Source: Candidatus Woesearchaeota archaeon
GTDB lineage: Archaea > Nanobdellota > Nanobdellia > Woesearchaeales > JACPBO01
DNA length: 64,000 nucleotides
Assembly: GCA_030651135.1 (NCBI GenBank)
Contig: JAUSCS010000006.1
Coordinates: forward strand, 68,851 to 132,850
Direction: 5' to 3'
This document shows positions 1-64,000 of the stretch, piece by piece. Both the position numbers and the translations under genes were made by a program. Position 1 is the stretch's first letter. Every line of letters begins with the position of its first letter. The notes under the pieces are model-generated. The model was not told where the DNA came from. It made no database searches and saw only the letters and a program-made list of their open reading frames with translations.

Positions 1-5
1 ACCTA

Positions 6-90
6 TGGTGCCGACGAGGCAGGGGTTGCTCCCTGCGGGATGCCGAGTAGGGCATTTTCGAGCTTTGCGAGAAAATGACCGTAGGCACCA
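6..90. other. GC-rich multi-hairpin intergenic element of unknown class (may be truncated by the window edge)
   Basis: Closing stem TGGTGCC(6-12)/GGCACCA(84-90) encloses hairpins GCAGGG/CCCTGC (19-36), ATGCC/GGCAT and CATTTTC/GAAAATG (53-77). No T-loop or anticodon arm, so not a tRNA. Confidence 0.35.
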
Positions 91-141
91 CAGATGGGTG
101 GAATTTTCTAAGAATAAAATTAAAACTTTTAAAGGTGCTTG

Positions 142-510
142 ATGGCAACAAAAGCATGGGCAATCATACTGATATTCATCGTTACAATTCTTACATCAGT
201 TGCCCAGATTCTCTATAAATTGGGCGTCAATAAAATTGATTCTTTCAGCTTTTATTCAGTAATAACCAACTATATATTAATAGGCGGCCTACTGGTATAC
301 GGCATTGCAGCCATTCTTATGCTCATTGCCTTTAAAGGCGGCGATGTTTCTGTCCTTTATCCCATAATTGCAGCAAGCTACATCTTTGTCGGTTTGTTGT
401 CGATCTATTTTTTCGGTGATGCCATGAATATGCTTAAATGGCTCGGTGTTTTATCAATTTTATTCGGAGTTATTTTCATAAACCTTAAGCCAGCAGGAGG
501 GAAAAAATAA
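142..510 (+). CDS. SMR/EamA-like (DMT superfamily) 4-TM transporter subunit
   Basis: About 122 aa, four hydrophobic helices, motif FKGGDVSVLYPIIAASY; AGGTG RBS upstream of ATG 142. Confidence 0.8.
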   Translation: MATKAWAIILIFIVTILTSVAQILYKLGVNKIDSFSFYSVITNYILIGGLLVYGIAAILMLIAFKGGDVSVLYPIIAASYIFVGLLSIYFFGDAMNMLKWLGVLSILFGVIFINLKPAGGKK

Positions 511-511
511 A

Positions 512-856
512 ATGGGTACGCAGTTATGGGCAATCGGCCTTGTGATATTGGGCACAGTCATTGCAGCATTAGCTCCAATACTCTGGAAAAAGGCTTCAAA
601 TGAATTTTCAGGCATAAAAGTATACATGAATTGGAAATTTATTGGCGGAGTTGTATTATACGGCCTCGGCACAGTTGCATTCATTCCTGCATTGAAAGGC
701 GGCGAATTATCTGTGCTCTATCCTTTTGTATCGCTGAGCTATGTTTGGGTCAGCTTGCTGTCAATAAAATTTTTAAAGGAAAAAATGACTTTGCTCAGGT
801 GGATCGGCATAGGATTGATTATTTTAGGTGTTAGCTTTATCGGGATTGGGAGCTGA
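512..856 (+). CDS. SMR/EamA-like 4-TM transporter subunit, paralogue of the upstream gene (probable heterodimer)
   Basis: Motif LKGGELSVLYPFVSLSY matches the upstream paralogue; 1-nt spacing. Confidence 0.8.
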   Translation: MGTQLWAIGLVILGTVIAALAPILWKKASNEFSGIKVYMNWKFIGGVVLYGLGTVAFIPALKGGELSVLYPFVSLSYVWVSLLSIKFLKEKMTLLRWIGIGLIILGVSFIGIGS

Positions 857-857
857 A

Positions 858-1535
858 ATGAAAACAACTGTTGTTTCATTAGGCGGTTCATTGATCGTTC
901 CAGACAGCATAGATGTTGGTTTTTTAAAAAATTTCAGAGCTCTTGTTTTAGGCTTTATTAAAAAAAACAATAAAATAATAATTGTATGCGGAGGCGGAAA
1001 CGTAAATAAGAAGTACAACACTGCAGCAAAACAGATAACCGATATTGATGATGATGATCTCGACTGGCTCGGCATAGCCTGCACAAAATTAAATGCAGAG
1101 CTTGTAAGATGCATCTTCTCTGATCATGCTTATGAAAAAGTTGTCAATAACCCGACTGAAAAAATAAAAACAAATAAAAGAATAATTGTTGCATCAGGCT
1201 GGGAGCCAGGACATAGCTCTGATTATGACAGCGTATTGCTTGCAAAAAATTTTGGATCAAAAACAATAATTAATCTGACAAATATAGACTATGTTTATGA
1301 CAAGGATCCAACAAAATTCCCGGATGCAAAGCCAATAAAGGAAATGACGTGGAAAGACTACAGAAAGATTGTCGGCGATAAATGGACTCCAAGGCTGAAC
1401 GCCCCATTTGATCCCATTGCATCAAAAGAAGCTGAAAGATTGGGGATAAAAGTTATGATTGCTAATGGAAAAAATCTTGATAATTTAAAGAATATATTGG
1501 ATGAAAAAGAATTCATCGGAACATTAATCTGTTAA
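858..1535 (+). CDS. pyrH: UMP kinase
   Basis: SLGGS N-terminus, VCGGG, SGWEPGHSSD, NIDYVYDKDP and PFDPIAS motifs of archaeal UMP kinase; ATG at 858. Confidence 0.92.
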   Translation: MKTTVVSLGGSLIVPDSIDVGFLKNFRALVLGFIKKNNKIIIVCGGGNVNKKYNTAAKQITDIDDDDLDWLGIACTKLNAELVRCIFSDHAYEKVVNNPTEKIKTNKRIIVASGWEPGHSSDYDSVLLAKNFGSKTIINLTNIDYVYDKDPTKFPDAKPIKEMTWKDYRKIVGDKWTPRLNAPFDPIASKEAERLGIKVMIANGKNLDNLKNILDEKEFIGTLIC

Positions 1536-1608
1536 TGGATATGGCACACATCAATATTGAAATCAAGGCAAAATGATTTGATCATGGCCGTATTAAAAAA
1601 ATCTTAAA

Positions 1609-2193
1609 ATGAAGCAAACAATAGTCTATTTTGTCAGGCATGGAACAATTGAAAATCCCGGAACAATACCGGGGGATTATGATTTTAACTTGAATTCAAA
1701 AGGAAAAGCTGAAATTCAAAAAGCGGCTAATTGGCTAAGCAATAAAGATATATCTGCAATATATTCAAGCCCGATAAAAAGAACTCTTGAGAGCGCGGAA
1801 ATAATCCAAAAGAAGTTTTTGAGTCTTAGAATAAATAAATCTTTTGAGATCAGGGAATGGATTAGGCCCTGGAGAGGAAAAGCCTATGAAAAAGTCATTA
1901 AAACAAGAGAATGGCAGGTATACCTTAACAATCCTACAAAATTAACTGGCTACCAAGATCTTAAGGGGCTATCAAAGAGGATGTTAAATTTTTTAAAAAA
2001 GCTATTAAAGAAACATTCAGCAAAAGAAATTGTTTGTGTTACACATCGAGACCCAATCGTGGCATTAAGATTAAAGCTTGAGAGAAAACCTCTAGATTTA
2101 CTAAACAAGATTAGTTGTGAAAGAGGTTCCATTAATATTCTTTATTTTAATGGCGGTAAATTAAACAAAATAAGATACGTAGAACCAGAATGA
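1609..2193 (+). CDS. Histidine phosphatase (phosphoglycerate mutase family)
   Basis: VRHG catalytic motif, IYSSPIKRT, IREW, VTHRDPI. Confidence 0.85.
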   Translation: MKQTIVYFVRHGTIENPGTIPGDYDFNLNSKGKAEIQKAANWLSNKDISAIYSSPIKRTLESAEIIQKKFLSLRINKSFEIREWIRPWRGKAYEKVIKTREWQVYLNNPTKLTGYQDLKGLSKRMLNFLKKLLKKHSAKEIVCVTHRDPIVALRLKLERKPLDLLNKISCERGSINILYFNGGKLNKIRYVEPE

Positions 2194-2244
2194 TTTCACC
2201 TAAAGAATAGAAATTTGTTTTTATACGCAATCTGGAATGAATAT

Positions 2245-2511
2245 CTAAGCCATCAATCTATGCTCTATTGTCTTATTCACTTTATGCCCATTGCCAATTA
2301 TTGTACTGCTTATCTTGCCGTTGTTCCATGAATCATGGCCTGATCCCTTGAACTTCATCTTTATATGCACTTTTCTTCCGCAGCCGCAGATTAAAGTTTT
2401 ATAATGCAGATAACCTTTAAATTCAGAATCCCAGATTTTGTCTTTTAAGCTAGAGCCGCAGTACAGGCATGTGTCCTGCTGAGCTTCTGATCTTGCGATA
2501 TGATGCGGCAT
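2245..2511 (-). CDS. Small zinc-ribbon hypothetical protein
   Basis: CLYC...CGCG cysteine pairs in an 88-aa ORF. Confidence 0.6.
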   Translation of the reverse strand: MPHHIARSEAQQDTCLYCGSSLKDKIWDSEFKGYLHYKTLICGCGRKVHIKMKFKGSGHDSWNNGKISSTIIGNGHKVNKTIEHRLMA

Positions 2512-2568
2512 ATCTTGCGGAAAAGGCAGTGTTTTATAAAGTTTGTGAAATTGAAATCGTCAGGTCTT

Positions 2569-2823
2569 TTACTCTCTTATAAAATCATAAATCTCTTGTT
2601 GCTTTTCTGAATTCAGTGAAATATGAACTTCGCCCGTGGATTGCTTTGTTTTAATAAAACCTTTCTCGATCAGATCTTTTATAGCATCGTCAGTTTCTTT
2701 TGCACCTCTTAAATGTGTTGGAATGCACTTTTTGAGGTTAGTTAGCTCAGTATGCCTGCCGCCCCAAATGCCCAAGTTGACTAATTTTCTTAAGAATCGT
2801 TTCATTATGAAAATTTTGTCCAT
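2569..2823 (-). CDS. Small basic hypothetical protein, paralogue of 57214..57468
   Basis: 84 aa; aligns along its whole length with the 57.2-kb ORF (RKL..W..H T..NL.K...AI.L....K......SLN..K..EI). Confidence 0.7.
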   Translation of the reverse strand: MDKIFIMKRFLRKLVNLGIWGGRHTELTNLKKCIPTHLRGAKETDDAIKDLIEKGFIKTKQSTGEVHISLNSEKQQEIYDFIRE

Positions 2824-2868
2824 TTAAAAAATAAGGAGATAAAACATTTATAAAGTTTTGTTCTTTAT

Positions 2869-2902
2869 TTGAAACGTATATGTTCCAAAATAGAAACATT
2901 TA
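2869..2902 (+). promoter_or_regulatory. Inverted repeat followed by a BRE/TATA-like motif in a divergent promoter
   Basis: TTGAAAC-gtatat-GTTCCAA (2869-2888) overlaps AAAATAGAAACATTTA (2887-2902). The 16-mer is identical to 57529-57544. Confidence 0.55.
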
Positions 2903-2928
2903 AATATGAGCTCTTCTACCTAAGTATA

Positions 2929-3243
2929 ATGGAAGAAACAATATTCACAAAAGCAATTGGAAACACGCCTAAAATAAAGGTATTGGAATTTTTGATAGAA
3001 GGCAGAGAATTAGATTACTCCATTTCCGATATTGCAGAAGGTGCTGGCATAGGAAGAACCACCTTATTCAGAATATGGGACGACCTAATAAAATCAAATG
3101 TAATAAAACATACAAGATACATTGGAAATGCCAAGCTCTACAAATTAAACATTGCAAATCCTTTTGTAAAGAAATTAATTGATTTGTTTGACACATTAGT
3201 CATCGCGCCATTGAACAAAAAGAAAATCGAAGTGATGCATTAA
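2929..3243 (+). CDS. Winged-helix DNA-binding protein, paralogue of 57604..57927
   Basis: KVLEFLIEGRELDYSISDIAEGAGIGRTTLF HTH followed by the wing IGNAKLYKLN; ATG at 2929. Confidence 0.8.
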   Translation: MEETIFTKAIGNTPKIKVLEFLIEGRELDYSISDIAEGAGIGRTTLFRIWDDLIKSNVIKHTRYIGNAKLYKLNIANPFVKKLIDLFDTLVIAPLNKKKIEVMH

Positions 3244-3251
3244 ATAAATTT

Positions 3252-3557
3252 TTATTGTTTTGTTTCCTTTTCAACCCATTTTCCATATTCTTCATTTACA
3301 TCAACATTCATCTTCATAATGCACGGCACTTCATAAGAATGGATCTTCTTGACTTCTTTCTTTATTTTCTCATAATTTTCATCTATTGTTTTAGCCAATA
3401 CAACATATTCATCTGTTTCTTCTATCTTGTCTTTCCACCAGTAAAAGCTTCTGATCGGAAACATATTAGTGCATGCTGCAAGCCTATTCTTAACCAGATG
3501 CATAGAGATCTTTCTTGCTTCTTCTTCATCTTTGCAGGTTATGTAAATCAGCATCAT
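3252..3557 (-). CDS. cutA: Divalent-cation tolerance protein CutA
   Basis: LAACTNMFPIRSFYWW and HSYEVPCI motifs; start ATG at 3557. Confidence 0.9.
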   Translation of the reverse strand: MMLIYITCKDEEEARKISMHLVKNRLAACTNMFPIRSFYWWKDKIEETDEYVVLAKTIDENYEKIKKEVKKIHSYEVPCIMKMNVDVNEEYGKWVEKETKQ

Positions 3558-3650
3558 GGCTGTAAAGTTATTTCCATTGTTTTTATAGTTTTTGATTTTG
3601 TCCGAAAAATACAACAATATTTAAAAACAAGCCTCTATTCTAAAGGGAAT

Positions 3651-4643
3651 ATGGAAACCATCATTTACACAAGCTGCATCGGGGCATTTGCATTTGACCA
3701 GAACTTCAATCTAGTTGATAAGCTGGAGTTTGAGGATATAAAAAATATTGACTTCAGTGAATGGCTGAATGAAGAAAAAAACTTAATAAAGAAATATTCA
3801 AAAAACAAAGTGTTCTTCCTTGGTTTAAAAAAAGAGAAAATGCCCAATGTTATTCTGACGCAGGACATCAGAAAATTAGAGGCAGTATCGGAATTTTTAA
3901 TGAAAAATAATTATTCCGGCAGGATAAGGGAGATCTGCATAAATAGGACAAAAGAAAAGGTCAAGGACTCTGTAACAAGCGATCTTCTCATAATCCAGGC
4001 AGTGAGCAGCATATCTGAAATTGAAAAAACAACAAGCACTTTAGTGAAAAGATTAAGGGAATGGTACGAGCTGCATAATCCTGAATTCTCGCGCTCAGTT
4101 GAGGATCACCAGAAATTCATCGAAGCTATCTTAAAGAAAAATAAAAAAGAGCTGCTGGGCGAAATAAAAGTCAAAATAACAATGGGGGCTGATTTTGAGA
4201 AAGAGGATCTGGATGCCATGTTTAATTTGGCAAAAGAGCTTGAAAATATTTATGCCTTAAAAAACAAGCAGGAAGAATACCTTGAAAAGATAATGAAGAA
4301 AGCAATGCCTAATGTCACAGAAATAGCAGGCTCATTTATCGGAGCGCAGTTAGTTGGGCATGCAGGCTCTCTGCAGAGGCTTGCTGAGATGCCTTCCTCT
4401 ACATTGCAGCTGTTGGGAGCTGAAAAGGCATTGTTCAGGCATTTGAGAAACAAGAAAGCATTGCCTCCAAAATACGGAGTGCTGCACGAGCATCCTTTAA
4501 TAGCAAAAAGCAAGAGATCAATGCACGGCAAAATAGCAAGGGCATTGGCTGATAAGATCTCATTGGCTGCAAAGCTTGATTACTTCAAAGGAGAGTTTAT
4601 GGGAGATAAATTAAGGAAAGCGTTGGAGGAGAAGTTTAAATGA
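3651..4643 (+). CDS. nop5: C/D box snoRNP protein Nop5 (Nop56/58)
   Basis: LREWYELHNPE, MPSSTLQLLGAEKALFRHL, PPKYGV and GKIARALADK Nop-domain motifs; true start ATG 3651. Confidence 0.93.
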   Translation: METIIYTSCIGAFAFDQNFNLVDKLEFEDIKNIDFSEWLNEEKNLIKKYSKNKVFFLGLKKEKMPNVILTQDIRKLEAVSEFLMKNNYSGRIREICINRTKEKVKDSVTSDLLIIQAVSSISEIEKTTSTLVKRLREWYELHNPEFSRSVEDHQKFIEAILKKNKKELLGEIKVKITMGADFEKEDLDAMFNLAKELENIYALKNKQEEYLEKIMKKAMPNVTEIAGSFIGAQLVGHAGSLQRLAEMPSSTLQLLGAEKALFRHLRNKKALPPKYGVLHEHPLIAKSKRSMHGKIARALADKISLAAKLDYFKGEFMGDKLRKALEEKFK

Positions 4644-5317
4644 AGCCAACAAAATTCCCTGGAATATTTTTTGAAGAAACAGACGGAAGAAAAACATTCT
4701 ACACTAAAAATCTCACTCCGGGAAAGCAGGTTTATGGTGAAAAGCTTGTTGCAGAAAGCGATATTGAATACAGGGAATGGGATATAAGAAGGAGCAAGCT
4801 TGCTGCTGCATTGATCAAGGGCATTGACCAGCTCGGCTTCAAGGAAGACTCTAAAGTTCTCTACCTTGGAAGCGCAACCGGAACAACTGTTTCGCATGTT
4901 TCCGATATTTGCGATAAAGGAATGATCTTTGCAATAGATTTTGCTCCCAGGGTAATGCGGGATCTGATGTTTTTGGCTGAGCGGAGAAAAAACATAATTC
5001 CGCTATTGGCAGATGCAAATAAGCCAGAAGAATATTACTCGTTTATTCCGGCAGCCGACATCATTTACCAGGATGTTGCCCAGAAAAACCAGGTTGAGAT
5101 ATTCCTGAAAAACATTAATTTGTTTCTGAAAAGCGCAGGCTATGCAATAATCGCTGTGAAATCAAGGTCAATTGACGTGACAAGAAGCCCGAAAGAAATA
5201 TTCTCCATTGTCAGAAGAGAGCTTGAAAACAGCCTCATTGTTGTTGATTACAGAGTTCTCGATCCATTTGAGAGGGATCACTGCATGTTTGTCTGCAAGA
5301 AAAAAAATGCTGCCTAA
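4640..5317 (+). CDS. flpA: Fibrillarin-like rRNA 2'-O-methyltransferase
   Basis: RSKLAAAL, VLYLGSATGTTVSHVSD, YQDVAQKNQ; 4-nt overlap with nop5. Confidence 0.95.
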   Translation: MKPTKFPGIFFEETDGRKTFYTKNLTPGKQVYGEKLVAESDIEYREWDIRRSKLAAALIKGIDQLGFKEDSKVLYLGSATGTTVSHVSDICDKGMIFAIDFAPRVMRDLMFLAERRKNIIPLLADANKPEEYYSFIPAADIIYQDVAQKNQVEIFLKNINLFLKSAGYAIIAVKSRSIDVTRSPKEIFSIVRRELENSLIVVDYRVLDPFERDHCMFVCKKKNAA

Positions 5318-5855
5318 AAAGATAATTGGAAAACGGATTTATTTAAGGCAATTAAAAAAATCAGATGCAAAACAGCTGGTTAAGATATGCCATGATAGGT
5401 CAATCCACAGATCCACCCGCGTGCCCTACCCTTACAGATTAAAAGATGCTCTGGCATTCCTGAAAAGAACAAGCGCAAGAAGAAAACATAGGAGTGAAAT
5501 TGTTTTCGGGATAATCAGCAAGGAAACAAAAGAGTTGATGGGCACTGTTTCTTTTGTAAGAACGAATAATAGAGACAACAAAACAGAGATAGGCTATTTG
5601 ATCGGAAAAAATTACAGAAATAAGGGCTATGTGAGTGAAGCTGTAAGATTGTTGCTTGATTTTGGCTTCAGAAAAATGAAATTCCACAAAATCTATATAA
5701 ATTGCGCAAAAGAAAACAAGGCATCGAAGCGGGTTATTGAAAAAGTTGGCTGCAAAGAGGAAGCTTTATTAAAAGAAGATATTTTTGTAGGAGGAAAGTA
5801 CCATGATTGTTATATCCACAGCATATTAAGGAAGGACTGGTTAAAATGCCATTAA
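5307..5855 (+). CDS. GNAT N-acetyltransferase, RimJ/RimL type
   Basis: EIGYLIGKNYRNKGYVSEAV acetyl-CoA motif and NKASKRVIEKVG; start ATG 5307. Confidence 0.88.
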   Translation: MLPKKIIGKRIYLRQLKKSDAKQLVKICHDRSIHRSTRVPYPYRLKDALAFLKRTSARRKHRSEIVFGIISKETKELMGTVSFVRTNNRDNKTEIGYLIGKNYRNKGYVSEAVRLLLDFGFRKMKFHKIYINCAKENKASKRVIEKVGCKEEALLKEDIFVGGKYHDCYIHSILRKDWLKCH

Positions 5856-7249
5856 AGCTTTTCAACACATCGATAAGGAAAAAAGAATTATTCAAGCCAA
5901 TAAATAAAAATGAAGTAAAAATGTATTCATGCGGACCAACGGTATATAATTACCCGCACATCGGCAATTACCGGGCTTATTTGGCTTCTGATCTATTAAG
6001 GCGTTATCTGGAATATAAAGGATTTAAAGTAAAGCAGGTCATGAATCTTACAGATGTCGATGACAAAACAATAAGGGACTCGCAGAAAGAAGGCATAACG
6101 CTTGATGAATTCACAATAAAATACAAAAAAATCTTCTTTGATGATCTTGAAACATTAAACATTGAAAAGGCAGAATACTATCCTGAAGCCACAAAGCATA
6201 TCAGGGAAATGGTTGAACTAGTCAAGGCATTGCTAAAAAAAGGCCATGCTTACAAAGGCGAAGATGGGTCAATCTATTATGATATCTCAACATTCAAGGA
6301 GTATGGAAAATTGGCCCATATCAAAGTTGATGAATTAAAAGCCGGAGCAAGGGTAAAGCATGATGAATATGCAAAAGAAGAAGCATCTGATTTTGTTTTG
6401 TGGAAAGCATGGGACGAGCATGACGGAAATATTTACTGGCAGAATGAGCTTGGAAAAGGAAGACCAGGCTGGCATTTGGAATGCTCTGCAATGTCAATGA
6501 AATATTTGGGAAAAACATTTGACATCCACACAGGCGGCATTGATCTTATTTTTCCGCATCACCAGAATGAGATTGCGCAAAGCGAAGGAGCAACTGGAAA
6601 GAAATTCGTGAATTACTGGCTCCATAATGAATGGCTTCTTGTCGAAGGCAAAAAGATGTCAAAGTCATTGGGAAATTTCTACACTTTGAGGGATGTCATA
6701 AACAAGGGCTACAAGCCGAAGGCAATAAGATATTTGTTGATCTCAAATCACTACAGGCAGCAGCTTAACTTTACTTTCGATGAATTGAAATCTGCAGAAT
6801 CAACAGTTGAAAAGTTCAGGGATTTTATTTTAAGCTTAAGAGATTACAAAGAGGTAAAAAAGGAAAATAGTAAAAAAATAAAATTATTGATAAAAAAATC
6901 AAAAACAGGGTTTGAATCTGCAATGGACGATGACTTAAACATTTCAGTTGCATTATCGCATATTTTTGATTTCATGAGAGAAATAAATATTTTGTTAACA
7001 AACAAGGAAATGAGTGAAAAAGATGCAAAAGTGATCCTTGATTTCATTTTTTCAATTGACAAAGTGCTTGGCATAATGGAAGAGAAAGAAGAAGTGCTGC
7101 CTTCTGCAATTAAAAAATTAATAGAAGAAAGGGAAACTGCAAGAAAAAATAAGAATTGGGCAGAAGCAGACAGAATAAGGTCAGATCTTGCCAAAAAAGG
7201 AATTCAATTAATGGATACTCCAGAAGGCGCAAGGTGGAAGAAGATATGA
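5846..7249 (+). CDS. cysS: Cysteinyl-tRNA synthetase
   Basis: CGPTVY, HIGN, GRPGWHLECSAM, DIHTGGIDLIFPHHQNE, KMSKS. Confidence 0.97.
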   Translation: MPLKLFNTSIRKKELFKPINKNEVKMYSCGPTVYNYPHIGNYRAYLASDLLRRYLEYKGFKVKQVMNLTDVDDKTIRDSQKEGITLDEFTIKYKKIFFDDLETLNIEKAEYYPEATKHIREMVELVKALLKKGHAYKGEDGSIYYDISTFKEYGKLAHIKVDELKAGARVKHDEYAKEEASDFVLWKAWDEHDGNIYWQNELGKGRPGWHLECSAMSMKYLGKTFDIHTGGIDLIFPHHQNEIAQSEGATGKKFVNYWLHNEWLLVEGKKMSKSLGNFYTLRDVINKGYKPKAIRYLLISNHYRQQLNFTFDELKSAESTVEKFRDFILSLRDYKEVKKENSKKIKLLIKKSKTGFESAMDDDLNISVALSHIFDFMREINILLTNKEMSEKDAKVILDFIFSIDKVLGIMEEKEEVLPSAIKKLIEERETARKNKNWAEADRIRSDLAKKGIQLMDTPEGARWKKI

Positions 7250-7383
7250 TCAACTGCATCAACAAAACAAAAAACGAGAAAGAATGCACATGCCCTGACA
7301 CAGACTGCGAAAGGCACGGGATCTGCTGCGAATGCATAAGCTATCACAGAAAACACGGTGATGGGCCTAATTGCTTGTTATGA
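7246..7383 (+). CDS. Small Cys-rich protein (DUF6485-like by recalled pattern)
   Basis: 45 aa, CTC...C.RHGICCECI.YH......P.C; overlaps both the cysS stop and the next start. Confidence 0.65.
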   Translation: MINCINKTKNEKECTCPDTDCERHGICCECISYHRKHGDGPNCLL

Positions 7384-7868
7384 AAATGAAAACTTCAATC
7401 AGGAAAGGCTTTGGTTTCGGATTGACATCGGGCATTATAACCACTCTCGGCTTGATTGTTGGCCTTAATTCCAGCACTCATTCTTCATTCGTCATTATCG
7501 GCGGCATTCTTGTGATAGCAGTAGCAGATGCCTTTTCAGATGCATTAGGAATGCATATGTCTGAGGAATCTGAAAACAGGCACACAACAAAGCAAATCTG
7601 GGAATCCACAATCTCAACCTTATTCTCTAAGTTCATTTTTGCATCAACGTTCATAATCCCGGTTTTATTATTTCCACTATCCACTGCAATAATTGCCAGC
7701 ATACTTTGGGGCCTGTCATTGATAGCAATATTCAGCCACTACATAGCCAGAAAGGAAAAAACACAGCCTTACAAAGTGATCATAGAGCATCTTGCTATTG
7801 CTATCATGGTCATAATTATAACACATTATGTCGGAGATTTTGTGAAAATTGTTTTTGGCGGATTATAA
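7380..7868 (+). CDS. VIT1/CCC1 family membrane transporter
   Basis: FGLTSGIITTLG and ADAFSDALGMHMSEE motifs; five TM helices. Confidence 0.85.
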   Translation: MKMKTSIRKGFGFGLTSGIITTLGLIVGLNSSTHSSFVIIGGILVIAVADAFSDALGMHMSEESENRHTTKQIWESTISTLFSKFIFASTFIIPVLLFPLSTAIIASILWGLSLIAIFSHYIARKEKTQPYKVIIEHLAIAIMVIIITHYVGDFVKIVFGGL

Positions 7869-10292
7869 ATCAATAACATTCTCAAAATCAATCTTAGAAT
7901 CCTTCTTCAATTCTTCATAAATCATTTCCTGAACTTTTGCCGTAGCAATTATATCTTTCTCAACCTTTTTGAAATCTTCTTTTGAAATCTTCCCTCTTAA
8001 GATCATCTTCTTAACCGGCTCTTTCAAGGAAATCTTCTTCTCGGATTTTGCCTGCCTTGCAGCTTCAACAGCATAACACACTAATTCGCCTATTTTTTCA
8101 GCATTTTCATCAATCAGTTTTTTATCGCATTCAGGCCACTCTGAAATGTGTATGCTTTTTGCTTTCTCTTTGTCCGCAAAATATGTCTGAAAGATTTCTT
8201 CTGTAATGAAAGGCATTATTGGCGCCATGAGTTTTAATATTGTCAATAATGACATGTATAACGTATACTTGGCAGATTCAACAGCATCTTTTGAATAAGT
8301 CCCTACATTATACAACCTGTCTTTTATAATTTCAAGATAATAGTCGCAGAAAACATGCCAGAAGAAGTTTTCTGTTTCAGCTTTTGTTTTTGAATATTCA
8401 TATTCATTAAATGATTCAGTGGCATTTTTAATGATCTTGTTCAATTTAGACAGCAGCCACCTGTCAATCATCTCCAATTTTATATTTTTGCCTTTTTCAT
8501 ATTTTTCCAGATGAATAAAGCAGAATTTTGATGCATTCCATAGTTTTATTGTGAATTTCTGGCCTGTAACCAAATCTTTCTCCTGGTAAGGCAGATCCTC
8601 TCCTAATTTAGAGCCAGCTGCCCAGAATCTAAGGCAGTCAGCGCCATACTTGTCAACCAAAGACTGCGGCTCAACAACATTTCCCTTGCTTTTTGACATC
8701 TTTTTGCCATGCGGATCCTGCGCATGCCCTGCAATCATGACATCTTTCCAGGGGTTTATTTTGTAATGCAATTGCGATTTAACAACAGTATTGAAAAGCC
8801 AGAATGTTATTATATCATGCGCCTGCGGCCTTAATGACATCGGATAAAGCCTTTTCTGTATTTTTTCAGGCATCAGCTCAATTGCGAGCCTTGGCGTCAG
8901 TGATGATGTTGCCCATGTATCCAAAACATCTTTTTCTGGAATAAATTCATCACAGCCGCATTTAGGGCATTTTTTTACAGGCGGATTGTCTTTCAGAGGA
9001 TCAACCGGCAATTGCTTCTCCTCAGCTAAAATTACTTCATTGCATTTCCTGCAGTACCATAATGGAAACGGAACTCCAAAGAACCTCTGCCTTGAAATAC
9101 ACCAGTCATACTTAAGGCCATGAACCCAGTTTTCATATCTTACTTTCATATATTCCGGGTGCCAATTAAGCGCATTTCCCCATTTTATCATCTCGTCCTT
9201 CAGGTCAAGATATTTGATAAACCATTGGTCTGTTGTCAGTATCTCAATATCTGTGCCGCATCTTTCATGAACATTAACCACGTGCCTTATAGGCTCTATT
9301 TTTTCAATCCTTTCTTCTTTTTTCAGGTCATCTGTAACAGCGCTCCTTGCCCGCTTTATAGCCATTCCTTTGTATTTTCCTGCTTTTTCATTTAATGTCC
9401 CGTCTTTATTTTCAATCTCAATAGCAGGGATTTTTTCTCTCTCAAGCCATACTACATCATCCATATCGCCAAAGGTGCAATGATAAACAGCTCCTGAGCC
9501 AAAATCCATTGCAACATCCCTGTTTGCTTTTATCGGAACCTTTCTGTTGTAGAATGGGATAATTGCTTCTGCTCCTATGAACTCCTTGTATCTTTCGTCA
9601 TCAGGGTGCACATGAACCATTACGCATGCCCCCATCAGCTCTGGCCTTGTTGTTGCTATTATTATCTGCTTTTTTATTGTCGTATCGAATTTCATGTATA
9701 TTAATTGAGAATCCTGTTCGCTGTCTTTCATTTCTACCTGGGCTATTGCCGTCTGGCATTCAGGGCACCAAAAGAACGGCGTCCTCTTTCTGTATTCTCT
9801 GCCTTTTTTGTATAGGTCTATAAAGCTTTTTTGAGATATTTTCTGGCAATGCTTGTCTATCGTAGTATAAAATATAGACCAGTCGCAGCTTATGCCTATT
9901 CTTTTCCAGTCTTGCAGATATGAAGGCCTAAGCTCCTTTTCTAATGTTTCAAGAACCAGATTTATGAATCCCTCCCTGCCTAAAGCAACATCCTTTACTT
10001 TCTTTTCTTGTTCTATTAGCCTTATTGTTGCCAGCCCGTTATCATCTGTTCCGAAAGGATAGAAAACATTCTTGCCGAGCATTCTATGGAATCTTACAAC
10101 AAAATCCTGCTGAGAATAGCTGAATGCATGCCCAAGATGCATTTTCCCGCTGACTGTTGGCGGCGGAGTGTCAATTGAATAGATCTCCCTCTTTTCATCA
10201 TTTGGATCAAACTTGTAAATTCCTTCCTTCTCCCAGTATTCATTCCATTTCTTTTCAGCTTCTTTGAAGCTGTAGTTCTGCGGTAGTTCCAT
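7863..10292 (-). CDS. valS: Valyl-tRNA synthetase (archaeal type)
   Basis: DTPPPTVSGKMHLGH, DWCISRQR, KMSKSKGN. Confidence 0.96.
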   Translation of the reverse strand: MELPQNYSFKEAEKKWNEYWEKEGIYKFDPNDEKREIYSIDTPPPTVSGKMHLGHAFSYSQQDFVVRFHRMLGKNVFYPFGTDDNGLATIRLIEQEKKVKDVALGREGFINLVLETLEKELRPSYLQDWKRIGISCDWSIFYTTIDKHCQKISQKSFIDLYKKGREYRKRTPFFWCPECQTAIAQVEMKDSEQDSQLIYMKFDTTIKKQIIIATTRPELMGACVMVHVHPDDERYKEFIGAEAIIPFYNRKVPIKANRDVAMDFGSGAVYHCTFGDMDDVVWLEREKIPAIEIENKDGTLNEKAGKYKGMAIKRARSAVTDDLKKEERIEKIEPIRHVVNVHERCGTDIEILTTDQWFIKYLDLKDEMIKWGNALNWHPEYMKVRYENWVHGLKYDWCISRQRFFGVPFPLWYCRKCNEVILAEEKQLPVDPLKDNPPVKKCPKCGCDEFIPEKDVLDTWATSSLTPRLAIELMPEKIQKRLYPMSLRPQAHDIITFWLFNTVVKSQLHYKINPWKDVMIAGHAQDPHGKKMSKSKGNVVEPQSLVDKYGADCLRFWAAGSKLGEDLPYQEKDLVTGQKFTIKLWNASKFCFIHLEKYEKGKNIKLEMIDRWLLSKLNKIIKNATESFNEYEYSKTKAETENFFWHVFCDYYLEIIKDRLYNVGTYSKDAVESAKYTLYMSLLTILKLMAPIMPFITEEIFQTYFADKEKAKSIHISEWPECDKKLIDENAEKIGELVCYAVEAARQAKSEKKISLKEPVKKMILRGKISKEDFKKVEKDIIATAKVQEMIYEELKKDSKIDFENVIDL

Positions 10293-10342
10293 AGCAATAG
10301 AATTTAATCTGTTGTTTTTAAAGATTTTGAAAAATTTATGGT

Positions 10343-10753
10343 TTATTTTAGAAATTTATCAATTATTTTCTTAGCTTCATCAATATCACGATATTCAGCA
10401 AGTGTAATTTTTGGACAACCTGCAATCATAGCAGACACCATTTTTACAGCTTGCGGGTGGTACAGGCACAGAACGCGCTTGTTGTTTTCCACAGCCCTGC
10501 CTATTTCATACCCCACTCCCAAGCTCGGAGTTGACACTTCTGCGATTAAAATATCTGAAGAAAGAATCCATTTTAAATCCCTGTCATGAATATGGCCGTC
10601 TGTTATTCCGTCTTCATCAAAAACTTTAAGGTTTTTATCCCCTACATGCTCGGTAAGGACCTCTCCATGCTGTTTAAGATGATCTATCATCTGAAGATAC
10701 AGGTCAACATCATGCCTTCCGCCGCGGATTGATCCTGCAAAGTAGATTTTCAT
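10343..10753 (-). CDS. Nucleoside 2-deoxyribosyltransferase / DNPH1-like deoxynucleotide N-hydrolase
   Basis: IYFAGSIRGG and SDILIAEVSTPSLGVGYEIG motifs. Confidence 0.88.
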   Translation of the reverse strand: MKIYFAGSIRGGRHDVDLYLQMIDHLKQHGEVLTEHVGDKNLKVFDEDGITDGHIHDRDLKWILSSDILIAEVSTPSLGVGYEIGRAVENNKRVLCLYHPQAVKMVSAMIAGCPKITLAEYRDIDEAKKIIDKFLK

Positions 10754-10791
10754 AAGACATTATGAAAAAGAACATCTATATAAAATTAATC

Positions 10792-10930
10792 AAAAATTCA
10801 TCGCCATTCCGTTTATCATCTTAGGCACAGAATTGTTATACTGCATAACCAAAAATGATTTTTTTAGCTTTTTTGTTTTACAATATAACAAAGCTCAGCA
10901 ATCTAAAAATTCATCGCCATTCCGTTTATC
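10792..10930. repeat. 26-bp perfect direct repeat duplicating the 3' end of gene 10903..11286
   Basis: AAAAATTCATCGCCATTCCGTTTATC at 10792-10817 and 10905-10930; similarity continues with mismatches for about 11 more nt. Confidence 0.85.
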
Positions 10931-11286
10931 TTCTCAGCCATCCTGAAATAAGTTATTGTCTTGTCTCTCTGTATGTTGTTTATCCTGTCCTTTACGCTTG
11001 ATAAGAACTTGGTCATCTTGTCTATGATCTCTTCATCATTCAACCTTACAACAACTATTCCGCCAAGAGGCCCTTCCTCATCGTCAAAGCTCTTCTCCTT
11101 GATCGACTTCTTCATCTTTGACAGGATGTAAAGCGCCAGATCCCCTGGATTTCCTATCTTGTCCTTTTTAAGAAATTGTTTTTCCTGCCCGTTATTGTCT
11201 ATTGTTATTTTAATGTCCATAATGGTCTCCCTTGGAGAATAATTGCAGATCTCAATTTTCTTGAATTTAACATCTATTGTTTTCAT
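10903..11286 (-). CDS. Hypothetical protein
   Basis: 127-aa ORF, divergent from rfcL, with host-like codon usage; no motif recognised. Confidence 0.7.
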   Translation of the reverse strand: MKTIDVKFKKIEICNYSPRETIMDIKITIDNNGQEKQFLKKDKIGNPGDLALYILSKMKKSIKEKSFDDEEGPLGGIVVVRLNDEEIIDKMTKFLSSVKDRINNIQRDKTITYFRMAEKINGMAMNF

Positions 11287-11392
11287 CTTGCCCTATGTTT
11301 GTTTTTATTTCATTGTTTATATGCTTTATTATTCTGCATTTCACATATTCCAGTATAAAAACCTTAATAAACAAACAGTCATTACTTCCCTT

Positions 11393-12604
11393 ATGGAAGA
11401 GTTGTGGGCCAATAAATATCTGCCGAAGACAATTTCTGATGTTCACGGCCAGGATGCAGCTTTAAAGCAGCTGAAGGACTTTGTCTTTAATTTCAAAAAC
11501 AAGAAAAAAAGGGCTGCCATCGCTTACGGCCCGGCAGGAAGCGGAAAAACAGCTGCTGTCTATGCAATTGCAAATGAAATTAATTTGGAGATTGTTGAAA
11601 CAAGCGCTGCTGACTTCAGAAACGAAGAGCAGATCAACCTTAAAGTCGGCAATGCAGTGCATCAGATGAGCTTATTCTCAAAAGGAAAAGTTATTTTGAT
11701 TGATGAAATTGACGGATTAAGCGGCAATGAAGACAGGGGCGGAATACAGGCAATAATAAAATTGATTGAAAAAACAACCTTTCCCATAATCCTGATTTCA
11801 AATGATCCATGGGGCAACAAATTCAGCTCGTTAAGGAGCAAATCAGAGCTTATTCAGTTTAAATCTCTGGATGTTTCAGATGTTTTTAATGTTCTCAAAA
11901 AAATAGCTTCAAAAGAAGGCATAAAGTATGAAGAGCCTGTTTTGAAGAGCCTTGCAAGAAGAGCTGCTGGCGACTTAAGGGCAGCAATAACTGATCTTCA
12001 AATGCTGGCAGATGAAAAGAAAGAATTGGTTAAGAAAGATGTGGAAGATGTTGCAGAAAGAAACAAGCAGGAATCCATACTTAATGCGCTTGTAAAGGTG
12101 TTCAAGATCAAAGATGCTAATATCGCTGTAACAGCATTTGAAAATGTTGACGAGGATATTGATAAATGCTTTCTATGGGTTGATGAAAACCTGCCGAAAG
12201 AATACACTGATCCTGAAGACCTGGCAAATGCTTATGACATGCTCAGCAAAGCAGATGTTTTAAGAGGCAGAATCTCAAGATGGCAGCATTGGCGCTTCCT
12301 CGATTATATAAACACTTTATTAACAGCAGGTGTTGCTGTTTCAAAGAAGCAGAAAAACAGCGAATTCATAAAATACTGCCAGACAACAAGGATCCTCAAA
12401 TTATGGCACGCTAAAATGAAATACATGAAAAGGAAGGACATAGCGAAAAAGATCGCATTGAAAACACATTCTTCGCAAAAAGAAATAATCAAGGATACGC
12501 TGCCTTATATGCAGGTCATATTCAGGAAAAACAAAAAAGAAGCAGAGAGGATTGCAGATTATCTCGATCTAAATGAAGAAGAAAAAGATTGGTTGGGAAA
12601 ATAA
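11393..12604 (+). CDS. rfcL: Replication factor C large subunit
   Basis: W..KY.P N-terminus, Walker A GPAGSGKT, LIDEIDG, GDLRAAI, WVDENLP; ATG at 11393. Confidence 0.93.
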   Translation: MEELWANKYLPKTISDVHGQDAALKQLKDFVFNFKNKKKRAAIAYGPAGSGKTAAVYAIANEINLEIVETSAADFRNEEQINLKVGNAVHQMSLFSKGKVILIDEIDGLSGNEDRGGIQAIIKLIEKTTFPIILISNDPWGNKFSSLRSKSELIQFKSLDVSDVFNVLKKIASKEGIKYEEPVLKSLARRAAGDLRAAITDLQMLADEKKELVKKDVEDVAERNKQESILNALVKVFKIKDANIAVTAFENVDEDIDKCFLWVDENLPKEYTDPEDLANAYDMLSKADVLRGRISRWQHWRFLDYINTLLTAGVAVSKKQKNSEFIKYCQTTRILKLWHAKMKYMKRKDIAKKIALKTHSSQKEIIKDTLPYMQVIFRKNKKEAERIADYLDLNEEEKDWLGK

Positions 12605-12622
12605 AGCGAACTATAGACATTC

Positions 12623-12765
12623 TGTCAAAAACCACCCATCATAGATGGGTTGCATGTAGCTACGTTACATCGTATCAGGTGGTTTTTGAGCATGCTCAGA
12701 ATTTTCCACATACAAAAAAGTTGGCTTTCTGCCACCAGTCAAAGACTGGATGGAAAATTCTGACA
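12623..12765. repeat. Bipartite nested-palindrome intergenic element (REP/MITE-like or sRNA)
   Basis: Perfect IR TCAAAAACCACC (12625-36)/GGTGGTTTTTGA (12678-89). Central GCATGC. Perfect IR TCAGAATTTTCCA (12696-708)/TGGAAAATTCTGA (12751-63). Internal hairpins ACCCATC/GATGGGT and CCAGTC/GACTGG. Ends TGTCA...TGACA. Confidence 0.8.
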
Positions 12766-12773
12766 TTTATACT

Positions 12774-13163
12774 TCACCTAGCATTATCTATCACTTCAAT
12801 AATGTCTCTTTCTACCTCTTCGGCTTCCTGTCTACTTATTTCTGGGAAGAATTGTGAGATTATAGTCGGCTTCATCCCCATTATTTTCACTTTTCCTTCA
12901 TCCTCCAAAACATTGATTTTACAAGGCATACAAAGAGAGGATAGTTTGTTCTTGTTCAAGAATTGATTGGCATATTTTCCAGAACAGATTTCAATGATCT
13001 TTAACGGTTTCTGTTTAAATCCCTTTACCGCCAATATTTCTTTGTAGTCATATACTTGGAATATTGCCCAACCTTTATTTTCTACAGCCTTTCTTACTGA
13101 AACAACTGCTTCATCAAAACTCTTTTCTGTTTCAACTATATGTGCAAAATCTTCTATTTTCAT
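12774..13163 (-). CDS. DUF302 domain protein
   Basis: GWAIFQVYD, KIIEICS, LCMPCKINVLE pattern. Confidence 0.85.
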   Translation of the reverse strand: MKIEDFAHIVETEKSFDEAVVSVRKAVENKGWAIFQVYDYKEILAVKGFKQKPLKIIEICSGKYANQFLNKNKLSSLCMPCKINVLEDEGKVKIMGMKPTIISQFFPEISRQEAEEVERDIIEVIDNAR

Positions 13164-13166
13164 TTT

Positions 13167-13451
13167 TCACCTGCCTAATTCTCTCTTCATTTCTTCATAC
13201 TGCTTTTTTGTAATTTCTCCAGAAGCATATCTTCTCTTCAGGATTGTTAATGAATCTGACCAATTCTCCTTGGATTGACTTGCATTGATTAAGGTAACTA
13301 TGAGCCAAATGATAAGCCCCCAGAAGAGCAACATAAACAAAAATCCAAAACCCATCATGCCATAGCCGCCCATTCCAAATCCTGAGAAAAGAAACAACAG
13401 AATAACTGCAGCAATTACAACCCATAACAATGTATTTTTATCTTTTTCCAT
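13167..13451 (-). CDS. Membrane protein with C-terminal SHOCT domain
   Basis: Two TM helices, Gly/Met-rich linker, ILKRRYASGEITKKQYEEMK. Confidence 0.88.
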   Translation of the reverse strand: MEKDKNTLLWVVIAAVILLFLFSGFGMGGYGMMGFGFLFMLLFWGLIIWLIVTLINASQSKENWSDSLTILKRRYASGEITKKQYEEMKRELGR

Positions 13452-13489
13452 CACTATCGCCCCATTAGCTCTTTTTTCATTCTAACATC

Positions 13490-13804
13490 TTACAAATTCT
13501 TGACAATTCTTCCATTTTCCTTTAATTTTTCAGTCAAAACTTCCCTTATGATATCAAACGCCTTAATGATTTTTGGATTTGTGAGTTTGTAATAGATATT
13601 TTTGCCTCGTCTATTTGATGTAACAATGCCTTTAGACTTCATAATAGACAAATGCTGAGAAATATTTGATTGACTTAATTTTGTTTTCTCTATCAATTCA
13701 GTGACTGAAAATTCTTTATCTCTCAATAGGTTCAATATCTCCAGCCTAATTGAATTTGAAAACACCTTGCACATTTCAGCATGAATTTCGTATAACTCTT
13801 TCAT
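13490..13804 (-). CDS. ArsR/SmtB family transcriptional regulator
   Basis: KVFSNSIRLEILNLL, SQSNISQHLSIMK, RRGKNIYY. Confidence 0.92.
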   Translation of the reverse strand: MKELYEIHAEMCKVFSNSIRLEILNLLRDKEFSVTELIEKTKLSQSNISQHLSIMKSKGIVTSNRRGKNIYYKLTNPKIIKAFDIIREVLTEKLKENGRIVKNL

Positions 13805-13810
13805 AATAGC

Positions 13811-13830
13811 ATATTAGAATATTCTTATAT
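13811..13830. promoter_or_regulatory. Candidate ArsR operator
   Basis: Near-perfect 20-bp palindrome ATATTAGAATATTCTTATAT between a TATA-like TTTAAATA and the arsR ATG. Confidence 0.55.
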
Positions 13831-14051
13831 TTAAATATCTTTCGGTTAAGAACGATGGAGGGGGCATATAAAATTTTGAATCAGCATTTAAAGAAAACTG
13901 GCGATTTTACCTTAAATGGATCAGTATAGGCATTATTTTTGCTTCTATTGTGGCTTTGACAAGATATTACAAATAATTAAATCATATCCAGCAGACTTGA
14001 CAGCTCAAATAAAAGCAAATTTTAAATACCCCTTCTGTTTTCAAACGTGCT

Positions 14052-15578
14052 ATGGCATTGACAATCGCTGACATGGCAACATTCTGCAAGAGGAAAGGCT
14101 TTGTTTATCCTGATGCGGAGATCTATGGCGGAATGGCTGGATTCTGGGATTACGGCCCATTGGGAGTTGAATTAAAAGGCAATATAAAAAAAGAATGGTG
14201 GAAAACATTTGTCCAGCAGAGGGAAGATGTCTTCGGAATTGACGGAGCAATAATAACAAGCGCAAAAGTATGGCAGGCATCCGGCCATGCTGACTGCTTT
14301 ACAGACATCTTGGTTGAATGTAAAAAATGCCATGCAAGAATCAGAGGCGATTCATTGGTTGCAGATCTTCTCAATATCGCTGCAGAAGGATTGTCAGCTA
14401 CAGACATTGACAAATTAATAAAAGACAACAACATAGACTGCCCAAACTGCCATGATGATTTTGAGAATGCAAAGCAGTTCAATTTGATGTTCAGGACAAA
14501 CATCGGTCCAATTGAAAACACAAATTCTCTTACTTATCTAAGGCCGGAAACAGCGCAGCTCATCTTTACAAATTTCAAATTAGTCCAGGAAAACTCAAGG
14601 GCAAAGCTGCCTTTCGGAATAGCGCAGATGGGAAAGGCATTCAGGAATGAAATAAGCCCAAGAGACTTCTTATTTAGGTCCAGGGAATTCGAGCAGATGG
14701 AGATTGAATTCTTCACTCATCCGGATAAAACAGACGAATGTATTTTCTTCAGCGAAGTCCAGGGCATGAAAGTGAATGTTTTAACAGCAGATGCCCAGAA
14801 AAAAGGCGGGCAGCACAAGGAAACAACAATAAGCGAGCTGGCTGAAAATAAGCTTGCAAACAAATGGCACGCTTACTGGTTAGCATCATTCTACAAATGG
14901 TTTACCGATTTGGGCATCAAAAAAGAAAACTTAAGATTAAGGGAGCATAAAGAAGAAGAATTAGCTCATTATGCCGGAGCATGCTTTGATATCGAATACA
15001 AATTCCCATTCGGCTGGAAAGAGATACACGGAAACGCTGACAGAAAGCAGTTTGACCTGAAGCAGCACATGAAATTCTCGAAAAAGGATCTGGGTGTTTT
15101 CGATGAAGCTACAAAGCAGAAGGTTATTCCGTCTGTTGCATCTGAGCCCTCGCAGGGAGTTGACCGTGCCTTATTGGCATTCATGTTTGACGCATACGAA
15201 TACGATAAAAAGAGAGAGAATATTGTTTTAAAGCTGCATCCAAAATTGGCCCCAGTAAAAGCAGGCATCTTCCCATTAATCAAAAAAGAAGGCCTTGACA
15301 AAAAAGCAAAAGAAATCCTGAATGATTTAAACAAAGAATTCAACTGCTTTTATGATGAATCAGGCAGCATAGGAAGAAGGTATGCGAGGCAGGACGAAAA
15401 CGGAACTCCGTATTGCATCACAGTTGATTTTGACAGCCTGAAAAACCACGATGTCACGCTAAGAAACAGGGATGATACAAAGCAAATAAGAGTAAAAATC
15501 AAGGATTTAAAAGAAACACTAAGACGGCTGGTTAATTCTGAGCTTGAATTTGAATATGCAGGCCACCCATTGAAATAG
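14052..15578 (+). CDS. glyS: Glycyl-tRNA synthetase (alpha2 type)
   Basis: YLRPETAQ, FRNEISPRDFLFRSREFEQMEIE, EPSQGVDR, GSIGRRYARQDE. Confidence 0.96.
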   Translation: MALTIADMATFCKRKGFVYPDAEIYGGMAGFWDYGPLGVELKGNIKKEWWKTFVQQREDVFGIDGAIITSAKVWQASGHADCFTDILVECKKCHARIRGDSLVADLLNIAAEGLSATDIDKLIKDNNIDCPNCHDDFENAKQFNLMFRTNIGPIENTNSLTYLRPETAQLIFTNFKLVQENSRAKLPFGIAQMGKAFRNEISPRDFLFRSREFEQMEIEFFTHPDKTDECIFFSEVQGMKVNVLTADAQKKGGQHKETTISELAENKLANKWHAYWLASFYKWFTDLGIKKENLRLREHKEEELAHYAGACFDIEYKFPFGWKEIHGNADRKQFDLKQHMKFSKKDLGVFDEATKQKVIPSVASEPSQGVDRALLAFMFDAYEYDKKRENIVLKLHPKLAPVKAGIFPLIKKEGLDKKAKEILNDLNKEFNCFYDESGSIGRRYARQDENGTPYCITVDFDSLKNHDVTLRNRDDTKQIRVKIKDLKETLRRLVNSELEFEYAGHPLK

Positions 15579-15625
15579 ATTCAGCTCCTATATGCTTTAT
15601 ATAGGGAGACATTTTACCATTCTTT

Positions 15626-16750
15626 ATGCAGGGCTTGGCTATTGTGAACAAAGGCATTGAAAATACTGCCGCTTTGGAAATTAAGGAATTGATTAAATCA
15701 AGCCCTGAAATAAGGGAAAGCTGTGTTATTTTCGGCATTAAAGATTTTGATGATCTGGCCAAATTATGCTATACAGCCCAGAGCGTCAACAGGATTCTCT
15801 TTTTATTGGATTCTTTTAAAATAAATTCTGTTGAAGATATCAAAGAAAGGATTGAAAAAATAAACTTTGATAAATTTTTAAATAAAAACAGGACCTTTGT
15901 TGTAAGATCTGAAAGAATCGGCGAGCATAGCTTTACAAGCTCCGAGATTGAAGCAGAAACAGGCGAATTCATCATTGAAAAAATAAAGAAAGACAAAAAA
16001 TACACTCAAAAAGTCGATCTGAACAATCCAGGTATTATTGTTTTCGTCTACATCTATAATGATGACTGCTACATGGGCATAGATTTTGCAGGAAGAGAGC
16101 TTGATAAAAGGGATTATAAAATATTTTCAGCACCTAATTCATTAAAGGGAACAGTTGCATATGCTCTTGTAAGAATCGCCGAATATAATAAAAAAGAAAT
16201 AATTTTAGACCCATTCTGCCTGAGCGGCGAGATTCCAATAGAAGCAGCGATGTTTGCCAATAACTTTCCGGTCAATCATTTCTCAAGAGACAAGTTTGCA
16301 TTCAATAAGTTTTTGAAATTTAATTTTGAGAAGATCGATAAAAAAATAAAAAAGGCCAGATTAAAAATAATGGGCTTTGCTTCGCTTACAAATCTCAAAT
16401 CCTGCCAGAAGAATGCGAAGATTGCTGGAATTGAAAAATCAATCGGCATTACAAAGATAGATGTTGACTGGCTCGACATAAAACTGAAGAAAAACTCAAT
16501 AGATAAGATAATAAGCTATCCCCCCCAGATAAGCATTGCAAGAAACAATGAAAAAGACATTGAGAAAATATACAAAGAACTATTCTACCAGGCAGAATAT
16601 ATCCTGAAGAAAAAAGGCATGGCTGTTTTATTGACAAGGAAAGATGAACTGCTGAAAAAATATGCCGAAGAGTATAAATTCAAGCTGATCAATGAAAAGA
16701 CCATTATGCAGGGCAAAGAGGAAATGAAAGTTTTGATATGGGAGAAATGA
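15626..16750 (+). CDS. THUMP-domain RNA methyltransferase-like protein (Trm14/RlmL-like) with degenerate SAM motifs
   Basis: THUMP segment (FVVRSERIGEHSFTS...VDLNNP), LKGTVAYAL, DPFCLSGEIPIEAA, SYPPQ. Confidence 0.8.
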   Translation: MQGLAIVNKGIENTAALEIKELIKSSPEIRESCVIFGIKDFDDLAKLCYTAQSVNRILFLLDSFKINSVEDIKERIEKINFDKFLNKNRTFVVRSERIGEHSFTSSEIEAETGEFIIEKIKKDKKYTQKVDLNNPGIIVFVYIYNDDCYMGIDFAGRELDKRDYKIFSAPNSLKGTVAYALVRIAEYNKKEIILDPFCLSGEIPIEAAMFANNFPVNHFSRDKFAFNKFLKFNFEKIDKKIKKARLKIMGFASLTNLKSCQKNAKIAGIEKSIGITKIDVDWLDIKLKKNSIDKIISYPPQISIARNNEKDIEKIYKELFYQAEYILKKKGMAVLLTRKDELLKKYAEEYKFKLINEKTIMQGKEEMKVLIWEK

Positions 16751-16756
16751 ATCAGA

Positions 16757-17863
16757 ATGTATAAAATTCTCAAAGAAGACCCAAAAACAAAAGCCAGAAT
16801 AGGTAAATTAAAAACAAGGCACGCTGCAGCTGAAACTCCATTTTTCATGCCGGTTGCGACAAAGGCAAGTGTAAAATTAATAACATCTGACGAACTTAAG
16901 GAGATGGGTGCAAAAGCGATAATCTGCAATTCTCTTGTCTTGTTTTTAAGGCCTGGCCTTGAAATAATAAAAAAAGCTCATGGCCTGCACAAGTTCATGA
17001 ATTTCAATGATGTGATTTTTACAGATTCTGGAGGGTTTCAGACAGCAGATAAGTCATTTGCACCAGTTATAACAAACAATGGAGTTTTGTTTAAAAGCCC
17101 TTTTGATGGGGTGCCTCATCTTATAACTCCTGAAAAAGCAGCCAATATACAGGAAGAGCTTGGCTCAGATGTTGCAATGGTATTAGATGATATGCCTCCT
17201 TACGGGAAAAGCAAGGACTATGTTATTGAATCGCTAAAGAGAACTCATGACTGGGCATCAAGGTTTAAGAACTTTCACAAAGATTCAAAACAATTGGTTT
17301 TTGGCATAACGCAGGGAGGAACTTTCAAGGATCTGAGAAAAATAAGCTGCGAATTGATTTCAAAGCTCGATTTTGATGGAATTGCATTAGGCGGATTGTC
17401 AATTGGAGAGCCAAAAAAATTAATGTACGGAATGATTGATTACTCTGAAAGATTTCTGCCAAAAGACACGCCCCGCTATCTGATGGGAGTTGGATCGCCA
17501 GAAGACATCATTGATTGCGTCAGCCACGGCATTGATGTTTTTGACAGCTGTATGCCGACAAGGAATGCAAGGCACGGAACATTGTTTACGTCGAATGGCA
17601 AAGTCCTGATTGAGAATAGGGAATATAAGGAGGATTTTCGCCCATTAGATAAAAACTGCGATTGCTATGTCTGCAAAAATCATACAAGAGCATATCTAAA
17701 TTATCTGATTAGGATGAAAGAGCCGACAGGATTAAGATTGGTAAGTTATCATAATGTCTATTTCGTACAAAATTTAATGAAAGAGATCAGGACAGCAATA
17801 AAAGAGAACGGGTTTGAAAAGTTCAGGAAAGAATTTTTGAAAGGGTATTTGAAAAAGAAATAG
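16757..17863 (+). CDS. tgt: tRNA-guanine transglycosylase, bacterial/queuosine type
   Basis: TPFFMPVAT, DSGGFQ, PRYLMGVG, DVFDSCMPTRNARHG, CDCYVC...HN Zn site; 368 aa with no PUA extension. Confidence 0.93.
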   Translation: MYKILKEDPKTKARIGKLKTRHAAAETPFFMPVATKASVKLITSDELKEMGAKAIICNSLVLFLRPGLEIIKKAHGLHKFMNFNDVIFTDSGGFQTADKSFAPVITNNGVLFKSPFDGVPHLITPEKAANIQEELGSDVAMVLDDMPPYGKSKDYVIESLKRTHDWASRFKNFHKDSKQLVFGITQGGTFKDLRKISCELISKLDFDGIALGGLSIGEPKKLMYGMIDYSERFLPKDTPRYLMGVGSPEDIIDCVSHGIDVFDSCMPTRNARHGTLFTSNGKVLIENREYKEDFRPLDKNCDCYVCKNHTRAYLNYLIRMKEPTGLRLVSYHNVYFVQNLMKEIRTAIKENGFEKFRKEFLKGYLKKK

Positions 17864-17924
17864 ATATGATCATTTTTCTCCAAAAACCAAAAGGTTTATA
17901 TAGGGGTATACCATACCATATGGT

Positions 17925-18209
17925 GTGTCAGAACTCATATTCAGCCACAAGCACAGGGATAAGAATTACATAGTTGAAATCGACATTTACAAGGTTGAAA
18001 AAGATGAGTTTCACCCAGAGGGATTCCAGTATTCGCTTGCTTTGATTAAAGACGGAAAAAGAATATTGGGCTATGACAATCATGAAAGAAAAGGCCACCA
18101 CATTCACAGAGGCAATATGGAGCTGCCTTACGATTTTGTTGACGAATGGAAATTAGTTGAAGATTTCCAAAAGGAAGTTGAAAAAATAACAAAAGGCGAG
18201 GTAAAATGA
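17925..18209 (+). CDS. Putative toxin, DUF6516/TumE-like
   Basis: YSL...RILGYDNHERKGHHIH motif; 4-nt overlap with a downstream HTH gene; GTG start. Confidence 0.7.
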   Translation: MSELIFSHKHRDKNYIVEIDIYKVEKDEFHPEGFQYSLALIKDGKRILGYDNHERKGHHIHRGNMELPYDFVDEWKLVEDFQKEVEKITKGEVK

Positions 18210-18589
18210 AAATCAAAAACATAACAGTCGAGGTAAAGCCGCTTAAGGATGTTCTGAAGGAAGCGGCTGAAGCTATGAGTGAAGTTAGAAAAGGAAAAAG
18301 TATAAAGGCCAGAAAAGGGCTTAGTTTTGGCAGCGTGGAATCCTTCAGGGAATTTTTTACTCCGAGAAGAATCGAGCTGCTGCAGGTTATAAGGCATAAA
18401 CATCCGAAATCGATCTATGAATTGGCTAAATTAACAAACAGGGATATAAAGAGCACAGCAGTTGATATTAAGATTCTTGAAAAATATGGCTTAATAGATA
18501 CGAAAAAGGTGCATGTTGAAGGCGGTGTAGGTTACAAGGTGATGCCTGTCTTTGATTACGACAAGCTGACAGTTGACATTGCTGTGTGA
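18206..18589 (+). CDS. Putative HTH antitoxin (HVO_A0114/TumA-like)
   Basis: LSFGSVESFREFFTPRRIELL...PKSIYELAKLTNRDIKS. Confidence 0.75.
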   Translation: MKIKNITVEVKPLKDVLKEAAEAMSEVRKGKSIKARKGLSFGSVESFREFFTPRRIELLQVIRHKHPKSIYELAKLTNRDIKSTAVDIKILEKYGLIDTKKVHVEGGVGYKVMPVFDYDKLTVDIAV

Positions 18590-18618
18590 TATGTATTAAA
18601 TTCTGTAAACATCGGAAT

Positions 18619-18670
18619 CTGTTAAACGCCCCGAGCGAAGCGACGAAGAAGTGCGAACGCAGGGGTTCAG
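18619..18670. other. Stem-loop element containing GCGAAGC
   Basis: CTGttaaacgCCCC...GGGGttCAG arms flank CGAGCGAAGCGA; located downstream of the TA pair. Confidence 0.35.
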
Positions 18671-18833
18671 TAAAGTTTTTATAGAAGGTCATCTATTGAC
18701 GTATTATGACATCGTTTTTAGCAAGAGGAAAAAGAACAAAAACTAAGCGACCTATTAGTTTTAGAACTTCAAGTGGTCAGAGAGTTAGTTTTGGAGCCAG
18801 AAGAAGACCAAAAAGAAGAACAAGAGTTAGTTT

Positions 18834-19283
18834 CTAAAACCTAAATTGGGGCATTTTATTTGATTGTTGTATTCCAAAAGGATTTGCAGGTTTTCTTGGA
18901 CTTTTTCTAGTTTTGGATTTCTTTGTACTTTCACTTTCAGATTTAGGGAAATATTTTTTGTATCTTTCGGGATAGATGTTTTTCATATAAACTTTCATGT
19001 TAGTTTTCGACATCCCTAGATTACATTCAGTACAAACAAGTCTGGAATTTTCAGGGGTATAAGTCCCGCCAGATGCTCCAGCCTTAATTCTCCCAACGTG
19101 GACAGCAGGAGACCAACTAAGGCTTTCCCCACAACAAAAACATTTTCCCTTATATTTATCAGCTCCCCACCAACGTTTTCTTATCTTATTTCTCGTTGTT
19201 GAAGGACACTTCTTTTTACTTTTAGAATTAGGTTCCCAAACATTCATAGGTCTTGTTCCAAAATCAAATAGGTTTCTTGGCAT
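18834..19283 (-). CDS. HNH-like (beta-beta-alpha-metal) domain protein
   Basis: CFCC...VHVGRIKAGASGGTYTPENSRLVCTECN Zn-finger HNH pattern followed by a basic low-complexity tail. Confidence 0.7.
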   Translation of the reverse strand: MPRNLFDFGTRPMNVWEPNSKSKKKCPSTTRNKIRKRWWGADKYKGKCFCCGESLSWSPAVHVGRIKAGASGGTYTPENSRLVCTECNLGMSKTNMKVYMKNIYPERYKKYFPKSESESTKKSKTRKSPRKPANPFGIQQSNKMPQFRF

Positions 19284-19343
19284 AATAGTTCACCTCTATC
19301 TTCAACATAAACTAACTGGTATTTAAATATTTCTTCAAAATTT

Positions 19344-20111
19344 TTACAAAATCCTCACATCTCCTTTATACAGCTGCCTGAATTTCTCAGCATCATTTGC
19401 AGATCCGACAATTGCTCCGTAATGCATCGGCACTGCTATCTTCGGATTTATGATCTCAGCAGCCTTTGCCGCTTCCTCTGCGGTCATCACATAAGTTCCA
19501 GAAACCGGCAATAATGCGACATCGATATTTGTGATGTTTTTCATTTCAGGGATCAGATCAGTATCTCCAGCGTGATAGATCCTCTTCCCTTTGATTGTTA
19601 CAATGAAGCCGACCCATTCGTTTTGATTCTGGTGAAACGGCAGCCCTGGTGCCCTGAACTTGTTTACATTATAAGCGGGAACTGTCTCTATAGAAACATT
19701 GCCGATTGTCAGCTTTGCTCCGGGCCTTACAATTTTCACTCCCTTAATTCCAGAAACAACAGTGGACAGCTTTGACTGGCAGTCTGCAACTGTAACTATT
19801 GTTGTATCCTGCTTAACAAGCTTCTGTATGTCTTTTATAGAGCAATGATCATAATGCTCATGCGTTATCAGAATAATGTCTGCTTTTTCATCTGTATTCA
19901 CATTAAATGGATCAATATAAATTGTATCGCCATCAGTTATCTTAAAGCCAGCATGGCCAAGATGCTCAATTTTGACACCATCTATGTTCAGTACATTCGA
20001 CATATTGCTCACCACATGATTTTCTATTTTATTTTTAGCACAGCCAATGAAAAATATAAAAAGTATCAAAACAAAAATTAAAAATACATTGTTATATAAG
20101 TAATTTGCCAT
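19344..20111 (-). CDS. MBL-fold metallo-hydrolase with a possible lipoprotein signal
   Basis: LGHAGF, THEHYDH, IYHAGDT, PMHYG; hydrophobic N-terminus ending FIGC. Start is uncertain (alternative internal Met). Confidence 0.88.
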   Translation of the reverse strand: MANYLYNNVFLIFVLILFIFFIGCAKNKIENHVVSNMSNVLNIDGVKIEHLGHAGFKITDGDTIYIDPFNVNTDEKADIILITHEHYDHCSIKDIQKLVKQDTTIVTVADCQSKLSTVVSGIKGVKIVRPGAKLTIGNVSIETVPAYNVNKFRAPGLPFHQNQNEWVGFIVTIKGKRIYHAGDTDLIPEMKNITNIDVALLPVSGTYVMTAEEAAKAAEIINPKIAVPMHYGAIVGSANDAEKFRQLYKGDVRIL

Positions 20112-21054
20112 TTTTCATTATGACTTTTCCATCAACTTCTATTGTTGGCCTCTTAAAAACCCCATCCAAGTGTACAGGCACATTTACTTTGCCGCCATAT
20201 GACGCATTGTTGCCCAATGCAATATGCGCAGTCCCAAAAACTTTTTCATCCTCTAAAACATTGCCTATGATCTTCGCCTTGTCGTTCATTCCAATGCCGA
20301 GTTCAGCGATATTATATGCATTTTTATTTTTAATCTTTTCCAGTTCTTTTTTCAGCTTTAATGTAGTTTTTCCGCCTTCAATCTTCACAGCAAATCCATT
20401 CTTAACAGTTATTCTTACAGGCTTGTCAACTTTTCCCAAAATAGAAGCGTCAACAATAAAAACGCCATTTGATTTTCCTTCATTCGGAGACAAAGAAACC
20501 TCACCTGCAGGAATATTTCCCCATGTCCCTTTTTTAATGTAAAGCCCAGCAACATCCCCGTGCAGTTGCCTGTTTTTTATATTCAATGCAATGTTTGTTC
20601 CCAATTTTGTTTTTATTTTCACAATTTTCTTGTTTTTTAAAAAAGAAATCAGCTTTTTGCTTCTTTCAGAAATCTTTGAATAATTAACAGAAGCTGCTCT
20701 TAGAAACATATCATCATTTATACCGGGCATTGAAGCAAGCCTTGCTCCTTTTTTAGTTGCATTTCTTCTTGCTTTTGTATGAGACAGGGATTTTGTTGTT
20801 GCAATCATTATTATACTGTGCTTCAGCATCTCTTTTGCAGCATGCAAAGGCGGCTCTTCTCCATGCTGCTTTCCAACCGGGATCTGCAGCAATTTTGCCT
20901 TAGAAATTCCTGATGCAGCCTTGAACAAGGCATCTGCGATGCTTTTCTTATTTTCATCAAAAACAATCAGGCAGGAATCCTTTTTAGCCAGGCCCATGCA
21001 TTTTTTAAGTATTTTCAACGCTGCTTTTTGCAAATCATTTTCTTGCAACATCAT
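20092..21054 (-). CDS. Aminopeptidase, M29/AmpS-like short archaeal form
   Basis: GNIPAGEV, IAELGIGMN, LEDEKVFGTAHIALGNN, HLDGV. Confidence 0.88.
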   Translation of the reverse strand: MMLQENDLQKAALKILKKCMGLAKKDSCLIVFDENKKSIADALFKAASGISKAKLLQIPVGKQHGEEPPLHAAKEMLKHSIIMIATTKSLSHTKARRNATKKGARLASMPGINDDMFLRAASVNYSKISERSKKLISFLKNKKIVKIKTKLGTNIALNIKNRQLHGDVAGLYIKKGTWGNIPAGEVSLSPNEGKSNGVFIVDASILGKVDKPVRITVKNGFAVKIEGGKTTLKLKKELEKIKNKNAYNIAELGIGMNDKAKIIGNVLEDEKVFGTAHIALGNNASYGGKVNVPVHLDGVFKRPTIEVDGKVIMKNGKLLI

Positions 21055-21589
21055 ACTCCATTTCTTCCAGCTTTTTAAGGTTCCACTTTATTTGGTCTGC
21101 CTTTTTCCTTAAATCACCGTTTCTTAAATCAAACTTCAAGAATTCGCCATAAATTTCATCAACAAGATCCTTTATTTTCTTAGCTTCGCTATACCTTTTA
21201 TTTATCACGTCCTTCACAGCTTTTCTGACCAATTCGCCAGTCAGATCGCAAAGCCCCATCAGATAAGCTGTAGTTTCAGCTCCGAGCTCTTTTCGTGAAG
21301 GCATCTTATTATTCTTAACAAACTCATAAAATACAACAGCTTCAACAAGCTCCTGCATTGCAACAGCATCCATCTCAGTATCATAAAACTTCAAGGGCAG
21401 TTTCTTTGCTTTTTCCTTTATCTCTTTTACCAGCGCATCAGCAGAACTTATATCGTCCCTTTGCACAGCATAAATTATCTGCTTGGAAAGCTGTATTATA
21501 TCTCTGGATTGCCTTATTGTCTTCTCTCTTTCTTCATCAAATTTCTTCAGTTCTTTAATTATGTCTTCAAATTCTTTTTTATTCAGCAT
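21035..21589 (-). CDS. Translin/TRAX family protein
   Basis: REKTIRQSRDI, QELVEA, YLMGLCDLTGELVR. Confidence 0.88.
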   Translation of the reverse strand: MLNKKEFEDIIKELKKFDEEREKTIRQSRDIIQLSKQIIYAVQRDDISSADALVKEIKEKAKKLPLKFYDTEMDAVAMQELVEAVVFYEFVKNNKMPSRKELGAETTAYLMGLCDLTGELVRKAVKDVINKRYSEAKKIKDLVDEIYGEFLKFDLRNGDLRKKADQIKWNLKKLEEMEYDVARK

Positions 21590-21681
21590 TTTATATCAAA
21601 ATGCATAAAATCTCCCCTCTTTATAAACCTTTTTAAAAACGAAAAGTTTATATACGAACTATAATAGTAAGACACTTAAAT

Positions 21682-22260
21682 ATGGCAACCTCTACATTTC
21701 GCGGAATAATAGAGTTTTTTGACAAAATAGGCATTTACGATGTAGTTCTGCCTTTCCTGCTTGTATTTACAGTTGTCTTCGCAATTCTTGAAAAAACAAA
21801 GCTTTTCGGAACAGAAGATGTTGGAGGAACAAAATACACGAAGAAAAACCTCAATGCAATGATGTCTTTTGTTGTTGCTTTCCTTGTTATTGCTTCAACA
21901 AAGCTTGTAGCAATAATAAACCAGGCATTGGGCAATGTTGTAATATTCCTCATCATCATCCTGTCATTCCTGCTTTTGATAGGCTCGTTCTTCAGCGAAG
22001 ATGAAAAAGTATTTCTTGAGAAAGGCCCCTGGAGAACAACATTCATGATTGCGACTTTAGTGGGCATAATACTGATTTTTCTGGCAGCAATACCTATGGA
22101 CTCGGGAGGAAGCTGGCTCGAATGGTTCTGGGATTGGATGAATGATCACTGGCAGAATGACTGGGTTGCAGCGATAATTTTCATAATTGTAATAATTATC
22201 TTCATCGCCCTGATAACAAGAGGGGGCGGCGGGAAGAAAAAAGAGGAAAAGAAGGAATAA
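21682..22260 (+). CDS. Polytopic membrane protein, paralogue 1 of 3
   Basis: YDVVLPFLLVFTVVFAILEKTKLFG; about 5 TM helices. Confidence 0.8.
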   Translation: MATSTFRGIIEFFDKIGIYDVVLPFLLVFTVVFAILEKTKLFGTEDVGGTKYTKKNLNAMMSFVVAFLVIASTKLVAIINQALGNVVIFLIIILSFLLLIGSFFSEDEKVFLEKGPWRTTFMIATLVGIILIFLAAIPMDSGGSWLEWFWDWMNDHWQNDWVAAIIFIIVIIIFIALITRGGGGKKKEEKKE

Positions 22261-22271
22261 AGGAGGTTAAA

Positions 22272-22859
22272 ATGGTAAGTGGCGTTTTGGCAGATGTTAT
22301 AATGAGGCTTGAAGATTTGGGCTTAACTGATGTTTTGCTGCCTTTCTTGCTGATCTTCACAATAATATTTGCGATATTTCAGAAATCAAAGATACTTGGA
22401 ACTGACAAGCAGAATTTTAATGTGATCATAGCATTGATAATTTCCTTGCTTGTTGTTATACCGCACGTTACTGATAGCTATCCTGTAAATGCAGATCCTA
22501 TCCAGATAATAAACCAGTCAATCCCGAATGTTGCTGTTGTTATAGTGGCAATATTGATGGTGCTTATGCTGATGGGTGTGTTTGGGGTTGAGTTTACATG
22601 GGCAGGCAGGGTCACAGGCGGAATAGTGATCATAGCATTGATAATTGTAATTGCGATTTTTGGAAAAGCAGCAGCATGGTGGGGGGAAGGAGTTTCGCTT
22701 CCGTGGTGGCTCAACTGGCTGGAAGATCCAAATACCCAAACACTGGTTGTGGTCCTTATTGTGTTCGGCATCATAATCTGGTTCATCACAAGAAGCGGAG
22801 AGCGAAGTCAAGGAACTGGATTACTTGAAGAATTCGGTAAATTGTTCAGTAGAAAGTAA
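22272..22859 (+). CDS. Polytopic membrane protein, paralogue 2 of 3
   Basis: TDVLLPFLLIFTIIFAIFQKSKILG; GGAGG RBS. Confidence 0.8.
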   Translation: MVSGVLADVIMRLEDLGLTDVLLPFLLIFTIIFAIFQKSKILGTDKQNFNVIIALIISLLVVIPHVTDSYPVNADPIQIINQSIPNVAVVIVAILMVLMLMGVFGVEFTWAGRVTGGIVIIALIIVIAIFGKAAAWWGEGVSLPWWLNWLEDPNTQTLVVVLIVFGIIIWFITRSGERSQGTGLLEEFGKLFSRK

Positions 22860-22861
22860 AC

Positions 22862-23437
22862 ATGGCAGATATTTTATCCGGATTTAACCTGCTGGCGAAT
22901 TTTTCCAGCATTTTTTCTTTTATTTTCATCCTGATTATTGTTTATGCTGTCGCAGAGTACACAAAATTCTTCGGAGACAACAAAGGCATACATGCAATAT
23001 TGGCATTGTGCATTGCGGTAATAACTTTGATGCTATCGGGCGTTATTGCAGTCATAAATTTAATTGTTCCCTGGTTTGCCCTGATGTTTATTTTCGCAGC
23101 GCTCGTAATAATGGCTTTCAAATTCTTTGGCGTAAGCGATGAGAATCTTCTTAGCACAATAGTCGGAAAAGATAAGGTTGTTTTATGGTGGATAGTAACT
23201 ATTGCTGCCATAATAATCCTTGGAGCACTCGGCAGGGTGTATTTCACAAGCGGCGGCTTGATTGAGCCAAGAACAAACGAATCAATGATAGTAGGCACAA
23301 ACGCAACAAGTGTCAGCACAATCGGTCAGGGAGCATTCTGGGCAACGCTGTTTCACCCAAAGATCTTAGGCTTGATACTTATACTGCTGATAGCATCATT
23401 CACAATAAGGCTTCTAAGCGGGTATGAGAATAGATAA
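22862..23437 (+). CDS. Polytopic membrane protein, paralogue 3 of 3 (divergent)
   Basis: FSFIFILIIVYAVAEYTKFFG is similar to paralogues 1 and 2. Confidence 0.78.
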   Translation: MADILSGFNLLANFSSIFSFIFILIIVYAVAEYTKFFGDNKGIHAILALCIAVITLMLSGVIAVINLIVPWFALMFIFAALVIMAFKFFGVSDENLLSTIVGKDKVVLWWIVTIAAIIILGALGRVYFTSGGLIEPRTNESMIVGTNATSVSTIGQGAFWATLFHPKILGLILILLIASFTIRLLSGYENR

Positions 23438-23438
23438 A

Positions 23439-24068
23439 TTATTTCTTAGTGCTCTTTTCTTTTGCCTTGTCAGTTAATCTGGAAAGCTCTCCAATGCTTT
23501 CAGTCAGCTGAGGCAGCACTTTCTGGAACACTTTGTCCATTGCCTTCACTTCAGCCCCGACATTCTGGATATTTTTATCGTATTCCTCAACCTTTCCTAT
23601 TATAGTCTGGTGGATTGTATTAAGGTTGTTTCTCAGGTCATCAATCGCCTGCTCTGATTTGTTGATTCTCGCTTCAGTCTTTGTTTTCCATTCAATGACT
23701 TTGTTTATGTTCTTTACAAGCTCGTTCCATTTTTCATCAATTATTGCCTCTGCGAGTTCCTCTATTCTTTCAACATCAGTTGCAGCCTGCATTTGAGGCT
23801 GCTGCATGAATTCCTGCTGCGGCATCTGCATTTCTTGCGACATGGGATTTTCCAGAGGAGGCATCTGATAAGGCCGGGCAGCTTCTACGCTCCCCTTTAT
23901 ATCTGCCTGCGACATTGCGTCAAATATCTGGTCAGAAGCATAGCCGTCTCGCTGCAATGCCTGTATTGTCTGGTCATTTGAAAGCCCTTGCGCCCTCATA
24001 TTGAGAACTTGGTCAACAGGTATTAGTGGCGGTGCTTGGGAAGCTGGTTTTTTGCCGAAAAGAGGCAT
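23439..24068 (-). CDS. Hypothetical protein: Pro/Gln/Met-rich linker plus coiled coil
   Basis: RIEELAEAIIDEKW and heptad-rich C-terminal half. Confidence 0.78.
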   Translation of the reverse strand: MPLFGKKPASQAPPLIPVDQVLNMRAQGLSNDQTIQALQRDGYASDQIFDAMSQADIKGSVEAARPYQMPPLENPMSQEMQMPQQEFMQQPQMQAATDVERIEELAEAIIDEKWNELVKNINKVIEWKTKTEARINKSEQAIDDLRNNLNTIHQTIIGKVEEYDKNIQNVGAEVKAMDKVFQKVLPQLTESIGELSRLTDKAKEKSTKK

Positions 24069-24137
24069 TGTCTATCACCTTTTTTTGAATATATTTTAAA
24101 TATAAATACCATTACTAATATTTGTTTAAATAACTTT

Positions 24138-24608
24138 CTATTCTTTGCTTTGTTCTAGATTTGCATCTAAAATCTCTTTTACAATTTTTTTAACTTCATT
24201 TCTCGTAACAAAATTAAGCGGCTGCCAAAGCTCTATATATTTCTCAAGCACTCTGACATCTTCATCTTTTGCGCTGGACCGCAGCTCTTTTATTACCTCA
24301 AGCATCTTTTCTTTTACGTCTGCTATTTCGTGCTTTATATCGAGTATATCTGCATTTATTGCTTTAATCTCATCTGCAAATTTCCTGTTTGAAGACAGCA
24401 TGTTTTGGTCGCTGACCTGGACTTTTTTTCTTAAATTGATGTAGCTCTCCTCCAAACTTCTTAATCTGCTGCTCATTCCCGTAAGCTGCATTATCATATC
24501 AGAAGGCGCGCTAGGCGCAGCTTTTCCTTTTTTTTGATCCATCCCGGGCGGAGGAGCCATTCCAGTTACAGGCCCCATTCCAGGAGGAATCATGTTTCCA
24601 TTCGGCAT
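24138..24608 (-). CDS. Hypothetical coiled-coil protein
   Basis: Pro/Met/Gly-rich N-terminus, heptads, LEKYIELWQPLNFVTRNEV. Confidence 0.78.
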   Translation of the reverse strand: MPNGNMIPPGMGPVTGMAPPPGMDQKKGKAAPSAPSDMIMQLTGMSSRLRSLEESYINLRKKVQVSDQNMLSSNRKFADEIKAINADILDIKHEIADVKEKMLEVIKELRSSAKDEDVRVLEKYIELWQPLNFVTRNEVKKIVKEILDANLEQSKE

Positions 24609-24657
24609 AGTAAAGTTATGATGGCTGTTGGTATTTATATTTTGCGATTATATGATG

Positions 24658-24942
24658 TCAGTTGGCCTCGCACGTCTTCCCAGTCCAGCATCTGTCTGCT
24701 CCGCAGTCGCAGCCGTCTGTCATTGCAGTTGTGCAAAACAATGGTTCCTTGCTTCTCTCCAGAGAGCATGAATCAATGCAGCCATTGCTGAATATTTTCC
24801 ATTCGCCGCTGACTCTTGCGCATTCAGCTCTAGGATCATCTAAAACGGTTGAGCCATCTATTTCGGTTTTTTGCTGGCATCCGCTGATCATACTAACTGC
24901 AAAAACCAGGCCCAGCAACCAAACCGAAATTGATTTTTTCAT
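24658..24942 (-). CDS. Small Cys-rich secreted protein or lipoprotein
   Basis: Signal peptide ending ISGC followed by about 8 further Cys residues. Confidence 0.72.
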   Translation of the reverse strand: MKKSISVWLLGLVFAVSMISGCQQKTEIDGSTVLDDPRAECARVSGEWKIFSNGCIDSCSLERSKEPLFCTTAMTDGCDCGADRCWTGKTCEAN

Positions 24943-25547
24943 GTTCTCTTTTTTTTGATTTCTGCTCTTGCCTTATCCACAAATATCCACTCATCAGGCC
25001 ATTCTTTCTTCATTACTCCATCACTCATATTGATTGAAGGCAGGTAATTATGGTGCCTTCTTATGGTGTCTGTTACCCTTGTTGTTATCACTTCTTTCAC
25101 TGCATCTTCTCCGATTTTTTCTCTGATGTGGTGTATTATTCTGTTGCTGAATTCATCTACTAATTCGCTCTCAGTCTCAGCATCTAAAATCAGAATTAAA
25201 GCCAAATGTCCGTCTTTCTCACCCAGATAAGACAGCGAGATATAATCTGCATTAAAACTCATCCATTTTTTGTCATACTCAACGCTTTCCAGATATTGCT
25301 GCCTTGTTACACCCAACTTAAACTTGACAATATAGAGCTGTTTTGCCTTGAACATTCCAGTTCCATGCTCGCCTGTATCAAAACTTGTGAAATAGTTTAG
25401 CAACCCCTCTTTTTCTATTTTTTTTCTTTTCCTGTTCACAGTCATTACAGGCACATTTGTTTTCTTTGCAATCTGGTTATCACTTATTCTCGTATTTTTT
25501 ATGAGTTCTCTCACAATTTTTACTTCGCTTTGGTCTAATTCTCTCAT
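24939..25547 (-). CDS. Lrp/AsnC-like winged-helix regulator
   Basis: LDQSEVKIVRELIKNTRISDNQIAKKTNVPVMTVNRKRKKIEKEG HTH; start ATG 25547. Confidence 0.8.
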   Translation of the reverse strand: MRELDQSEVKIVRELIKNTRISDNQIAKKTNVPVMTVNRKRKKIEKEGLLNYFTSFDTGEHGTGMFKAKQLYIVKFKLGVTRQQYLESVEYDKKWMSFNADYISLSYLGEKDGHLALILILDAETESELVDEFSNRIIHHIREKIGEDAVKEVITTRVTDTIRRHHNYLPSINMSDGVMKKEWPDEWIFVDKARAEIKKKRT

Positions 25548-25628
25548 TTTAGCTAGTTTTTTGTTATGTTTGTAACAAAATAAGAAGAGCAGATATATAA
25601 ATGTTATTGTCATAGACTATATGTACAA

Positions 25629-26495
25629 ATGCACATTGATTACAATAAATGGGGACAGCATACGCTAGCAGAGGCCCGTTATAATGGAAGAGAATCTGCA
25701 ATACATATCAGGATCCCTGCTAAAACTGTGATGGAAGCAAGAAGCTCCTTCAAAAGCAAAGATATTATTCAATTTGAGCCCCATATCGATTTAAAAAAAC
25801 AGCCTTATCAATTCCACATTTTCAACGGAACAAACGGAGACTCGTATATCGCCAATGTTCCTTTTGAATATATCAAGCATCTGCTCTGGTACCTTCACAA
25901 AAATCAGCCAGAAAGGGATATGATGCTTAAAACTAACAAGGTTATTCAATTTAATGATTTTAAGAAAGAGCACGAATTTGTATTTTCAAAAAATCCGGGA
26001 AAGGTTTGGCTGCATGTCGGCCATGAAAAATATGGCTTGTTTGATCTTACAACTAAAGATAGATTTTTCATATTGCAGCTCCACAGGGCAACTCTTTATG
26101 GAACTTTCTTAAGGGATTTGGATTACATCTTCAAAGAGAAAGATATCAGCGATGCTCTGCCTAATGATGTTAAATGTGATGTAGAAAAAGGGGTTTCATT
26201 GAGGAATGCTGTTGAGCGGTCACTTGATCTTCGCGCTGACGGCGAATACACAGTCCATTCTGTACTCGAATCCCTGAGCTTAATTGTCGACGAAGAAGAT
26301 CCAAGATTGAAAAAAAGCAGATTACAGGTCTGCAAAGAGCACAACCCCGAAATATACTGGACTGATTACAAAGGGAGGAGAATATACAGACTAATTGATC
26401 CTGGGCACCCTGAAAAAGACAGGATTAAAAAAGAACTTGAAAACATTGTTGAAAAAGAATGCCCGATTTGTGAAGAAGCTAAGCTATTAGTTTGA
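25629..26495 (+). CDS. Hypothetical protein
   Basis: 288-aa ORF; C-terminal VCKEH...CPIC may bind Zn; no family recognised. Confidence 0.7.
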   Translation: MHIDYNKWGQHTLAEARYNGRESAIHIRIPAKTVMEARSSFKSKDIIQFEPHIDLKKQPYQFHIFNGTNGDSYIANVPFEYIKHLLWYLHKNQPERDMMLKTNKVIQFNDFKKEHEFVFSKNPGKVWLHVGHEKYGLFDLTTKDRFFILQLHRATLYGTFLRDLDYIFKEKDISDALPNDVKCDVEKGVSLRNAVERSLDLRADGEYTVHSVLESLSLIVDEEDPRLKKSRLQVCKEHNPEIYWTDYKGRRIYRLIDPGHPEKDRIKKELENIVEKECPICEEAKLLV

Positions 26496-28362
26496 CTTTC
26501 TCCCCGCCGTTGATTGCGTTTATTATGATCTGCCCTATCTTGTTGTCTTTCTTTATCTTTATGATCCCTGTTTTCCCCACCTTTGCCGTCAATAGAAAAT
26601 CATCGCCGACATAAACATCCACATCCTTGTTCTGCATCGTGATGTCAAGGTAGAAAATAACCATGTTCTTTTTTATTCTTACATCATACTGCAATTGGCG
26701 CTTCTCTGTGTTCTCCGCTGCATTGCCTGTTTCTTTTTTAGCTCCTAATTCCTGCACATCAATGCTGATCCCAAGCCTTTTCTCAATCTCCGAAATAGTT
26801 TTTCCTTCCTTGCCGATTATCCGTGCAATATTATTCTCAGGAACTCTGACAATGCACTTTCCCTCGCTGACAATATCCACTTCAACATCATCTGCATATC
26901 TCCTTAATTCCTGCATTATTGTTCTTGCAGCAAGCTCATGCGTTGCTGATCTTGACTGCACGCGCACAGGAACAACAACAGTTTCCTCTCCATAGCTGTA
27001 AAGCTCGTATTCCAGCTTTTTAGTTTCAAAATCTGTCACAACAACAACCGGCCTTGCCAAATCAGCTTCTGTCATTCCTGAAGGAACTTTGACAACCATC
27101 TGCAGGCCTAAAACTTTGTTTATGAAGCCGTTTTTAATGAAAATAACAGTATCAATGATCTGCGGAATGACTCCGAGCTCAATTCTTCCGACAAATCTCT
27201 GTATTGCATCTATGGGATTTGTTGCATGCACAACACCTGCCATTCCAACTCCCGCTAATCTTAAATCAGCGAACAATTTAAAATCACTCGTATTTCTCAT
27301 TTCATCAAATATGGTATAATCCGGCCTTGACAGCAAAAGAACATCATGTATTTCCTGGGCATCTCCGTGCGAGATCGAATACTGCGTTATATTGTCCGGC
27401 AGAATCAAGTCGCGCGGAGCTTCAACAGTTTTTATTATCTTGTTTTGGGATGCGTAATATTCTGCAAGCGCCATTGCAAATGTTGATTTCCCCATTCCTG
27501 GGGCGCCGGCAATCAAAATGCCTTCTGCCTGCTCTGCAACCCTCTGCTTCAGCTTGTCGCTCATTTTATAATCATCAAGATTCAGTTTTTTAACCGGCTT
27601 TACAGCAGTTATCTCCCACCCATCTGAGAATGGCGGCTTTGTGACAACTACCCTGAACAATCCGAGCTGCACAATTGTGCTTCCAGGCCTTTCAATCTCA
27701 ATAAAGCCGTCTTTCCTTATTCCTGCTTCCTCGATTATCTCCCTGCTTATATCCTGGATATCATCCCTTGTCAAAAGTTTCTCGCCTATTGCAATAAACT
27801 GCCAGTTTCCAGGCATTCCCTTTTTCGCAAAAGGCAGCACATTCTCCCTCAGATGGACAGACATTGTTGTTTCATCAAAATAACCTTCGAGCCTTATTTT
27901 CTTGATCTGCTGCTCAAGTTTTACATAAATTGTTTTTATGCTCTTTGTTTCAGCAATCCTTGACTGTATCTTATCTGATGTGAACAAAGTGCCGTCAGCT
28001 TCATAGGCAAGATCGCGTATCATCGCATCTATCTCTCCCAAAGAAGCGTATTTTATCTCTGCTGCGCTTGGCTTCTTTCCGGAGAACTCTAATTTAAATC
28101 CGAGCTTTAAGGACAGCTCCTTTATCTTCTGAAGCTCTTCAATTCCAAGGAAACCCATTGCCTTGTTCTGGTTTGCCTGATGCTCAAGCTCTGCAATAAC
28201 CGCTTCATGAATTATGATCGTTTCAGGGCTTATTTCGCCTTTGTTTATTTTTTGGGAAACTAAGCCTTCAATTATCACAGATGTGTCTGGAATTAGTTTT
28301 TCGATTATGTTATTGCCTTCAGTTTTTTCTTTTTGAATTGATTTTGTTTTTTCTTTGGCCAT
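26479..28362 (-). CDS. PIN-domain ATPase with KH domain (PINA, PilT-like)
   Basis: PIN motif DTSVII...EAVIAELE, Walker A GAPGMGKST, DEMR, VVHAT, KH motif IIGKEG. Confidence 0.92.
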   Translation of the reverse strand: MAKEKTKSIQKEKTEGNNIIEKLIPDTSVIIEGLVSQKINKGEISPETIIIHEAVIAELEHQANQNKAMGFLGIEELQKIKELSLKLGFKLEFSGKKPSAAEIKYASLGEIDAMIRDLAYEADGTLFTSDKIQSRIAETKSIKTIYVKLEQQIKKIRLEGYFDETTMSVHLRENVLPFAKKGMPGNWQFIAIGEKLLTRDDIQDISREIIEEAGIRKDGFIEIERPGSTIVQLGLFRVVVTKPPFSDGWEITAVKPVKKLNLDDYKMSDKLKQRVAEQAEGILIAGAPGMGKSTFAMALAEYYASQNKIIKTVEAPRDLILPDNITQYSISHGDAQEIHDVLLLSRPDYTIFDEMRNTSDFKLFADLRLAGVGMAGVVHATNPIDAIQRFVGRIELGVIPQIIDTVIFIKNGFINKVLGLQMVVKVPSGMTEADLARPVVVVTDFETKKLEYELYSYGEETVVVPVRVQSRSATHELAARTIMQELRRYADDVEVDIVSEGKCIVRVPENNIARIIGKEGKTISEIEKRLGISIDVQELGAKKETGNAAENTEKRQLQYDVRIKKNMVIFYLDITMQNKDVDVYVGDDFLLTAKVGKTGIIKIKKDNKIGQIIINAINGGEKVKLIA

Positions 28363-28414
28363 ATTATCTGGTTTTATTGTTTTGTTTATTAATGTTTTTA
28401 TTATTTAAAAAAAT

Positions 28415-30424
28415 TTAAAATAAATCTCTGAAAAACATCCTTATCTTCTGCCACAATGTAAGATTCACAAGCCTTATCTTGAACTCCTTTTCTTCCCTGT
28501 AGCTGCTGCCTTCTTTGTCCTCATAAGTTATTATTATTTTGATCGTATTTTCCTTTGAAAGCTCTGCTCCCTTAACTCCGATCTTGATCTTCTGGTCATT
28601 TGCAAGCTCTCCTAATTGCCATTTCTGCAGATCCTTATTTCTCCAGTAATCTACTGCAGCATTTTTTGGATTTGAGAGCGAATTTTTCTTTATCAAAAAT
28701 GAAATATTGGCAATATCATTGAATTTCATCTCTGCAGGATATTCCAGATCATCTATCGATAAAGAAGGCTTGTCCAAGCCCATAATCTCCAGATAAGCTG
28801 CTTTTGAAACATCGTCATTGTTTGCTTCCACAGTTATTGTATTTTTTCCAACTCTATCAACAACAACTTCAAAAAGTATTTCTTTTTCCTCGCTTATTCC
28901 CAGATTCAGGGTTCTGCAGTCATCTTTGACACATACATTAAGATCAGCAAGTATTATATTGCCTGTATTCTTTATTCTGCAGTCAACATCAGCTGCTCCA
29001 AGATAAACTTCTTTTTCAGAGCTGCAGTTCAAAGCAACAATTTTTGAATAAACCTTTTTTTCCTCTTCTGTTTTTTGCTTTAATATGCTGTTTACTTCAT
29101 CATAAGAATAAGCATACTCATTCGGATAGGCATTAAATTTTGTTTCCGTGCTTATGTTCTGCGAAGAATAAACCAGCATGGGAAATTCAAAATAAACATT
29201 GCCCTGCTGCAAGTCTTCATCAACTTTTATTGGCCAGTAAAGCGCCTTTTTTTCAAATGGCTTCAGCAATATTTTCTGCTCCCTTGCAGTTATATTTTGG
29301 ATATTTGAAGTTCTTGCAAGCAAAAAAGCCTCTGTTACATAATAGCTCATTAAATTTTCAACTTCTGCCTCAACAAGATTGTAAGAGCCATAGCCGACTT
29401 TGTCATAAAGCATTTTTGCAGAAATACTTACATAATTCGGATTCTTGCTTCTGTAATCAATTATTGAAGCCTCAACATTTAATTTGCCAGCTTCGAGCTG
29501 TATATTGCGGCCGCTTGACTCGTATTTTGTAGATACATCTTCAGGATCAACTGCAGCATTCAGCTTCATATGGCCTGCATCTATGTAGCCATACTGCCCG
29601 TATGTCGGATCAAAAGGAACCCACCCGTATTCCGGGAAATAAACTTCAGTCCAGCCGTGAAATCCCCATCTTTCTTTGAACAACGGCGAATTGGTGTAAG
29701 AAATGCCGGAAACAAATCTTGCAGGGATTCCTAATGAGCGGAGCATTGCAATAAGCAAGACGGACAGTTCATCGCATACTCCTTCCCTGTTCTTCAGCAC
29801 CCAGGAAGCATTCTGGCTGACATCTGCAGTCAATGTGCTTAAATCATACTTTATGTTTTTTGTAACCCATGATGCAGTCTTATAGACAACAACATACAGG
29901 TCAGTTTCCCCTTCTGCAAGGCCTGATGCCAGGCTTATTATATCAGGATCACCTGAGTCTATTTTTGTTGATGGCTTTGTATAAACAAGGACATCTTCAG
30001 GCAGGGCTTTAATTGGGAAATCTGCCTTTTTCCTTATTTCAAGATAATTGCTGCTTGTTTCTATCTGCGAATTAAACGCAAAGCTCAAATTAGTTTTTTC
30101 AGGATTTTTCCACAAAAATTTTAATGAATCATTTTCTTCTGTTGCAGCTGGAATTGTTATCAGGCTAAGAGTTTTCTGCCTATAATCATCTCCGGGTATG
30201 AAAGGCAGCAGAACAGAAACATGGTCAACGTAATATGAAAGTGATGTAGGCATTATAGTAACAGTGGAGCTTAGCTGAAGGGTTATGGTCAGGTATCTGC
30301 TTTCCTGGACTATCCTGTCTTCAGATAAAGCTGAAACTATGAATATGTTTGCCAAGAATAAGAACATTAAAATAAACGAAAGGTTTTTCACAATAAGGTG
30401 TGCCCTTATTTGATATTTAAACAT
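28415..30424 (-). CDS. Secreted transglutaminase-like (cysteine protease fold) protein with Ig-like C-terminal domains
   Basis: Cys-His-Asp triad in GVCDE, FHGWTEVY and FDPT; N-terminal hydrophobic signal. Confidence 0.88.
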   Translation of the reverse strand: MFKYQIRAHLIVKNLSFILMFLFLANIFIVSALSEDRIVQESRYLTITLQLSSTVTIMPTSLSYYVDHVSVLLPFIPGDDYRQKTLSLITIPAATEENDSLKFLWKNPEKTNLSFAFNSQIETSSNYLEIRKKADFPIKALPEDVLVYTKPSTKIDSGDPDIISLASGLAEGETDLYVVVYKTASWVTKNIKYDLSTLTADVSQNASWVLKNREGVCDELSVLLIAMLRSLGIPARFVSGISYTNSPLFKERWGFHGWTEVYFPEYGWVPFDPTYGQYGYIDAGHMKLNAAVDPEDVSTKYESSGRNIQLEAGKLNVEASIIDYRSKNPNYVSISAKMLYDKVGYGSYNLVEAEVENLMSYYVTEAFLLARTSNIQNITAREQKILLKPFEKKALYWPIKVDEDLQQGNVYFEFPMLVYSSQNISTETKFNAYPNEYAYSYDEVNSILKQKTEEEKKVYSKIVALNCSSEKEVYLGAADVDCRIKNTGNIILADLNVCVKDDCRTLNLGISEEKEILFEVVVDRVGKNTITVEANNDDVSKAAYLEIMGLDKPSLSIDDLEYPAEMKFNDIANISFLIKKNSLSNPKNAAVDYWRNKDLQKWQLGELANDQKIKIGVKGAELSKENTIKIIITYEDKEGSSYREEKEFKIRLVNLTLWQKIRMFFRDLF

Positions 30425-30435
30425 TGTGGAAAATA

Positions 30436-30675
30436 ATGAAAATTGGAATAAGCTGGAACGAAACTGAAAATAGATTCTATCTGACTGTCGGCAATAGTGG
30501 AATGAGGCCAGTTAGGAAAAAAGAAGACATTATGCCTTATTGTCTGAATATTTTAAAAAATCTTCCTTATGAAAAAATAGAAACATCTTTAGCTGTATCT
30601 GCTTGTGAAAAATCAGATATAGAAAAAATTATAACTGATATTGATGAAGTGTGGAAAAAAGAAGGGCAAAAATGA
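30436..30675 (+). CDS. Hypothetical protein
   Basis: 79-aa ORF from ATG 30436, overlapping the next start. Confidence 0.5.
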   Translation: MKIGISWNETENRFYLTVGNSGMRPVRKKEDIMPYCLNILKNLPYEKIETSLAVSACEKSDIEKIITDIDEVWKKEGQK

Positions 30676-31148
30676 TCGAAAAAATAGCTGCTGCATATCT
30701 TTTATCATTGTTATTAACAACAAATGTTAATGCAAACATACCGAAAGAAGACTTAAAGCCGGATTTGGAAAAAACATTAGATAGCGCTTTAACAAGCGAG
30801 GGGCATTCAGATATTGCTTTTTATTATCATGAAAAGGGAGATTATGACCTGGGATTAGAAGAAGCAAAAAAAGCAGTTAAAGAAGCTCCAACACACTATA
30901 ATTATCTTCTTCTTAGTTCAATGTACTTTGCAAAAGAGGATATGATCAATGCTCTGAACTCGCTTATTGCCGCATATTACTATGACCAAGATGATAAACA
31001 TGTAAAAAGAGCTTTATTGAAGTTAAAAGAGATAATGGGGCTTGATGACAGCCTGTTTAACCGGGCAATAAAAGTGAAATTCTTGGAGCTCGATCGTGAA
31101 AACGACATTTTTTTGCAATATGACAAATTCAAAGATAAATTTAAATAA
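30672..31148 (+). CDS. TPR-like protein with signal peptide
   Basis: AFYYHEKGDYDLGLEEAKKAVKEAP...LSSMYFAKEDMINAL TPR-like helices. Confidence 0.65.
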   Translation: MIEKIAAAYLLSLLLTTNVNANIPKEDLKPDLEKTLDSALTSEGHSDIAFYYHEKGDYDLGLEEAKKAVKEAPTHYNYLLLSSMYFAKEDMINALNSLIAAYYYDQDDKHVKRALLKLKEIMGLDDSLFNRAIKVKFLELDRENDIFLQYDKFKDKFK

Positions 31149-31169
31149 AATGGCGTTTTTTCCTTATCC

Positions 31170-31715
31170 ATGTCTAACGAAGTCATCAAAGCGATCAAGG
31201 AAAGAAGGGCTGTAAGAAGGTACAAAAATAAAGAAATCCCTGAAAACATAATAAATGAAATAATTGAGGCAGGCCGCTATGCCCCTTCTGCAATGAACAG
31301 GCAGCCATGGAAGTTTATTGCGATTACAAATAAAGCCCTTATTAAGGACTTATCTAATGTTTTAACAAAAAAAATCTTACCTACATCACCGCTTACAAGG
31401 GAAAGGATGAAAACTATGGAAGATCCTTTATTTTACTCTGCCCCAGTTCTTATATTCCTTCTTGCTACAGAACATAGCGGATGGTCCTATGCAGACTGCG
31501 GGATATGCAGCCAGAACATGATGCTTGCTGCTTATTCTCTTGGAATCGCAAGCTGCTTCATTGGAATGGCAAAGCACATTGAAGGCGAAAAGATCCTAAA
31601 GAAATTGAACATTCCAGAGGGTTATAAGGTGATCAACGCAGTTGTATTCGGCTATGCAGATGAGAAGCCCGAGCTGAAGGAAAGGAAAAAGGATAATGTG
31701 TATTGGATTAGATGA
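31170..31715 (+). CDS. Nitroreductase family protein
   Basis: RRAVRRY, APSAMNRQPWKF, QNMMLAAYSLGIASC. Confidence 0.92.
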   Translation: MSNEVIKAIKERRAVRRYKNKEIPENIINEIIEAGRYAPSAMNRQPWKFIAITNKALIKDLSNVLTKKILPTSPLTRERMKTMEDPLFYSAPVLIFLLATEHSGWSYADCGICSQNMMLAAYSLGIASCFIGMAKHIEGEKILKKLNIPEGYKVINAVVFGYADEKPELKERKKDNVYWIR

Positions 31716-31728
31716 TTATTTTGCGATA

Positions 31729-32496
31729 TTATTCTGAACCAAATACTCTGTCATCAAGAGACCACTCGTCAGTTTTAGTTATGTTTTTTAATCTTTCTTT
31801 TATTTTTTCAATACCCGCAACCGATATTTTTTTGATATTATGGGGATTCCACCCTAAAGAATCAATAATGCCCTCTGGCTTCGTAATTTCATCTGTGTGT
31901 TTCGCATAGATGAATGGCCACAGATACTTTTGTATGCACAAACCTTTTTCATCAATAAGGGTTAGAATTTCAAGATCACTACCATTAAACTTCCACACAT
32001 CAAATTTTCCTCCTCCTTTTTTTAAATAACTTCTAAAATTGGGTGAATTAAAATATTCCATACAAACGTCATATATTTTCTTTGTGTGCTCTGGTGCATA
32101 TCCAAAATTTTTGAAATTCTTCAATTCGTATTTTACAAATTTAAGCATTTCAATAACATCTTGGGGCCATCTTGGCCAATTTGAAAATAATAAAAAAATA
32201 TCATCTGGTTTTTTGATCTTATGTTGCATCAGATTACCTCCAACTTTACCGTCAAAGTAAAGACCGTCTTTTTTGAGATTAAAGCTCCAAAATTCTCTAA
32301 ATATGGGTCTTTCTACACACCAAAATTTTAATTTTCCATCATAATATTCATTTTCCATAGTTTTGTGAAAATATTGACTATCGAGACAACCGATACACAA
32401 CCCATATATTTCTTCTGCCACTTTAAGTGATTTAGCAATTACTGTTGGTTCGAGATCAGACCATATTTGATATATGTTTTCAAGATTTTTTTTCAT
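31729..32496 (-). CDS. Hypothetical protein (AT-rich)
   Basis: About 255-aa ORF; no motif recognised. Confidence 0.6.
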   Translation of the reverse strand: MKKNLENIYQIWSDLEPTVIAKSLKVAEEIYGLCIGCLDSQYFHKTMENEYYDGKLKFWCVERPIFREFWSFNLKKDGLYFDGKVGGNLMQHKIKKPDDIFLLFSNWPRWPQDVIEMLKFVKYELKNFKNFGYAPEHTKKIYDVCMEYFNSPNFRSYLKKGGGKFDVWKFNGSDLEILTLIDEKGLCIQKYLWPFIYAKHTDEITKPEGIIDSLGWNPHNIKKISVAGIEKIKERLKNITKTDEWSLDDRVFGSE

Positions 32497-32512
32497 TTTC
32501 AACGCCTGTTGA

Positions 32513-32980
32513 TTAGCCTAATAAATCATCCAATATTCTTTCAAGCAGTTTGTCTTTTCCAAGCTTGCTTATTTCACATAAGGAACCTAAAAGACCATAT
32601 CTATCTGGTCCAGCGTACATTGTGGACCACGCACTTATTACCTCTTTCGCATTATTCTCATCCAATACTTTTGAAAATAAAGGGAGCATATCTGAATCAT
32701 TTGAATAGTATATTTTTGCTTCATCTATATATATCACATACTCTGATAGCACGCCACAATCACGGTCTATTGTGATCTTGTCAAACATAGAATAAGTTGC
32801 TATTTGAGGCATTTGTACGACTTCCATTAAAATATTAAATCCCCTTAATGCTTCATTTAAACATTTTTTTCTTCCACTATCTCCTCTCTTATATTCTTCT
32901 GCTAATTCTTTGTTCTTTTTTCCAAGTTCCAATAACTTTTCTTGAGTAGGCGACTTCTTCTTCTTTTCTTGTTCTTTCAT
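32513..32980 (-). CDS. Hypothetical protein (AT-rich)
   Basis: 155-aa ORF co-oriented with the previous gene, 16-nt spacing. Confidence 0.6.
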   Translation of the reverse strand: MKEQEKKKKSPTQEKLLELGKKNKELAEEYKRGDSGRKKCLNEALRGFNILMEVVQMPQIATYSMFDKITIDRDCGVLSEYVIYIDEAKIYYSNDSDMLPLFSKVLDENNAKEVISAWSTMYAGPDRYGLLGSLCEISKLGKDKLLERILDDLLG

Positions 32981-33087
32981 TTTAAATCACTTTGAAGTAG
33001 TATTACTGGTTCCTTCATATATATTGTGGGTAAACTTCTTTACCACAAATAGAAAGCTTTAAAAACATAAAAGGATCTTCAGGCATC

Positions 33088-33816
33088 ATGATCGAAACAG
33101 AAGCATTGGAAAGCTTAGGCTTGACAAGAAACGAGGCAATAGTTTACATTACGCTATTGGATCTTGGCAAAGCCCATATTGGCAGGATTGCAGAAAAGAC
33201 AAGGATGCATAGAAGAACAATCTATGACTGCCTGGAAAGGCTTATAGACCGCGGTCTTGTAAGCTTTATAATGGAGGGAAAGGCCAGATTTTTTATTGCT
33301 GCAAACCCGCAAAAATTAAAAGAGATCATCAAGGAAAAAGAAGCAAACATTGAGGGTATTCTGCCCAAGCTATTTGAAATAGCGCAGCAGTCAAAAGCAA
33401 TAACTGATGTAACTGTTCATAAAGGCAAGGAAGGCTTAAAAAATATAATGGAAGATATAATCAAGAGCAAGCCAAAAATATGGTATTCCTTAACATCTGC
33501 TGGAAAAGCAACTGAAGTTCTTCCATTTTACCTTCCGCAATTCCATGAGAGAAGAATAAAGGAAAACATTAAGCTGGAGATAATCTTCGGCAGAAATGAG
33601 CAGGCAATTAAAAGGTCAAGAGAGCTTAAAAAACTTAAATTAACAGAAGCCAAGCTCATTGGCACAAAATATGTTATTCCGATATCAATTTGGCTCTACA
33701 ATAATAAAGTTGCCTTTATGCTTTGGGAGTCTGAAACAGGAATTTTGATCGAAAATAAAGGAACAGCAGATACGTTCAAAAATTACTTTAAAGTTCTCTG
33801 GAACGCATCAAAATAA
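33088..33816 (+). CDS. TrmB-family transcriptional regulator
   Basis: LGLTRNEAIVYITLL...HRRTIYDCLERLIDRGLV HTH, ANPQKL, HKGKEGLK. Confidence 0.88.
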   Translation: MIETEALESLGLTRNEAIVYITLLDLGKAHIGRIAEKTRMHRRTIYDCLERLIDRGLVSFIMEGKARFFIAANPQKLKEIIKEKEANIEGILPKLFEIAQQSKAITDVTVHKGKEGLKNIMEDIIKSKPKIWYSLTSAGKATEVLPFYLPQFHERRIKENIKLEIIFGRNEQAIKRSRELKKLKLTEAKLIGTKYVIPISIWLYNNKVAFMLWESETGILIENKGTADTFKNYFKVLWNASK

Positions 33817-33829
33817 AAACGCCGAGGGG
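33817..33829. repeat. Copy of the tRNA-Ser 3' end (att-like direct repeat; partner at 34407-34419)
   Basis: AAACGCCGAGGGG is identical at 33817-33829 and 34407-34419. Confidence 0.6.
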
Positions 33830-33912
33830 ATGAGAAAATTAAGCGAGTCAGCGAAGGATGTAAAAACGTGAAAATCACAATATTTTTAAGGTAGCATAAT
33901 TAAAAGATATTT

Positions 33913-34236
33913 ATGTACCGCATATTTAGAACTGATTGGTATGAAACCAAGTTTAAGAGGTTAAGCAAGCCTGAACAAGATAGGGTAGTTAAGTTCGAGC
34001 AAGAATTAAAACTTCAGCCATATGACGGTAAACCATTAGGTTACAAGTTTTTCAGAGAGAAAAAATTTAATGGTAAGAGGCTCATATTTCTGGTGTATGA
34101 ATCGCATGAGGTTGTTTTCCTGATTACAATCGCCGATAAAAAAGTTCAACAGCAAGAGATAGAAGTTATAAAAGCAAATTTGGATGTATATAACGACATG
34201 GTAGAAAATACATTGAAAAACATCAAATCTCCTTAA
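33913..34236 (+). CDS. RelE/ParE-like toxin
   Basis: 107 aa, GKPLGYKFFREKKFNGKRLIFLVYE pattern typical of the RelE fold. Confidence 0.7.
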   Translation: MYRIFRTDWYETKFKRLSKPEQDRVVKFEQELKLQPYDGKPLGYKFFREKKFNGKRLIFLVYESHEVVFLITIADKKVQQQEIEVIKANLDVYNDMVENTLKNIKSP

Positions 34237-34354
34237 TATTCCCTCTTAGAACGTCTTTTATGCCCCTAGCTATGTCTTGAAGCAAGTCTATATCGAGTTT
34301 TTCCATTTTCTTAAGTTTTTTATATTCTTGTTTGGGTATGGTTATGGTTTGCAT
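34223..34354 (-). CDS. Putative 43-aa antitoxin (not in the ORF track)
   Basis: MQTITIPKQEYKKLKKMEKLDIDLLQDIARGIKDVLRGNIKEI; resembles small archaeal RelB-type partners; convergent overlap with the toxin. Confidence 0.6.
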   Translation of the reverse strand: MQTITIPKQEYKKLKKMEKLDIDLLQDIARGIKDVLRGNIKEI

Positions 34355-34409
34355 AATCTAAGGATAAAATCATTTATATATAAATCTTTTTGTTTTCTAA
34401 TTAAAGAAA

Positions 34410-34561
34410 CGCCGAGGGGGAGATTTGAACTCCCGAGCCCTTGCGGGCACTGAATCTTTACGGTACTTGTGGCGATCATAAGCACTGTTGTACTTAGCAA
34501 TCTTCCGCCATGCTTCAGATTGAAGGCATGTCAGCGCAGTACCAGGTTGTGCCACCTCGGC
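34410..34561 (-). tRNA. tRNA-Ser(GCU) with two introns (30/31: 34502-34530; 37/38: 34456-34494)
   Basis: Acceptor GCCGAGG/CCTCGGC with G73, long variable arm GCCC-GCAA-GGGC, T-arm GGGAG-TTCAAAT-CTCCC. Removing 29 nt and 39 nt restores stem CTGAA/TTCAG with loop TT-GCT-AA. The 37/38 BHB helix is TTGC/GTAA. Confidence 0.85.
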
Positions 34562-34601
34562 ATAAGAGTCAGATATTCCCCATTGTTTATAAATATTTTT
34601 G

Positions 34602-35999
34602 TTATGTGTTGCGCTTGATTATTTTTACAACGCCTTTATAAGCATCAACTTCAATTTCATCGCCTGTCTTCAGGGCCAAGGTTATATGCTTAATTCCAAC
34701 AATGCAGGGTATTTTCATCTCTCTGCTGATTATTGCTGCATGGCTGGTTATGCCTCCTTTTTCTGTAATTACTGCTTTTGCTTTTTTTAGGAATGGAACA
34801 TAATCTGGCGTTGTATTTGATGTTACAAGTATTTCTTTATCTTTTAGTTTGTGTAGCTCTTTTACGCTCAAGATAACATTTACTGCGCCTCTTAGTTTAC
34901 CCCTATAAGCGGGCCTGCCAAAGAAAGTTGTTTGGCCAGATATGCTGAAAGGTGCAATTTCCTGTTCAAACTTACATCCATCATCTCCTGTGCGCATTTC
35001 GTAATTGCCATCGTGGTAATAGCATACAATTTTTTTCTTTCTTTTGATCAGCTCTTTCCCTGAGATTGTAATTGTATCTAACTGGATTAGCTCTTGGCCA
35101 GTCAACAGAGATATTTCTTCTTTACTCAGCCCCTTCTTCGCGCGCATCTCATCAAGAAGTTCATTTATGTAATAGCTGGCTTCTATAGCTGTTCTTTTCC
35201 TCGTATCCTGCACAAAGGTTATGAATTCTACCATGTTGGCCAGGGTTTTAAGCCGTTTATATTTACCGCCTTCTAATGAATTTAAAAATTTTTTCTTGTC
35301 ATTCATATTGTGCTCTTCAGTTAGTTTTAATGACTTGAGCTTGTCAAGGAAAAATCCCTCGCCCAAGTATTTTGTATCCACATAATTGTTGTTTAACCAA
35401 AAATAATTCTTTACATGCTCTTTGATAAGTTGCCTGAAATTTGGCTTTTTTGATATTGCTAGCAATTCTTTTTCTTCCCTCAGCAAAAAAGAGTCTCTGG
35501 GAATTGAAAGCAGGTCTATCACCTTGTTAGCTTCTTTCCCAAATAGACTTTTTACCTCTTCATCAAAATCTTTCTCAACAAATTCAATAGAAAGTTCGGG
35601 TATCATGACTATGGCGAAGTACCTGGCATATTTATCATAAATTTCTTTGAACAGCACACTCAATGATTTTATGCTTCTGTCCTTTATAGTTTCAACTTTT
35701 CTTGAAGAATTCAGCAATTGACTGCCTCGTTCTATCATGATCCTTTCAGTTTTCTTCAGAAATTCAGTATTTTTTATGCATTTAGCCAATAATTTCTGTG
35801 CGCCTTCTCTTAAATCAGGCTCTGAATAACAGGCCCTTGCAGAATACACATCAGTAATGCTGAACATCAGGTTTCTGATTTTTCTATTATAGTAGCTGTC
35901 ATGCTCTTTTAAGCAGGCGAGCAAAACGCTCACAATATACAAGGTAATTCTCTGATTTGGAACATCATGATACCAATTTTTATTTTGAAGTTTTGCCAT
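34602..35999 (-). CDS. Phospho-His swivel (PEP-utilizer mobile) domain protein with a large helical N-terminal domain
   Basis: C-terminal TTPDYVPFLKKAKAVITEKGGITSHAAIISREMKIPCIVG; no ATP-grasp or TIM-barrel domain. Confidence 0.88.
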   Translation of the reverse strand: MAKLQNKNWYHDVPNQRITLYIVSVLLACLKEHDSYYNRKIRNLMFSITDVYSARACYSEPDLREGAQKLLAKCIKNTEFLKKTERIMIERGSQLLNSSRKVETIKDRSIKSLSVLFKEIYDKYARYFAIVMIPELSIEFVEKDFDEEVKSLFGKEANKVIDLLSIPRDSFLLREEKELLAISKKPNFRQLIKEHVKNYFWLNNNYVDTKYLGEGFFLDKLKSLKLTEEHNMNDKKKFLNSLEGGKYKRLKTLANMVEFITFVQDTRKRTAIEASYYINELLDEMRAKKGLSKEEISLLTGQELIQLDTITISGKELIKRKKKIVCYYHDGNYEMRTGDDGCKFEQEIAPFSISGQTTFFGRPAYRGKLRGAVNVILSVKELHKLKDKEILVTSNTTPDYVPFLKKAKAVITEKGGITSHAAIISREMKIPCIVGIKHITLALKTGDEIEVDAYKGVVKIIKRNT

Positions 36000-36048
36000 A
36001 GTTATGATGCATTCCTCTTGATTATTTTTGCAATGCCCCTGTTTGCAT

Positions 36049-36987
36049 CTATCTTAATGCAGTCACAGGCCTTGCCTGCAATATGTAGATCTTCCCGCCT
36101 TCGATTGCCCATTCAATATCCATTGGAATGCTGTAATGCTTTTCGATCTCCTTTGTGAACTTTACCAGCCCCTTAGCTTCATTTTCATTCAGAACTTCGA
36201 TATGGCCGTGGCTTATATTCCTTTTCTCTGTTTTCCCGCTTTTGCTCCTGTAATATCCCCACTCCAGCTTCGATATGCTTTTGTTCTTAACTTTATGAGT
36301 TTTCTTGTCGATCACATAAGAGTGAGGAGTCAATGCTCCAAGCACAACAGCCTCTCCGAGGCCATAAGCTCCTTCAATGATTATCTCTTCCTTGTTCTGC
36401 GTTACAGGATTTATAGAAAATATAACCCCTGCCTTGTCTGCATTGACCATCTTCTGGACAACAACAGCTAAAAACACATTTTCGTGCGGAAAGTTATTTC
36501 TAACCCTGTAATAGATCGCCCTCGGCGTAAACAGCGAAGCAAAGCATTTCTGCACAGCTTCCAAAACCTCTTTTTCACCTTTAACATTCAAAAAAGTTTC
36601 CTGCTGGCCTGCAAAACTCGCATCAGGAAGATCCTCTGCTGTTGCCGAGCTTCTTACTGCAACAAAATCATTCATTCTTGAATATTCTTTCTTTATATCT
36701 TCGATAAGCGCCTTTGGCATGCGTGACTTCATAATAAGCCCTCTTACTTTTTCCGCTGTCTTATTCAGCTGACCTGTATTTTCAACATCAAGAGCTTTAA
36801 GCAGTTTATGGATCTTCTCATTAATTCCTGCTTCTGTTACAAACCTTTCATATGCCCTTGCCGTAATTACGAACCCGTCAGGAACAGGAAGCCCCATGCT
36901 TGCCAGCTCTCCTAAATTTGCAGCCTTGCCTCCAACAATAGGAATATCTTCTTTCCTTATATCCTTGAATAGTTTTATGTTCGGCAT
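36049..36987 (-). CDS. Stand-alone PEP synthase/PPDK N-terminal ATP-grasp domain
   Basis: VGGKAANLGEL, VAVRSSATAEDLPDASFAGQQETFLN, DIEWAI; ends at ILQARPVTALR, the domain boundary. Confidence 0.93.
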   Translation of the reverse strand: MPNIKLFKDIRKEDIPIVGGKAANLGELASMGLPVPDGFVITARAYERFVTEAGINEKIHKLLKALDVENTGQLNKTAEKVRGLIMKSRMPKALIEDIKKEYSRMNDFVAVRSSATAEDLPDASFAGQQETFLNVKGEKEVLEAVQKCFASLFTPRAIYYRVRNNFPHENVFLAVVVQKMVNADKAGVIFSINPVTQNKEEIIIEGAYGLGEAVVLGALTPHSYVIDKKTHKVKNKSISKLEWGYYRSKSGKTEKRNISHGHIEVLNENEAKGLVKFTKEIEKHYSIPMDIEWAIEGGKIYILQARPVTALR

Positions 36988-37023
36988 TAGATCCTCACTT
37001 TACTTTTTTGCCTATAAATCTTT

Positions 37024-38106
37024 CTATTTCTTTTTCAATATCCTTACAATGCCCTTATTGGCATCAATTTCAACAAGATCGCCATCTTTCAAGACCTTTG
37101 TAGCTATTTTAGTGCTCATAATGCTGGGGATTTTGAATTCTCGGGCAACAACTGCAATATGAGAAAGCGCACCTCCTTCATCTGTAATTATGGCTGCGAA
37201 TTTACTAAGCAGAGGTGCATCATCTGGTTTTGTTATGCTTGTCACTAACACATATCCGGGTTTAGCGATTTTTACTCCGTGGAACACCTTATAAACCTTC
37301 CCCACCACCTTTCCAGGATAAGCAGTTATTCCTTTTAAAACGCCCATATTGCGTTCAGCATCAATAAACTGTCTATAAACACTATTAACAATTTCCTTAT
37401 CAGCAGTAATATTGTCCTTATTTTTGTGAAAAAGATACAAATAACCTGCCTTTCTTTTCGATAATTCAGATAATTGGGTCTTAGAGATTTTTTTCTCTTT
37501 CAAAAATTTCTTAAACTCTTTCAATGTCAAATACCTTAATAAATCACCCTCAAAGATAGATTTCCCGATTTTTTCTGCGCAATTTTTAATTAACGGTTCT
37601 ATTTTAAGATATATCAAGTTGGCAACAGCATCTTTATCTTTAGCAATCAAATGGGTGAATTTTCCCAATTTTTTGGCCCTGTCTTTGTCATTTTTTACAT
37701 ATCTCATTATTGAATTATAGAACCCAATTTGGGCAAGAACCTCAGGATATATTTGGAATGTGACTTTTAAAACTTTGAAAACATCTCTTTCTTTTTTTAC
37801 TTGCTCAAAAAGATGATTGTCTTTATCGAAGAGGGCTTTTAATTTTTTATTTAAAGACCTCAACGCGCTCACTTTAATTTTTTTATTAAACAAGTTTCCT
37901 GCCTTTTCTTCATTAATTAAGAAATAAGCCATGTCACCTTTCCCTATGTTCCCCATAGTCCCATAAGAATATCCTATTTCTTTTTTAAGAATATTATTAT
38001 AGCCAAAAAATATACAGCTGGCAGTTATTAATGGAAGTTTTCTTGAGCTTGCATGGACCAACCCAGCATCTTTAATGATTTTTATATACTCCTCTGCCTT
38101 CTTCAT
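37024..38106 (-). CDS. Phospho-His swivel domain protein, paralogue 2
   Basis: C-terminal ITDEGGALSHIAVVAREFKIPSIMST...GDLVEIDANKGIV. Confidence 0.86.
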   Translation of the reverse strand: MKKAEEYIKIIKDAGLVHASSRKLPLITASCIFFGYNNILKKEIGYSYGTMGNIGKGDMAYFLINEEKAGNLFNKKIKVSALRSLNKKLKALFDKDNHLFEQVKKERDVFKVLKVTFQIYPEVLAQIGFYNSIMRYVKNDKDRAKKLGKFTHLIAKDKDAVANLIYLKIEPLIKNCAEKIGKSIFEGDLLRYLTLKEFKKFLKEKKISKTQLSELSKRKAGYLYLFHKNKDNITADKEIVNSVYRQFIDAERNMGVLKGITAYPGKVVGKVYKVFHGVKIAKPGYVLVTSITKPDDAPLLSKFAAIITDEGGALSHIAVVAREFKIPSIMSTKIATKVLKDGDLVEIDANKGIVRILKKK

Positions 38107-38219
38107 TTTTATCCTTTCCGTGATTGTTCCTCGTTCTTTATTAATTTTCTTATTTTTTCTTTAAAAATCCCATTCAAAAGAAAAACGCTTATAAATAAAA
38201 CACACATTCTCTTCTATAT

Positions 38220-38326
38220 AGCGGGGTAGGGCAGTCAGGAGACAGTAATGCCTCAATGCCCGTTGGGCTCATAACCCAGAGGTCGGAAGTTCAAAATCCG
38301 AAAGGATGAAATTCTTCCCCCCGCTA
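38220..38326 (+). tRNA. Initiator tRNA-Met(CAU) with two introns (D-loop about 21/22: 38242-38256; 59/60: 38296-38312)
   Basis: A1:U72 acceptor AGCGGGG/CCCCGCT, anticodon arm TTGGG-CTCATAA-CCCAG, perfect BHB TTCA/TGAA in the T-loop, relaxed BHB in the D-loop. Confidence 0.9.
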
Positions 38327-38824
38327 TTATTTTTTCAGTCTTTTCTGGATCTCTTCTGCAACACCCTCGATCTCGTAATCTTCATCAAGATCCAGAATTA
38401 CATCAGCATACTTTCTGTAAAGAGGCAGCCTTTCCTCAAAAAGCGATCTTAATCCTTTCCCCTTCAACCCGACTATTCCTCTTGTAAGGCGGTTCTTTAC
38501 TTTATCAACTATCTTGAAAGGGGCATTCAAAAATACAACAACGGATATCTTCTTCAGAAATTCCATAGCATTTGCAGAATAAGCCGCGCTGCCTCCTGGT
38601 GAAATAACGCAGTTATTCAGCTCACCCAAACCCAGAATTGTTTTTTCTTCTATTTTCATAAACTCTTCATCTCCAAATTCATCAATTATCTGCTGCAGCT
38701 TCAGTTTGGAATTTTTTTCAATTATTTCATCAACATCTATAAAATTGTAATTAAGCCTTTTTGCCAGCACTCTCCCCACTTTGCTCTTTCCGACTCCCGC
38801 CATTCCGATCAGTGTTATGTTCAT
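38327..38824 (-). CDS. aroK: Shikimate kinase, AroK (NMP-kinase) type
   Basis: LIGMAGVGKSKVG P-loop, FIDVD, VISPGGS, ERLPLYRKYAD. Confidence 0.85.
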   Translation of the reverse strand: MNITLIGMAGVGKSKVGRVLAKRLNYNFIDVDEIIEKNSKLKLQQIIDEFGDEEFMKIEEKTILGLGELNNCVISPGGSAAYSANAMEFLKKISVVVFLNAPFKIVDKVKNRLTRGIVGLKGKGLRSLFEERLPLYRKYADVILDLDEDYEIEGVAEEIQKRLKK

Positions 38825-38967
38825 TCCTAAGTTTTATTTTCAGGAATATTTAAATCTAATCATTATGTTATATGTTAAGTAAACTAAAATATGGCACATA
38901 GTTAGAAACTTTACTTAACACATTATGCAACAATAAACTATTTAAACACTTGCCCTTATCTTCACTT

Positions 38968-39627
38968 ATGATAATCTGCGGTGTTGAAGAGGCTGGGCGC
39001 GGCCCTGTTATAGGTCCCATGGTTATGTGCGGCTTGGCTATTGACGAAAACAAGATTCAGCAGTTAAAAGACATCGGCGTAAAGGACTCAAAGCTTCTTT
39101 CACCTCATGAAAGAAATCGCCTCTTTGATAAAATTCTAGAACTTGCAGACAAATGTGAAATCACAATAATCCCTCCTGAAGAAATAGACCGCGCAGTCGG
39201 AAGGGAAGAGGACATCAATTTAAACTGGCTTGAAGCAAGAAAAACAGCTGATATGATCAACAAGCTCCATCCCGACAAGGTTTATTTGGACTGCCCCTCT
39301 CCAAACTGCGAGAAATACGCGGAATATATCAAAAAACTTTTAAAAAATAAAAATCCCGAGATCATAGCAGAGCACAAGGCAGATGTCAACTATCCTATTG
39401 TAGGAGCAGCATCAATAATAGCGAAAGTCACAAGAGACAAGGAGATCGAAGCTTTAAAAAAGAGGTTCAAGGTTGACTTTGGCTCAGGCTACCCTGCTGA
39501 TCCTTTTACTGCTCAGTTTTTAAAGGAAAACTATGCAAAATACCCTTTTTTCAGGAAAAGCTGGTCAAACTATAAGGACGCGGCTGCGCAGAAGAACCAG
39601 AAAAAACTTTTTGAGTTCAGGAAATAA
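38968..39627 (+). CDS. rnhB: Ribonuclease HII
   Basis: EEAGRGPVIGP, KDSKLL, HKAD, AASIIAKVTRD, GSGYPADP; C-terminal PIP-like QKKLFEF. Confidence 0.93.
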   Translation: MIICGVEEAGRGPVIGPMVMCGLAIDENKIQQLKDIGVKDSKLLSPHERNRLFDKILELADKCEITIIPPEEIDRAVGREEDINLNWLEARKTADMINKLHPDKVYLDCPSPNCEKYAEYIKKLLKNKNPEIIAEHKADVNYPIVGAASIIAKVTRDKEIEALKKRFKVDFGSGYPADPFTAQFLKENYAKYPFFRKSWSNYKDAAAQKNQKKLFEFRK

Positions 39628-39668
39628 ACAATAATTTTAAATAGTGTATTTTAATCAAAATTAACAAA

Positions 39669-42600
39669 ATGACAAAAATAAACAAAATAGTAATGCACGG
39701 CTTTAAGTCATTCGCAAAGCACACAGAGCTTTTATTTGGAGATAAGTTTAACTGCCTCTTGGGGCCAAACGGAGCAGGCAAGTCAAACATTCTAGACGCG
39801 CTCTGCTTCGTGCTGGGCAAAAGCTCAAGCAAGTCATTAAGGGCTGAAAAATCTTCTGATTTCATCTACAACGGCTGGAAAACAAAAAAAGCATCGCCTT
39901 ATGCAGAAGTTTCAATCTATTTTGACAACAGCAAAAAGATATTCCCGTCCAATGAGAGAGAAGTAAAGATATCAAGGATCGTAAAGCAGAACGGCCAGAG
40001 CAAATATAAAATCAATGATAAGACAATGACAAGGCAGCAGGTCTTAGATCTCCTCAACATAGCAAGAATCGACCCGGATGGCTACAATATAGTTCTTCAG
40101 GGCGATATTGTCAGGTTTACAGAGATGCCGACTGAAGAAAGAAGAAAAGTCATAGAAGAAATTGCCGGAATCTCAGTTTACGAGGATAAAAAGCATAAGG
40201 CTGAGCTTGAGCTTCAAAAGGTAGATGAAAGGCTTAACGAGGCAAATGTTATTCTGAAGGAAAGGGAAACATATCTTAAAGAATTGAAGAAAGACAGGGA
40301 TCAGGCATTAAAGTATAAGGAATTAAACGATAAGATAAGACAAAACAAGGCAACCTACATTTATACGCAGATGGATAGGGAAAATAAAAAGAAAAAAGAG
40401 CTTGATGAAAAAATCCTTAAGCATAAGGAGCAAGTAGAAGCTCTGCAAAGGAATATTTCTAATTTAAAGAACGATATTCTTGACAAGCAAGGGGAGATAA
40501 AAAAAATAACTGAAGAAGTTGAAAAGCGCGGATACAAGGATTCTCTTGATTCAGAAATACAGCAGCTTAAAGTAGACACAGCGGCAAACAAGACAAAAAT
40601 GGAAAGCTTTGAAACTGAGATTTCAAGAATAATGCAGAGAAAAGAGGGGCTGCAGGGCAGTCTTTCGCAGACTGAAGAAAAAATTGAATCATTGAACAAA
40701 GAAAAGCTTGGCTTGGAAGAAGAAAAGTCAAGAAAGCTGAAAGAGATAAATGATCTGGTAAAAAAACTGGATGAATTCAAAAAGAGAAACAAGATTGGAA
40801 AGGATGTTGAGGATATTGAAAAAGAAGTTGAGGCAATTGACAAGTATCTTGAAGAAAATCAGAACAATATACAGCGGCTAAGAACAGAGCAGCAGGAGCT
40901 CTTGAGAAGAAAAGACTTGCTCGAGTTCAGCGTAAAATCGATAGATGAGTCAATCAAAAAAGTGGAGGAAATTGAAAAAGAGCACAAAAAAGACATTCAG
41001 GATTTAAAGAGAAAGAAAGAAGAGCTTAAGAAGGCATCGAATGAGCTGAGCCAGCTGCTGAATGAAGATTCTTCACTGGCATTGCAGCTATCAAACTCAA
41101 GGGAGAAATTAACAAGATTAGTTGAGGAGCTGTCCAAATTAGAAGCAAGAAGCGTTGGCAGCCAGGAGAGATTTTTTGGCAATATTGCTGTCAAGAAAGT
41201 GCTTGAAAACAAAAGCAGGCTCGGCGGGATATACGGCACTGTGGGCCAGCTTGGCAAAGTAAATTCAAAGTATGCCCTTGCCCTGGAAATTGCAGCAGGC
41301 CCGAAAATAGATGCTGTTGTTGTGGAAGATGACAAAACAGCTGCAAAATGCATAAAATATCTCAAGGAAAACAAGCTCGGCGTGGCAACATTCTTTCCTT
41401 TAAACAAAATAAAGCCAACTCCAATAAAGCCCGAAGTTGAGAAATTAAAGTCGAGCAGCGGCGTGCATGACCTTGCTGTTAACCTTGTTTCTTATGAATC
41501 AAGATTCAAGGATATTTTCTCGCATGTATTCGCCAACACGCTTGTTGTTGATAATATTGACGTTGCAAGAAGAATTGGCATCGGAACATCAAAGATGGTG
41601 ACAATTGACGGCGATTCTGCGGAATTAAGCGGAGCAATGCATGGCGGATTCAGGCACAGGACAAAAGGCATTGGCTTCGAGGAAGAGGACGTAGCCAAAA
41701 ACATTGAAGACAAAAATGAAGAGGCTGTTGAACTAAAAACTCTTGTTTCCTCTCTTGAAAAAAGAAGAAAAGAAGTTGATGATAAGGTAGTTTCTTTGAG
41801 GACATTCAAGGCAAACCTTGAAGGGGATGTAATAAAAATTGAGAAAGGGCTTCACCTTGAAGATTCTGATCTTGATGCCAGCAAGAGAAAGAAAGACTCG
41901 CTCGCCGCTGAAATCAAAGACGTTGATAAGAAGCGGGATAAGCTCGAAGACAGCATATCTGCCCTGAATAATGAGATGGCCCAGAACAAAACAAAAAAAC
42001 AGGAATTGAAAAACAAAATAAATGATTTGAGAAATCCGAAGATACTGGCTGAGTTAAATGCTTTTGAAGAAAAGAAAAAAGAGCTCGATGCTGATGTTAT
42101 AAACAGGGGCCTCAATATAAAGAATATTGATGACCAGGTACAATCAATACACATCAGGGATAAAGAGAACACAATAAAAATCCTGAAGCAGAATGACAAG
42201 GAAATTGAAGGCTTTAAAAAACAGATTGTTGATTTGAAAGACAGGATAAAAAACCAGTATTCTGCTCTAAAGGAAAAAGAGGACAAGCAAAATGAATTCT
42301 ATTCCAGATTTGAAGCTCTTTATAAAAAAAGAACCAAGCTGACTGACGAGATTTCAGAGTCGGATAAAAAAACAGAGTCTTTGGCAGCAAAGTTAAAAGA
42401 GGGCGGGGATGTAATAAATGGGCTTTCTATCGACGAAGCTGCAATAAAAGCAAGGCTTGCTGGATTAGATGAAGAGTTCCAGCAGTATGCCGGCGTTAAG
42501 CTCGCTTCACACAAGTCTGAAGAAGACCTAAAGAAAGAGATAAATGAATTTGAAAAGATGAGAGACAACATAGGAAGCGTCAATATGAGGGCATTGGATA

Positions 42601-43160
42601 TCTATGAGGCTGTTGAGAAGGAGTTTAATGCGCTTATTGAGAAAAAAGAAAAACTCAGCACAGAGAAAAAAGATGTGCTTAATATGATGGCAGAGATTGA
42701 GGGCAAAAAGAAAGACCTATTCATGAACACAATGGTTACAGTAAACGACCATTTCAAAAAAATATTTAGTTTGCTCTCAAACAAAGGGGACGCATTCCTG
42801 GAGCTTGAAAATGAGCAGAATCCATTTGAGGGCGGTGTTAAGATAAAAGTAAGAATAATTGGAAATAAATTTTTAGATATCAGAAGCCTGTCTGGCGGAG
42901 AAAAAACACTCACAGCGCTTGCATTCATCTTTTCGATACAGGAGCATCAGCCGGCATCCTTCTATGTTCTCGATGAGGTTGACGCTGCTCTTGACAAGCA
43001 CAATTCAGAAAAATTTGCAAAGCTGATAGGCCAGTATTCTGAAAAAGCCCAGTATCTGATGATCAGCCATAATGACCATGTTATTTCAGAAGCAGATACT
43101 TTATACGGAATAACAATGGATGAAAACAAGATAAGCAAGGTTGTCAGCATGAAAATATGA
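39669..43160 (+). CDS. smc: Chromosome segregation ATPase SMC
   Basis: GFKSF, GPNGAGKSN, hinge GIYGTVGQLG, LSGGE, VLDEVDAALD. Confidence 0.96.
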   Translation: MTKINKIVMHGFKSFAKHTELLFGDKFNCLLGPNGAGKSNILDALCFVLGKSSSKSLRAEKSSDFIYNGWKTKKASPYAEVSIYFDNSKKIFPSNEREVKISRIVKQNGQSKYKINDKTMTRQQVLDLLNIARIDPDGYNIVLQGDIVRFTEMPTEERRKVIEEIAGISVYEDKKHKAELELQKVDERLNEANVILKERETYLKELKKDRDQALKYKELNDKIRQNKATYIYTQMDRENKKKKELDEKILKHKEQVEALQRNISNLKNDILDKQGEIKKITEEVEKRGYKDSLDSEIQQLKVDTAANKTKMESFETEISRIMQRKEGLQGSLSQTEEKIESLNKEKLGLEEEKSRKLKEINDLVKKLDEFKKRNKIGKDVEDIEKEVEAIDKYLEENQNNIQRLRTEQQELLRRKDLLEFSVKSIDESIKKVEEIEKEHKKDIQDLKRKKEELKKASNELSQLLNEDSSLALQLSNSREKLTRLVEELSKLEARSVGSQERFFGNIAVKKVLENKSRLGGIYGTVGQLGKVNSKYALALEIAAGPKIDAVVVEDDKTAAKCIKYLKENKLGVATFFPLNKIKPTPIKPEVEKLKSSSGVHDLAVNLVSYESRFKDIFSHVFANTLVVDNIDVARRIGIGTSKMVTIDGDSAELSGAMHGGFRHRTKGIGFEEEDVAKNIEDKNEEAVELKTLVSSLEKRRKEVDDKVVSLRTFKANLEGDVIKIEKGLHLEDSDLDASKRKKDSLAAEIKDVDKKRDKLEDSISALNNEMAQNKTKKQELKNKINDLRNPKILAELNAFEEKKKELDADVINRGLNIKNIDDQVQSIHIRDKENTIKILKQNDKEIEGFKKQIVDLKDRIKNQYSALKEKEDKQNEFYSRFEALYKKRTKLTDEISESDKKTESLAAKLKEGGDVINGLSIDEAAIKARLAGLDEEFQQYAGVKLASHKSEEDLKKEINEFEKMRDNIGSVNMRALDIYEAVEKEFNALIEKKEKLSTEKKDVLNMMAEIEGKKKDLFMNTMVTVNDHFKKIFSLLSNKGDAFLELENEQNPFEGGVKIKVRIIGNKFLDIRSLSGGEKTLTALAFIFSIQEHQPASFYVLDEVDAALDKHNSEKFAKLIGQYSEKAQYLMISHNDHVISEADTLYGITMDENKISKVVSMKI

Positions 43161-43206
43161 TTCATAAGCTATATAAAAGAAACAGAAAGAATAAAACTGT
43201 GATTTT

Positions 43207-43401
43207 ATGGCGAAAATAAAGATAATATATGACAAGGAAGCGTGCATCGGCTGCGGAAGCTGCGAAGCTGTATGCCCGGAAAACTGGAAATTAGAGGGCG
43301 ATAAGGCAATTCCTAAGAAGCTGGAGCTGACTGATGTTGGCTGCAACCAGGAAGCAGCAGACAGCTGCCCTGTTTCAGCGATAAAGATAGTTAAAAAATA
43401 A
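43207..43401 (+). CDS. Single-cluster ferredoxin
   Basis: CIGCGSCEAVCP...SCPVSAI. Confidence 0.9.
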   Translation: MAKIKIIYDKEACIGCGSCEAVCPENWKLEGDKAIPKKLELTDVGCNQEAADSCPVSAIKIVKK

Positions 43402-43410
43402 GGTGAGAAA

Positions 43411-43677
43411 ATGAAAAGTAAAAAAACAACAAAAACAAACAAAACAAAAATAAAAAAATCAAAGGCAATAAAAGATAAAATCACAAAGAACATGACAATC
43501 GGAGAAGTTGTTCTGAAATATCCCAATACAGCAACTGTTTTCATGCAGCACGGGCTTCATTGCATTGGCTGCGGAGTTGCCCAGTTCGAGACAATAGAAC
43601 AGGGAGCAGCTGCGCATGGGATCGATGTTAAAAAATTAATGGCAGATCTCAACAAAGCGGCATCCAAAAAAGAATAA
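43411..43677 (+). CDS. DUF1858 domain protein
   Basis: MTIGEVV..YP....VF...GLHCIGC.....ETIEQGAAAHGID. Confidence 0.88.
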   Translation: MKSKKTTKTNKTKIKKSKAIKDKITKNMTIGEVVLKYPNTATVFMQHGLHCIGCGVAQFETIEQGAAAHGIDVKKLMADLNKAASKKE

Positions 43678-43682
43678 CAGAC

Positions 43683-44816
43683 TCAGCTATAAAGCTCCAG
43701 CACTCTTTTTACCTTGTAAATAGTTTTTTCCCACGAAAATTTCTCCACTATTGTTCTTCGCGCTTCTTCACCAAGTGCAGCCCTCGCTTCAGGGCTCTTT
43801 ATAAGAAACTCCAGTTTTTTAGATAAGATGTAAGAGTTCTGCTTTGGAAACAAAAGCCCGTTCTTCCCGTCCCGGATATATTCTTTTACAACACCCACGG
43901 GCGTGCATACAACCGGCAGGCATGCTGACATAGCTTCCATTGTTGACAGCGAGCTCGTCTCTGTTAAGGAAGGCAGGACATAAATATCCATTGCCTGCAG
44001 ATAAGGCACAACATTATTTACCGCGCCGCTCAAAATTATGCTTTTTCTTCTTCCGAATAATTCTTTCAATTCTTTTCTTCCTTCCCCTACAATAAGCAGC
44101 CTAATATTCTGGTAAGATCTTTCAAGCCTTATGAATGCCCTGTATAATGTAAGCAGGTCTTTTTCAAATCCGATTCTTCCGACAAAGCCTATAATGATGC
44201 TGTCTTCGGCCAATCCCAAATTCTTCTTCGCTTGTTTTTTATTTGTTGAGGGGATAAATTTATGAACATTCACGCCCAGCTGCACAACTGTTTTTTTTGT
44301 CTTTATCCCCTGCCATGTCAGCAATTCAGCAATCTGTAAAGAAGGAACCATTATTATGTCGCATTTATTATAAAGAAACCATGCAATTATCTTGACTATA
44401 AAATACGTCCACCACCCGATAAATCTGTTTCTCGATGTGCTTTTGCTTACAAGTTCCCATTCTATTGAATGGATATATGCTATTGCTGTTTTTTTCAGCC
44501 TCTTTGCAATAAAAATAGTGGCTGCGCCGATTGGCCCGATTGTCTGTGTCCAGACTAAGTCAGCATCTTTTACAAACTGCTTTATGCTCTTATAAACAAT
44601 CTTTGGAGGGTTATAATCGCCGATCTGGAATTCGTGCACTTTGAGCCTTATCACTTTTACATTTTCTATCTCCTTGTACTCTCCTTTAAAATCCGGCGCA
44701 AGCACTGTAACATCATAATCGTCTTTTATGGCGGGCAGTATCTCTGACAGAAATCTTGAAACGCCATCCCATCTTGGCAAAAATGAGTCTGTTGCAATCA
44801 AAAGCTTTGGTTTCAT
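43683..44816 (-). CDS. Glycosyltransferase family 4
   Basis: GFVGRIGFEK, YVLPSLTETSSLSTMEAMSA; start ATG 44816. Confidence 0.9.
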   Translation of the reverse strand: MKPKLLIATDSFLPRWDGVSRFLSEILPAIKDDYDVTVLAPDFKGEYKEIENVKVIRLKVHEFQIGDYNPPKIVYKSIKQFVKDADLVWTQTIGPIGAATIFIAKRLKKTAIAYIHSIEWELVSKSTSRNRFIGWWTYFIVKIIAWFLYNKCDIIMVPSLQIAELLTWQGIKTKKTVVQLGVNVHKFIPSTNKKQAKKNLGLAEDSIIIGFVGRIGFEKDLLTLYRAFIRLERSYQNIRLLIVGEGRKELKELFGRRKSIILSGAVNNVVPYLQAMDIYVLPSLTETSSLSTMEAMSACLPVVCTPVGVVKEYIRDGKNGLLFPKQNSYILSKKLEFLIKSPEARAALGEEARRTIVEKFSWEKTIYKVKRVLELYS

Positions 44817-44820
44817 CTTG

Positions 44821-45468
44821 TTACCTTTCCTTCCAAAACACCTCTGCAAACCTGCATTTATTTTTTAGGCCATTGACTATTGCCTTCAAATAAACGCTCC
44901 ACAAAAGGAATAATAGCGAGAGCTTCTGGCTTTCAAAGCAGTTAAGTGCGTTTATCTTTGTCTTGAATGTATCTGAAATATCAACAACAAGCTTCGGGAG
45001 GTTCCTTTTTCCTATCTTTAACGGATTCCAGATTGCAAAGCTGTAAACATCGCCCTTATAGCTTAATTCATCTGCAATCTCCATTACAAGCTGGTATGTT
45101 TCCCGATGGTCTTTATGAGGATCATCTGATGTATGCGTGAATATCTTCGATGGCTTTATTTTTTTAATAATTTTTTTAATGTTCTCTTTCATATTTTTTT
45201 CTTCTGCCTGCAGCCTGAATTTTCCCTCTTTCAAGCCGATAAAAACAACGCCCTTGCCGCCAATGACTTCATCTGCCTTTTTTGCTTCATCAACCCTTGT
45301 CTCAACTGCCACTTTCCTTTGAAAATGAGGATGGCTGCTCTCGCCGTATGAAAGGACAATCGTATATATTTCCTTCCCTTCTTTCGCATATTTTGCCAAA
45401 GTGCCGCCTGGACCGAATATCTGGTCATCAGAATGGGAGCATATTACAATTATTGATTCTGTTGGCAT
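44821..45468 (-). CDS. PIG-L/LmbE family deacetylase
   Basis: SHSDD..G.GGTL, DPHKDH. Confidence 0.88.
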   Translation of the reverse strand: MPTESIIVICSHSDDQIFGPGGTLAKYAKEGKEIYTIVLSYGESSHPHFQRKVAVETRVDEAKKADEVIGGKGVVFIGLKEGKFRLQAEEKNMKENIKKIIKKIKPSKIFTHTSDDPHKDHRETYQLVMEIADELSYKGDVYSFAIWNPLKIGKRNLPKLVVDISDTFKTKINALNCFESQKLSLLFLLWSVYLKAIVNGLKNKCRFAEVFWKER

Positions 45469-45598
45469 AAGCCTTGTTTTAGGGGAAGTTATTAATTAAT
45501 CTTTCTAAATCCGGCCTTGAAAATAAAAAGATTTATAAAGGGAAAATACGGGTTCGTGTATGGCCGTAAATCCTATTTAGGGCTTCTAAAAAAAGAAG

Positions 45599-46105
45599 AT
45601 GAAACTTTCAAACAACATAATTGAAAATGTAGTCAAAGAAGTCGCTGGCGAAGACACGATTCCTTTAGTCAGATATCTAAAGAACAAGAAAAATGTCTCT
45701 GAGTTCAAGATAGCAGAAGCTGTAAAGCGGGAAATAAACGAAACAAGAAATATGCTTTACCGCCTCTATAATGCGAATATGGTCTCTTTTAACAGGAAAA
45801 AAGACAAAAAAAAGGGGTGGTACATCTATTATTGGACTTTCGACAATAAAAGGGTCAAATATCTCTTTTTTGATTTAAAAAGGAAGAAAATAGAGAAGCT
45901 TAAGGAAAGGCTCATAAGGGAAAACAGCGGCATTTTTTTCATCTGCAAAAACAAGTGCATCCGCCTTATTTTTGAGCAGGCTGTTGATTTCAGCTATAAA
46001 TGCCCCGAATGCGGCCAGCTTCTTGAGCAGGAAAACAACAGCAAAACAATAGAAGATATAGAAAAAGAAATAAGAGATTTGGAAAAAGAGCTAAAAACGA
46101 GTTAA
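45599..46105 (+). CDS. tfe: Transcription factor E (TFE alpha)
   Basis: Winged helix RNMLYRLY...GWYIYYW and Zn ribbon C..KC...CPECG. Confidence 0.9.
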   Translation: MKLSNNIIENVVKEVAGEDTIPLVRYLKNKKNVSEFKIAEAVKREINETRNMLYRLYNANMVSFNRKKDKKKGWYIYYWTFDNKRVKYLFFDLKRKKIEKLKERLIRENSGIFFICKNKCIRLIFEQAVDFSYKCPECGQLLEQENNSKTIEDIEKEIRDLEKELKTS

Positions 46106-46106
46106 T

Positions 46107-46316
46107 TTATTTCTTTTTGCCCTTAACTGCCTTTTCTATTCTGTATTCCTCTTTAACTATCTTGTTGGCCATGTTTTCTATATGCATTTCTACCCTGGCT
46201 ATTCTCCTTTCCATAAGAACAAGCACGCGCAAACTGTAGACTATTGCAGCCAATGTCCCAATTATAATGGCTAATGTTATCCTAATCACGGCATCTGTTC
46301 CTGCTAAAGCAACCAT
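46107..46316 (-). CDS. Small single-TM protein
   Basis: GAGGTGA RBS before ATG 46316; TM helix followed by a charged helix. Confidence 0.7.
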   Translation of the reverse strand: MVALAGTDAVIRITLAIIIGTLAAIVYSLRVLVLMERRIARVEMHIENMANKIVKEEYRIEKAVKGKKK

Positions 46317-46435
46317 CAAAATCACCTCTTTTATACACTATGATAAACACTTATAAAAATCCGTAGTATATAAATTTTTGGTTTTTTTAAACGAGAACAA
46401 ATAACTTTATAAACTAATTATAATTTCTGGCTGCT

Positions 46436-46834
46436 ATGAACGTAAAAGATCTGGAATCAAAACAAGGCAATGTTGACATTGTGCTTGACATAGTTGAAGT
46501 TTCACCTCCCAGAGAATTCAGCAAGTTCGGAAGAACCGGGAAAGTTGCAAATGTAATTGCAAAAGACCATCTCGGGGATAAAATAAAAATAACGTTGTGG
46601 AATGACCAGATCGAAACAGTTAAAGCAGGAGATAAGGTTCATATTAAAAACGGCTATGTAAATGAATGGCAGGGAGAAAAGCAGCTTACAACAGGCAAGT
46701 TCGGAACATTAGAGGTTGTTAGTTCTTCTGCACCAAGCGAGAAGAAAGAACCTGAAGAAAGCAAGGAAATTTTTTCCAATATAGTCAAGGAAAATGAAGG
46801 GGAAGATATCGATCTTGAAGAAGAAGAGATATAA
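46436..46834 (+). CDS. Single-OB-fold SSB/RPA with acidic tail
   Basis: IKITLWNDQI, GDKVHIKNGYVNEWQG, QLTTGKFG; tail EDIDLEEEEI. Confidence 0.87.
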   Translation: MNVKDLESKQGNVDIVLDIVEVSPPREFSKFGRTGKVANVIAKDHLGDKIKITLWNDQIETVKAGDKVHIKNGYVNEWQGEKQLTTGKFGTLEVVSSSAPSEKKEPEESKEIFSNIVKENEGEDIDLEEEEI

Positions 46835-46912
46835 TTTTGTTTTAAAAAATTCTGTTTTTCTTGAAAAAAAGCGAAAACAATATAAATAATCATAAAATCA
46901 AGATTCTATAGC

Positions 46913-47019
46913 GGGGCGTTAGCTCAGCCTGGGTCTGCAATACGCAGGAAAGAGCACACGGCTGAAGACCGTGGTGTCAGGGATTCAAAAGAATTATGCT
47001 GAAAGTTCCCTACGCCCCA
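46913..47019 (+). tRNA. tRNA-Phe(GAA) with two introns (D-loop about 20/21: 46934-46950; 59/60: 46990-47005)
   Basis: Acceptor GGGGCGT/ACGCCCC, arm CACGG-CTGAAGA-CCGTG, BHB helices CCTG/CAGG and TTCA/TGAA with 3-nt bulges. Confidence 0.92.
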
Positions 47020-47023
47020 CTTC

Positions 47024-49186
47024 TTATATTGCGCCACCTGTTCCTTGAAGTGAAGGCAAAATCTGTACAGTAATCAGGGTGAATATTACTGTGATTATCG
47101 CTGCAACAATGCAGTAAAGTATTAGGCTCTTCATCATATTGTTCCCGAGAAGATATTTTTCATTTAATGAATCAGATCCGTTCTCTATTCCATTCTCAAG
47201 CACAGTCAGCAAATAAATTATCTGAACTATGTAAATCCCAACAACAAGCTGGAAGTAATATGGCGGAATCCCTGGGTTGTCGAAGATGTTGCCCAGATTT
47301 TGTCCTCCATCTGCAACAGTTGGCATTATTTTTGCGATAGCCCCAAGTATTGATGTTATCATTGCCGTTATTCCTATCACAATACCGGATATCACAGGAG
47401 TTAGAAAATTTATCTGTGATTTCATCGACGATATTATGTCTGCCATCAGGTCCTTCAGCCTTTCATCAACTTTATGTATTTCTTTTATGTAACGAGAAAC
47501 ATTTGTTAATGACTGCGCAGCAATCATTGCTCCTTTTTTTGAGCTTTCAACCAGCACTTTCATAGAGCTTTCGATTATATTTGAGGGAAAAGACAGCAAT
47601 GCTCCGTATTTTGGATCGAATATTGCTTGCTGAACGCTCATGCCAAGCCTTCTTATGTTCTGATCAACCTTCTGGAAAAAGCTCCCGGAAACCGTGCCTT
47701 GCATATCTTCAGCTACTTTGCCAAAAGCAATCTCTGCAGGCAGCCCATCTCCAAGGCGGGATCCAAGTGCAAATAAAGCAGATGCAAACTCAGTTTCCAG
47801 GCGTTTCGAATCCTCTCTTATTTTCATTAAATGATCTGATCTCAGCTTGAAGTAAATTCCAATTGCGATTCCTAAGCCGAGAGGCAGCAATAAGCTGAAT
47901 AAAGCTGCTACAGGGCTATATGGTCCGGTTTCAATTCCCGTAGTTTTTTCAGGCCTATAATCGAGAAGTTTTATGTCCAAAGCGCTACCACCGCCGACTT
48001 CCATTATTATTGGGTCAAAGCCCGGAAATATTATATGATATATGATTGGCGTGAGGCCAATAATAAATAAGACCGATGCAATAATAACCGATGCAATGAT
48101 CGGGCTGATTAAAATCTCAGACTTTCCGATTTTTATAACTATATTTTTATATCTCCTGAACTGCGGATTGAACTCAGATATATCTGTATCACCATAGCCA
48201 GTTGGCCTTTGCGACAGTATGTTTTTTCCCATATAAAAAACAGCTATTGGCAATGCAATATTATAAAGAGCCGCTAAATGGAACCACTTCACGCCTCCCA
48301 TAAAGCTGACAACTAAAGGCAGTATGACCAATCCGAGTATTGGCAAAATTATCCCCATCATATGCAGCATTGTAATGGGTGATTGAAGGCCGTGCGCATA
48401 ATGCAGCATTTTCTCGTAAGTTTCTTCAAGAATAACCGATAATGACTTATCAAGCAAACCCTGTCTTCTTGCCTCATCTCCCTCATATAATGATGATTCA
48501 ATTAAATGTATTGCTTCAATAAACTCCATATTCCATTTTCTCCATGATTCGAGATATGCCCCCATGGAATCCTTTACCGACTTATACTTCTCAGTTTCAA
48601 CATCCCACAAAACCTTTTTTAAATCGAGTGAAAGCGGCGGCGTAAGATGATTTGATGCAAATTCGATTGCGAGCTCCAAGTTTGAAGTGTGCCTCATATA
48701 AGTCACAATATAGAATACGCACAGCACCATCTGGTTGCTTGCCTTCATTCGCCAGCCATTGGCGAGGTATTCTGGAATCTTTTGTAGCGGCAAAATCATT
48801 ATCAGGGCAGCCATTACGAAAAACATTACGAAAAACAATCCGCCAGTCAGCACAAATCCAAATACAGATCCGAGCAGGGCAACAACCAAGGGCATCAGCA
48901 GCGAAAAGCTTTGAACGCCGGCAGGAGTGACTTCAAGATGCGCTATTTTTATTGATTCTTCAATTGCAGGAAGGGCTTTCTTGCTTGGCTGCATCCTGAG
49001 AATTTTCTCGCTAATATTGCAAAGCTGCTCATAGATCGTATATTGCCTTGGCATCAGCTCTTTTTTGAATGTTTTATATTCACGAGAAAGTACTTTTGGC
49101 GCGCCTGTTTCCTGCTTGCCTTCTATGGCTAGCTTTATCTTATCCTCATACCTCTTTTTCAAATCATCAAATCCCAGATTATCCAT
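47024..49186 (-). CDS. Type IV pilus/T2SS-F (TadC/FlaJ-like) membrane platform protein
   Basis: Two repeats of a cytoplasmic domain plus TM bundle, NLELAIEF, GDGLPAEIAF; adjacent to a secretion ATPase. Confidence 0.82.
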   Translation of the reverse strand: MDNLGFDDLKKRYEDKIKLAIEGKQETGAPKVLSREYKTFKKELMPRQYTIYEQLCNISEKILRMQPSKKALPAIEESIKIAHLEVTPAGVQSFSLLMPLVVALLGSVFGFVLTGGLFFVMFFVMAALIMILPLQKIPEYLANGWRMKASNQMVLCVFYIVTYMRHTSNLELAIEFASNHLTPPLSLDLKKVLWDVETEKYKSVKDSMGAYLESWRKWNMEFIEAIHLIESSLYEGDEARRQGLLDKSLSVILEETYEKMLHYAHGLQSPITMLHMMGIILPILGLVILPLVVSFMGGVKWFHLAALYNIALPIAVFYMGKNILSQRPTGYGDTDISEFNPQFRRYKNIVIKIGKSEILISPIIASVIIASVLFIIGLTPIIYHIIFPGFDPIIMEVGGGSALDIKLLDYRPEKTTGIETGPYSPVAALFSLLLPLGLGIAIGIYFKLRSDHLMKIREDSKRLETEFASALFALGSRLGDGLPAEIAFGKVAEDMQGTVSGSFFQKVDQNIRRLGMSVQQAIFDPKYGALLSFPSNIIESSMKVLVESSKKGAMIAAQSLTNVSRYIKEIHKVDERLKDLMADIISSMKSQINFLTPVISGIVIGITAMITSILGAIAKIMPTVADGGQNLGNIFDNPGIPPYYFQLVVGIYIVQIIYLLTVLENGIENGSDSLNEKYLLGNNMMKSLILYCIVAAIITVIFTLITVQILPSLQGTGGAI

Positions 49187-49187
49187 T

Positions 49188-51449
49188 TTAGCTTTGCTTG
49201 ACGGCCCTCTTCAGCCATTCATTCCAGTCAAAAAATATTCTTTTCGAATCTAAAAATCCGACTTCTTCTTTTACAGCATCAGATATTTTGTGAAATTTGT
49301 CATTTGCCAGAACAACAAACTTTGCTTCGAGCAAATCAGGCGTTTTCGTCTTATCAGCTGCATCAACTATTGCTTCTTTTATTTTAGCCCTTAGCAGTAT
49401 ATTGTCCCATACTGCATCCCAGTTGCCAGCCCATTCCTTGACATTGCCTGCTATTGCTTTCAATATGTCAGAATCTCCATTTACCAGATCCTTGCTCGCT
49501 TCTAAGCTGTCTGTTTTTGAATTGTATTTCATTAAATCGACAAACCCGCCTTCAGTCAAAGGATCATCTTCCCAGAATTTCCTGACTTCAGTTATTTGCG
49601 TAACTCTTCTCCATCTGTGAAGGCCGTCTGCTGATCTTATAGGATTTGCAACAACTATGACATCAGTTGCCTTGAAGCTTGTTCTTGGCACTCCAAGATC
49701 ATTAACAACCCTGTCAAATACGCCATAAGGTGAATCGCCATGTATTGTTCCTGCAACAACATTTGCTAATGCGCCCACTCTCATTGCCTCATATAGTGCT
49801 TTTGCTTCTGTCGAACGAACTTCTCCTACAACCAGCGCAGAATCTCCTAATCTGAGCGTTGATCTTATTCCCTCATCCGCAGAAACTTCTGTTGTTCCTT
49901 TGGTTAAAGCGCTTGCCACTTTCATTGACTGTATGTTATAGCCCAGATTTCTAAGGGCAGAAACCGGGAGTTCTAAGGTGTCCTCAATAGTTATTATCCT
50001 GTATTTTCTCATGATATCAACCATAACAGCCCCCAGCAGTGATGTTTTTCCTGCAGATCTTGTTCCTGCAACAAGCATTGTCCTTGATCCATCTATTATG
50101 AAACTAAGAATTCCTCCTGCAAGCGGATTTATCATTCCATTCTTGATGAACAATGGCAAAGTCCAGGGCTTATCCCTGTGCCTCCTGAATGCATATGCCA
50201 GTCCAGTTGGGTTAAGAGGGGGAGAAATAACACCGACTCTTGCCCTTGCCCCGGGTATTGAAATTTCTGTATCGAGAATCGGATTTGCTTCATCCAATGG
50301 CCTTCCGGAAAGCATCCTTAATTTTGATGCCCATGATTCTGCTTCTGTGCTTGTCGGAATGATGTTTGTCATGCAGTCCCCAAAATCCTGGTGCACAATA
50401 AACATAGGAGTCCTACCCATTGGGCTGTTGATTGTAACATCCTGCACTTTCTCGTCTTTCAGCAAGACTTCAATAAGCCCGAATCCGATTGTATATCTGA
50501 CCAGAATGCTTGCCAATTCGCTGATCTCCCTCTCCCTCATCTTCATATTTTTGTAAGATGCAAGTTCCTCTATCAAATCCCTTCCGACATTGAAGAAAAC
50601 TTCCCTCATTCTTTCAGGGTCTGTGAACTCTGCTTTTGTCGGCTTATGCTCGGCCATTATCTTTCTTGCAGCATCCAGCACATCATACTTTTCCTCGCTT
50701 AGCTTAAATTCGGGCGGAGTCATATGATAAAGGTACTGTACGGTGTCAGGAAACCCGAATATCATGACTTCGGTGCCGTCAATATCGTAATTATCCAGCT
50801 CTTCGCCATTTTCAGGATAAGCTGCCATTAATTTTGTGAACATGAAATCCGGCTTTATTATCGGGTTGAATATCTTTCTGTAAACAGCCCTGTCCCCTCT
50901 TTTGTATCCTGCAAGATAAGGCTGCGCAAGAGCCATCATCTTTGTTTTGCTTAAAAGCCTCAGCACATAATTCAATATTGAGAGGTATTTTTTAGAGCAT
51001 GGAACATACCGCTCGTCAATGGTTTTTTCCAGTATTATTTTTTCATGCCTTATTAACCGCTTGATTTCAATATATGCGTCTATCGGGTCAGATTTAAGCA
51101 TCTTAAAAACAATATTCTGCGTATCAGCATACCATTTATCCGCGTAAGCCCTGCAGTAGGGATCTGATGCAAGATTTTCATAGCCAAAAACATCGCGCTG
51201 CTTTGTCAGATGCTTGTAAAGCCTCGCTATCTCTGCCAGCAGCCTGGTTTGCGCATAATCATACTCATAATCCCTTTTCTGCGAGAATACTATCTTCGTG
51301 ATATTGCCTATCTCAGTTAATACATCTACTGCGCGGGACATGCATGCTGATGAATCTTCCAGTGAAGGGGCAAAATCCCAGTTTTCGGCGTTGAACTTAA
51401 GCACAGTATCCTCGCCTTCCCTTATTACATCATAATCCTCGTCCGGCAT
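49188..51449 (-). CDS. Type II/IV secretion (VirB11/TadA/FlaI-like) ATPase
   Basis: Walker A GTRSAGKTS, TIEDTLEL, VGEVR, GTIHG. Confidence 0.92.
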   Translation of the reverse strand: MPDEDYDVIREGEDTVLKFNAENWDFAPSLEDSSACMSRAVDVLTEIGNITKIVFSQKRDYEYDYAQTRLLAEIARLYKHLTKQRDVFGYENLASDPYCRAYADKWYADTQNIVFKMLKSDPIDAYIEIKRLIRHEKIILEKTIDERYVPCSKKYLSILNYVLRLLSKTKMMALAQPYLAGYKRGDRAVYRKIFNPIIKPDFMFTKLMAAYPENGEELDNYDIDGTEVMIFGFPDTVQYLYHMTPPEFKLSEEKYDVLDAARKIMAEHKPTKAEFTDPERMREVFFNVGRDLIEELASYKNMKMREREISELASILVRYTIGFGLIEVLLKDEKVQDVTINSPMGRTPMFIVHQDFGDCMTNIIPTSTEAESWASKLRMLSGRPLDEANPILDTEISIPGARARVGVISPPLNPTGLAYAFRRHRDKPWTLPLFIKNGMINPLAGGILSFIIDGSRTMLVAGTRSAGKTSLLGAVMVDIMRKYRIITIEDTLELPVSALRNLGYNIQSMKVASALTKGTTEVSADEGIRSTLRLGDSALVVGEVRSTEAKALYEAMRVGALANVVAGTIHGDSPYGVFDRVVNDLGVPRTSFKATDVIVVANPIRSADGLHRWRRVTQITEVRKFWEDDPLTEGGFVDLMKYNSKTDSLEASKDLVNGDSDILKAIAGNVKEWAGNWDAVWDNILLRAKIKEAIVDAADKTKTPDLLEAKFVVLANDKFHKISDAVKEEVGFLDSKRIFFDWNEWLKRAVKQS

Positions 51450-51450
51450 A

Positions 51451-51600
51451 TTATTTCCTCTTCTGGTTTTGATTTTTTAATGTTTCAAGAGCAATCTCAA
51501 TCAGATGCGACTTATTCCTGTATCTTGTCTTGTCTTTTAATTCAGAATCGATCCATTCGATCAGGTCTTCTTCAATTGTCGCGCTGATTGGCTTTTTCAT
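51451..51600 (-). CDS. 49-aa ribbon-helix-helix protein (not in the ORF track)
   Basis: MKKPISATIEEDLIEWIDSELKDKTRYRNKSHLIEIALETL...; alternating beta-strand followed by the NKSHLIE helix; stop is 1 nt before the ATPase ATG. Confidence 0.78.
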   Translation of the reverse strand: MKKPISATIEEDLIEWIDSELKDKTRYRNKSHLIEIALETLKNQNQKRK

Positions 51601-51750
51601 TGCATTTTCAGATCATCATCTTGCAAGGCATTCATATTGTTTATATTATAAAATATATTTTATAGTATTTTATTTATTTTATAATATACTTGAAAGAAGA
51701 AGTATTTAAGGATTGCGGTTTTTTGAAATTTGGCTAAGAAAAGGGTTAAA

Positions 51751-51841
51751 TGCACCGGCCGGGATTTGAACCCGAATAAATGGCTCGCTTCTAAGCATTG
51801 GCTAGTGGAAGGCCATTGTCATGCCATTAGACCACCGGTGC
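51751..51841 (-). tRNA. tRNA-Gly(UCC) with a canonical 37/38 intron (51786-51805)
   Basis: GCACCGG/CCGGTGC acceptor, ATGGC-CTTCCA|A-GCCAT arm, perfect BHB CTTC/GAAG. Confidence 0.93.
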
Positions 51842-51934
51842 ACAGCTTGTGAAAAACCACTTTATTTTATAAAACTTTTCATATTCGCGCTAAAAAACAA
51901 AATCTTTTTATACTTCCTTATCAAAAACGCCCTT

Positions 51935-52138
51935 ATGGCGGAAAGAGATATACGGTCGCTTCAGAGGGAAAGAAGAAGGCTGGGCAGAACAATAAGGTCG
52001 CTTAAAAGAGAGAATATATTGAAAAGAGGCGATGAAGCTGCAAGGGGTAAAAAAAGAGGCGGATTTGGGTTTGTCTTTTTGCTTATGCTGATTGCAGTAT
52101 TTATTCTGTGGTATTGGTTCTTTTATCTGAGAAAGTGA
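51935..52138 (+). CDS. Small basic tail-anchored membrane protein
   Basis: 67 aa, Arg-rich N-terminus and a C-terminal TM helix; start ATG 51935. Confidence 0.55.
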   Translation: MAERDIRSLQRERRRLGRTIRSLKRENILKRGDEAARGKKRGGFGFVFLLMLIAVFILWYWFFYLRK

Positions 52139-53133
52139 TTGAAGTTCTCCATAAACCTTTCAAAATCCTTTTTCTTTATATTCGCTCCGCATGCCATCTC
52201 ATGCCCGCCGCCATAACCGTCAATGCCGACAAGCGCCTTTTCGAGAACATCTCTCACATTTATTTTTGACGCCCTGAAGCTAAGCTTAACTTCTTCTGAT
52301 CTTTCCCGCCCGATAACTATGATCTTCTCAGGATATTTGTGAAGGAAATAATTTGACAGCTCTTTTGTAAAGCTAATTTTGACATCTTTATATATACATA
52401 GGAAAGTCTTGCCTTCAGCTTTTGTTTTTAAAGCCTCTTCCAGCAATTCTTCATACTCTTTGTTTATTTTTTCATACTGATGATAGATGAATTTTCCCTG
52501 CGGCGTGCTCTGATCCAAAATCTCATAAGGCTCATTTATTCTCGTCAATATCTTTATGCATTTGTTGGCATTATCTGTGTCGCCTTTTATGACAAAGGAA
52601 AAGATTTTCATCAGCTCTCCAAGCTTTGTTTCAAACATTATCTTTTCAGGGTCTTTTATATTCTCGGGCAATAAGTCAGGATATTTTTCAGAAAATTCTT
52701 TAGCATATTCAGGATAAAACCAGTCAGCTGCTGCCCCTAATGTAGCAAGCCACAGGTCGCCACCTGCAGCTTTATAACAGATATACGTTACCGGGACATT
52801 CTTACCCTCAAGCCTTGGGTTAAAATAAATGATTTTTTTCTTTTCCAATGGCTCATGGTGATCAATCATAACTATCTTTGTCTTAACAGCATCTATGAAC
52901 TCATCATCAATCATTGCAATATCCAGCACAAAGATCTTGTCTGGCTGATACTCCTCTACTTTTCTTATGAATTTGCTGTCAATCCTGGGCGTGGCTTTGA
53001 CAATAATTCCTTTCCCTTCCTTTATGAACTTGTAAAACAGCAGAAATGAGCATATTCCATCTGCGTCATCATGGAAGAAAAACAGCGGCTTTGTGCAGCT
53101 TTCAAGCTCTTCTTTGATCTTGGCATAATCCAT
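52123..53133 (-). CDS. DHH/DHHA1 phosphoesterase (RecJ/NrnA-like)
   Basis: HDDADG, VLDIA, IDHH, GGGHEMACG. Confidence 0.9.
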   Translation of the reverse strand: MDYAKIKEELESCTKPLFFFHDDADGICSFLLFYKFIKEGKGIIVKATPRIDSKFIRKVEEYQPDKIFVLDIAMIDDEFIDAVKTKIVMIDHHEPLEKKKIIYFNPRLEGKNVPVTYICYKAAGGDLWLATLGAAADWFYPEYAKEFSEKYPDLLPENIKDPEKIMFETKLGELMKIFSFVIKGDTDNANKCIKILTRINEPYEILDQSTPQGKFIYHQYEKINKEYEELLEEALKTKAEGKTFLCIYKDVKISFTKELSNYFLHKYPEKIIVIGRERSEEVKLSFRASKINVRDVLEKALVGIDGYGGGHEMACGANIKKKDFERFMENFNHFLR

Positions 53134-53230
53134 AGCATTATGAAATAGAGTGTTTATTTAAATATTTACCTTAGTTGCATTGGACATCTCTGCTGCTTAA
53201 CTTTATAAACCCCAAAAGCATTCCCTCTTT

Positions 53231-54484
53231 ATGAACATTCCCTGCATCAAGTGCAAAGGAGCGGATCCTCTAAACGCCTGCGGAAGGTCATTCTGCCCTA
53301 TAATAGCCAAATCTGAAGCAATGTTTAAGGTAAAGGAAACCATGGCCACAGACAGCTTCTTTGGAAGCTCTCCTGCTCCATTTGTAGGCAGAGTGGGTTA
53401 TCCTTTTGTCAACATCGGCATTTTGAGCCCACCTGAACATAGAGATGATGCCTGGCTTTTTGATGCTCCTAAGCATTGGGCAAATGAAAACTTCAGTATC
53501 CCTGAAATAATAGATTTTCGTTCTGCACTGATCAACTCAAGGTTTACAGCAAATGTAAGGGACAAAAGCAAATTCCTTGAAATAAGCCGGGAAGTCGGCA
53601 TGGCTTCTAAGCCTGTTGATATTGAAGTCAAGCTGAAAGACAAGCCAAGGTTCAAATTAAACACAGACCCTTATGTTGCGCCAATGGGCCCAAATGCTGC
53701 ATTGAAAAAGATTGAAATTACCGAAAATCCAAAGATTGACTTTAAAGTTGAAAAAGTTGTAGATGATTCTGATTTAAGGGCAGGCGATGCATTGATTTAC
53801 CTTTACAAGCACGATTTTGATGAGAATTTTTTAAGCAGGTTATTGAGTGTTGGAACTTTAGGATTAAAGACGGACAGAAAAGTGGTGCCGACAAGGTGGA
53901 GCATAACAGCAACAGATGACAATATTGGAAAATTCCTAATAAATAAAATAAAAACATACAATCAGGCAGATTATTGCGCATATTTCGGAGGTTATCTTGG
54001 AAATTATTATCTGATTCTTGTATTCCCGGAAGTATGGAGTTATGAATTATTTGAAACTTATCTGCCAAGAGCATCATGGAACGTAAACAGCAACGAAACA
54101 TCATATATGACTGATTTTGAGTCTTATGGTGGAAGAAAGAATTATGCCGAGAATACTTCAGGAGGATATTACGCAGCAAGGCTACCAATCCTTGAGAAGC
54201 TAGACGCGTTAAAAAGGCAGGCAAGCATACTTGTCCTCAGATTTATAACAGGCGAATATGCTGTTCCGCTTGGCGTGTGGGTTTGTCGCGAGAGTGTAAG
54301 GAAGGCAATGCAGGCAAAGCCCATTAATTTTGCATCAAAAGAGCTGATGCTAAAATATGCTGAATCGCTTGTAAAGAAGAAATTCGGATATGATCTGAAC
54401 AATATTCTGAAAAACAGCATTTTATTGAGAAACTTAAAGAAACAAACGAAATTAAACAGATTTCTAACTGCACAACATTTATAA
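53231..54484 (+). CDS. nreA: Nre family PCNA-interacting DNA repair protein
   Basis: N-terminal CxxC...CGRSFCP, LVPTRWSITA-like VPTRWSITATD, GGYYAARL, C-terminal PIP QTKLNRF. Confidence 0.88.
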   Translation: MNIPCIKCKGADPLNACGRSFCPIIAKSEAMFKVKETMATDSFFGSSPAPFVGRVGYPFVNIGILSPPEHRDDAWLFDAPKHWANENFSIPEIIDFRSALINSRFTANVRDKSKFLEISREVGMASKPVDIEVKLKDKPRFKLNTDPYVAPMGPNAALKKIEITENPKIDFKVEKVVDDSDLRAGDALIYLYKHDFDENFLSRLLSVGTLGLKTDRKVVPTRWSITATDDNIGKFLINKIKTYNQADYCAYFGGYLGNYYLILVFPEVWSYELFETYLPRASWNVNSNETSYMTDFESYGGRKNYAENTSGGYYAARLPILEKLDALKRQASILVLRFITGEYAVPLGVWVCRESVRKAMQAKPINFASKELMLKYAESLVKKKFGYDLNNILKNSILLRNLKKQTKLNRFLTAQHL

Positions 54485-54506
54485 AAACACCGTAATTATT
54501 CTCCTT

Positions 54507-55709
54507 ATGGCAACTTTAGCGTTTGAAAATCTTGAATTTCTGGAAAAAGAAAATGAAGTAGTTGTTAATTTCATGAAATACTTCTATTTTAAAATCGAAA
54601 AAGAAGATCTTGAAAAAATAGCTGATTTTAAAATAAATAAGAACAGCATAGATTTCGAGAAAATTTCTGAAAGCTCTGCATCAAATAAGTTCAATATTCT
54701 GCTTTCAAAAAAAATAACAGGATTGAAAAGCAAGATATCTGGCAATAAGACAATCTACATCCACAAAAACTCAGGCATTCCATTGATTGGCTCGAACAGC
54801 TTCGGCCTGGTTGACCGGGGAACATCATTAATAGAAATTAAGCCAATTACTGGCTGCAATCTTGGCTGCATATTCTGCAGCGTAAATGAAGGCATTGGCA
54901 CAAACAAGGCTGTTGATTTTGTCGTCGAAAAAGATTACATTGTTGAGGAATTTAAGAAATTAGTTGCCTTTAAGGGCATCAAAGATATTGAAGCGCATAT
55001 AAATGCGCAGGGCGAGCCGCTGCTTTACTCCAACCTTATAGATCTGATTAAAGATTTGAGAAAAATAAAAGAAGTTGATGTTATTTCAATGGACACAAAC
55101 GGCGTTTTATTAAATAAAAAGCTTGTTGATGAATTAGTGGATGCAGGATTAACCAGATTTAATCTTTCTCTCGTGGCATTAGACAAGGAACTGGCAAAAA
55201 AGCTTGCAGGAACAATCTATGATGTTGAAAAAATAAAAGAAATTGCTCGCTACATAGCCAAAAAATCAGAATTATTGGTTGCTCCTGTTTTGGTGCCGGG
55301 CATGAATGACAGCGAAATACCAAAACTAATAGAATTCTGCAAGGAAATAAATGCAAAAATAGGCCTGCAGAACTTCCTTAATTACAAATATGGAAGAAAC
55401 CCTGTAAAGGCAATTCCGATGGAGCTTTTCAGAAAAAAACTTGGAGAATTGGAATCAGAATATAACATAAAGCTTCTTTTGGCCAAAGATGATTTTAACA
55501 TAAGGGAAACTAAAAAGCTTCCAAAGCCGTTTAAAAAAGGCCAGATAATAAAAGCAAAAATAATGTGCGAAAGCAGATTAAGGCAGGAAAAGATCGCTGT
55601 TGCTGACGAAAGATGCATTACAGCGCCAAACTGCAGCCAGGAGAGCGGCATTGTAAAGCTGAAAATAACAAGGGATAAGGACAATATTTTCTATGGCGGA
55701 CAAGTTTAA
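54507..55709 (+). CDS. Radical SAM protein with C-terminal TRAM-like domain
   Basis: CNLGCIFC (CxxxCxxC), AHINAQGEPLLY, SMDTNG. Confidence 0.9.
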   Translation: MATLAFENLEFLEKENEVVVNFMKYFYFKIEKEDLEKIADFKINKNSIDFEKISESSASNKFNILLSKKITGLKSKISGNKTIYIHKNSGIPLIGSNSFGLVDRGTSLIEIKPITGCNLGCIFCSVNEGIGTNKAVDFVVEKDYIVEEFKKLVAFKGIKDIEAHINAQGEPLLYSNLIDLIKDLRKIKEVDVISMDTNGVLLNKKLVDELVDAGLTRFNLSLVALDKELAKKLAGTIYDVEKIKEIARYIAKKSELLVAPVLVPGMNDSEIPKLIEFCKEINAKIGLQNFLNYKYGRNPVKAIPMELFRKKLGELESEYNIKLLLAKDDFNIRETKKLPKPFKKGQIIKAKIMCESRLRQEKIAVADERCITAPNCSQESGIVKLKITRDKDNIFYGGQV

Positions 55710-55809
55710 CACAACATAGTAGTGAAAACCGAAAGGTTTTTAAATAAAGCCATAAATCTGCTTCTATTGGGATTTTTTCTATTTGGAAAGATTCTAAGGT
55801 TTTTGAAAA

Positions 55810-56637
55810 ATGAAAGAAATAAATGAGAGATGGCTGGCTAATGGATCGATCAATATAGGTGATATTACATCAAAATCCGCTTTGCTGGGCAAAGCCATAG
55901 ATGACATTCTTAAAGAAGATGGCATTGAAAAGCCAACAACACACAGGATTCATAGGGAGATGGCGCGCATTTATAGAGGAAAACTTAATGATGCCATTAA
56001 AGATGATAGCTTCGTCAGAGCAGAAATCATAACGCAGACCATGATCAACTCTTACAATCCTGCAGAAATCATGTTTTGGTATGACAACCCCGATTTCAAA
56101 GATGAAGAAGACGGCGATTATCACCATAACAGTGCTGGGAAAGACAAAATAAAAAAGATAAGAAGCTGCGCTGAAGACCTGCAGGCAAGCTTAGGATCAT
56201 TCGAAGATAAACTCTATGCAAAGCGCCCTTGGGAAACCGAAGGTATATTTAAGAAGATTATGGGGCATATATGCAAAACCGATGTAGAAACGCATGCTAA
56301 GGCTGTAAAAGATGATATTGTCGGAAGCGAGTATAAAGCATTTATTTCATCTATAGAAGACATCACATATGACGTAAGGCGAGCCATAGTAAGGAAAGAG
56401 GGCGGAACTTCAGATTTGAAAACAGCGCTAAATAAAATAGATGATTTACACAAGAAATATAATGAGAGATTTTTAGGGGAGAAATATCACGATGTCTGTA
56501 AAAGAACGAGGGTGGCGGCTGAGAAATTTCTAATAGATGTGGCGCTTTTGAGGACTGTGATCATGAGGTATTTGAATTATAAAGATGGTCAGAACTCTCT
56601 ATACGAGGCGCGAATTAATAAGATGTATATTATGTGA
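55810..56637 (+). CDS. Hypothetical protein
   Basis: 275-aa ORF with an upstream TATA-like TTTAAATA; no family recognised. Confidence 0.62.
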   Translation: MKEINERWLANGSINIGDITSKSALLGKAIDDILKEDGIEKPTTHRIHREMARIYRGKLNDAIKDDSFVRAEIITQTMINSYNPAEIMFWYDNPDFKDEEDGDYHHNSAGKDKIKKIRSCAEDLQASLGSFEDKLYAKRPWETEGIFKKIMGHICKTDVETHAKAVKDDIVGSEYKAFISSIEDITYDVRRAIVRKEGGTSDLKTALNKIDDLHKKYNERFLGEKYHDVCKRTRVAAEKFLIDVALLRTVIMRYLNYKDGQNSLYEARINKMYIM

Positions 56638-56672
56638 TGTAAACGAAATCATAGAACTCTGTATTATTTAAT

Positions 56673-56805
56673 TTAACTAACCTTTAGACCTCTCTCAAGT
56701 TCTCATTAAAAATTAAAAGAAAAAAAGTTATCAAACCTTATTGCGCAGCTGCTACAGTTATGTCTGTCAAGCTTGTGCCGGTTACAGTTACTTCTGCTCC
56801 CTTCA
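56673..56805. repeat. Second copy of the S-layer gene 3' end plus downstream region (partner 57983-58125)
   Basis: 56738-56805 matches 58058-58125 at 67 of 68 nt. TCTCTCAAGTTCTCATTAAAAA is identical in both, and weaker homology extends out to TTAACT. Confidence 0.92.
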
Positions 56806-56851
56806 CTATGCGGTAAGAGCCCCATAATCTCTGAAATAGGCGAAAGGTTTA

Positions 56852-56886
56852 TATGTATGTACACATTTATTATGCGTATATACATA
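56852..56886. promoter_or_regulatory. Candidate autoregulatory operator of the RHH antitoxin-like gene
   Basis: IR TATGTATGTAC...GTATATACATA (10 of 11 match) just downstream of a TATA-like TTTATAT. Confidence 0.5.
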
Positions 56887-56899
56887 TGGAGGAATAAAA

Positions 56900-57133
56900 A
56901 TGGTAACCATGACTTTAGCAGTCCCGGATGAATTAAGGCATAAAATGGAAACGTTTCCAGAAATTAATTGGTCCGAAGTAGCTAGGCAAGCATTTAATCT
57001 GAAAATCAGTGATTTGGAGTTTTTAAGAAAATTTAAATCCGAAAGCAAGTTTACGGAAGAAGGTGCTCTAAAGCTAGGTGCAGAAGTGAGTAGAAACCTC
57101 GCTAAGAGATTCGCCCAAAAAAGAGGCAATTAA
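56900..57133 (+). CDS. RHH/VapB-like antitoxin (orphan)
   Basis: MTLAVPDELRHKMETFPEINWSEVARQAF; GGAGG RBS. Confidence 0.75.
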   Translation: MVTMTLAVPDELRHKMETFPEINWSEVARQAFNLKISDLEFLRKFKSESKFTEEGALKLGAEVSRNLAKRFAQKRGN

Positions 57134-57213
57134 ATGGTTACTAATAAAGGCAGGTATAAATTATATCGTTTGACAGAATAGGATGAAAGGATAGTGAATA
57201 TTATTGCTAAGCC

Positions 57214-57468
57214 CTAATCAATTAACTCTTCAATCTCCCTTATTTTCTTAGGATTCAGGCTGACTTCCAACCCATAATGAGTGGGTTTGGATAAAAGTAT
57301 CTGCTCACTAAGAAGCTCTTCTATTGCCTTTTTAACCTCTCTGGAAACCCTTAATTCATTAGATAACCCTTTTGGAAGGTTATTGATGTTTGTATGCTTA
57401 TGAAGCCACATTCTTTTTCTGTATAATTTCCTAACAATGAACTTTTTTATAACCTGCCTTTCATCCAT
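57214..57468 (-). CDS. Small basic hypothetical protein, paralogue of 2569..2823
   Basis: 84 aa, full-length similarity to the 2.6-kb ORF. Confidence 0.72.
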   Translation of the reverse strand: MDERQVIKKFIVRKLYRKRMWLHKHTNINNLPKGLSNELRVSREVKKAIEELLSEQILLSKPTHYGLEVSLNPKKIREIEELID

Positions 57469-57603
57469 GCAAATCTATGAAAAGGAGCACTCATATTTAT
57501 AGTTTTCGTTTTGTAAACCATGGTTATTAAAATAGAAACATTTATATACTTTTCTCATTTACTTCGCGTTAAGGTGTTCAACTTGAACGAAAAACAAACA
57601 GAA

Positions 57604-57927
57604 ATGGTGGAAGAGAAAAGCGTATTTGTAGAATACTTTGGAGATTACCCTTTGATTAGGGTGTTGGATTTCTTAATTTTAGGCAGGGACATGGATTACA
57701 GTATGACGGATATATGCGACAATTCATGTGTCGGTTGGACAGCCTTTTCCGATATATGGCCGCGTTTGGTTGAAAAAGAGATAGTAATCTTCACGAGAAA
57801 AATAGGAAATGCAAAATTGTTCAGATTGAATGTAAAAAATCCCTGGGTAAAAGAACTTATAAGGATGGACCACGTTATTACAAAATTGGAAACGGAAAAA
57901 TTTATTTCTACAGAAGTTACAGTTTAG
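57604..57927 (+). CDS. Winged-helix protein, paralogue of 2929..3243
   Basis: IRVLDFLILGRDMDYSMTDI...IGNAKLFRLN; ATG at 57604. Confidence 0.8.
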   Translation: MVEEKSVFVEYFGDYPLIRVLDFLILGRDMDYSMTDICDNSCVGWTAFSDIWPRLVEKEIVIFTRKIGNAKLFRLNVKNPWVKELIRMDHVITKLETEKFISTEVTV

Positions 57928-58057
57928 CCATATAACAAATTTTGTTTAATAATCGCAGTGCGCACCACCAAAAGCATTTCAGTTAACTGATCTTTAGTCT
58001 TCTCTCAAGTTCTCATTAAAAATAAAAGAAAAAAAAGAAAAAAAGGTAAAAACCTTT

Positions 58058-60463
58058 TTATTGCGCAGCTGCTACAGTTATGTCTGTCAAGCTCGTGCCG
58101 GTTACAGTTACTTCTGCTCCCTTCATGCTTGAAGCATACTTGCTCCACTGCGAAGCTACTCTGCTGGCTCTTCTTGTGTCTTCAGCATTGTATCCAGCAA
58201 CTAGCATTGCAACTTTGCCTGCATTTTCATACAGCTTTACCATTGCTTTGCCTTCTGTGAAATCTTTGCCGCATGGGCTTGGACTTCCCATTATTGCTGC
58301 TGCTGCTGTGTTAGCACATGGTCCGCCTATAATGATGGCGTTCTGAGCTTTTATGTCAGCAACTTCGCTGTCTAGCTTGGCAGTTCCAACATTCCAAACA
58401 TTGACTGTTTGTGTTGTAGTTCCGCCGCTTGTGGTTGTTGTTGCTGCAGTTGGTGCAACGAATACAGTATATGCTGTTGCTGCGGAAGGATATAACAACT
58501 CCAAAATATCAGTGTCTGTGTTGTACTTCACATATGTACCATATTGGGACATACCCCTCTGGTCATATGTGCTTCCAATTGTGCCCATCGCTAAACCATC
58601 TCCAGTAGGCGTAGCAACCTGCATATCATACTTGCTGTCTGCAATTTGGTTCAACGTAATGTTGATGTCGTTACCAGCATCACCTAATTTCTGGTTAGAA
58701 GTGCCAGCTGCAGTCAAGTTGTAGTAGTCTCCATCATTGTACTGTGTCTCTTGCGTAATGGTAATGTTGCAACTAACAACACCACTTACCCCTGTCAAGT
58801 TAGCTGGGAACGCTATCTTTTCCCCGCCTTTAGCATAAACGTAGTTCTGCAAAGCTTTTCCACCAGAAGATGTTGTGACGTTTATACCACTATTTGTGGC
58901 ATTTACCATAACATTGTAGGTATACCCATCTAAGCTGAATGTTGACGAGTTTGTCGAATCCAAGCTTAATGTCAGGGTGTCACTGCCAGATGCTATGTCT
59001 TTTATCTTCACTTCAGGCGAACTTGAACCTGCATTTATCCTTTTTACTTGCATAATGTGCGAATAACCGCCTTGGTCGATTATGAAGTAATCGTTTTCTA
59101 CCATTGCAATTTGTCCACTAGCAAAAGATAAATTTGTCCACAATTTATAGCTGTCTACTCCAAGATCACAGTTCGCAGTTCCACTGGTTGCTGTTCCTTT
59201 TAAGAACTTAGTGGAGTATTTTTGGCCTGCTTTGTTTGTGAACTCTATCGCTGCAGTATCTTCGCCAGTTGGATAGATCTTTATCACATCTCTGCTTGCG
59301 TCATCAAGTGCGGGTGTTGTCCCAGTAAAAGACCACTTGAATGTGCCGAATACAGGGTCTGTAAACGATTCACCGCTTTTCAGATATCTGAATTCTGGGT
59401 CCATATTGTATGGCTCTACTGCTATTGCAAGCTTCGTTATCGTAGAACCACTAACGCTTGCCACCACCGTTGTTCCATCTATGTCTGAAGATGCCATTCT
59501 TGCAGCTTCTCCATTTCTCAGTATTAACTTGTCTGAGCCGATGAACAATCTTACAGCGCCGCTTGTTACTGGTGTTGTATAAGCAAATATGTCTCTTACA
59601 TACACTCTTATTCCGCCTAATACAACTACTTCGCCAGCTGTTACTGAAGCAGATTCTCCATTAACTTTGATTGTTGCAGTTGAAGTTGTTGTTCCTGTGT
59701 TTACACCTGTTACTTCAACCGAAACATCTGTTCCTGCAACTGTTACAGTTATAGCTTCTCCTGCAGAGAATGTTTGGTCTGTTCCGCCGCCGAATAATAC
59801 AAGCCCAGTTGTGCTGTTTACAACTAATTCAGCATCAGTTCCTGCAAATGTATATTCTTTGCCGAATAATGTTATCAGCTTGTTGTTTAGCTTTGTTGTT
59901 GTAACTGCTGAAGGAAACTCTATTTGCGCGACATACTTTGCCCCGCTTGGCAAATTAAGATACACTTGAGGATCGTTTGATAATCCTGTTGGTGTTCCAA
60001 ATGTAATTTTCGCTGTCGAGTTAAGTATGTTTATCTTTTGGTTATAGTCCCAAGCTGTGCCATCTTCATCTGTAATAGATCCGCTAGCCAATACCTTTGT
60101 CAAATCAGATGATGTCAGTGCTGTTTTAACAACACTTAATGTCTGGCCCAGATATAGCTTCTGTCCTGCTGTCTCGACTTTTACACCGCCTTCCAAAACT
60201 GTTGTTGTTGCTCCTGATGTTGTTGTTGTAATAGATGCTGCTTGCAATGCTGTTGCAACGTCAATAGCACCTATTATGTCTTCTGAAGACGCAGCTTTGC
60301 CAACTACAAGTAAGGCATTAAACTTTCCATCAGTCCCAATAAATAATGGGCTCGGGTACTGACTCAAGTCAGCTGCTGCTACTGCACCTAGGATTGTAGC
60401 GCCTAACATTGCTGCGCCGGTTCCTATTGCAGCGATCCTCTTTATTGCTTTTTTTACGTTCAT
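58058..60463 (-). CDS. S-layer protein (Methanococcus-type N/C domains)
   Basis: Signal KKAIKRIAAIGTGAAMLGAT, VVGKAASSEDIIGAIDVA, IIIGGPCANTAA, MLVAGYNAEDTRRA; Thr/Ser/Gly-rich; GGAGGTG RBS. Confidence 0.9.
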   Translation of the reverse strand: MNVKKAIKRIAAIGTGAAMLGATILGAVAAADLSQYPSPLFIGTDGKFNALLVVGKAASSEDIIGAIDVATALQAASITTTTSGATTTVLEGGVKVETAGQKLYLGQTLSVVKTALTSSDLTKVLASGSITDEDGTAWDYNQKINILNSTAKITFGTPTGLSNDPQVYLNLPSGAKYVAQIEFPSAVTTTKLNNKLITLFGKEYTFAGTDAELVVNSTTGLVLFGGGTDQTFSAGEAITVTVAGTDVSVEVTGVNTGTTTSTATIKVNGESASVTAGEVVVLGGIRVYVRDIFAYTTPVTSGAVRLFIGSDKLILRNGEAARMASSDIDGTTVVASVSGSTITKLAIAVEPYNMDPEFRYLKSGESFTDPVFGTFKWSFTGTTPALDDASRDVIKIYPTGEDTAAIEFTNKAGQKYSTKFLKGTATSGTANCDLGVDSYKLWTNLSFASGQIAMVENDYFIIDQGGYSHIMQVKRINAGSSSPEVKIKDIASGSDTLTLSLDSTNSSTFSLDGYTYNVMVNATNSGINVTTSSGGKALQNYVYAKGGEKIAFPANLTGVSGVVSCNITITQETQYNDGDYYNLTAAGTSNQKLGDAGNDINITLNQIADSKYDMQVATPTGDGLAMGTIGSTYDQRGMSQYGTYVKYNTDTDILELLYPSAATAYTVFVAPTAATTTTSGGTTTQTVNVWNVGTAKLDSEVADIKAQNAIIIGGPCANTAAAAIMGSPSPCGKDFTEGKAMVKLYENAGKVAMLVAGYNAEDTRRASRVASQWSKYASSMKGAEVTVTGTSLTDITVAAAQ

Positions 60464-60610
60464 GCTTAAACACCTCCGTGTTTTACTTAGCATTATTCCA
60501 AAAAGGGAACATCGTTCTCTTTTTTCACAAACTTAGATGGCTGTAGGAAGCTTGCTCTTCTGCAAACTATTCCTATTTCTAAGTTCTTATCATCTACAGT
60601 AAGGAACTAG

Positions 60611-60626
60611 TTTATAAACCTTTCGT
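60611..60626 (-). promoter_or_regulatory. Candidate BRE/TATA of the S-layer gene
   Basis: Minus-strand CGAAAGGTTTATAAA about 150 nt upstream of the ATG. Confidence 0.55.
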
Positions 60627-60808
60627 AAGCAAAGGCACACTATAATCGTTAAACTTAGCGATAAAGCGTATCTCGTTAAAATTTTTAGTTTCTGGATAGT
60701 TGTTACCTACAAATAGAGAATCAAGAAAACATCCAAAAAACAGCATTTTCAAGCCCATTTTAAGCCACATAGCGCACCAATATTTTGTATATCAGTATAC
60801 AAAAAATA

Positions 60809-60966
60809 TGCGGAGTGCAGGACTTTCAGTTGCTCTGCAACATTCGAACCTGCGTAGGGACTGACCCAATAGGTGTCTTAATATCATTGGAAGCTGCTTC
60901 CTCAACACACCTAAGCTTGGATGATCTTTCGATCTCTATCCCGTTTGGCCACTCCGGCAACTCCGC
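60809..60966 (-). tRNA. tRNA-Leu(UAG) with three introns (30/31: 60917-60935; 37/38: 60875-60909; 59/60: 60823-60842)
   Basis: GCGGAGT/ACTCCGC-A73 and variable arm GGG/CCC. BHB helices GGAT/ATCC, CTTA/TAAG and TTCG/TGAA each have 3-nt bulges. The spliced 84-nt product has arm ATAGG-CTTAGGA-CCTAT. Confidence 0.93.
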
Positions 60967-61086
60967 ATAGTACTGATAAAAACCAACTATTATATATAAT
61001 TAACGCATTGGGGATGCTGAATTAATTGTTATTCTTGCTTAAGAAATTCCACAATAAGAATTACGTAGTTATTGCTTATTTATAAA

Positions 61087-61108
61087 GGTTTCCAATATAT
61101 TGGAAACC
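61087..61108. promoter_or_regulatory. Perfect 22-bp palindrome next to a TATA-like box
   Basis: GGTTTCCAATATATTGGAAACC followed on the minus strand by TTTATAAA. Confidence 0.55.
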
Positions 61109-61131
61109 CTTGGCTATTGTTTATAGTTCTA

Positions 61132-61248
61132 TCAAAAACCACCATTCTCAGCTATATCTGATAATGAATATTCCAATCCTCTGCCCTCTATTAATAAGTC
61201 TAAAACTCTTATTGCGGGTGAATCTTCAAATGCTTCTCTAAATGCCAT
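61132..61248 (-). pseudogene. Truncated third copy of the winged-helix regulator family (2929/57604 type)
   Basis: MAFREAFEDSPAIRVLDLLIEGRGLEYSLSDIAENGGF*; stops before the recognition helix and wing. Confidence 0.78.
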
Positions 61249-61268
61249 TTTCCCCAATGAGCCCTTAT

Positions 61269-61439
61269 CTATTTCCCAGGCTTCTTCCAGTTATACTTCC
61301 TTAACCTGGCGCTTGCTCCATAGCCGCATGAGCTGCATTTGTGCTTGCTCATGTGAAATGTCCTTTTCCCGCATCTGCGGCAGTATATCATGTTCTTCTT
61401 GCCGCTCTTCTTGCCCATTGAAGCTGTTCCCTTGACCAT
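61269..61439 (-). CDS. rpl37e: 50S ribosomal protein L37e (not in the ORF track)
   Basis: MVKGTASMGKK...CRRCGKRTFH...CSSCGYG.S.RLRKYNW; follows the Sm gene as is usual in archaea. Confidence 0.95.
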   Translation of the reverse strand: MVKGTASMGKKSGKKNMIYCRRCGKRTFHMSKHKCSSCGYGASARLRKYNWKKPGK

Positions 61440-61446
61440 TTTGACC

Positions 61447-61674
61447 TTATGCAGAACTAATCAGAATTATCGTGTCGCCTCTTACAAAGGCCGCTCCAAT
61501 CTTTCTTTTGGTTTCCCCGGCTTCTCTTTCCTCAGCCTCATCAAGAACAACGTTAATGTGGATGTCAAAAGATCGTATAATGCCAACAAGCTGCTTTCCA
61601 TTTTTCAGCTCAACTATTACTCTTTTATCGCGCCACTTGTTCAGCGCATCTAACGGCCTTGATTGCTCAATCAT
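61447..61674 (-). CDS. Sm/LSm-like RNA-binding protein
   Basis: RPLDAL, VELKNG, SFDIHINVVLDEA, FVRGDTI; GGAGG RBS; ATG 61674. Confidence 0.93.
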   Translation of the reverse strand: MIEQSRPLDALNKWRDKRVIVELKNGKQLVGIIRSFDIHINVVLDEAEEREAGETKRKIGAAFVRGDTIILISSA

Positions 61675-61750
61675 TTTTACCTCCAAAAAAACAAAATTAA
61701 TTAAAAGCATGAAATTGGCAATTGTATTTAAATCTATCGAAAACTGACTG

Positions 61751-62764
61751 TTAAATCCAAGAAAACAGCTTTGCAAGCCACTTAAGGAATGCTCTTTTCC
61801 TTGCTGCCCAAAGCAGCATATTTATTTCCAGATCAAAGATGCCGGGTATTCTTTTGCCGGTTTCCAAAAGTTCCATCAGGGTTTCCTGCCTTTTCTTCAT
61901 TTTTAAGATTTCTTCAATCCCCTTTGGCCCATAGTTTTTATCTAAAATAAGCTTTGCAGCATCTTCTGCGCTTTTCAATGCAAAATAAATCCCCTGCCCT
62001 GTAAAGCCAGAGGCAAAGCCGGCAGCATCTCCTACCAGGAATTTGTTCCCAAACCTGTATCCTTGGTAGTCGAAGTTTATAATAGCTCCTTTCAGCTTTG
62101 AGTTGTCTGCTTTAACATTGATTTTTCTGCAGAAATCATAAAAATGCTCCTTTAGGTTTTTTGGGCTGGTTGAGCCGGATCCTATTGATGTATAGCCTTT
62201 GTGTGGGAATATCCAATGGTAGCCAAGCCCATTTTCAAAATTTGTATACGCCACTAGCTCATTAAATTTCTTTTTTGTTGAATATTCTAATGTAAAATGA
62301 AGCCTTTTTGTTTTTAGGCCAAGATGTCTTCTGACAATTGAATTAGAGCCGTCTGCGCCAATAAGATATCTGTAAAAATATTTTTTATTGCCAGCTGTCA
62401 CGAAATTATCAGCCACTTTGGAAACTTGTGAATTTTTCAATATCTTTGCGCCATTTTTTAAGGCGCTTTCCGCAATAATCCTGCATAATTTCTTTTTGTC
62501 TACTGTTATGATGAGTGGTTTTTTTGTTCCTTTGAACTCATATTTTTTATTTTTATGATTCAAGTATATTTTCCTGAAGTTTCTCTCAATTATGCGTTCT
62601 GGGATCAGCCTTAAATCATATCTTAAAACTCCTGCTGCGCATGGCTTAAGGCAGAAATCGCTGTCTTTTTCCAGAACAATGACTTTCTTTTTTCCTTTTG
62701 CAAGAACTTCCGCAGCTTTCAGGCCAGCCAAGCCAGCTCCAACAATGACAGCATCGTATTTCAT
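61751..62764 (-). CDS. FAD-dependent oxidoreductase, geranylgeranyl reductase family
   Basis: IVGAGLAG, KPCAAG, GADG, YHWIFP, LVGDAAG. Confidence 0.88.
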   Translation of the reverse strand: MKYDAVIVGAGLAGLKAAEVLAKGKKKVIVLEKDSDFCLKPCAAGVLRYDLRLIPERIIERNFRKIYLNHKNKKYEFKGTKKPLIITVDKKKLCRIIAESALKNGAKILKNSQVSKVADNFVTAGNKKYFYRYLIGADGSNSIVRRHLGLKTKRLHFTLEYSTKKKFNELVAYTNFENGLGYHWIFPHKGYTSIGSGSTSPKNLKEHFYDFCRKINVKADNSKLKGAIINFDYQGYRFGNKFLVGDAAGFASGFTGQGIYFALKSAEDAAKLILDKNYGPKGIEEILKMKKRQETLMELLETGKRIPGIFDLEINMLLWAARKRAFLKWLAKLFSWI

Positions 62765-63993
62765 CTTATCTTCTTAACAATTCCCTTTTCCATATCAATC
62801 TCAACAATATCCCCGCTCTTCAGGATATCTGTTGCAATTTTTGTCCCGATTATGCAGGGAATTTTTAATTCTCTGCTTATAATTGCAGCATGTGTTGTTA
62901 TGCCGCCTTCATTTGTTATGATTGCCTTTGCCTTTTTCATCAAAGGAACAAATTCAGGCCTTGTCATCCCTGTTACAAGAATCTCCCCGTTGTTGAATGT
63001 GTCTTTGACAGGGTCAAAAACAACCCTTGCCTTGCCTTCTATAAGCTTTTCCCCATTGCCTATTGAAGCAATAAAGCCCTTTATAATGCCTTTTTTTGCT
63101 ATTTCCTCTCTTTGTTTCTTGAAGAAATCCCGAACATCTAAAGCATCCTTGCCGTATAGCATGATAGTTTTTATTTCTTCCCCTTCCAGATATGAAAAGC
63201 AAGCAATATGCTCCCGCTTGCTAATCTCGTCCTTGCTGACTAATCTGCCGCTTTCCAATATTGCCATTACTTCATCAAATAAGTAATTATATGATTCAGA
63301 TTTTTCAACATTAAACCTCTTTTCAATTTCATCAAATATCTTGTCAACTGAGAACACCAATCTTTGTATACTTTCTTTTCTGTCATCTTGGAATGTTGAA
63401 AAAAACCTGACCAAGTCAAAAAATAGCTTGGCATCCGGGTCTGGTCGGTAATTTTTATACACTGCATTTATTTCTTTTTTGGCAGTCTTGTGCTTATTCT
63501 CAAATTTGTTTATCTCATTTTTAATTGTTTCAAGGTTTTTTGCTTTAATCAGATCCGATATTAAATTTAAAAAATAACTTTCACTCAAATAAAATGCCTT
63601 AAGAAAGCTATTCTGAATCCAAAAATAATTTTTTGCATGCTCCTGGAGTTTTTTAAAGAAATGGGGAAATTTTTTAATTTCTTCAATGGAATTGCTTATA
63701 ACTGCTTTCTTTAAATTTTCATTTATGAAAACAGCCTTGGCAAACTCCAAAAGAGCTATTTTTTCCTTTTCCAGAAAGCTTAATTTTTCAGGAGTGCTTA
63801 ATATTCTGATCACTTCAGGCGCATCCTCTTTTTTTACTGCAGGCAATAGCTTTAAATAATCCTGCTCTTCCAGCAGGTCCATTCCTTCCATAATCAAGGA
63901 ATAGCCGTATTGCCTTTTCATCAAAGAAAAAATCCTGGAAAACAGGTTTTTTAGCTGTGTATTTGTAAAATTTTGTATGCTCTTGTCTCTCAT
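62761..63993 (-). CDS. Phospho-His swivel domain protein, paralogue 3 (5' end may lie beyond the window)
   Basis: C-terminal TGMTRPEFVPLMKKAKAIITNEGGITTHAAIISRELKIPCIIG; reading frame is open to the window edge. Confidence 0.85.
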   Translation of the reverse strand: MRDKSIQNFTNTQLKNLFSRIFSLMKRQYGYSLIMEGMDLLEEQDYLKLLPAVKKEDAPEVIRILSTPEKLSFLEKEKIALLEFAKAVFINENLKKAVISNSIEEIKKFPHFFKKLQEHAKNYFWIQNSFLKAFYLSESYFLNLISDLIKAKNLETIKNEINKFENKHKTAKKEINAVYKNYRPDPDAKLFFDLVRFFSTFQDDRKESIQRLVFSVDKIFDEIEKRFNVEKSESYNYLFDEVMAILESGRLVSKDEISKREHIACFSYLEGEEIKTIMLYGKDALDVRDFFKKQREEIAKKGIIKGFIASIGNGEKLIEGKARVVFDPVKDTFNNGEILVTGMTRPEFVPLMKKAKAIITNEGGITTHAAIISRELKIPCIIGTKIATDILKSGDIVEIDMEKGIVKKIR

Positions 63994-64000
63994 TATTTTA

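What the first reader, a model, noticed from the sequence alone, without database searches (positions are those of the whole stretch)
34602..38106. Split, modular dikinase: one stand-alone ATP-grasp gene plus several phospho-His carrier proteins with variable N-termini
Seen in the sequence: a co-oriented three-gene cluster, with a 312-aa protein consisting only of the PEP synthase/PPDK nucleotide-binding domain (ending exactly at LQARPVT) flanked by two genes. Each flanking gene fuses a divergent 250-350-aa helical region to a C-terminal swivel domain that keeps the catalytic His (GGITSHAA, GGALSHIA). A third such gene lies at 62761-63993 (GGITTHAA). None has the pyruvate/PEP TIM barrel. Established knowledge: rifampin phosphotransferase has the order ATP-grasp, substrate domain, His domain, whereas PEP synthase needs the barrel. 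Inference: this is an RPH-like architecture cut in two, so one ATP-grasp donor could charge many interchangeable acceptor/His proteins, each with its own substrate. That would be a small-molecule or antibiotic kinase repertoire, or a phosphorelay. The Thr before the His, which regulatory kinases target in PPDK/PPS, is Leu in one paralogue.
Basis: partly seen in the sequence, partly recalled or inferred. Interest (0 to 1): 0.82.

Follow-up and report, generated by a model that had tools for sequence, protein, structure and literature searches.

The report
Split RPH-type dikinase, many acceptor subunits
A tiny symbiotic archaeon (Woesearchaeota) encodes a rifampin-phosphotransferase-like kinase in separate pieces: one ATP-binding subunit and at least five different phosphate-carrying, substrate-binding subunits. 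Split kinases of this type are already known, but arrays of many acceptors around one ATP subunit have not been described and their substrates are unknown.

Summary
On the minus strand lie HisB (37024-38106, 360 aa), a 312-aa protein that is only a PPDK_N ATP-grasp domain (36049-36987), and HisA (34602-35999, 465 aa). A third paralogue, HisC, starts at 62761. None has the PEP/pyruvate barrel.

Two corrections:
- HisC is cut by the window end. The full protein is 515 aa.
- Just beyond the window, two more paralogues and a phosphotransacetylase sit in the same translationally coupled operon.

Profile searches and high-confidence AlphaFold models place the N-terminal regions with the rifampin-binding domain of rifampin phosphotransferase (RPH). 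A related archaeon encodes ATP-grasp plus a HisA orthologue as one 807-aa chain.

The split itself is not new. Two-component RPH homologues PpsAB, CreHI and HpeHI are characterised. What differs here:
- one ATP-grasp gene sits with 2-7 divergent acceptor genes in DPANN archaea and CPR bacteria;
- the substrate domains are smaller;
- phosphatases, TrmB regulators and Pta recur nearby;
- acceptor cassettes are gained and lost, and HisB looks exchanged between CPR and DPANN.

Substrates are unknown. Verdict: a new variant of a known kind, of moderate interest.

The parts
37024..38106 (-). HisB: 360-aa acceptor subunit. A compact RPH-type substrate domain (about residues 1-250) is followed by a swivel phospho-His domain (H316, motif GGALSH).
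   Evidence: PF00391 at residues 282-352. AF2 pLDDT 93.9. Best Foldseek hit is RPH-Lm 5fbu, E 2.5e-11. It is 60-67% identical to roughly 360-aa Patescibacteria proteins.
36049..36987 (-). Grasp: stand-alone 312-aa ATP-grasp (PPDK_N) nucleotide-binding subunit.
   Evidence: PF01326 at residues 16-310, E 5e-110. K21, R112 and T131 are invariant in the family; I match them by position to RPH K22, R117 and T136. About 100 of the best 120 homologues are 306-345-aa proteins with PF01326 only, mostly Woesearchaeota or Nanoarchaeota. dN/dS is 0.06.
36002..36052 (-). Out-of-frame relic of the 3' end of a swivel-domain gene (IDANRGIAKIIKRNAS*). It overlaps the Grasp stop codon and fills the Grasp-HisA spacer.
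   Evidence: tblastn E 0.011. Frame translation. It matches the 3' end of the 363-aa His gene that lies between Grasp and HisA in sister strain L001.
34602..35999 (-). HisA: 465-aa acceptor subunit. An RPH-type substrate domain (about residues 1-360, with conserved D265/R267/K268) is followed by a swivel phospho-His domain (H420, motif GGITSH).
   Evidence: PF00391 at residues 386-456. The family profile aligns positions 151-465 to RPH 521-878. AF2 pLDDT 92.2. Best Foldseek hit is RPH-Lm 5fbt, E 4e-14, TMq 0.54. 54% identical to the C-terminal 470 aa of fused P0123.
62761..64000 (-). HisC: third acceptor paralogue, cut by the window end. The full protein is 515 aa (motif GGITTH). It is the last of three translationally coupled His genes that follow a Pta gene beyond the window.
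   Evidence: Reading frame open to base 63999. L089 is 100% identical to window 60940-64000 and shows Pta332, His469, His494, HisC515 and the GGR-like gene with 4-nt overlaps or gaps.
61751..62764 (-). Geranylgeranyl-reductase-family FAD protein (337 aa). Its start codon overlaps the HisC stop by 4 nt.
   Evidence: PF01494. TIGR02032 GG-red-SF 131 bits, below the 158.8 cut-off. Overlap seen.
33088..33816 (+). TrmB-family regulator, convergent with HisA. A recurrent neighbour of these clusters and a possible regulator.
   Evidence: PF01978. TrmB genes also lie by the clusters in L001, L084, L086, L088 and L170.

Best explanation
This is a two-component (split) member of the rifampin-phosphotransferase-type small-molecule dikinases, built as a hub with several spokes.

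Proposed mechanism:
1. The 312-aa ATP-grasp protein binds Mg-ATP.
2. The C-terminal swivel domain of an acceptor protein docks on it.
3. The conserved His (H420 in HisA, H316 in HisB) takes the beta-phosphate, releasing AMP and Pi.
4. The swivel domain returns to its own N-terminal RPH-like substrate domain and passes the phosphoryl group to a bound small molecule.

The genome encodes at least five acceptor proteins with very different substrate domains: HisA and HisB beside the ATP-grasp gene, and His469, His494 and HisC 25 kb away. Only one ATP-grasp gene was seen. The same ATP-grasp subunit therefore most likely charges all of them, each with its own substrate.

Shown here:
- domain content;
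- homology and fold of each part;
- existence of fused equivalents;
- purifying selection;
- recurrence of one-grasp, many-acceptor clusters in DPANN and CPR.

Inferred, not shown: the phosphotransfer itself, sharing of the ATP-grasp subunit, and the small-molecule nature of the substrates.

Substrates are unknown. Neighbours hint at phospho-metabolites that are later dephosphorylated. For the distal operon they hint at acyl or isoprenoid-lipid chemistry. These neighbours are HAD, His_Phos_1 and LMWPc phosphatases, TrmB regulators, Pta, a double LbH acetyltransferase, an alpha/beta-hydrolase-like protein and a GGR-family flavoprotein.
For: Domain content.

Homology of the substrate domain to RPH:
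- by profile;
- by predicted structure.

Phosphotransfer site: a conserved QDxRK helix in the HisA family (D265 in 49, R267 in 53, K268 in 47 of 56 sequences) aligns on the RPH R666/E667/K670 helix (residue roles from PMC4844700). The T/SxxGGxxxH motif of two-component dikinases (PMC12167813) is present in all five paralogues.

Fusions that link the parts:
- P0123, Grasp plus a HisA orthologue;
- HAD-Grasp and Grasp-PLD fusions.

Clusters with one Grasp and several His genes:
- L001: 4
- L083: 7
- L084: 5
- L074, a CPR bacterium: 5
- L087: 2
- L088: 2

In L083, orthologues of the distal-cluster genes (His469 58%, His494 36%, LbH 46%, U313 32%) lie in one array with the only Grasp gene.

Among this genome's five paralogues, swivel domains are 45-64% identical and N-domains about 25%.

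A search with the HisA N-domain alone found 280 representatives. Of the best 150, 144 are 600 aa or shorter, that is, lacking a Grasp domain.

dN/dS is 0.06-0.33.

Experimental precedent: HpeHI, PpsAB and CreHI need both components, and the conserved His is essential in HpeH.
Against: - There is no biochemical evidence for this system.
- The whole genome could not be searched. A second ATP-grasp gene, a full PEP synthase or a swivel-plus-barrel protein elsewhere cannot be excluded.
- Grasp and the swivel domains score higher against PEP synthase than against RPH or HpeI.
- In a domain tree, three genuine DPANN PEP synthases nest inside the stand-alone Grasp clade.
- The Grasp domain of fused P0123 is only 39% identical to the window's Grasp, so the fusion is not a simple uncut version.
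- HisB lacks the QDxRK helix. It aligns to RPH by sequence only over its last 170 residues or so.
- Some Grasp genes have no His gene within 10 kb (L086), and some His genes have no Grasp within 10 kb (L085).
Confidence: 0.7

Rival explanations
1. Split ordinary PEP synthase. The ATP-grasp protein works with a swivel-plus-barrel or stand-alone barrel protein encoded elsewhere to make PEP from pyruvate. The adjacent His proteins are side players.
For: Grasp scores best against PEP synthase models: NF005057 389 bits against RPH 280 bits, and 8a8e 268 bits against RPH 210 bits. Swivel domains also score best against archaeal PEP synthases. True DPANN PEP synthases (L003, L005, L119) nest within the stand-alone Grasp clade. 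In L084 a malic enzyme gene directly follows Grasp. One unrelated locus, L130, shows Grasp followed by a swivel-plus-barrel ORF. The genome could not be searched.
Against: No barrel was found in the window, in the 8.7 kb beyond it, or in any DPANN/CPR split cluster. The adjacent partners carry RPH-type substrate domains, not barrels. The fused relative P0123 has no barrel. This reading does not explain 2-7 divergent acceptor genes per Grasp. It could hold in addition to the main explanation.
Confidence: 0.07
2. Regulatory phospho-His kinases or a phosphorelay. The His proteins, charged by Grasp, phosphorylate proteins such as enzymes or regulators rather than metabolites. The precedent is the PPDK-derived kinase VadK of Mycobacterium tuberculosis.
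For: VadK is an ATP-grasp plus swivel protein without a barrel that acts as a regulator (PMC13400623). TrmB regulators and three kinds of phosphatase recur next to the clusters. Free-standing 100-aa swivel proteins exist beside a HAD-Grasp fusion.
Against: Each acceptor keeps a large, well-folded RPH-like ligand-binding domain. The HisA family also keeps the phosphotransfer helix. All characterised proteins with this domain pair act on small molecules: RPH, PigC/HapC, HpeH, PpsA, CreH.
Confidence: 0.1
3. Decaying remnant. The window's cluster is a degraded version of a larger array and is no longer functional.
For: Compared with sister strain L001, the window lacks two His genes and a HAD gene. 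It keeps a 3'-end relic of one of them.
Against: The three remaining ORFs are intact, with all catalytic motifs and dN/dS of 0.06-0.33. Both the short and the long forms occur in groundwater metagenomes. Gain and loss of cassettes is seen across the whole family.
Confidence: 0.05

Closest known systems
Two-component small-molecule dikinases HpeHI, PpsAB (phenylphosphate synthase) and CreHI (PMC12167813)
   Same: A separate ATP-grasp subunit homologous to the RPH and PEP synthase N-domain. A second subunit with an RPH-type substrate domain followed by a C-terminal swivel domain carrying the T/SxxGGxxxH motif. No barrel. The two genes are adjacent.
   Different: The known systems pair one acceptor of about 70 kDa (618-640 aa) with one ATP-grasp of about 40 kDa. 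They occur in aromatic-catabolic operons of free-living bacteria. Here the acceptors are 360-515 aa and there are 2-7 per ATP-grasp gene. The hosts are DPANN archaea and CPR bacteria. No carboxylase or aromatic pathway genes lie nearby. In the Grasp-domain tree, PpsB-like subunits (L055, L143) fall in a different clade.
Rifampin phosphotransferase RPH-Lm (PDB 5FBS/5FBT/5FBU, 5HV1; PMC4844700)
   Same: Best structural match for both acceptor models. Same domain order, so that Grasp plus HisA corresponds to one RPH chain. HisA has an acidic/basic helix aligned on RPH R666/E667/K670.
   Different: RPH is a single 867-aa chain with a rifampin-binding domain of about 450 aa. Sequence identity here is only 14-18%. 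NCBIfam RPH models score far below their cut-offs (58-280 bits against 999). Nothing points to rifamycins as substrate.
PEP synthase (PpsA, pyruvate, water dikinase)
   Same: Closest sequence relatives of the ATP-grasp and swivel domains. Grasp is 45-50% identical to the PEP synthase N-domain. The dikinase chemistry is expected to be the same.
   Different: There is no PEP/pyruvate TIM barrel. The swivel domain is C-terminal and preceded by an RPH-type domain. The genes are separate.
Prodigiosin ligases PigC/HapC and other single-chain RPH-like enzymes (NCBIfam NF052631)
   Same: Same three modules. They show that the family also activates non-antibiotic hydrophobic substrates by phosphorylation.
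   Different: They are single chains of about 880 aa. Scores here are far below the cut-off (55-253 bits against 1300).

Membership tests
Two-component RPH-type small-molecule dikinases (PpsAB/CreHI/HpeHI) | ATP-grasp (PPDK_N) domain on its own polypeptide, without swivel or barrel | tested here: met
   Grasp is 312 aa with PF01326 only. The stand-alone form is conserved in about 100 of the best 120 homologues.
Two-component RPH-type small-molecule dikinases (PpsAB/CreHI/HpeHI) | Second polypeptide made of an RPH-type substrate-binding domain followed by a C-terminal swivel domain | tested here: met
   The HisA-family profile aligns to RPH 521-878. Foldseek top hits for both the HisA and HisB models are RPH-Lm.
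Two-component RPH-type small-molecule dikinases (PpsAB/CreHI/HpeHI) | Swivel motif T/SxxGGxxxH with the catalytic His | tested here: met
   TEKGGITSH, TDEGGALSH, TNEGGITTH, TDEGGITCH and TDEGGVTCH. The motif is as defined in PMC12167813.
Two-component RPH-type small-molecule dikinases (PpsAB/CreHI/HpeHI) | Both components required; ATP converted to AMP + Pi with a phospho-His intermediate | not testable with these tools
   Requires enzyme assays.
Two-component RPH-type small-molecule dikinases (PpsAB/CreHI/HpeHI) | Phenolic substrate and aromatic-catabolic gene context (carboxylase, phosphatase) | tested here: not met
   Neighbours are TrmB, an SKI-family kinase, RNase HII, SMC, Pta, an LbH acetyltransferase, a GGR-like protein and HAD. 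There are no carboxylase or aromatic pathway genes. This is a feature of the known members, not of the architecture.
Rifampin phosphotransferase (RPH) | Single chain: ATP-grasp, rifampin-binding domain, swivel | tested here: not met
   Three separate ORFs with 36-nt and 49-nt spacers. The split is conserved in the sister strain, where a whole extra gene lies between Grasp and HisA.
Rifampin phosphotransferase (RPH) | Equivalog-level sequence match (NF041857 cut-off 999 bits) | tested here: not met
   280 bits (Grasp) and 58-69 bits (His proteins).
Rifampin phosphotransferase (RPH) | Phosphotransfer-site residues R666/E667/K670 | tested here: inconclusive
   The HisA family has conserved D265/R267/K268 on the aligned helix. 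D aligns with E667 and K with K670, but the Arg is shifted by three positions. No equivalent was identified in HisB.
PEP synthase (pyruvate, water dikinase) | C-terminal PEP/pyruvate-binding TIM barrel (PF02896) | tested here: not met
   Absent from all cluster proteins. Also absent, by tblastn and HMM, from the window, L089 and the related split clusters. A genome-wide check was not possible.
PEP synthase (pyruvate, water dikinase) | TIGR01418 / NF005057 score above cut-off (739.75 / 598 bits) | tested here: not met
   Grasp scores 380 / 389 bits. The window's three His proteins score 76-106 / 83-118 bits.
VadK-type PPDK-derived regulatory kinase | ATP-grasp and swivel on one chain without any substrate domain | tested here: not met
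   Grasp and swivel are on different chains, and every swivel follows a 250-400-aa RPH-like domain.

The most novel reading that the evidence does not exclude
DPANN archaea and CPR bacteria may run a hub-and-spoke dikinase. A single ATP-grasp subunit would charge a changeable set of 2-7 or more acceptor subunits. Acceptor cassettes appear to be gained and lost by recombination at the conserved swivel 3' ends, and to be exchanged between the two domains of life (HisB is 60-67% identical to Patescibacteria proteins). The repertoire would phosphorylate metabolites scavenged from hosts, using the strong ATP-to-AMP driving force. One operon (Pta, three acceptors, GGR-family flavoprotein, next to a double LbH acetyltransferase and an esterase-like protein) could act on acyl or isoprenoid-glycerol lipids that these organisms cannot make themselves.
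Probability: 0.3. Interest if true: 0.78.

Novelty: new variant of a known kind. Interest (0 to 1): 0.55.

Why it matters
DPANN archaea and CPR bacteria have very small genomes, yet they keep, duplicate and exchange these genes. Up to seven acceptor genes can sit beside one ATP-grasp gene. That suggests an important but unannotated part of their metabolism, and databases mostly label these proteins 'PEP synthase' or 'hypothetical'.

If one ATP-binding subunit does serve many substrate-specific subunits, this would be a natural modular kinase platform. It could also give a direct handle on which host metabolites these symbionts take up and trap.

There is a practical point too. Hits to PPDK_N or PEP-utilizers alone should not be counted as gluconeogenic PEP synthase in metabolic reconstructions of these lineages.

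Tried and rejected
2. The genome-contig scan with a Grasp alignment and the metagenome-contig scan with the Grasp protein were swamped by full-length PEP synthases.
3. Search for a barrel: tblastn and an HMM built from the C-termini of PEP synthases found nothing in the window or the split clusters. The exception is L130, an unrelated split or frameshifted PEP synthase.
4. Anti-phage defence reading: no PADLOC hit for any of six proteins. Rejected.
5. 'Simple fission of one RPH-like gene' is rejected as too simple. The Grasp domain of fused P0123 is only 39% identical and sits in another clade, while its acceptor part is 54% identical to HisA. The modules have separate histories.
6. Assembly artefact at the deletion junctions is judged unlikely. 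An independent Logan assembly of run X1 spans 34500-38200 without a difference, but X1 may be the window's source sample. Runs X4 and X6 hold the longer sister form.
7. Pfam and NCBIfam gave nothing for several conserved neighbours: U313, L083-274 and L087-244.
8. ARAGORN found no tRNA in 33500-39000. I did not follow up the intron-bearing tRNAs that other first-reader notes report there.
9. Literature searches found no description of these multi-acceptor arrays in DPANN or CPR.
10. Complex prediction for Grasp with each partner was not possible.


Full report
**What is there**

The minus strand of the window carries three close-packed genes:
- HisB: 37024-38106, 360 aa.
- Grasp: 36049-36987, 312 aa, 36 nt downstream of HisB.
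- HisA: 34602-35999, 465 aa, 49 nt downstream of Grasp.

Pfam finds only PF01326 (PPDK_N, residues 16-310, E 5e-110) in Grasp. It finds only PF00391 (the mobile phospho-His domain) at the C-terminus of HisA, HisB and the distal HisC (62761-63993). No protein has PF02896.

The catalytic motifs are ITEKGGITSH (HisA), ITDEGGALSH (HisB) and ITNEGGITTH (HisC). The Leu two residues before the His in HisB is conserved across its family.

The organism is a Woesearchaeote (DPANN). The nearest homologues are annotated as such, and the window's contig is 731,608 bp.

**Corrections and extension**

HisC runs off the window. Its frame is still open at base 63999, and homologues align from about residue 100 onward.

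I looked up the neighbouring GGR-like protein. This returned a Logan contig (L089) that is 100% identical to window 60940-64000. It shows:
- full-length HisC of 515 aa;
- upstream of HisC, His494, His469 and a phosphotransacetylase (332 aa; TIGR00651 259 bits, below its 311-bit cut-off). All are joined by 4-nt overlaps or gaps, down to the GGR-family flavoprotein;
- further upstream, a 313-aa protein with a GHSSG motif and no family hit, and a double LbH acetyltransferase.

This genome therefore has at least five acceptor paralogues in two clusters 25 kb apart, and one ATP-grasp gene in the roughly 73 kb I could read.

**What the N-terminal regions are**

- NCBIfam alignments of the His proteins extend upstream of the swivel into the C-terminal part of RPH, PigC and PRK06241 models, and of PRK08296.
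- A profile of 56 HisA/HisC-family proteins aligns positions 151-465 to RPH-Lm residues 521-878 (E 2e-36). A profile of 52 HisB-family proteins aligns 189-360 to RPH 699-866.
- AlphaFold2 models are confident (pLDDT 92.2 and 93.9, pTM 0.88 and 0.90).
- By Foldseek, the six best PDB matches of each model are the six RPH-Lm entries. For HisA: E 4e-14, TMq 0.50-0.55 over about 550 columns. For HisB: E 2.5e-11. Other hits cover only the swivel domain.
- In the HisA family, the conserved residues D265, R267 and K268 lie on the helix that aligns with RPH R666/E667/K670. Those RPH residues hold the phosphate during transfer.

**Evidence that the pieces work together**

A Nanoarchaeota protein of 807 aa (P0123) is a Grasp domain followed by a 54%-identical HisA orthologue. 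After ...SRPITTLEK and a 24-residue linker it continues NWYHDVPNQRI, which is the N-terminus of HisA. It has no barrel.

Other fusions join Grasp to a HAD phosphatase and to a PLD-like domain.

All three window genes are under purifying selection against the sister strain: dN/dS is 0.06, 0.13 and 0.33.

**One grasp, many acceptors**

The sister strain (L001, 88-93% nucleotide identity) has HisB, His457, HAD, Grasp, His363, HisA and TrmB in that order. Other clusters are listed below.

| Locus | Organism | His genes per Grasp gene | Other genes in the cluster |
|---|---|---|---|
| L083 | Woesearchaeote | 7 | HAD, LbH, U313-like |
| L084 | Woesearchaeote | 5 | Pta, LMWPc, malic enzyme |
| L074 | Buchananbacteria (CPR) | 5 | - |
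| L087 | not named | 2 | HAD |
| L088 | Woesearchaeote | 2 | two HAD, His_Phos_1, TrmB, PfkB |

In L083, orthologues of the window genome's distal genes sit in the same array as the only Grasp gene. They are His469 (58%), His494 (36%), LbH (46%) and U313 (32%). This ties the distal operon to Grasp.

Within this genome the swivel domains are 45-64% identical, while the N-domains are about 25%. That is what one would expect if all acceptors dock on one partner but bind different ligands.

A full-library search with the HisA N-domain alone gave 280 representatives. Of the best 150, 144 are 600 aa or shorter. For this subfamily the Grasp-less form is the rule.

**Cluster dynamics**

Compared with L001, the window lacks L001:1339-3486 (His457 and HAD) and L001:4473-5719 (His363). 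The second deletion left the last codons of His363 as an out-of-frame relic (IDANRGIAKIIKRNAS*) that overlaps the Grasp stop codon. L001 has a similar relic (IDANKGIVRKIK*) after its own Grasp stop. The window's HisB 3' end resembles that of His457. The conserved swivel 3' ends thus seem to act as recombination sites.

Both forms exist in groundwater metagenomes. Logan's assembly of run X1 spans 34500-38200 with no difference, although X1 may be the window's source sample. Runs X4 and X6 hold the longer form.

HisB is 60-67% identical to roughly 360-aa Patescibacteria proteins. Apart from the 90% sister-strain copy, the next archaeal hit named in the list is 37% identical. This points to transfer between CPR and DPANN.

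**Comparison with what is known**

Split RPH homologues are established. PpsAB (phenol), CreHI (4-cresol) and HpeHI (hydroxyphenylethanones) need both components. HpeI is an ATP-grasp, and HpeH is a rifampin-binding-like domain plus swivel. The conserved His of HpeH is essential (PMC12167813).

The window's system meets the architectural criteria of that subfamily. It differs in:
- acceptor size (360-515 aa against 618-640 aa);
- stoichiometry;
- host lineage;
- gene context.

It is not RPH itself: it is split, and its scores are far below the equivalog cut-offs. It is not PEP synthase, because it has no barrel.

**Caveats**

- Grasp and the swivels are closer in sequence to PEP synthases than to RPH or HpeI.
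- In a FastTree of 151 Grasp domains, three true DPANN PEP synthases nest within the stand-alone clade. P0123-type fusions fall elsewhere, together with the CPR stand-alone Grasp. So the modules have been shuffled, and the same Grasp might also serve a barrel protein encoded elsewhere.
I did not verify it.

**Function**

I commit to a dikinase mechanism (ATP to AMP + Pi through phospho-His) with small-molecule acceptors, at confidence 0.7.

The substrates are unknown. Recurrent phosphatases suggest phosphorylated intermediates that are later dephosphorylated. TrmB and PfkB suggest sugar-related control. The Pta, LbH acetyltransferase, esterase-like and GGR-like genes around the distal operon suggest acyl or isoprenoid-lipid chemistry. 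These are leads only.

Rival readings:
- regulatory protein kinase, on the VadK precedent: 0.10;
- split PEP synthase: 0.07;
- decaying remnant: 0.05.

**Verdict**

It belongs to a known kind, of which this is a new variant: multi-acceptor arrays in DPANN and CPR. Interest 0.55.

Noticed in passing
beyond window end; L089:2459-10004 (L089:8765-11825 = window 64000-60940): A second, translationally coupled operon lies just beyond the window: Pta (332 aa), His469, His494, HisC515 and a GGR-like flavoprotein. It is preceded by a double LbH acetyltransferase (367 aa) and a 313-aa GHSSG-motif protein with no family hit. The best NCBIfam hit of the acetyltransferase is heptaprenylglyceryl-phosphate O-acetyltransferase, below the cut-off. 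The LbH + 313-aa pair recurs in L083.
   Followed up: partly
window 37024-38106: HisB is 60-67% identical to roughly 360-aa proteins of Patescibacteria (for example Kuenenbacteria). The next named archaeal homologue outside the sister strain is 37% identical. This looks like gene transfer between CPR bacteria and DPANN archaea.
   Followed up: partly
window 36002-36052 and 37033-37124; L001:4441-4475: Relics and chimeric 3' ends of swivel genes mark the junctions where the window lacks two His genes and a HAD gene that the sister strain has. The conserved 3' ends appear to serve as recombination sites for cassette gain and loss.
   Followed up: yes
window 38327-38824: The SKI-family P-loop kinase next to the cluster scores best against the Desulfovibrio-type homoserine kinase model (NF040667, 149 bits, cut-off 197), not against shikimate kinase models.
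   Followed up: no
window 33830-34406: About 577 bp between TrmB and the region downstream of HisA are absent from the sister strain L001 (junction at L001:7352-7364). Another first-reader note places a RelE-like cassette here.
   Followed up: no
L003, L005, L119 versus stand-alone Grasp proteins (tree): Genuine barrel-containing PEP synthases of DPANN archaea nest inside the clade of stand-alone Grasp proteins. Barrel-less Grasp+swivel proteins of 450-530 aa cluster with them. This suggests repeated domain shuffling between PEP synthase and the split kinases.
   Followed up: partly
L171:1404-3790 and L170:912-2417: Further modular forms exist. One is a HAD-Grasp fusion next to a free-standing 100-aa swivel protein and a metallo-beta-lactamase-fold protein. 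Another is a Grasp-PLD-like fusion near a TrmB gene.
   Followed up: no
L084:10942-12096 and L085:8094-9954: In one Woesearchaeote a malic enzyme gene overlaps the end of the Grasp gene. In a Patescibacteria genome the HisB orthologue directly follows PduL-type phosphotransacylase and acetate kinase genes, with pyruvate:ferredoxin oxidoreductase nearby. This may link the system to pyruvate or acetyl-phosphate metabolism.
   Followed up: no

Follow-up and report, generated by a model that had tools for sequence, protein, structure and literature searches.

The 3′ end of an S-layer protein gene occurs twice, as a ~140-bp direct repeat, in the 64,000-nt stretch of Candidatus Woesearchaeota DNA analyzed here (the window). 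This repeat is probably a target duplication: in the ancestor of the genus, a cassette without a recombinase gene would have entered the S-layer gene within its last 22 codons. The DNA between the two copies, denoted A and B, is composite, consisting of a 0.7-kb mobile module that codes for two winged-helix proteins and an orphan vapB-like remnant. The region is organized as follows.

54507-55709, + strand: radical-SAM gene, ancestral convergent neighbor of the S-layer gene
55810-56637, + strand: gene for a 275-aa protein, function not assigned, in a variable slot
56666-56805, − strand: copy A, an orphan 3′ end duplicated from the S-layer gene (terminator-like, 56666-56737; coding-like, 56738-56805)
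56813-57137, + strand: vapB-like (RHH) remnant with its own promoter (gene, 56900-57133, 77 aa)
57137-57213: 77-nt spacer, common to the window and genome G001, absent from modules elsewhere
57214-57468, − strand: p84, mobile-module gene for an 84-aa winged-helix protein
57469-57603: control region between the divergent module genes, containing a palindrome (57502-57539) and lying inside the DNA homology to other modules
57604-57927, + strand: second module gene, for a 107-aa MarR/ArsR-like winged-helix (wHTH) protein with a long C-terminal helix
57928-57975: 48-nt gap separating the module from copy B
57976-58125, − strand: copy B, functional S-layer 3′ end (58058-58125) and terminator region (57976-58057)
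58058-60493, − strand: S-layer protein gene, 811 aa, intact thanks to copy B

The S-layer gene end and its duplicate

The S-layer protein belongs to the archaeal S-layer family, as indicated by matches to PF05124 (S_layer_C, 46 bits; cut-off, 23.9) and TIGR01564 (25 bits; cut-off, 25), and homologues are present in 29 of 31 relatives. The coding part of the repeat, 68 nt long, takes in 21 complete codons together with the stop codon and two bases of codon 22. Copies A and B are identical there at 67 positions, the sole difference (T at 56774, C at 58094) being synonymous (ACA/ACG, Thr). Both coordinates and alignment thus bear out the duplication 1.3 kb away reported in the initial annotation. 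The untranslated parts are ~85% identical and differ by a 10-nt indel. Alignment of flank to flank gave z = 23 above shuffles with a left flank that held just the last 39 nt of copy A, and no further full copy of the repeat was found in the 1.4-Mb genome.

The repeat might have arisen by collapse or mis-threading during assembly, as the source genome is metagenome-derived and de Bruijn graphs are broken by repeats. However, copies A and B are distinguished by one substitution and indels, and they form four distinct junctions. A Logan unitig of 1,312 nt from run SRR13727527 corresponds to positions 56776-58087 at 100% identity, which independently supports the inner junctions; it ends at the points where the two copies have 31-mers in common. 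G001, a genome of the same genus, shows the same architecture at this locus. The unitig and G001 effectively rule out an assembly artefact.

In four other families, the radical-SAM and S-layer genes are convergent and adjacent, ~100 to 130 nt apart. As these genes are direct neighbors there, the segment between the repeats represents inserted DNA. G001 also has a repeat-flanked insertion at this site. In the comparison with relatives proposed in the initial annotation, the insert was missing from other families, and no empty S-layer site was found within the genus. In G001, a different gene occupies the slot of the 275-aa gene; its 241-aa product is unrelated and has a C-terminal part resembling HPr. 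The 275-aa protein itself had no meaningful match in Pfam, NCBIfam, or PHROGs.

The duplication was alternatively proposed to be the relic of a tandem S-layer paralogue, the body of which would have been lost, with accessory genes taking its place. Next to the S-layer gene, genomes G011, G017, and G026 do have additional genes or fragments that encode an S-layer C-terminal domain. However, the similarity at copy A stops abruptly after 68 nt, with nothing S-layer-like beyond: a reading frame is absent upstream, the translation there contains stops and has no S-layer similarity, and in tblastn searches residues 783 to 811 of the S-layer protein alone matched at copy A. Furthermore, copies A and B are almost the same in sequence, which is not paralogue-like, and the same repeat-flanked architecture adjoins TrmB-type, AbrB-like, ATPase, and other non-S-layer genes elsewhere. 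A paralogue relic is therefore highly improbable.

The contrast between 99% identity in the coding part and 85% in the untranslated part requires either gene conversion or a donor-derived arm. Signs of gene conversion between copies A and B were detected. A donor-derived arm would be provided by Campbell-type or homology-facilitated integration of the cassette, in circular or linear form, carrying a foreign S-layer 3′ end and terminator from another Woesearchaeon, and a diverged arm recombining in the conserved coding stretch is expected to yield such a pattern, 67 of 68 identities next to ~85% with indels. An exact 23-mer from the S-layer 3′ end had no match in the genome_contigs or metagenome_contigs collections. 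The distribution of the module, described below, makes such an origin unlikely.

Composition of the inserted DNA

Both the RHH antitoxin-like gene and the divergent wHTH module noted in the initial annotation were located between the copies. The 1.3-kb integrase-less cassette that it had proposed was upheld in that the DNA is inserted, lacks a recombinase gene, and is marked by the repeat, but it is not a single unit.

The product of the RHH gene scored 27 bits against the NCBIfam VapB model, under the cut-off of 60, and has a precomputed Pfam annotation as RHH_12. It resembles the antitoxins of type II VapBC systems, and at a locus of genome G024 with 81% DNA identity to the RHH segment, the homologous gene precedes a PIN-like ORF (MELVVDANILFAALIK). 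Unlike in VapBC systems, the antitoxin gene of the window is not followed by a PIN toxin gene; homology to G024 ends at the start codon of the latter (ATG, 57134-57136). The RHH gene is thus an orphan VapB-like remnant. No flanking repeats were found around the RHH cassette or its homologues.

Homology to 84 other loci is confined to positions 57202-57927, i.e., to the two module ORFs. An AlphaFold model of p84 (pLDDT, 75) gave Foldseek matches to SSV1 F-93, STIV F93, RTP, and MarR-type proteins. The 341 sequence clusters of p84 are all hypothetical and without Pfam assignment. For the wHTH protein, the longest ORF starts at 57520, and the conserved start is MVEEKSVF. Neither protein had a meaningful match in Pfam, NCBIfam, or PHROGs, PDB sequence profiles yielded nothing, and a single weak PADLOC match was obtained for the wHTH protein (E = 0.0011).

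The wHTH proteins are similar to small regulators of archaeal viruses and plasmids, as expected if a larger, integrase-bearing plasmid or provirus had duplicated its att site at the S-layer 3′ end and since decayed to 1.3 kb. Gene 3′ ends are frequent targets of integrative elements, which bring a replacement end; this also fits such an origin. However, no integrase was found between the repeats, among the 10 largest ORFs scanned in the 52- to 64-kb region, or in G001.

Distribution of the module and its flanking repeats

The module is mobile. In its strict form it is present in 17 of 401 Woesearchaeales genomes (~4%) belonging to 14 families, with a patchy distribution within families. The identity of p84 is 77 to 99% where that of the core protein Nre is 49 to 69%, and modules with 91 to 94% DNA identity have flanks without detectable similarity. 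Empty sites were found in relatives for loci L078, L084, and L168; at the L084 site, genome G448 has a 1.2-kb insert without the module. Exact look-up of neighbor proteins for population-level empty sites turned up occupied contigs alone. The p84-wHTH pair is most likely a small two-gene mobile cassette without a recombinase, scattered across the Woesearchaeales (DPANN). It could also be a strongly constrained gene pair moved by unrelated processes.

Locus-specific direct repeats with z of at least 5 flank the module at 13 of 75 distinct sites, versus 0 of 176 shifted control intervals (Fisher p = 7e-8); the other 62 sites have no detectable repeat. The repeats outside the window are 17 to 76 nt long, and some are perfect or nearly so (36/36, 29/29, and 29/30), while others are 71 to 85% identical with scattered mismatches. 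Most cover the 3′ or 5′ end of the adjoining gene, some corresponding to 5′ ends or promoters. Flanking repeats might accompany indels of this lineage in general, but none of five clean G001 insertions, a small sample identified by comparison with this genome over 46 kb, has repeats abutting its junctions.

The sequence of the flanking repeat is different at each locus, so that there is neither an attP/attB pair nor a core common to all sites. The suggestion that the S-layer 3′ end serves as a dedicated integration site can be dismissed, since the module occupies many unrelated sites, each with its own repeat. Moreover, the repeats lie within 0 to 26 nt of the same two ORFs at a dozen other loci, which independent decay of larger elements would not produce, and the module was not found on IMG/VR viral contigs. 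A decayed provirus or plasmid is thus a decidedly unlikely source of the insert.

At locus L168, native sequence surrounds both copies of a 29-nt repeat, and relatives have a single copy of this segment. Duplication in place explains this arrangement simply, although re-integration of a circle with an identical arm could also generate it. Campbell-type integration further requires an earlier insertion beside an S-layer gene elsewhere, and no S-layer gene adjoins any of the ~90 other module loci. Homologous recombination would also find no adequate substrate in repeats of 71 to 85% identity with mismatches scattered along them. More in line with a donor-derived arm are the spacers of the window, where the repeat is not tight on the module but separated from it by 48 nt on one side and by 77 nt and the vapB remnant on the other. 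With these gaps, the insert may be composite, or a different event may have taken place in the window.

Mode of insertion and related elements

In the reading that we favor, duplication of the target, the common ancestor of the genus would have acquired the 0.7-kb cassette at the S-layer gene end. As the duplication spans the gene end and terminator, the S-layer gene remains whole with copy B, and copy A would be the leftover duplicate. Between copy A and the cassette, a vapBC-type module would later have inserted, and its toxin gene would have been lost. G001 would then probably have lost the remainder by deletion between GTTACT microrepeats. Parts of the two copies may have been kept similar by occasional gene conversion. 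We infer that the duplication would arise in place: the two strands would be broken at widely and variably spaced positions, and the two ends joined in an uncoupled manner, followed by fill-in, with an enzyme acting in trans. In compact genomes, the only insertions to survive may be those whose duplication restores the end of the gene that was hit.

More tentatively, and with somewhat less than even confidence, we propose that p84-wHTH pairs represent undescribed, ~0.7-kb minimal mobile elements of DPANN archaea, with two DNA-binding proteins, no recombinase, and usually no defined ends. They might duplicate 9 to ~140 bp of target, often in gene ends, sparing essential genes such as that of the S-layer, by a new trans-acting or host-dependent mechanism in which end joining is uncoupled and the winged-helix proteins may serve as guides. 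We know of no enzyme or mechanism for target duplications ranging from 9 to 140 bp, and full-text literature searches yielded no description of the p84-wHTH module or of such duplications in DPANN archaea.

Several known systems share some of these features. In integrative elements that target the 3′ ends of tRNA or protein genes, a direct repeat of the gene end similarly brackets the insert and the gene is left intact, but the module has no integrase and some of its repeats are 5′ ends or promoters. Casposons, which use Cas1-family enzymes, generate duplications of 14 to 15 bp, and the repeat duplicated in CRISPR arrays is 24 to 47 bp long. LINE-type insertion involves uncoupled second-strand cleavage and variable duplications. 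Both types of reaction thus resemble the present case in that widely or loosely spaced strand breaks cause unusually long or variable duplications. They differ from it in that the module has no linked Cas1, polymerase, or reverse transcriptase, and in its range of lengths, 9 to 140 bp.

DPANN archaea have small, gene-dense genomes, and their mobile DNA is little known. The window illustrates the spread of a very small gene cassette across the Woesearchaeales, and how insertion in an essential gene can be tolerated when a long duplication rebuilds the gene end and terminator. Such repeats disrupt assemblies, and here recombination-prone repeats are placed beside a fast-evolving S-layer gene. 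Should a distinct mechanism of insertion underlie these long and variable duplications, it has not been described yet and might offer a handle for genetic tools in uncultured archaea.

A subgroup of loci (L076, L078, L083, and L084) is distinguished by inverted ends of 15 to 17 nt (GGYTATGTGTAAAAA), a 9-bp target duplication, and clean empty sites. Terminal inverted repeats were rejected as a general feature of the module, as they are absent from the window copy and most loci; they were found in just 3 of 87 loci (L078, L083, and L084), and no conserved end sequences were detected outside the subgroup. Likewise, there is no fixed short target duplication, its length being ~140 nt in the window, 17 to 76 nt elsewhere, and 9 bp in the subgroup only. 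Mobile insertion cassettes, such as MIC231 of Bacillus cereus, which is mobilized in trans by the IS231 transposase, and cargo-carrying MITE-like elements are similarly small, transposase-less carriers of passenger genes, and the subgroup also shares with them inverted ends and a 9-bp duplication. In contrast with those elements, most modules have no inverted ends, and their duplications are variable, from 17 to 140 nt. The module proteins are two winged-helix proteins, with no transposase among them. The terminal motif of the subgroup is also present in genome G443, where it terminates a multi-copy element at three contig ends. In G452, it adjoins a DDE_Tnp_1-like ORF (E = 0.002, below the cut-off) in which a YREK motif was read by eye.

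A second copy of the S-layer gene end

The last 68 nt of the S-layer gene (58058-58125) of this Woesearchaeales (DPANN) genome occur a second time at 56738-56805, with a single synonymous difference (67/68 identity). The 72 to 82 nt located 3′ of the stop codon are also duplicated, at approximately 85% identity and with a 10-nt indel, which sets the limits of the two copies, A and B, as listed below and bears out the duplication described in the initial annotation. Conservation along the repeat is uneven, the coding part being far better kept than the untranslated part. A search of the whole 1.4-Mb genome revealed no third copy.

54507-55709: radical-SAM gene
56666-56805: copy A, duplicate of the S-layer 3′ end
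56900-57133, plus strand: RHH gene, 77 aa
57214-57468, minus strand: p84, 84 aa
57604 (conserved start), divergent to p84: winged-helix (wHTH) gene, 107 aa
57976-58125: copy B, S-layer 3′ end and region downstream of the stop codon
58058-60493, minus strand: S-layer gene, 811 aa (Pfam S_layer_C, TIGR01564)

Two simple explanations of the repeat are unlikely. A gene end in two copies might be the relic of a tandem S-layer paralogue, as had been proposed, but the frame upstream of copy A is closed and bears no resemblance to the S-layer protein. The repeat might also be an assembly artefact; however, a Logan unitig from run SRR13727527 matches 56776-58087 exactly and ends at 31-mers common to both copies, so that the inner junctions are supported by an independent assembly, and the same order is found in the same-genus genome G001.

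The p84-wHTH module

Both the RHH gene and the divergent wHTH module that the initial annotation placed between the copies are present, the mobile unit being the p84-wHTH pair. A locus in another family matches the RHH cassette (56813-57137) at 81% identity and continues into a PIN-type ORF. Because this homology ends at the start codon of that ORF, we take the RHH gene to be an orphan vapB-like remnant. The module shares DNA homology with 84 other loci, from 57202-57231 to 57851-57927, a stretch that coincides exactly with its two ORFs. Of 138 loci drawn from metagenomes and genomes, 125 contain the pair; in most of the other 13, p84 lies approximately 400 nt or less from the locus end, where a partner would not be visible.

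The strict module is found in 17/401 Woesearchaeales genomes from 14 families, with a patchy distribution within families, and one genome carries two copies. Identity between p84 proteins reaches 77 to 99% where that of the core protein Nre is 49 to 69%, and at four loci the modules are 91 to 94% identical in DNA with no detectable similarity between their flanks. Two of these four loci, L078 and L084, have empty counterparts in related genomes, where the flanks meet directly; for L078, these include a genome that bears its own copy of the module elsewhere. Judged from these sequence comparisons, the module is mobile. A search of IMG/VR viral contigs did not recover it. At the site of the L084 module, another genome has a 1.2-kb insert without the module (L229, G448:C47:16440-17657), and this site may be an insertion hot spot.

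Structure predictions gave winged-helix folds for both proteins. That of p84 (pLDDT 75) resembles SSV1 F-93, STIV F93, RTP and MarR-type proteins, and that of the 107-aa protein (pLDDT 90) is MarR/ArsR regulator-like with a long C-terminal helix. Neither has a catalytic domain. Searches of both against Pfam, NCBIfam and PHROGs returned nothing meaningful, and PADLOC gave one weak match, to the wHTH protein only. The p84 family comprises 341 sequence clusters, whose informative names are all "hypothetical protein" except for two JGI labels, "cell division protein FtsL." The wHTH protein is one of an extensive family of paralogues (approximately 40% identity, with up to nine or more in a single genome) present in 115/301 Woesearchaeales genomes. 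Paralogues lie at C12:16608-16871 and C7:71773-72042 (window 2923-3192) in the window genome and, in G001, upstream of the S-layer gene (locus L016, 11384-11689). An imperfect palindrome, GTTTTCGTTTTGTAAACCATGGTTATTAAAATAGAAAC, at 57502-57539 between the divergent genes is likely their operator.

Probable footprints of insertion

We scored direct repeats in the 200 nt on each side of the module against shuffled sequences, using shifted intervals as controls. Repeats with z ≥ 5 flanked 13/75 distinct module sites and 0/176 control intervals (Fisher p = 7e-8); none was detected at 62 of the 75 sites. They are 17 to 76 nt long, with an additional one of approximately 130 nt in genome G102, and some are perfect or nearly so (36/36, 29/29, 29/30); at one locus in another genome, a 694-bp module is bracketed by a 36-bp repeat. 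The clearest ones start 0 to 26 nt from the two stop codons. The majority include the 3′ end of a neighboring gene (TrmB-type, AbrB-like, a 678-aa gene and others), while some instead hold a promoter and 5′ end. At locus L168, the 29-nt repeated segment is single-copy in three relatives, indicating that the duplication arrived with the insertion. Over 46 kb, G001 has five other clean insertions with respect to the window genome, and none of them has a flanking repeat abutting its junctions, arguing that the repeat belongs to the module and not to the lineage. At L168 (2600-2640, equivalent to L251), the insertion left 8 codons of a DUF87/HerA-like ATPase gene, together with its promoter, across the module from the rest of the gene; this gene now begins 5 nt past the stop codon of p84, and the module probably drives its transcription.

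A subgroup of four loci (L076, L078, L083 and L084) has homology running approximately 20 to 50 nt beyond the ORFs, to termini that form imperfect inverted repeats, GGYTATGTGTAAAAA, of which L076 has a degenerate version. When set against empty sites, L078 shows a target duplication of 9 bp (ATTCAGAAA / ATTCAAAAA) and L084 one of approximately 7 to 9 bp. The terminal motif occurs in only 3/87 loci and is absent from the window, and no inverted ends were found in other module subgroups. It also closes a multi-copy IS-like element, ending in TAG-TTTTTACACATAGCA, at three contig ends of genome G443 (L235, L248, L249), whose assembly this element breaks at three or more places. In another relative, it comes after an ORF (L239, 541-1236) that is degenerate, matches DDE_Tnp_1 weakly and has a YREK motif read by eye. 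The inverted ends, the 9-bp duplication and the motif beside a DDE_Tnp_1-like ORF argue that this subgroup is a non-autonomous element carrying cargo and that an IS4/IS5-like transposase probably mobilizes it.

The window repeat is best explained as a target duplication that arose when the module inserted within the final 22 codons of the S-layer gene. Copy B would then be the rebuilt gene end and terminator, and copy A a spare. The duplication would be made in place, through loosely spaced breaks filled in by a trans-acting activity, and selection in a dense genome would retain an insertion only where it restores the gene that it hit. We know of no enzyme that produces duplications from 9 to 140 bp, and in the window, spacers of 48 and 77 nt and the vapB remnant separate the repeat from the module; the joining of a donor-derived arm through homologous recombination is a fair rival to target duplication. 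The S-layer 3′ end had also been proposed as an integration site. That proposal holds as far as an insertion footprint is concerned, but the flanking repeats differ in sequence from site to site, and a decayed integrase-bearing element is unlikely. We regard the module as a non-autonomous cargo cassette that leaves an unusual footprint on insertion. Literature searches returned no account of the module, or of duplications like these, in DPANN archaea.

Comparison with G001 and other families

In four other families, the radical-SAM and S-layer genes are convergent neighbors with only approximately 100 to 130 nt between them, versus 1.9 to 2.3 kb in the genus of the window, within which the suggested synteny check yielded no empty site. 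The order in G001 is as in the window, i.e., radical-SAM gene, variable gene, decayed copy A, p84, wHTH gene, copy B and S-layer gene, and the insertion is therefore older than the split of the two species. G001 is devoid of the RHH gene. As copy A in the window retains 13 more S-layer-like bases than that of G001 in a four-way alignment, the sequences suggest loss of this gene in G001 by deletion between GTTACT microrepeats. At the CTCAT[T/C] site, copies A and B carry the same state within each species, which, together with their 67/68 identity, points to gene conversion between them.

Between the two species, the genes flanking the S-layer gene have approximately 88% DNA identity. The center of the S-layer gene (58498-59528; L016 8902-9941) is barely alignable, protein identity there being 54 to 60%, with 80% identity over the N-terminal 150 residues and one synonymous difference in the last 68 nt of the gene. 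The G001 gene reads as two separate pieces, one of residues 4-154 and one of residues 173-811. The slot 3′ of the radical-SAM gene (55794-56685; L016 6680-7449) holds unrelated genes: the window has one of 275 aa, and G001 has one of 241 aa whose C-terminal part is HPr-like. The two have their upstream region and first two codons in common, and no repeat was found flanking this slot. G001 has extra inserts of approximately 1.5 kb at 49981 and 0.83 kb at 52143, and several further one-gene indels of 0.3 to 3 kb separate the two species over 46 kb. Finally, two paralogous genes in tandem resemble each other over approximately 250 nt at their 3′ ends, at 64297-64544, just downstream of a 410-aa PEP-utilizer-domain gene (62761-63993), and at C7:134635-134882, outside the window; a larger version of this arrangement is present in G001.

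Follow-up and report, generated by a model that had tools for sequence, protein, structure and literature searches.

Multiple-intron tRNA genes of Thermoproteales are reportedly the subject of work by Sugahara from 2007 and 2008. In Pyrobaculum, Thermofilum and Caldivirga, all Thermoproteales, such genes carry a maximum of three introns (PMC4033280), and both non-canonical intron positions and relaxed splicing motifs are well described in multiple-intron tRNA genes, chiefly those of Thermoproteales (PMC4033280, PMC3488258). Disrupted tRNA genes are also found in the DPANN superphylum, in ARMAN-1/2, N. equitans, Woesearchaeota and Pacearchaeota (PMC5829648). A survey of DPANN that included a Woesearchaeota genome reported multiple-intron tRNA genes, giving proportions per genome only; it also associated single-subunit EndAs that have an extra loop with a higher degree of tRNA gene disruption, and flagged incomplete tRNA sets for manual curation or searches (Kaneta et al., 2018; PMC5829648). 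A single-subunit EndA cuts strict motifs only, unless such an extra loop is present (PMC5829648, PMC3488258); the loop of N. equitans EndA is defined in PMC3488258.

The locus considered here lies in a 64,000-nucleotide stretch of DNA (hereafter, the window) and its host belongs to the same superphylum as these DPANN archaea. It resembles the genes of Thermoproteales in having a relaxed motif and as many as three introns, a number that the preliminary description of this DNA had placed at the high end, in agreement with the published maximum for Thermoproteales (PMC4033280). In contrast, the host is a DPANN archaeon, mesophilic and low in GC, whose only EndA gene encodes a single-subunit enzyme, whereas Thermoproteales have a two-subunit enzyme with a crenarchaeal loop. 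The source genome (1.42 Mb, 13 contigs, approximately 38% GC) is rated 100% complete, and the window is contained in sequencing runs of groundwater metagenomes. In the same order, genomes with the features of this gene bear the GenBank titles 'Candidatus Woesearchaeota' or 'Nanoarchaeota'. We consider it highly probable that the locus is a real, functional, single-copy three-intron tRNA-Leu(UAG) gene of a Woesearchaeota-type DPANN archaeon.

Structure of the gene and of its intron motifs

The gene is located on the minus strand, with its 5' end at 60966 and its 3' end at 60809, and measures 158 nt unspliced; read on that strand, it starts with GCGGAGT and finishes with ACTCCGCA. It occupies an intergenic gap, and no ORF of at least 70 aa runs across it. 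On the same strand, a TATA-box-like element, TTATATATAA (60990..60999), is found 24 to 33 nt upstream of the 5' end, its putative function being read from position only, and a run of six T (60801..60806), 3 nt past the discriminator, is likely, by its sequence, an archaeal transcription stop.

Exon 1 (60936..60966, minus strand like all that follow; 31 nt, tRNA nt 1-30) supplies the acceptor 5' strand, the D-arm and the first 4 nt of the anticodon stem, and is separated at position 30/31 by intron 1 (60917..60935, 19 nt, AGATCGAAAGATCATCCAA) from exon 2 (60910..60916). The latter consists of the 7 nt GCTTAGG (tRNA nt 31-37), with the anticodon UAG inside. Intron 2 (60875..60909, 35 nt) is inserted at the canonical position 37/38, and exon 3 (60843..60874, 32 nt, tRNA nt 38-59) then provides the anticodon stem 3' strand, the variable arm, the T-stem 5' strand and TTCGAA. 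Intron 3 (60823..60842, 20 nt, TGTTGCAGAGCAACTGAAAG) falls in the T-loop, at position 59/60; placing it at 60/61 gives one and the same product, owing to a T at each end, and the motif is proper only at 59/60. Exon 4 (60809..60822, 14 nt) contributes T60, the T-stem 3' strand, the acceptor 3' strand and the discriminator A73.

Joining these exons (31 + 7 + 32 + 14 nt) yields an 84-mer that ARAGORN calls tRNA-Leu(tag). The spliced molecule is a class II tRNA with seven acceptor pairs, a 15-nt variable arm, a GCAGG/CCTGC T-stem, a TTCGAAT T-loop and A73, and it has the conserved bases U8, A14, G18G19, U33 and G37; the long variable arm, A73, a Leu anticodon and the bases of the D- and T-loops, by which a class II tRNA-Leu is recognized, are thus all present. 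CCA is not encoded at the 3' end of the gene. The spliced sequence shares 83-90% identity with Leu genes that are intron-free in relatives. The unspliced gene is missed by both ARAGORN and Rfam, each of which finds one other tRNA in the window. The preliminary description had stated that removal of 19, 35 and 20 nt leaves an 84-nt type II cloverleaf, with the anticodon carried by a 7-nt exon, GCTTAGG. Dissection of the spliced sequence confirms both statements: the coordinates are exact and the strand is minus. The identity as Leu(UAG), the three introns and their junctions are likewise upheld by in-silico splicing, by comparative data and by a natural allele without intron 1, described below.

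When the precursor was scanned for bulge-helix-bulge motifs, defined as a 4-bp helix between 3-nt bulges, each strand being cut 3' to its second bulge base, all three introns were found at exactly the junctions that restore the cloverleaf, each with a central helix of 4/4. In the motif of intron 1, AUCC pairs with G25-U28 and a 4-bp inner stem (GAUC/GAUC) is capped by a GAAA loop, while the exon-side helix is the single pair G24-C32 (1 bp). In that of intron 2, UAAG pairs with C32-A35, the inner helix has 6 bp and is G-U-rich, and the anticodon stem serves as the outer helix, complete only once intron 1 has been removed (the helices are then of 5 and 6 bp). In that of intron 3, UGAA pairs with U54-G57, with 5 bp inside and 5 bp outside. 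The scan therefore bears out the earlier assignment of the helices of introns 1 and 2 to nt 25-28 and 32-35. The description of each motif as a 'textbook' one stands in part. If the strict form is taken to require 2 bp or more in each outer helix, it holds for intron 3, and for intron 2 only after removal of intron 1; it does not hold for intron 1, which is a relaxed (HBh'-like) motif because it has only 1 bp of exon-side helix.

Splicing enzymes and a proposed order of intron removal

Both a cognate endonuclease, EndA, and an RtcB ligase (PF01139) are encoded in the genome. EndA is represented by one gene of 205 aa, which matches PF02778 and PF01974 with one hit each in the same ORF; a phmmer search for a second subunit against all ORFs of the genome had no other match below E = 1. 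The enzyme comprises an N-terminal and a catalytic domain, one of each, and is, by gene content, of the single-subunit (alpha4) type. Among solved structures, the N. equitans alpha subunit and the M. jannaschii homotetramer are its nearest relatives; near the catalytic His it matches M. jannaschii EndA in length, in pairwise HMMER alignments only, and is 6 residues shorter than N. equitans alpha. Broad-specificity EndAs, with a loop of the CSL, ASL or N. equitans type, are recognized by a basic insertion close to the catalytic His or within the N-terminal domain. The loop of the N. equitans enzyme is a 6-residue insert, which is absent from EndA here in the pairwise alignment. That the sole EndA is of the single-subunit type and, so aligned, has no insert at the N. 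equitans loop site is a counterpoint to the reading of the locus as a functional gene, and so is the 1-bp exon-side helix of intron 1.

Other features of the two enzymes may be mentioned. EndA has an N-terminal extension of about 33 aa, rich in Lys and Glu, which is absent from M. jannaschii EndA. Its gene (L031; G000 C7, around 303649-304275) adjoins a divergent RNase Z-type metallo-beta-lactamase gene, so that two tRNA-processing enzymes are neighbours. The RtcB gene (G000 C7:535893-538694, plus strand) lies within a 982-aa open frame that matches the Pfam profile in two parts separated by about 1.5 kb, a sign that the ligase gene may contain an intein.

The motifs of introns 1 and 2 are mutually exclusive, since they claim the same bases of the anticodon stem: the intron-1 motif holds G25, G26, A27 and U28 in its helix and A29, G30 and G31 in its bulges, and the canonical intron-2 motif requires A27-G31 to be paired with C39-U43. 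The consequences were modelled with ViennaRNA (constrained folding, 37 C). For the full precursor, the unconstrained minimum is -59.3 kcal/mol; the intron-1 and intron-3 motifs together give -58.3 kcal/mol, and the intron-2 motif with the anticodon stem and the intron-3 motif gives -43.3 kcal/mol. Relative to the minimum, the intron-1 motif thus costs 0-1 kcal/mol, according to whether or not the intron-3 motif is imposed as well, and the intron-2 motif costs 15-16 kcal/mol. With intron 1 removed, the intron-2 motif plus stem is 8.3 kcal/mol above the minimum; with intron 2 removed instead, the intron-1 motif is 2.2 kcal/mol above it.

Related genes behave similarly. Among 55 two- or three-intron Leu genes of relatives, the median costs above the minimum in the full precursor are 1.8 kcal/mol for the intron-1 motif and 18.4 kcal/mol for the intron-2 motif, and they are 7.0 kcal/mol for the intron-2 motif after removal of intron 1 and 2.1 kcal/mol for the intron-1 motif after removal of intron 2. 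The route from intron 1 to intron 2 has the lower worst step in 55/55 relatives, a result that is partly trivial, as a stem forced across a 19-nt insert is always costly in such models. The same nearest-neighbour energies do not recover even the mature cloverleaf as the minimum, so the splicing order is only a model. Within these bounds, the shared bases and the constrained folds agree with the earlier inference that splicing is ordered or needs refolding, and they tip the balance somewhat toward intron 1 being cut before intron 2.

Expression, cleavage and splicing order can be inferred along the following lines. The 158-nt precursor would be transcribed from the upstream TATA-like box, and the single EndA would cut inside the 3-nt bulges; RtcB would join the exons, with CCA added afterwards. 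Intron 3, in the T-loop, is structurally independent of introns 1 and 2. The primary transcript would most likely adopt the intron-1 motif first, and once intron 1 had been cut out and the exons joined, the anticodon stem could form and the canonical intron-2 motif would appear. In such an order, the 7-nt anticodon exon would stay covalently attached throughout. Four simultaneous cuts would leave this exon held by almost nothing, and the mutual exclusion of the motifs would therefore prevent its release.

It is also possible, if less probable, that the three introns are real and the order is not obligatory, with EndA capturing transient conformers and cutting introns 1 and 2 either way, or intron 2 first. 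The reverse order could be completed, since the intron-1 motif costs so little after removal of intron 2, and the cores of both motifs can coexist in one fold (-49.7 vs -59.3 kcal/mol); the energy model, moreover, is crude. Against a free order stand the cost of the intron-2 motif with its stem in the precursor, both here and in the median of the 55 relatives, and the release of the 7-nt exon that would follow if all four sites were cut together. Removal of intron 1 before intron 2 is accordingly the order that we favour.

Conservation, covariation and other readings of the locus

The ortholog in a genome of the same genus has the same three introns, with changes at 0/84 exon nt, 5/74 intron nt and 49/209 downstream nt; of the intron changes, the two that fall in intron 1 each replace a Watson-Crick pair by G-U. 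Exon 1 is identical in this ortholog and in the Leu(CAA) paralog of the source genome. Upstream of the tRNA 5' end, the window (60967-61200) is essentially unalignable with the same-genus genome L032 (110/234 mismatches), while downstream of the tRNA the sequence is 77% identical to the same-genus genome, and contigs of the variant strain stop at the 5' end of the tRNA; the break in synteny thus coincides exactly with the gene.

Many other genomes of the order have an intron-free Leu(UAG), and several have one with the 37/38 intron alone; the 30/31 and 37/38 introns occur together in others, and in still others D-loop or variable-arm introns are found. The pattern formed by exon 1, a 30/31 intron and exon 2 occurs in at least 120 species-level genomes labelled Woesearchaeota or Nanoarchaeota. 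In a sample of the order it was present in 71/401 genomes (one or two of these matches being spurious) and 61/258 genera, and a control with the pattern reversed gave 0. The search pattern left the intron base opposite exon nt 28 unconstrained, and this base (intron nt n-5) pairs with nt 28 in 105/106 distinct genes, compared with 138/318 for a control on neighbouring intron bases. The pairs are U:G in 37 genes, C:G in 38 and U:A in 30, with a single C:A; A thus stands opposite U 30 times and opposite C once, which indicates that the helix of intron 1 is under selection. The exon-side helix of the 30/31 intron is 1 bp long in 107/107 related genes.

Of 58 well-solved genes with a 30/31 intron, 52 have two introns and six have three (the parse of one, L141, is doubtful). 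The combination of 30/31, 37/38 and 59/60 recurs in one Leu(UAG) gene (L108) and in two Leu(CAA) genes (L054, L088), and two others add a variable-arm intron instead. The three-intron arrangement is therefore not unique within the clade, other Woesearchaeota having the same three positions. In L054, L088 and L108, the 59/60 intron pairs CGAA or TGAA with TTCG or TTCA, and T-loop base 57 co-varies with its intron partner (G:C, A:U, G:C; here, G:U). The variable-arm introns found in tRNA-Leu(UAG) of L130, L164 and L051 have conserved ends, ACAAG/ACAGA ... GGAGCAA/GGAGCAG, and their different third position suggests that third introns were acquired independently.

A separate peculiarity concerns the 3' ends of these genes. 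In relatives (L001, L010, L017, L030, L033, L048 and L098), many tRNA-Leu genes have, 80-170 nt downstream, a direct repeat of their own last 25-45 nt, which looks like the scar of an integration or of a small inserted cassette. In L098 this repeat produced an apparent 'four-intron' Leu(CAA) gene, rejected as an artefact because the real gene stops earlier, ahead of the duplicated copy of its 3' end.

Logan contigs from four groundwater runs were compared with the region. The source run reproduces the window, and two runs carry a same-genus variant with all three introns. A contig from run X2, generated in a different study, aligns to 60700-60958 and differs from it at 6 letters and by a single 19-nt deletion at 60917. 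This deletion is exactly intron 1 (60917-60935) and cannot be slid, because the flanking bases differ; the allele, seen in one contig at depth 4, confirms both junctions of intron 1 at the DNA level. Sister samples, at 92% likeness, gave fragmentary contigs only, and the intron-1-less allele was not reproduced in them. Given how widespread the intron is, its loss in the X2 strain seems more likely than a gain here. The intron-2 region was also looked for among JGI metagenome contigs, with no match.

With the mature sequence or the Leu D-arm motif as query, searches of the source genome recovered three such genes only, with anticodons UAG, CAA and GAG. No second Leu(UAG)-like gene was found by these searches in a genome rated complete, and the UAG gene is therefore single-copy as far as can be seen. 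The Leu(CAA) paralog (C7:308565-308736, minus strand) shares with Leu(UAG) an identical 31-nt exon 1 and introns at 30/31 and 37/38, the first of which has 32 nt and ends in ATCCAA. It differs in having two introns rather than three, the T-loop intron being absent, and its intron sequences are unrelated to those of Leu(UAG) except for the pairing tetramer. The three introns of Leu(UAG), compared with the whole genome by blastn-short, matched only themselves.

Splicing was also solved genome-wide, by trying all combinations of up to three motif-flanked segments and scoring each product as a cloverleaf. The solver chose this exact three-intron solution, with a score of 79, equal to that of the best intron-free tRNAs of the genome. 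In 400 shuffles of the interior with the acceptor ends kept, the best cloverleaf score averaged 29 (sd 7.5) and reached at most 56; the three-intron match is thus more than chance. The accompanying census comprises about 28 tRNA loci, restricted to those with an intact TTCRA T-loop, which the seed requires. Several other genes in the genome deserve comment. The Leu(CAA) paralog (G000 C7:308565-308736, minus strand), which lies outside the window, is miscalled by ARAGORN as tRNA-Asp(atc) with an 88-nt intron. At 51750-51842 of the window (minus strand), ARAGORN reports tRNA-Trp(cca) and the solver a tRNA-Gly(UCC) with a 20-nt canonical intron and the top score of 79; the Trp(cca) identity is probably wrong. 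A tRNA-Ser(GCU) at 34410-34561 (minus strand; G000 C7:103260-103411) also has introns at 30/31 and 37/38, its first intron having a central helix of only 3/4 by the solver and its cloverleaf a mediocre score of 65.

Could the locus be a decaying tRNA pseudogene or a tRNA-like remnant, with the introns as junk insertions? We regard this as very unlikely. The gene is indeed missed by standard finders, and RNA runs containing the tRNA-Leu(UAG) sequence were looked for and none was found. Decay is at odds, however, with the absence of any exon substitution relative to the same-genus ortholog while the flank differs by 23%, with a cloverleaf that is perfect down to its conserved bases, with the failure to find another Leu(UAG) gene in the genome, and with covariation across more than 100 genomes. 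A parse with fewer introns and a different identity, such as a two-intron (45 + 20 nt) tRNA-Trp(cca), whose spliced sequence ARAGORN accepts, can be dismissed as extremely improbable: it scores 56 vs 79, with a 22-nt variable region and a poor anticodon stem, the best-scoring search favours the Leu parse, and the intron-free orthologs of the locus are Leu(UAG), not Trp. A genome-wide search for the fewest introns, judged by ARAGORN, had produced false parses of this kind, including Trp(cca) here, and was replaced by the explicit cloverleaf score.

Place among disrupted tRNA genes and implications

A functional three-intron tRNA-Leu(UAG) gene is thus the reading that we retain. It is a rare arrangement of a known type, which recurs in related genomes and is nothing unusual in its clade; the 30/31 intron is an old one, linked to tRNA-Leu. 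Intron transposition, seen in Thermoproteales as near-identical introns across tRNA genes, has left no sign here. Our literature search found no description of this Leu(UAG) gene, of an order-wide 30/31 intron of tRNA-Leu whose outer helix is always 1 bp, of mutually exclusive motifs around a 7-nt exon, or of a single-subunit EndA with no visible N. equitans-loop insert in such an intron-rich genome.

A more speculative proposal, which we hold only tentatively and think may well be wrong, is that a plain single-subunit EndA, lacking the three described specificity loops, routinely cuts the relaxed motif, with its 1-bp outer helix, that tRNA-Leu has conserved across at least 61 genera, and that the D-stem may stack as a surrogate outer helix. 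The exclusion between introns 1 and 2 would then be a built-in device that forces intron 1 to be cut and joined before intron 2 and thereby keeps the 7-nt anticodon exon from ever being released.

The 158-nt gene offers a compact test substrate, with three motifs of graded strictness, two of which are mutually exclusive, for asking whether a single-subunit endonuclease acts on relaxed motifs and whether multi-intron tRNAs have a fixed splicing order. The clade-wide 30/31 intron, together with a near-identical strain precisely without intron 1, also provides a natural case for studying the gain and loss of tRNA introns. More generally, as standard tRNA finders miss the gene, genomes of the clade falsely seem to be without a CUA/CUG-type leucine decoder, and completeness estimates, like statements on the genetic code of DPANN genomes, depend on correct annotation.
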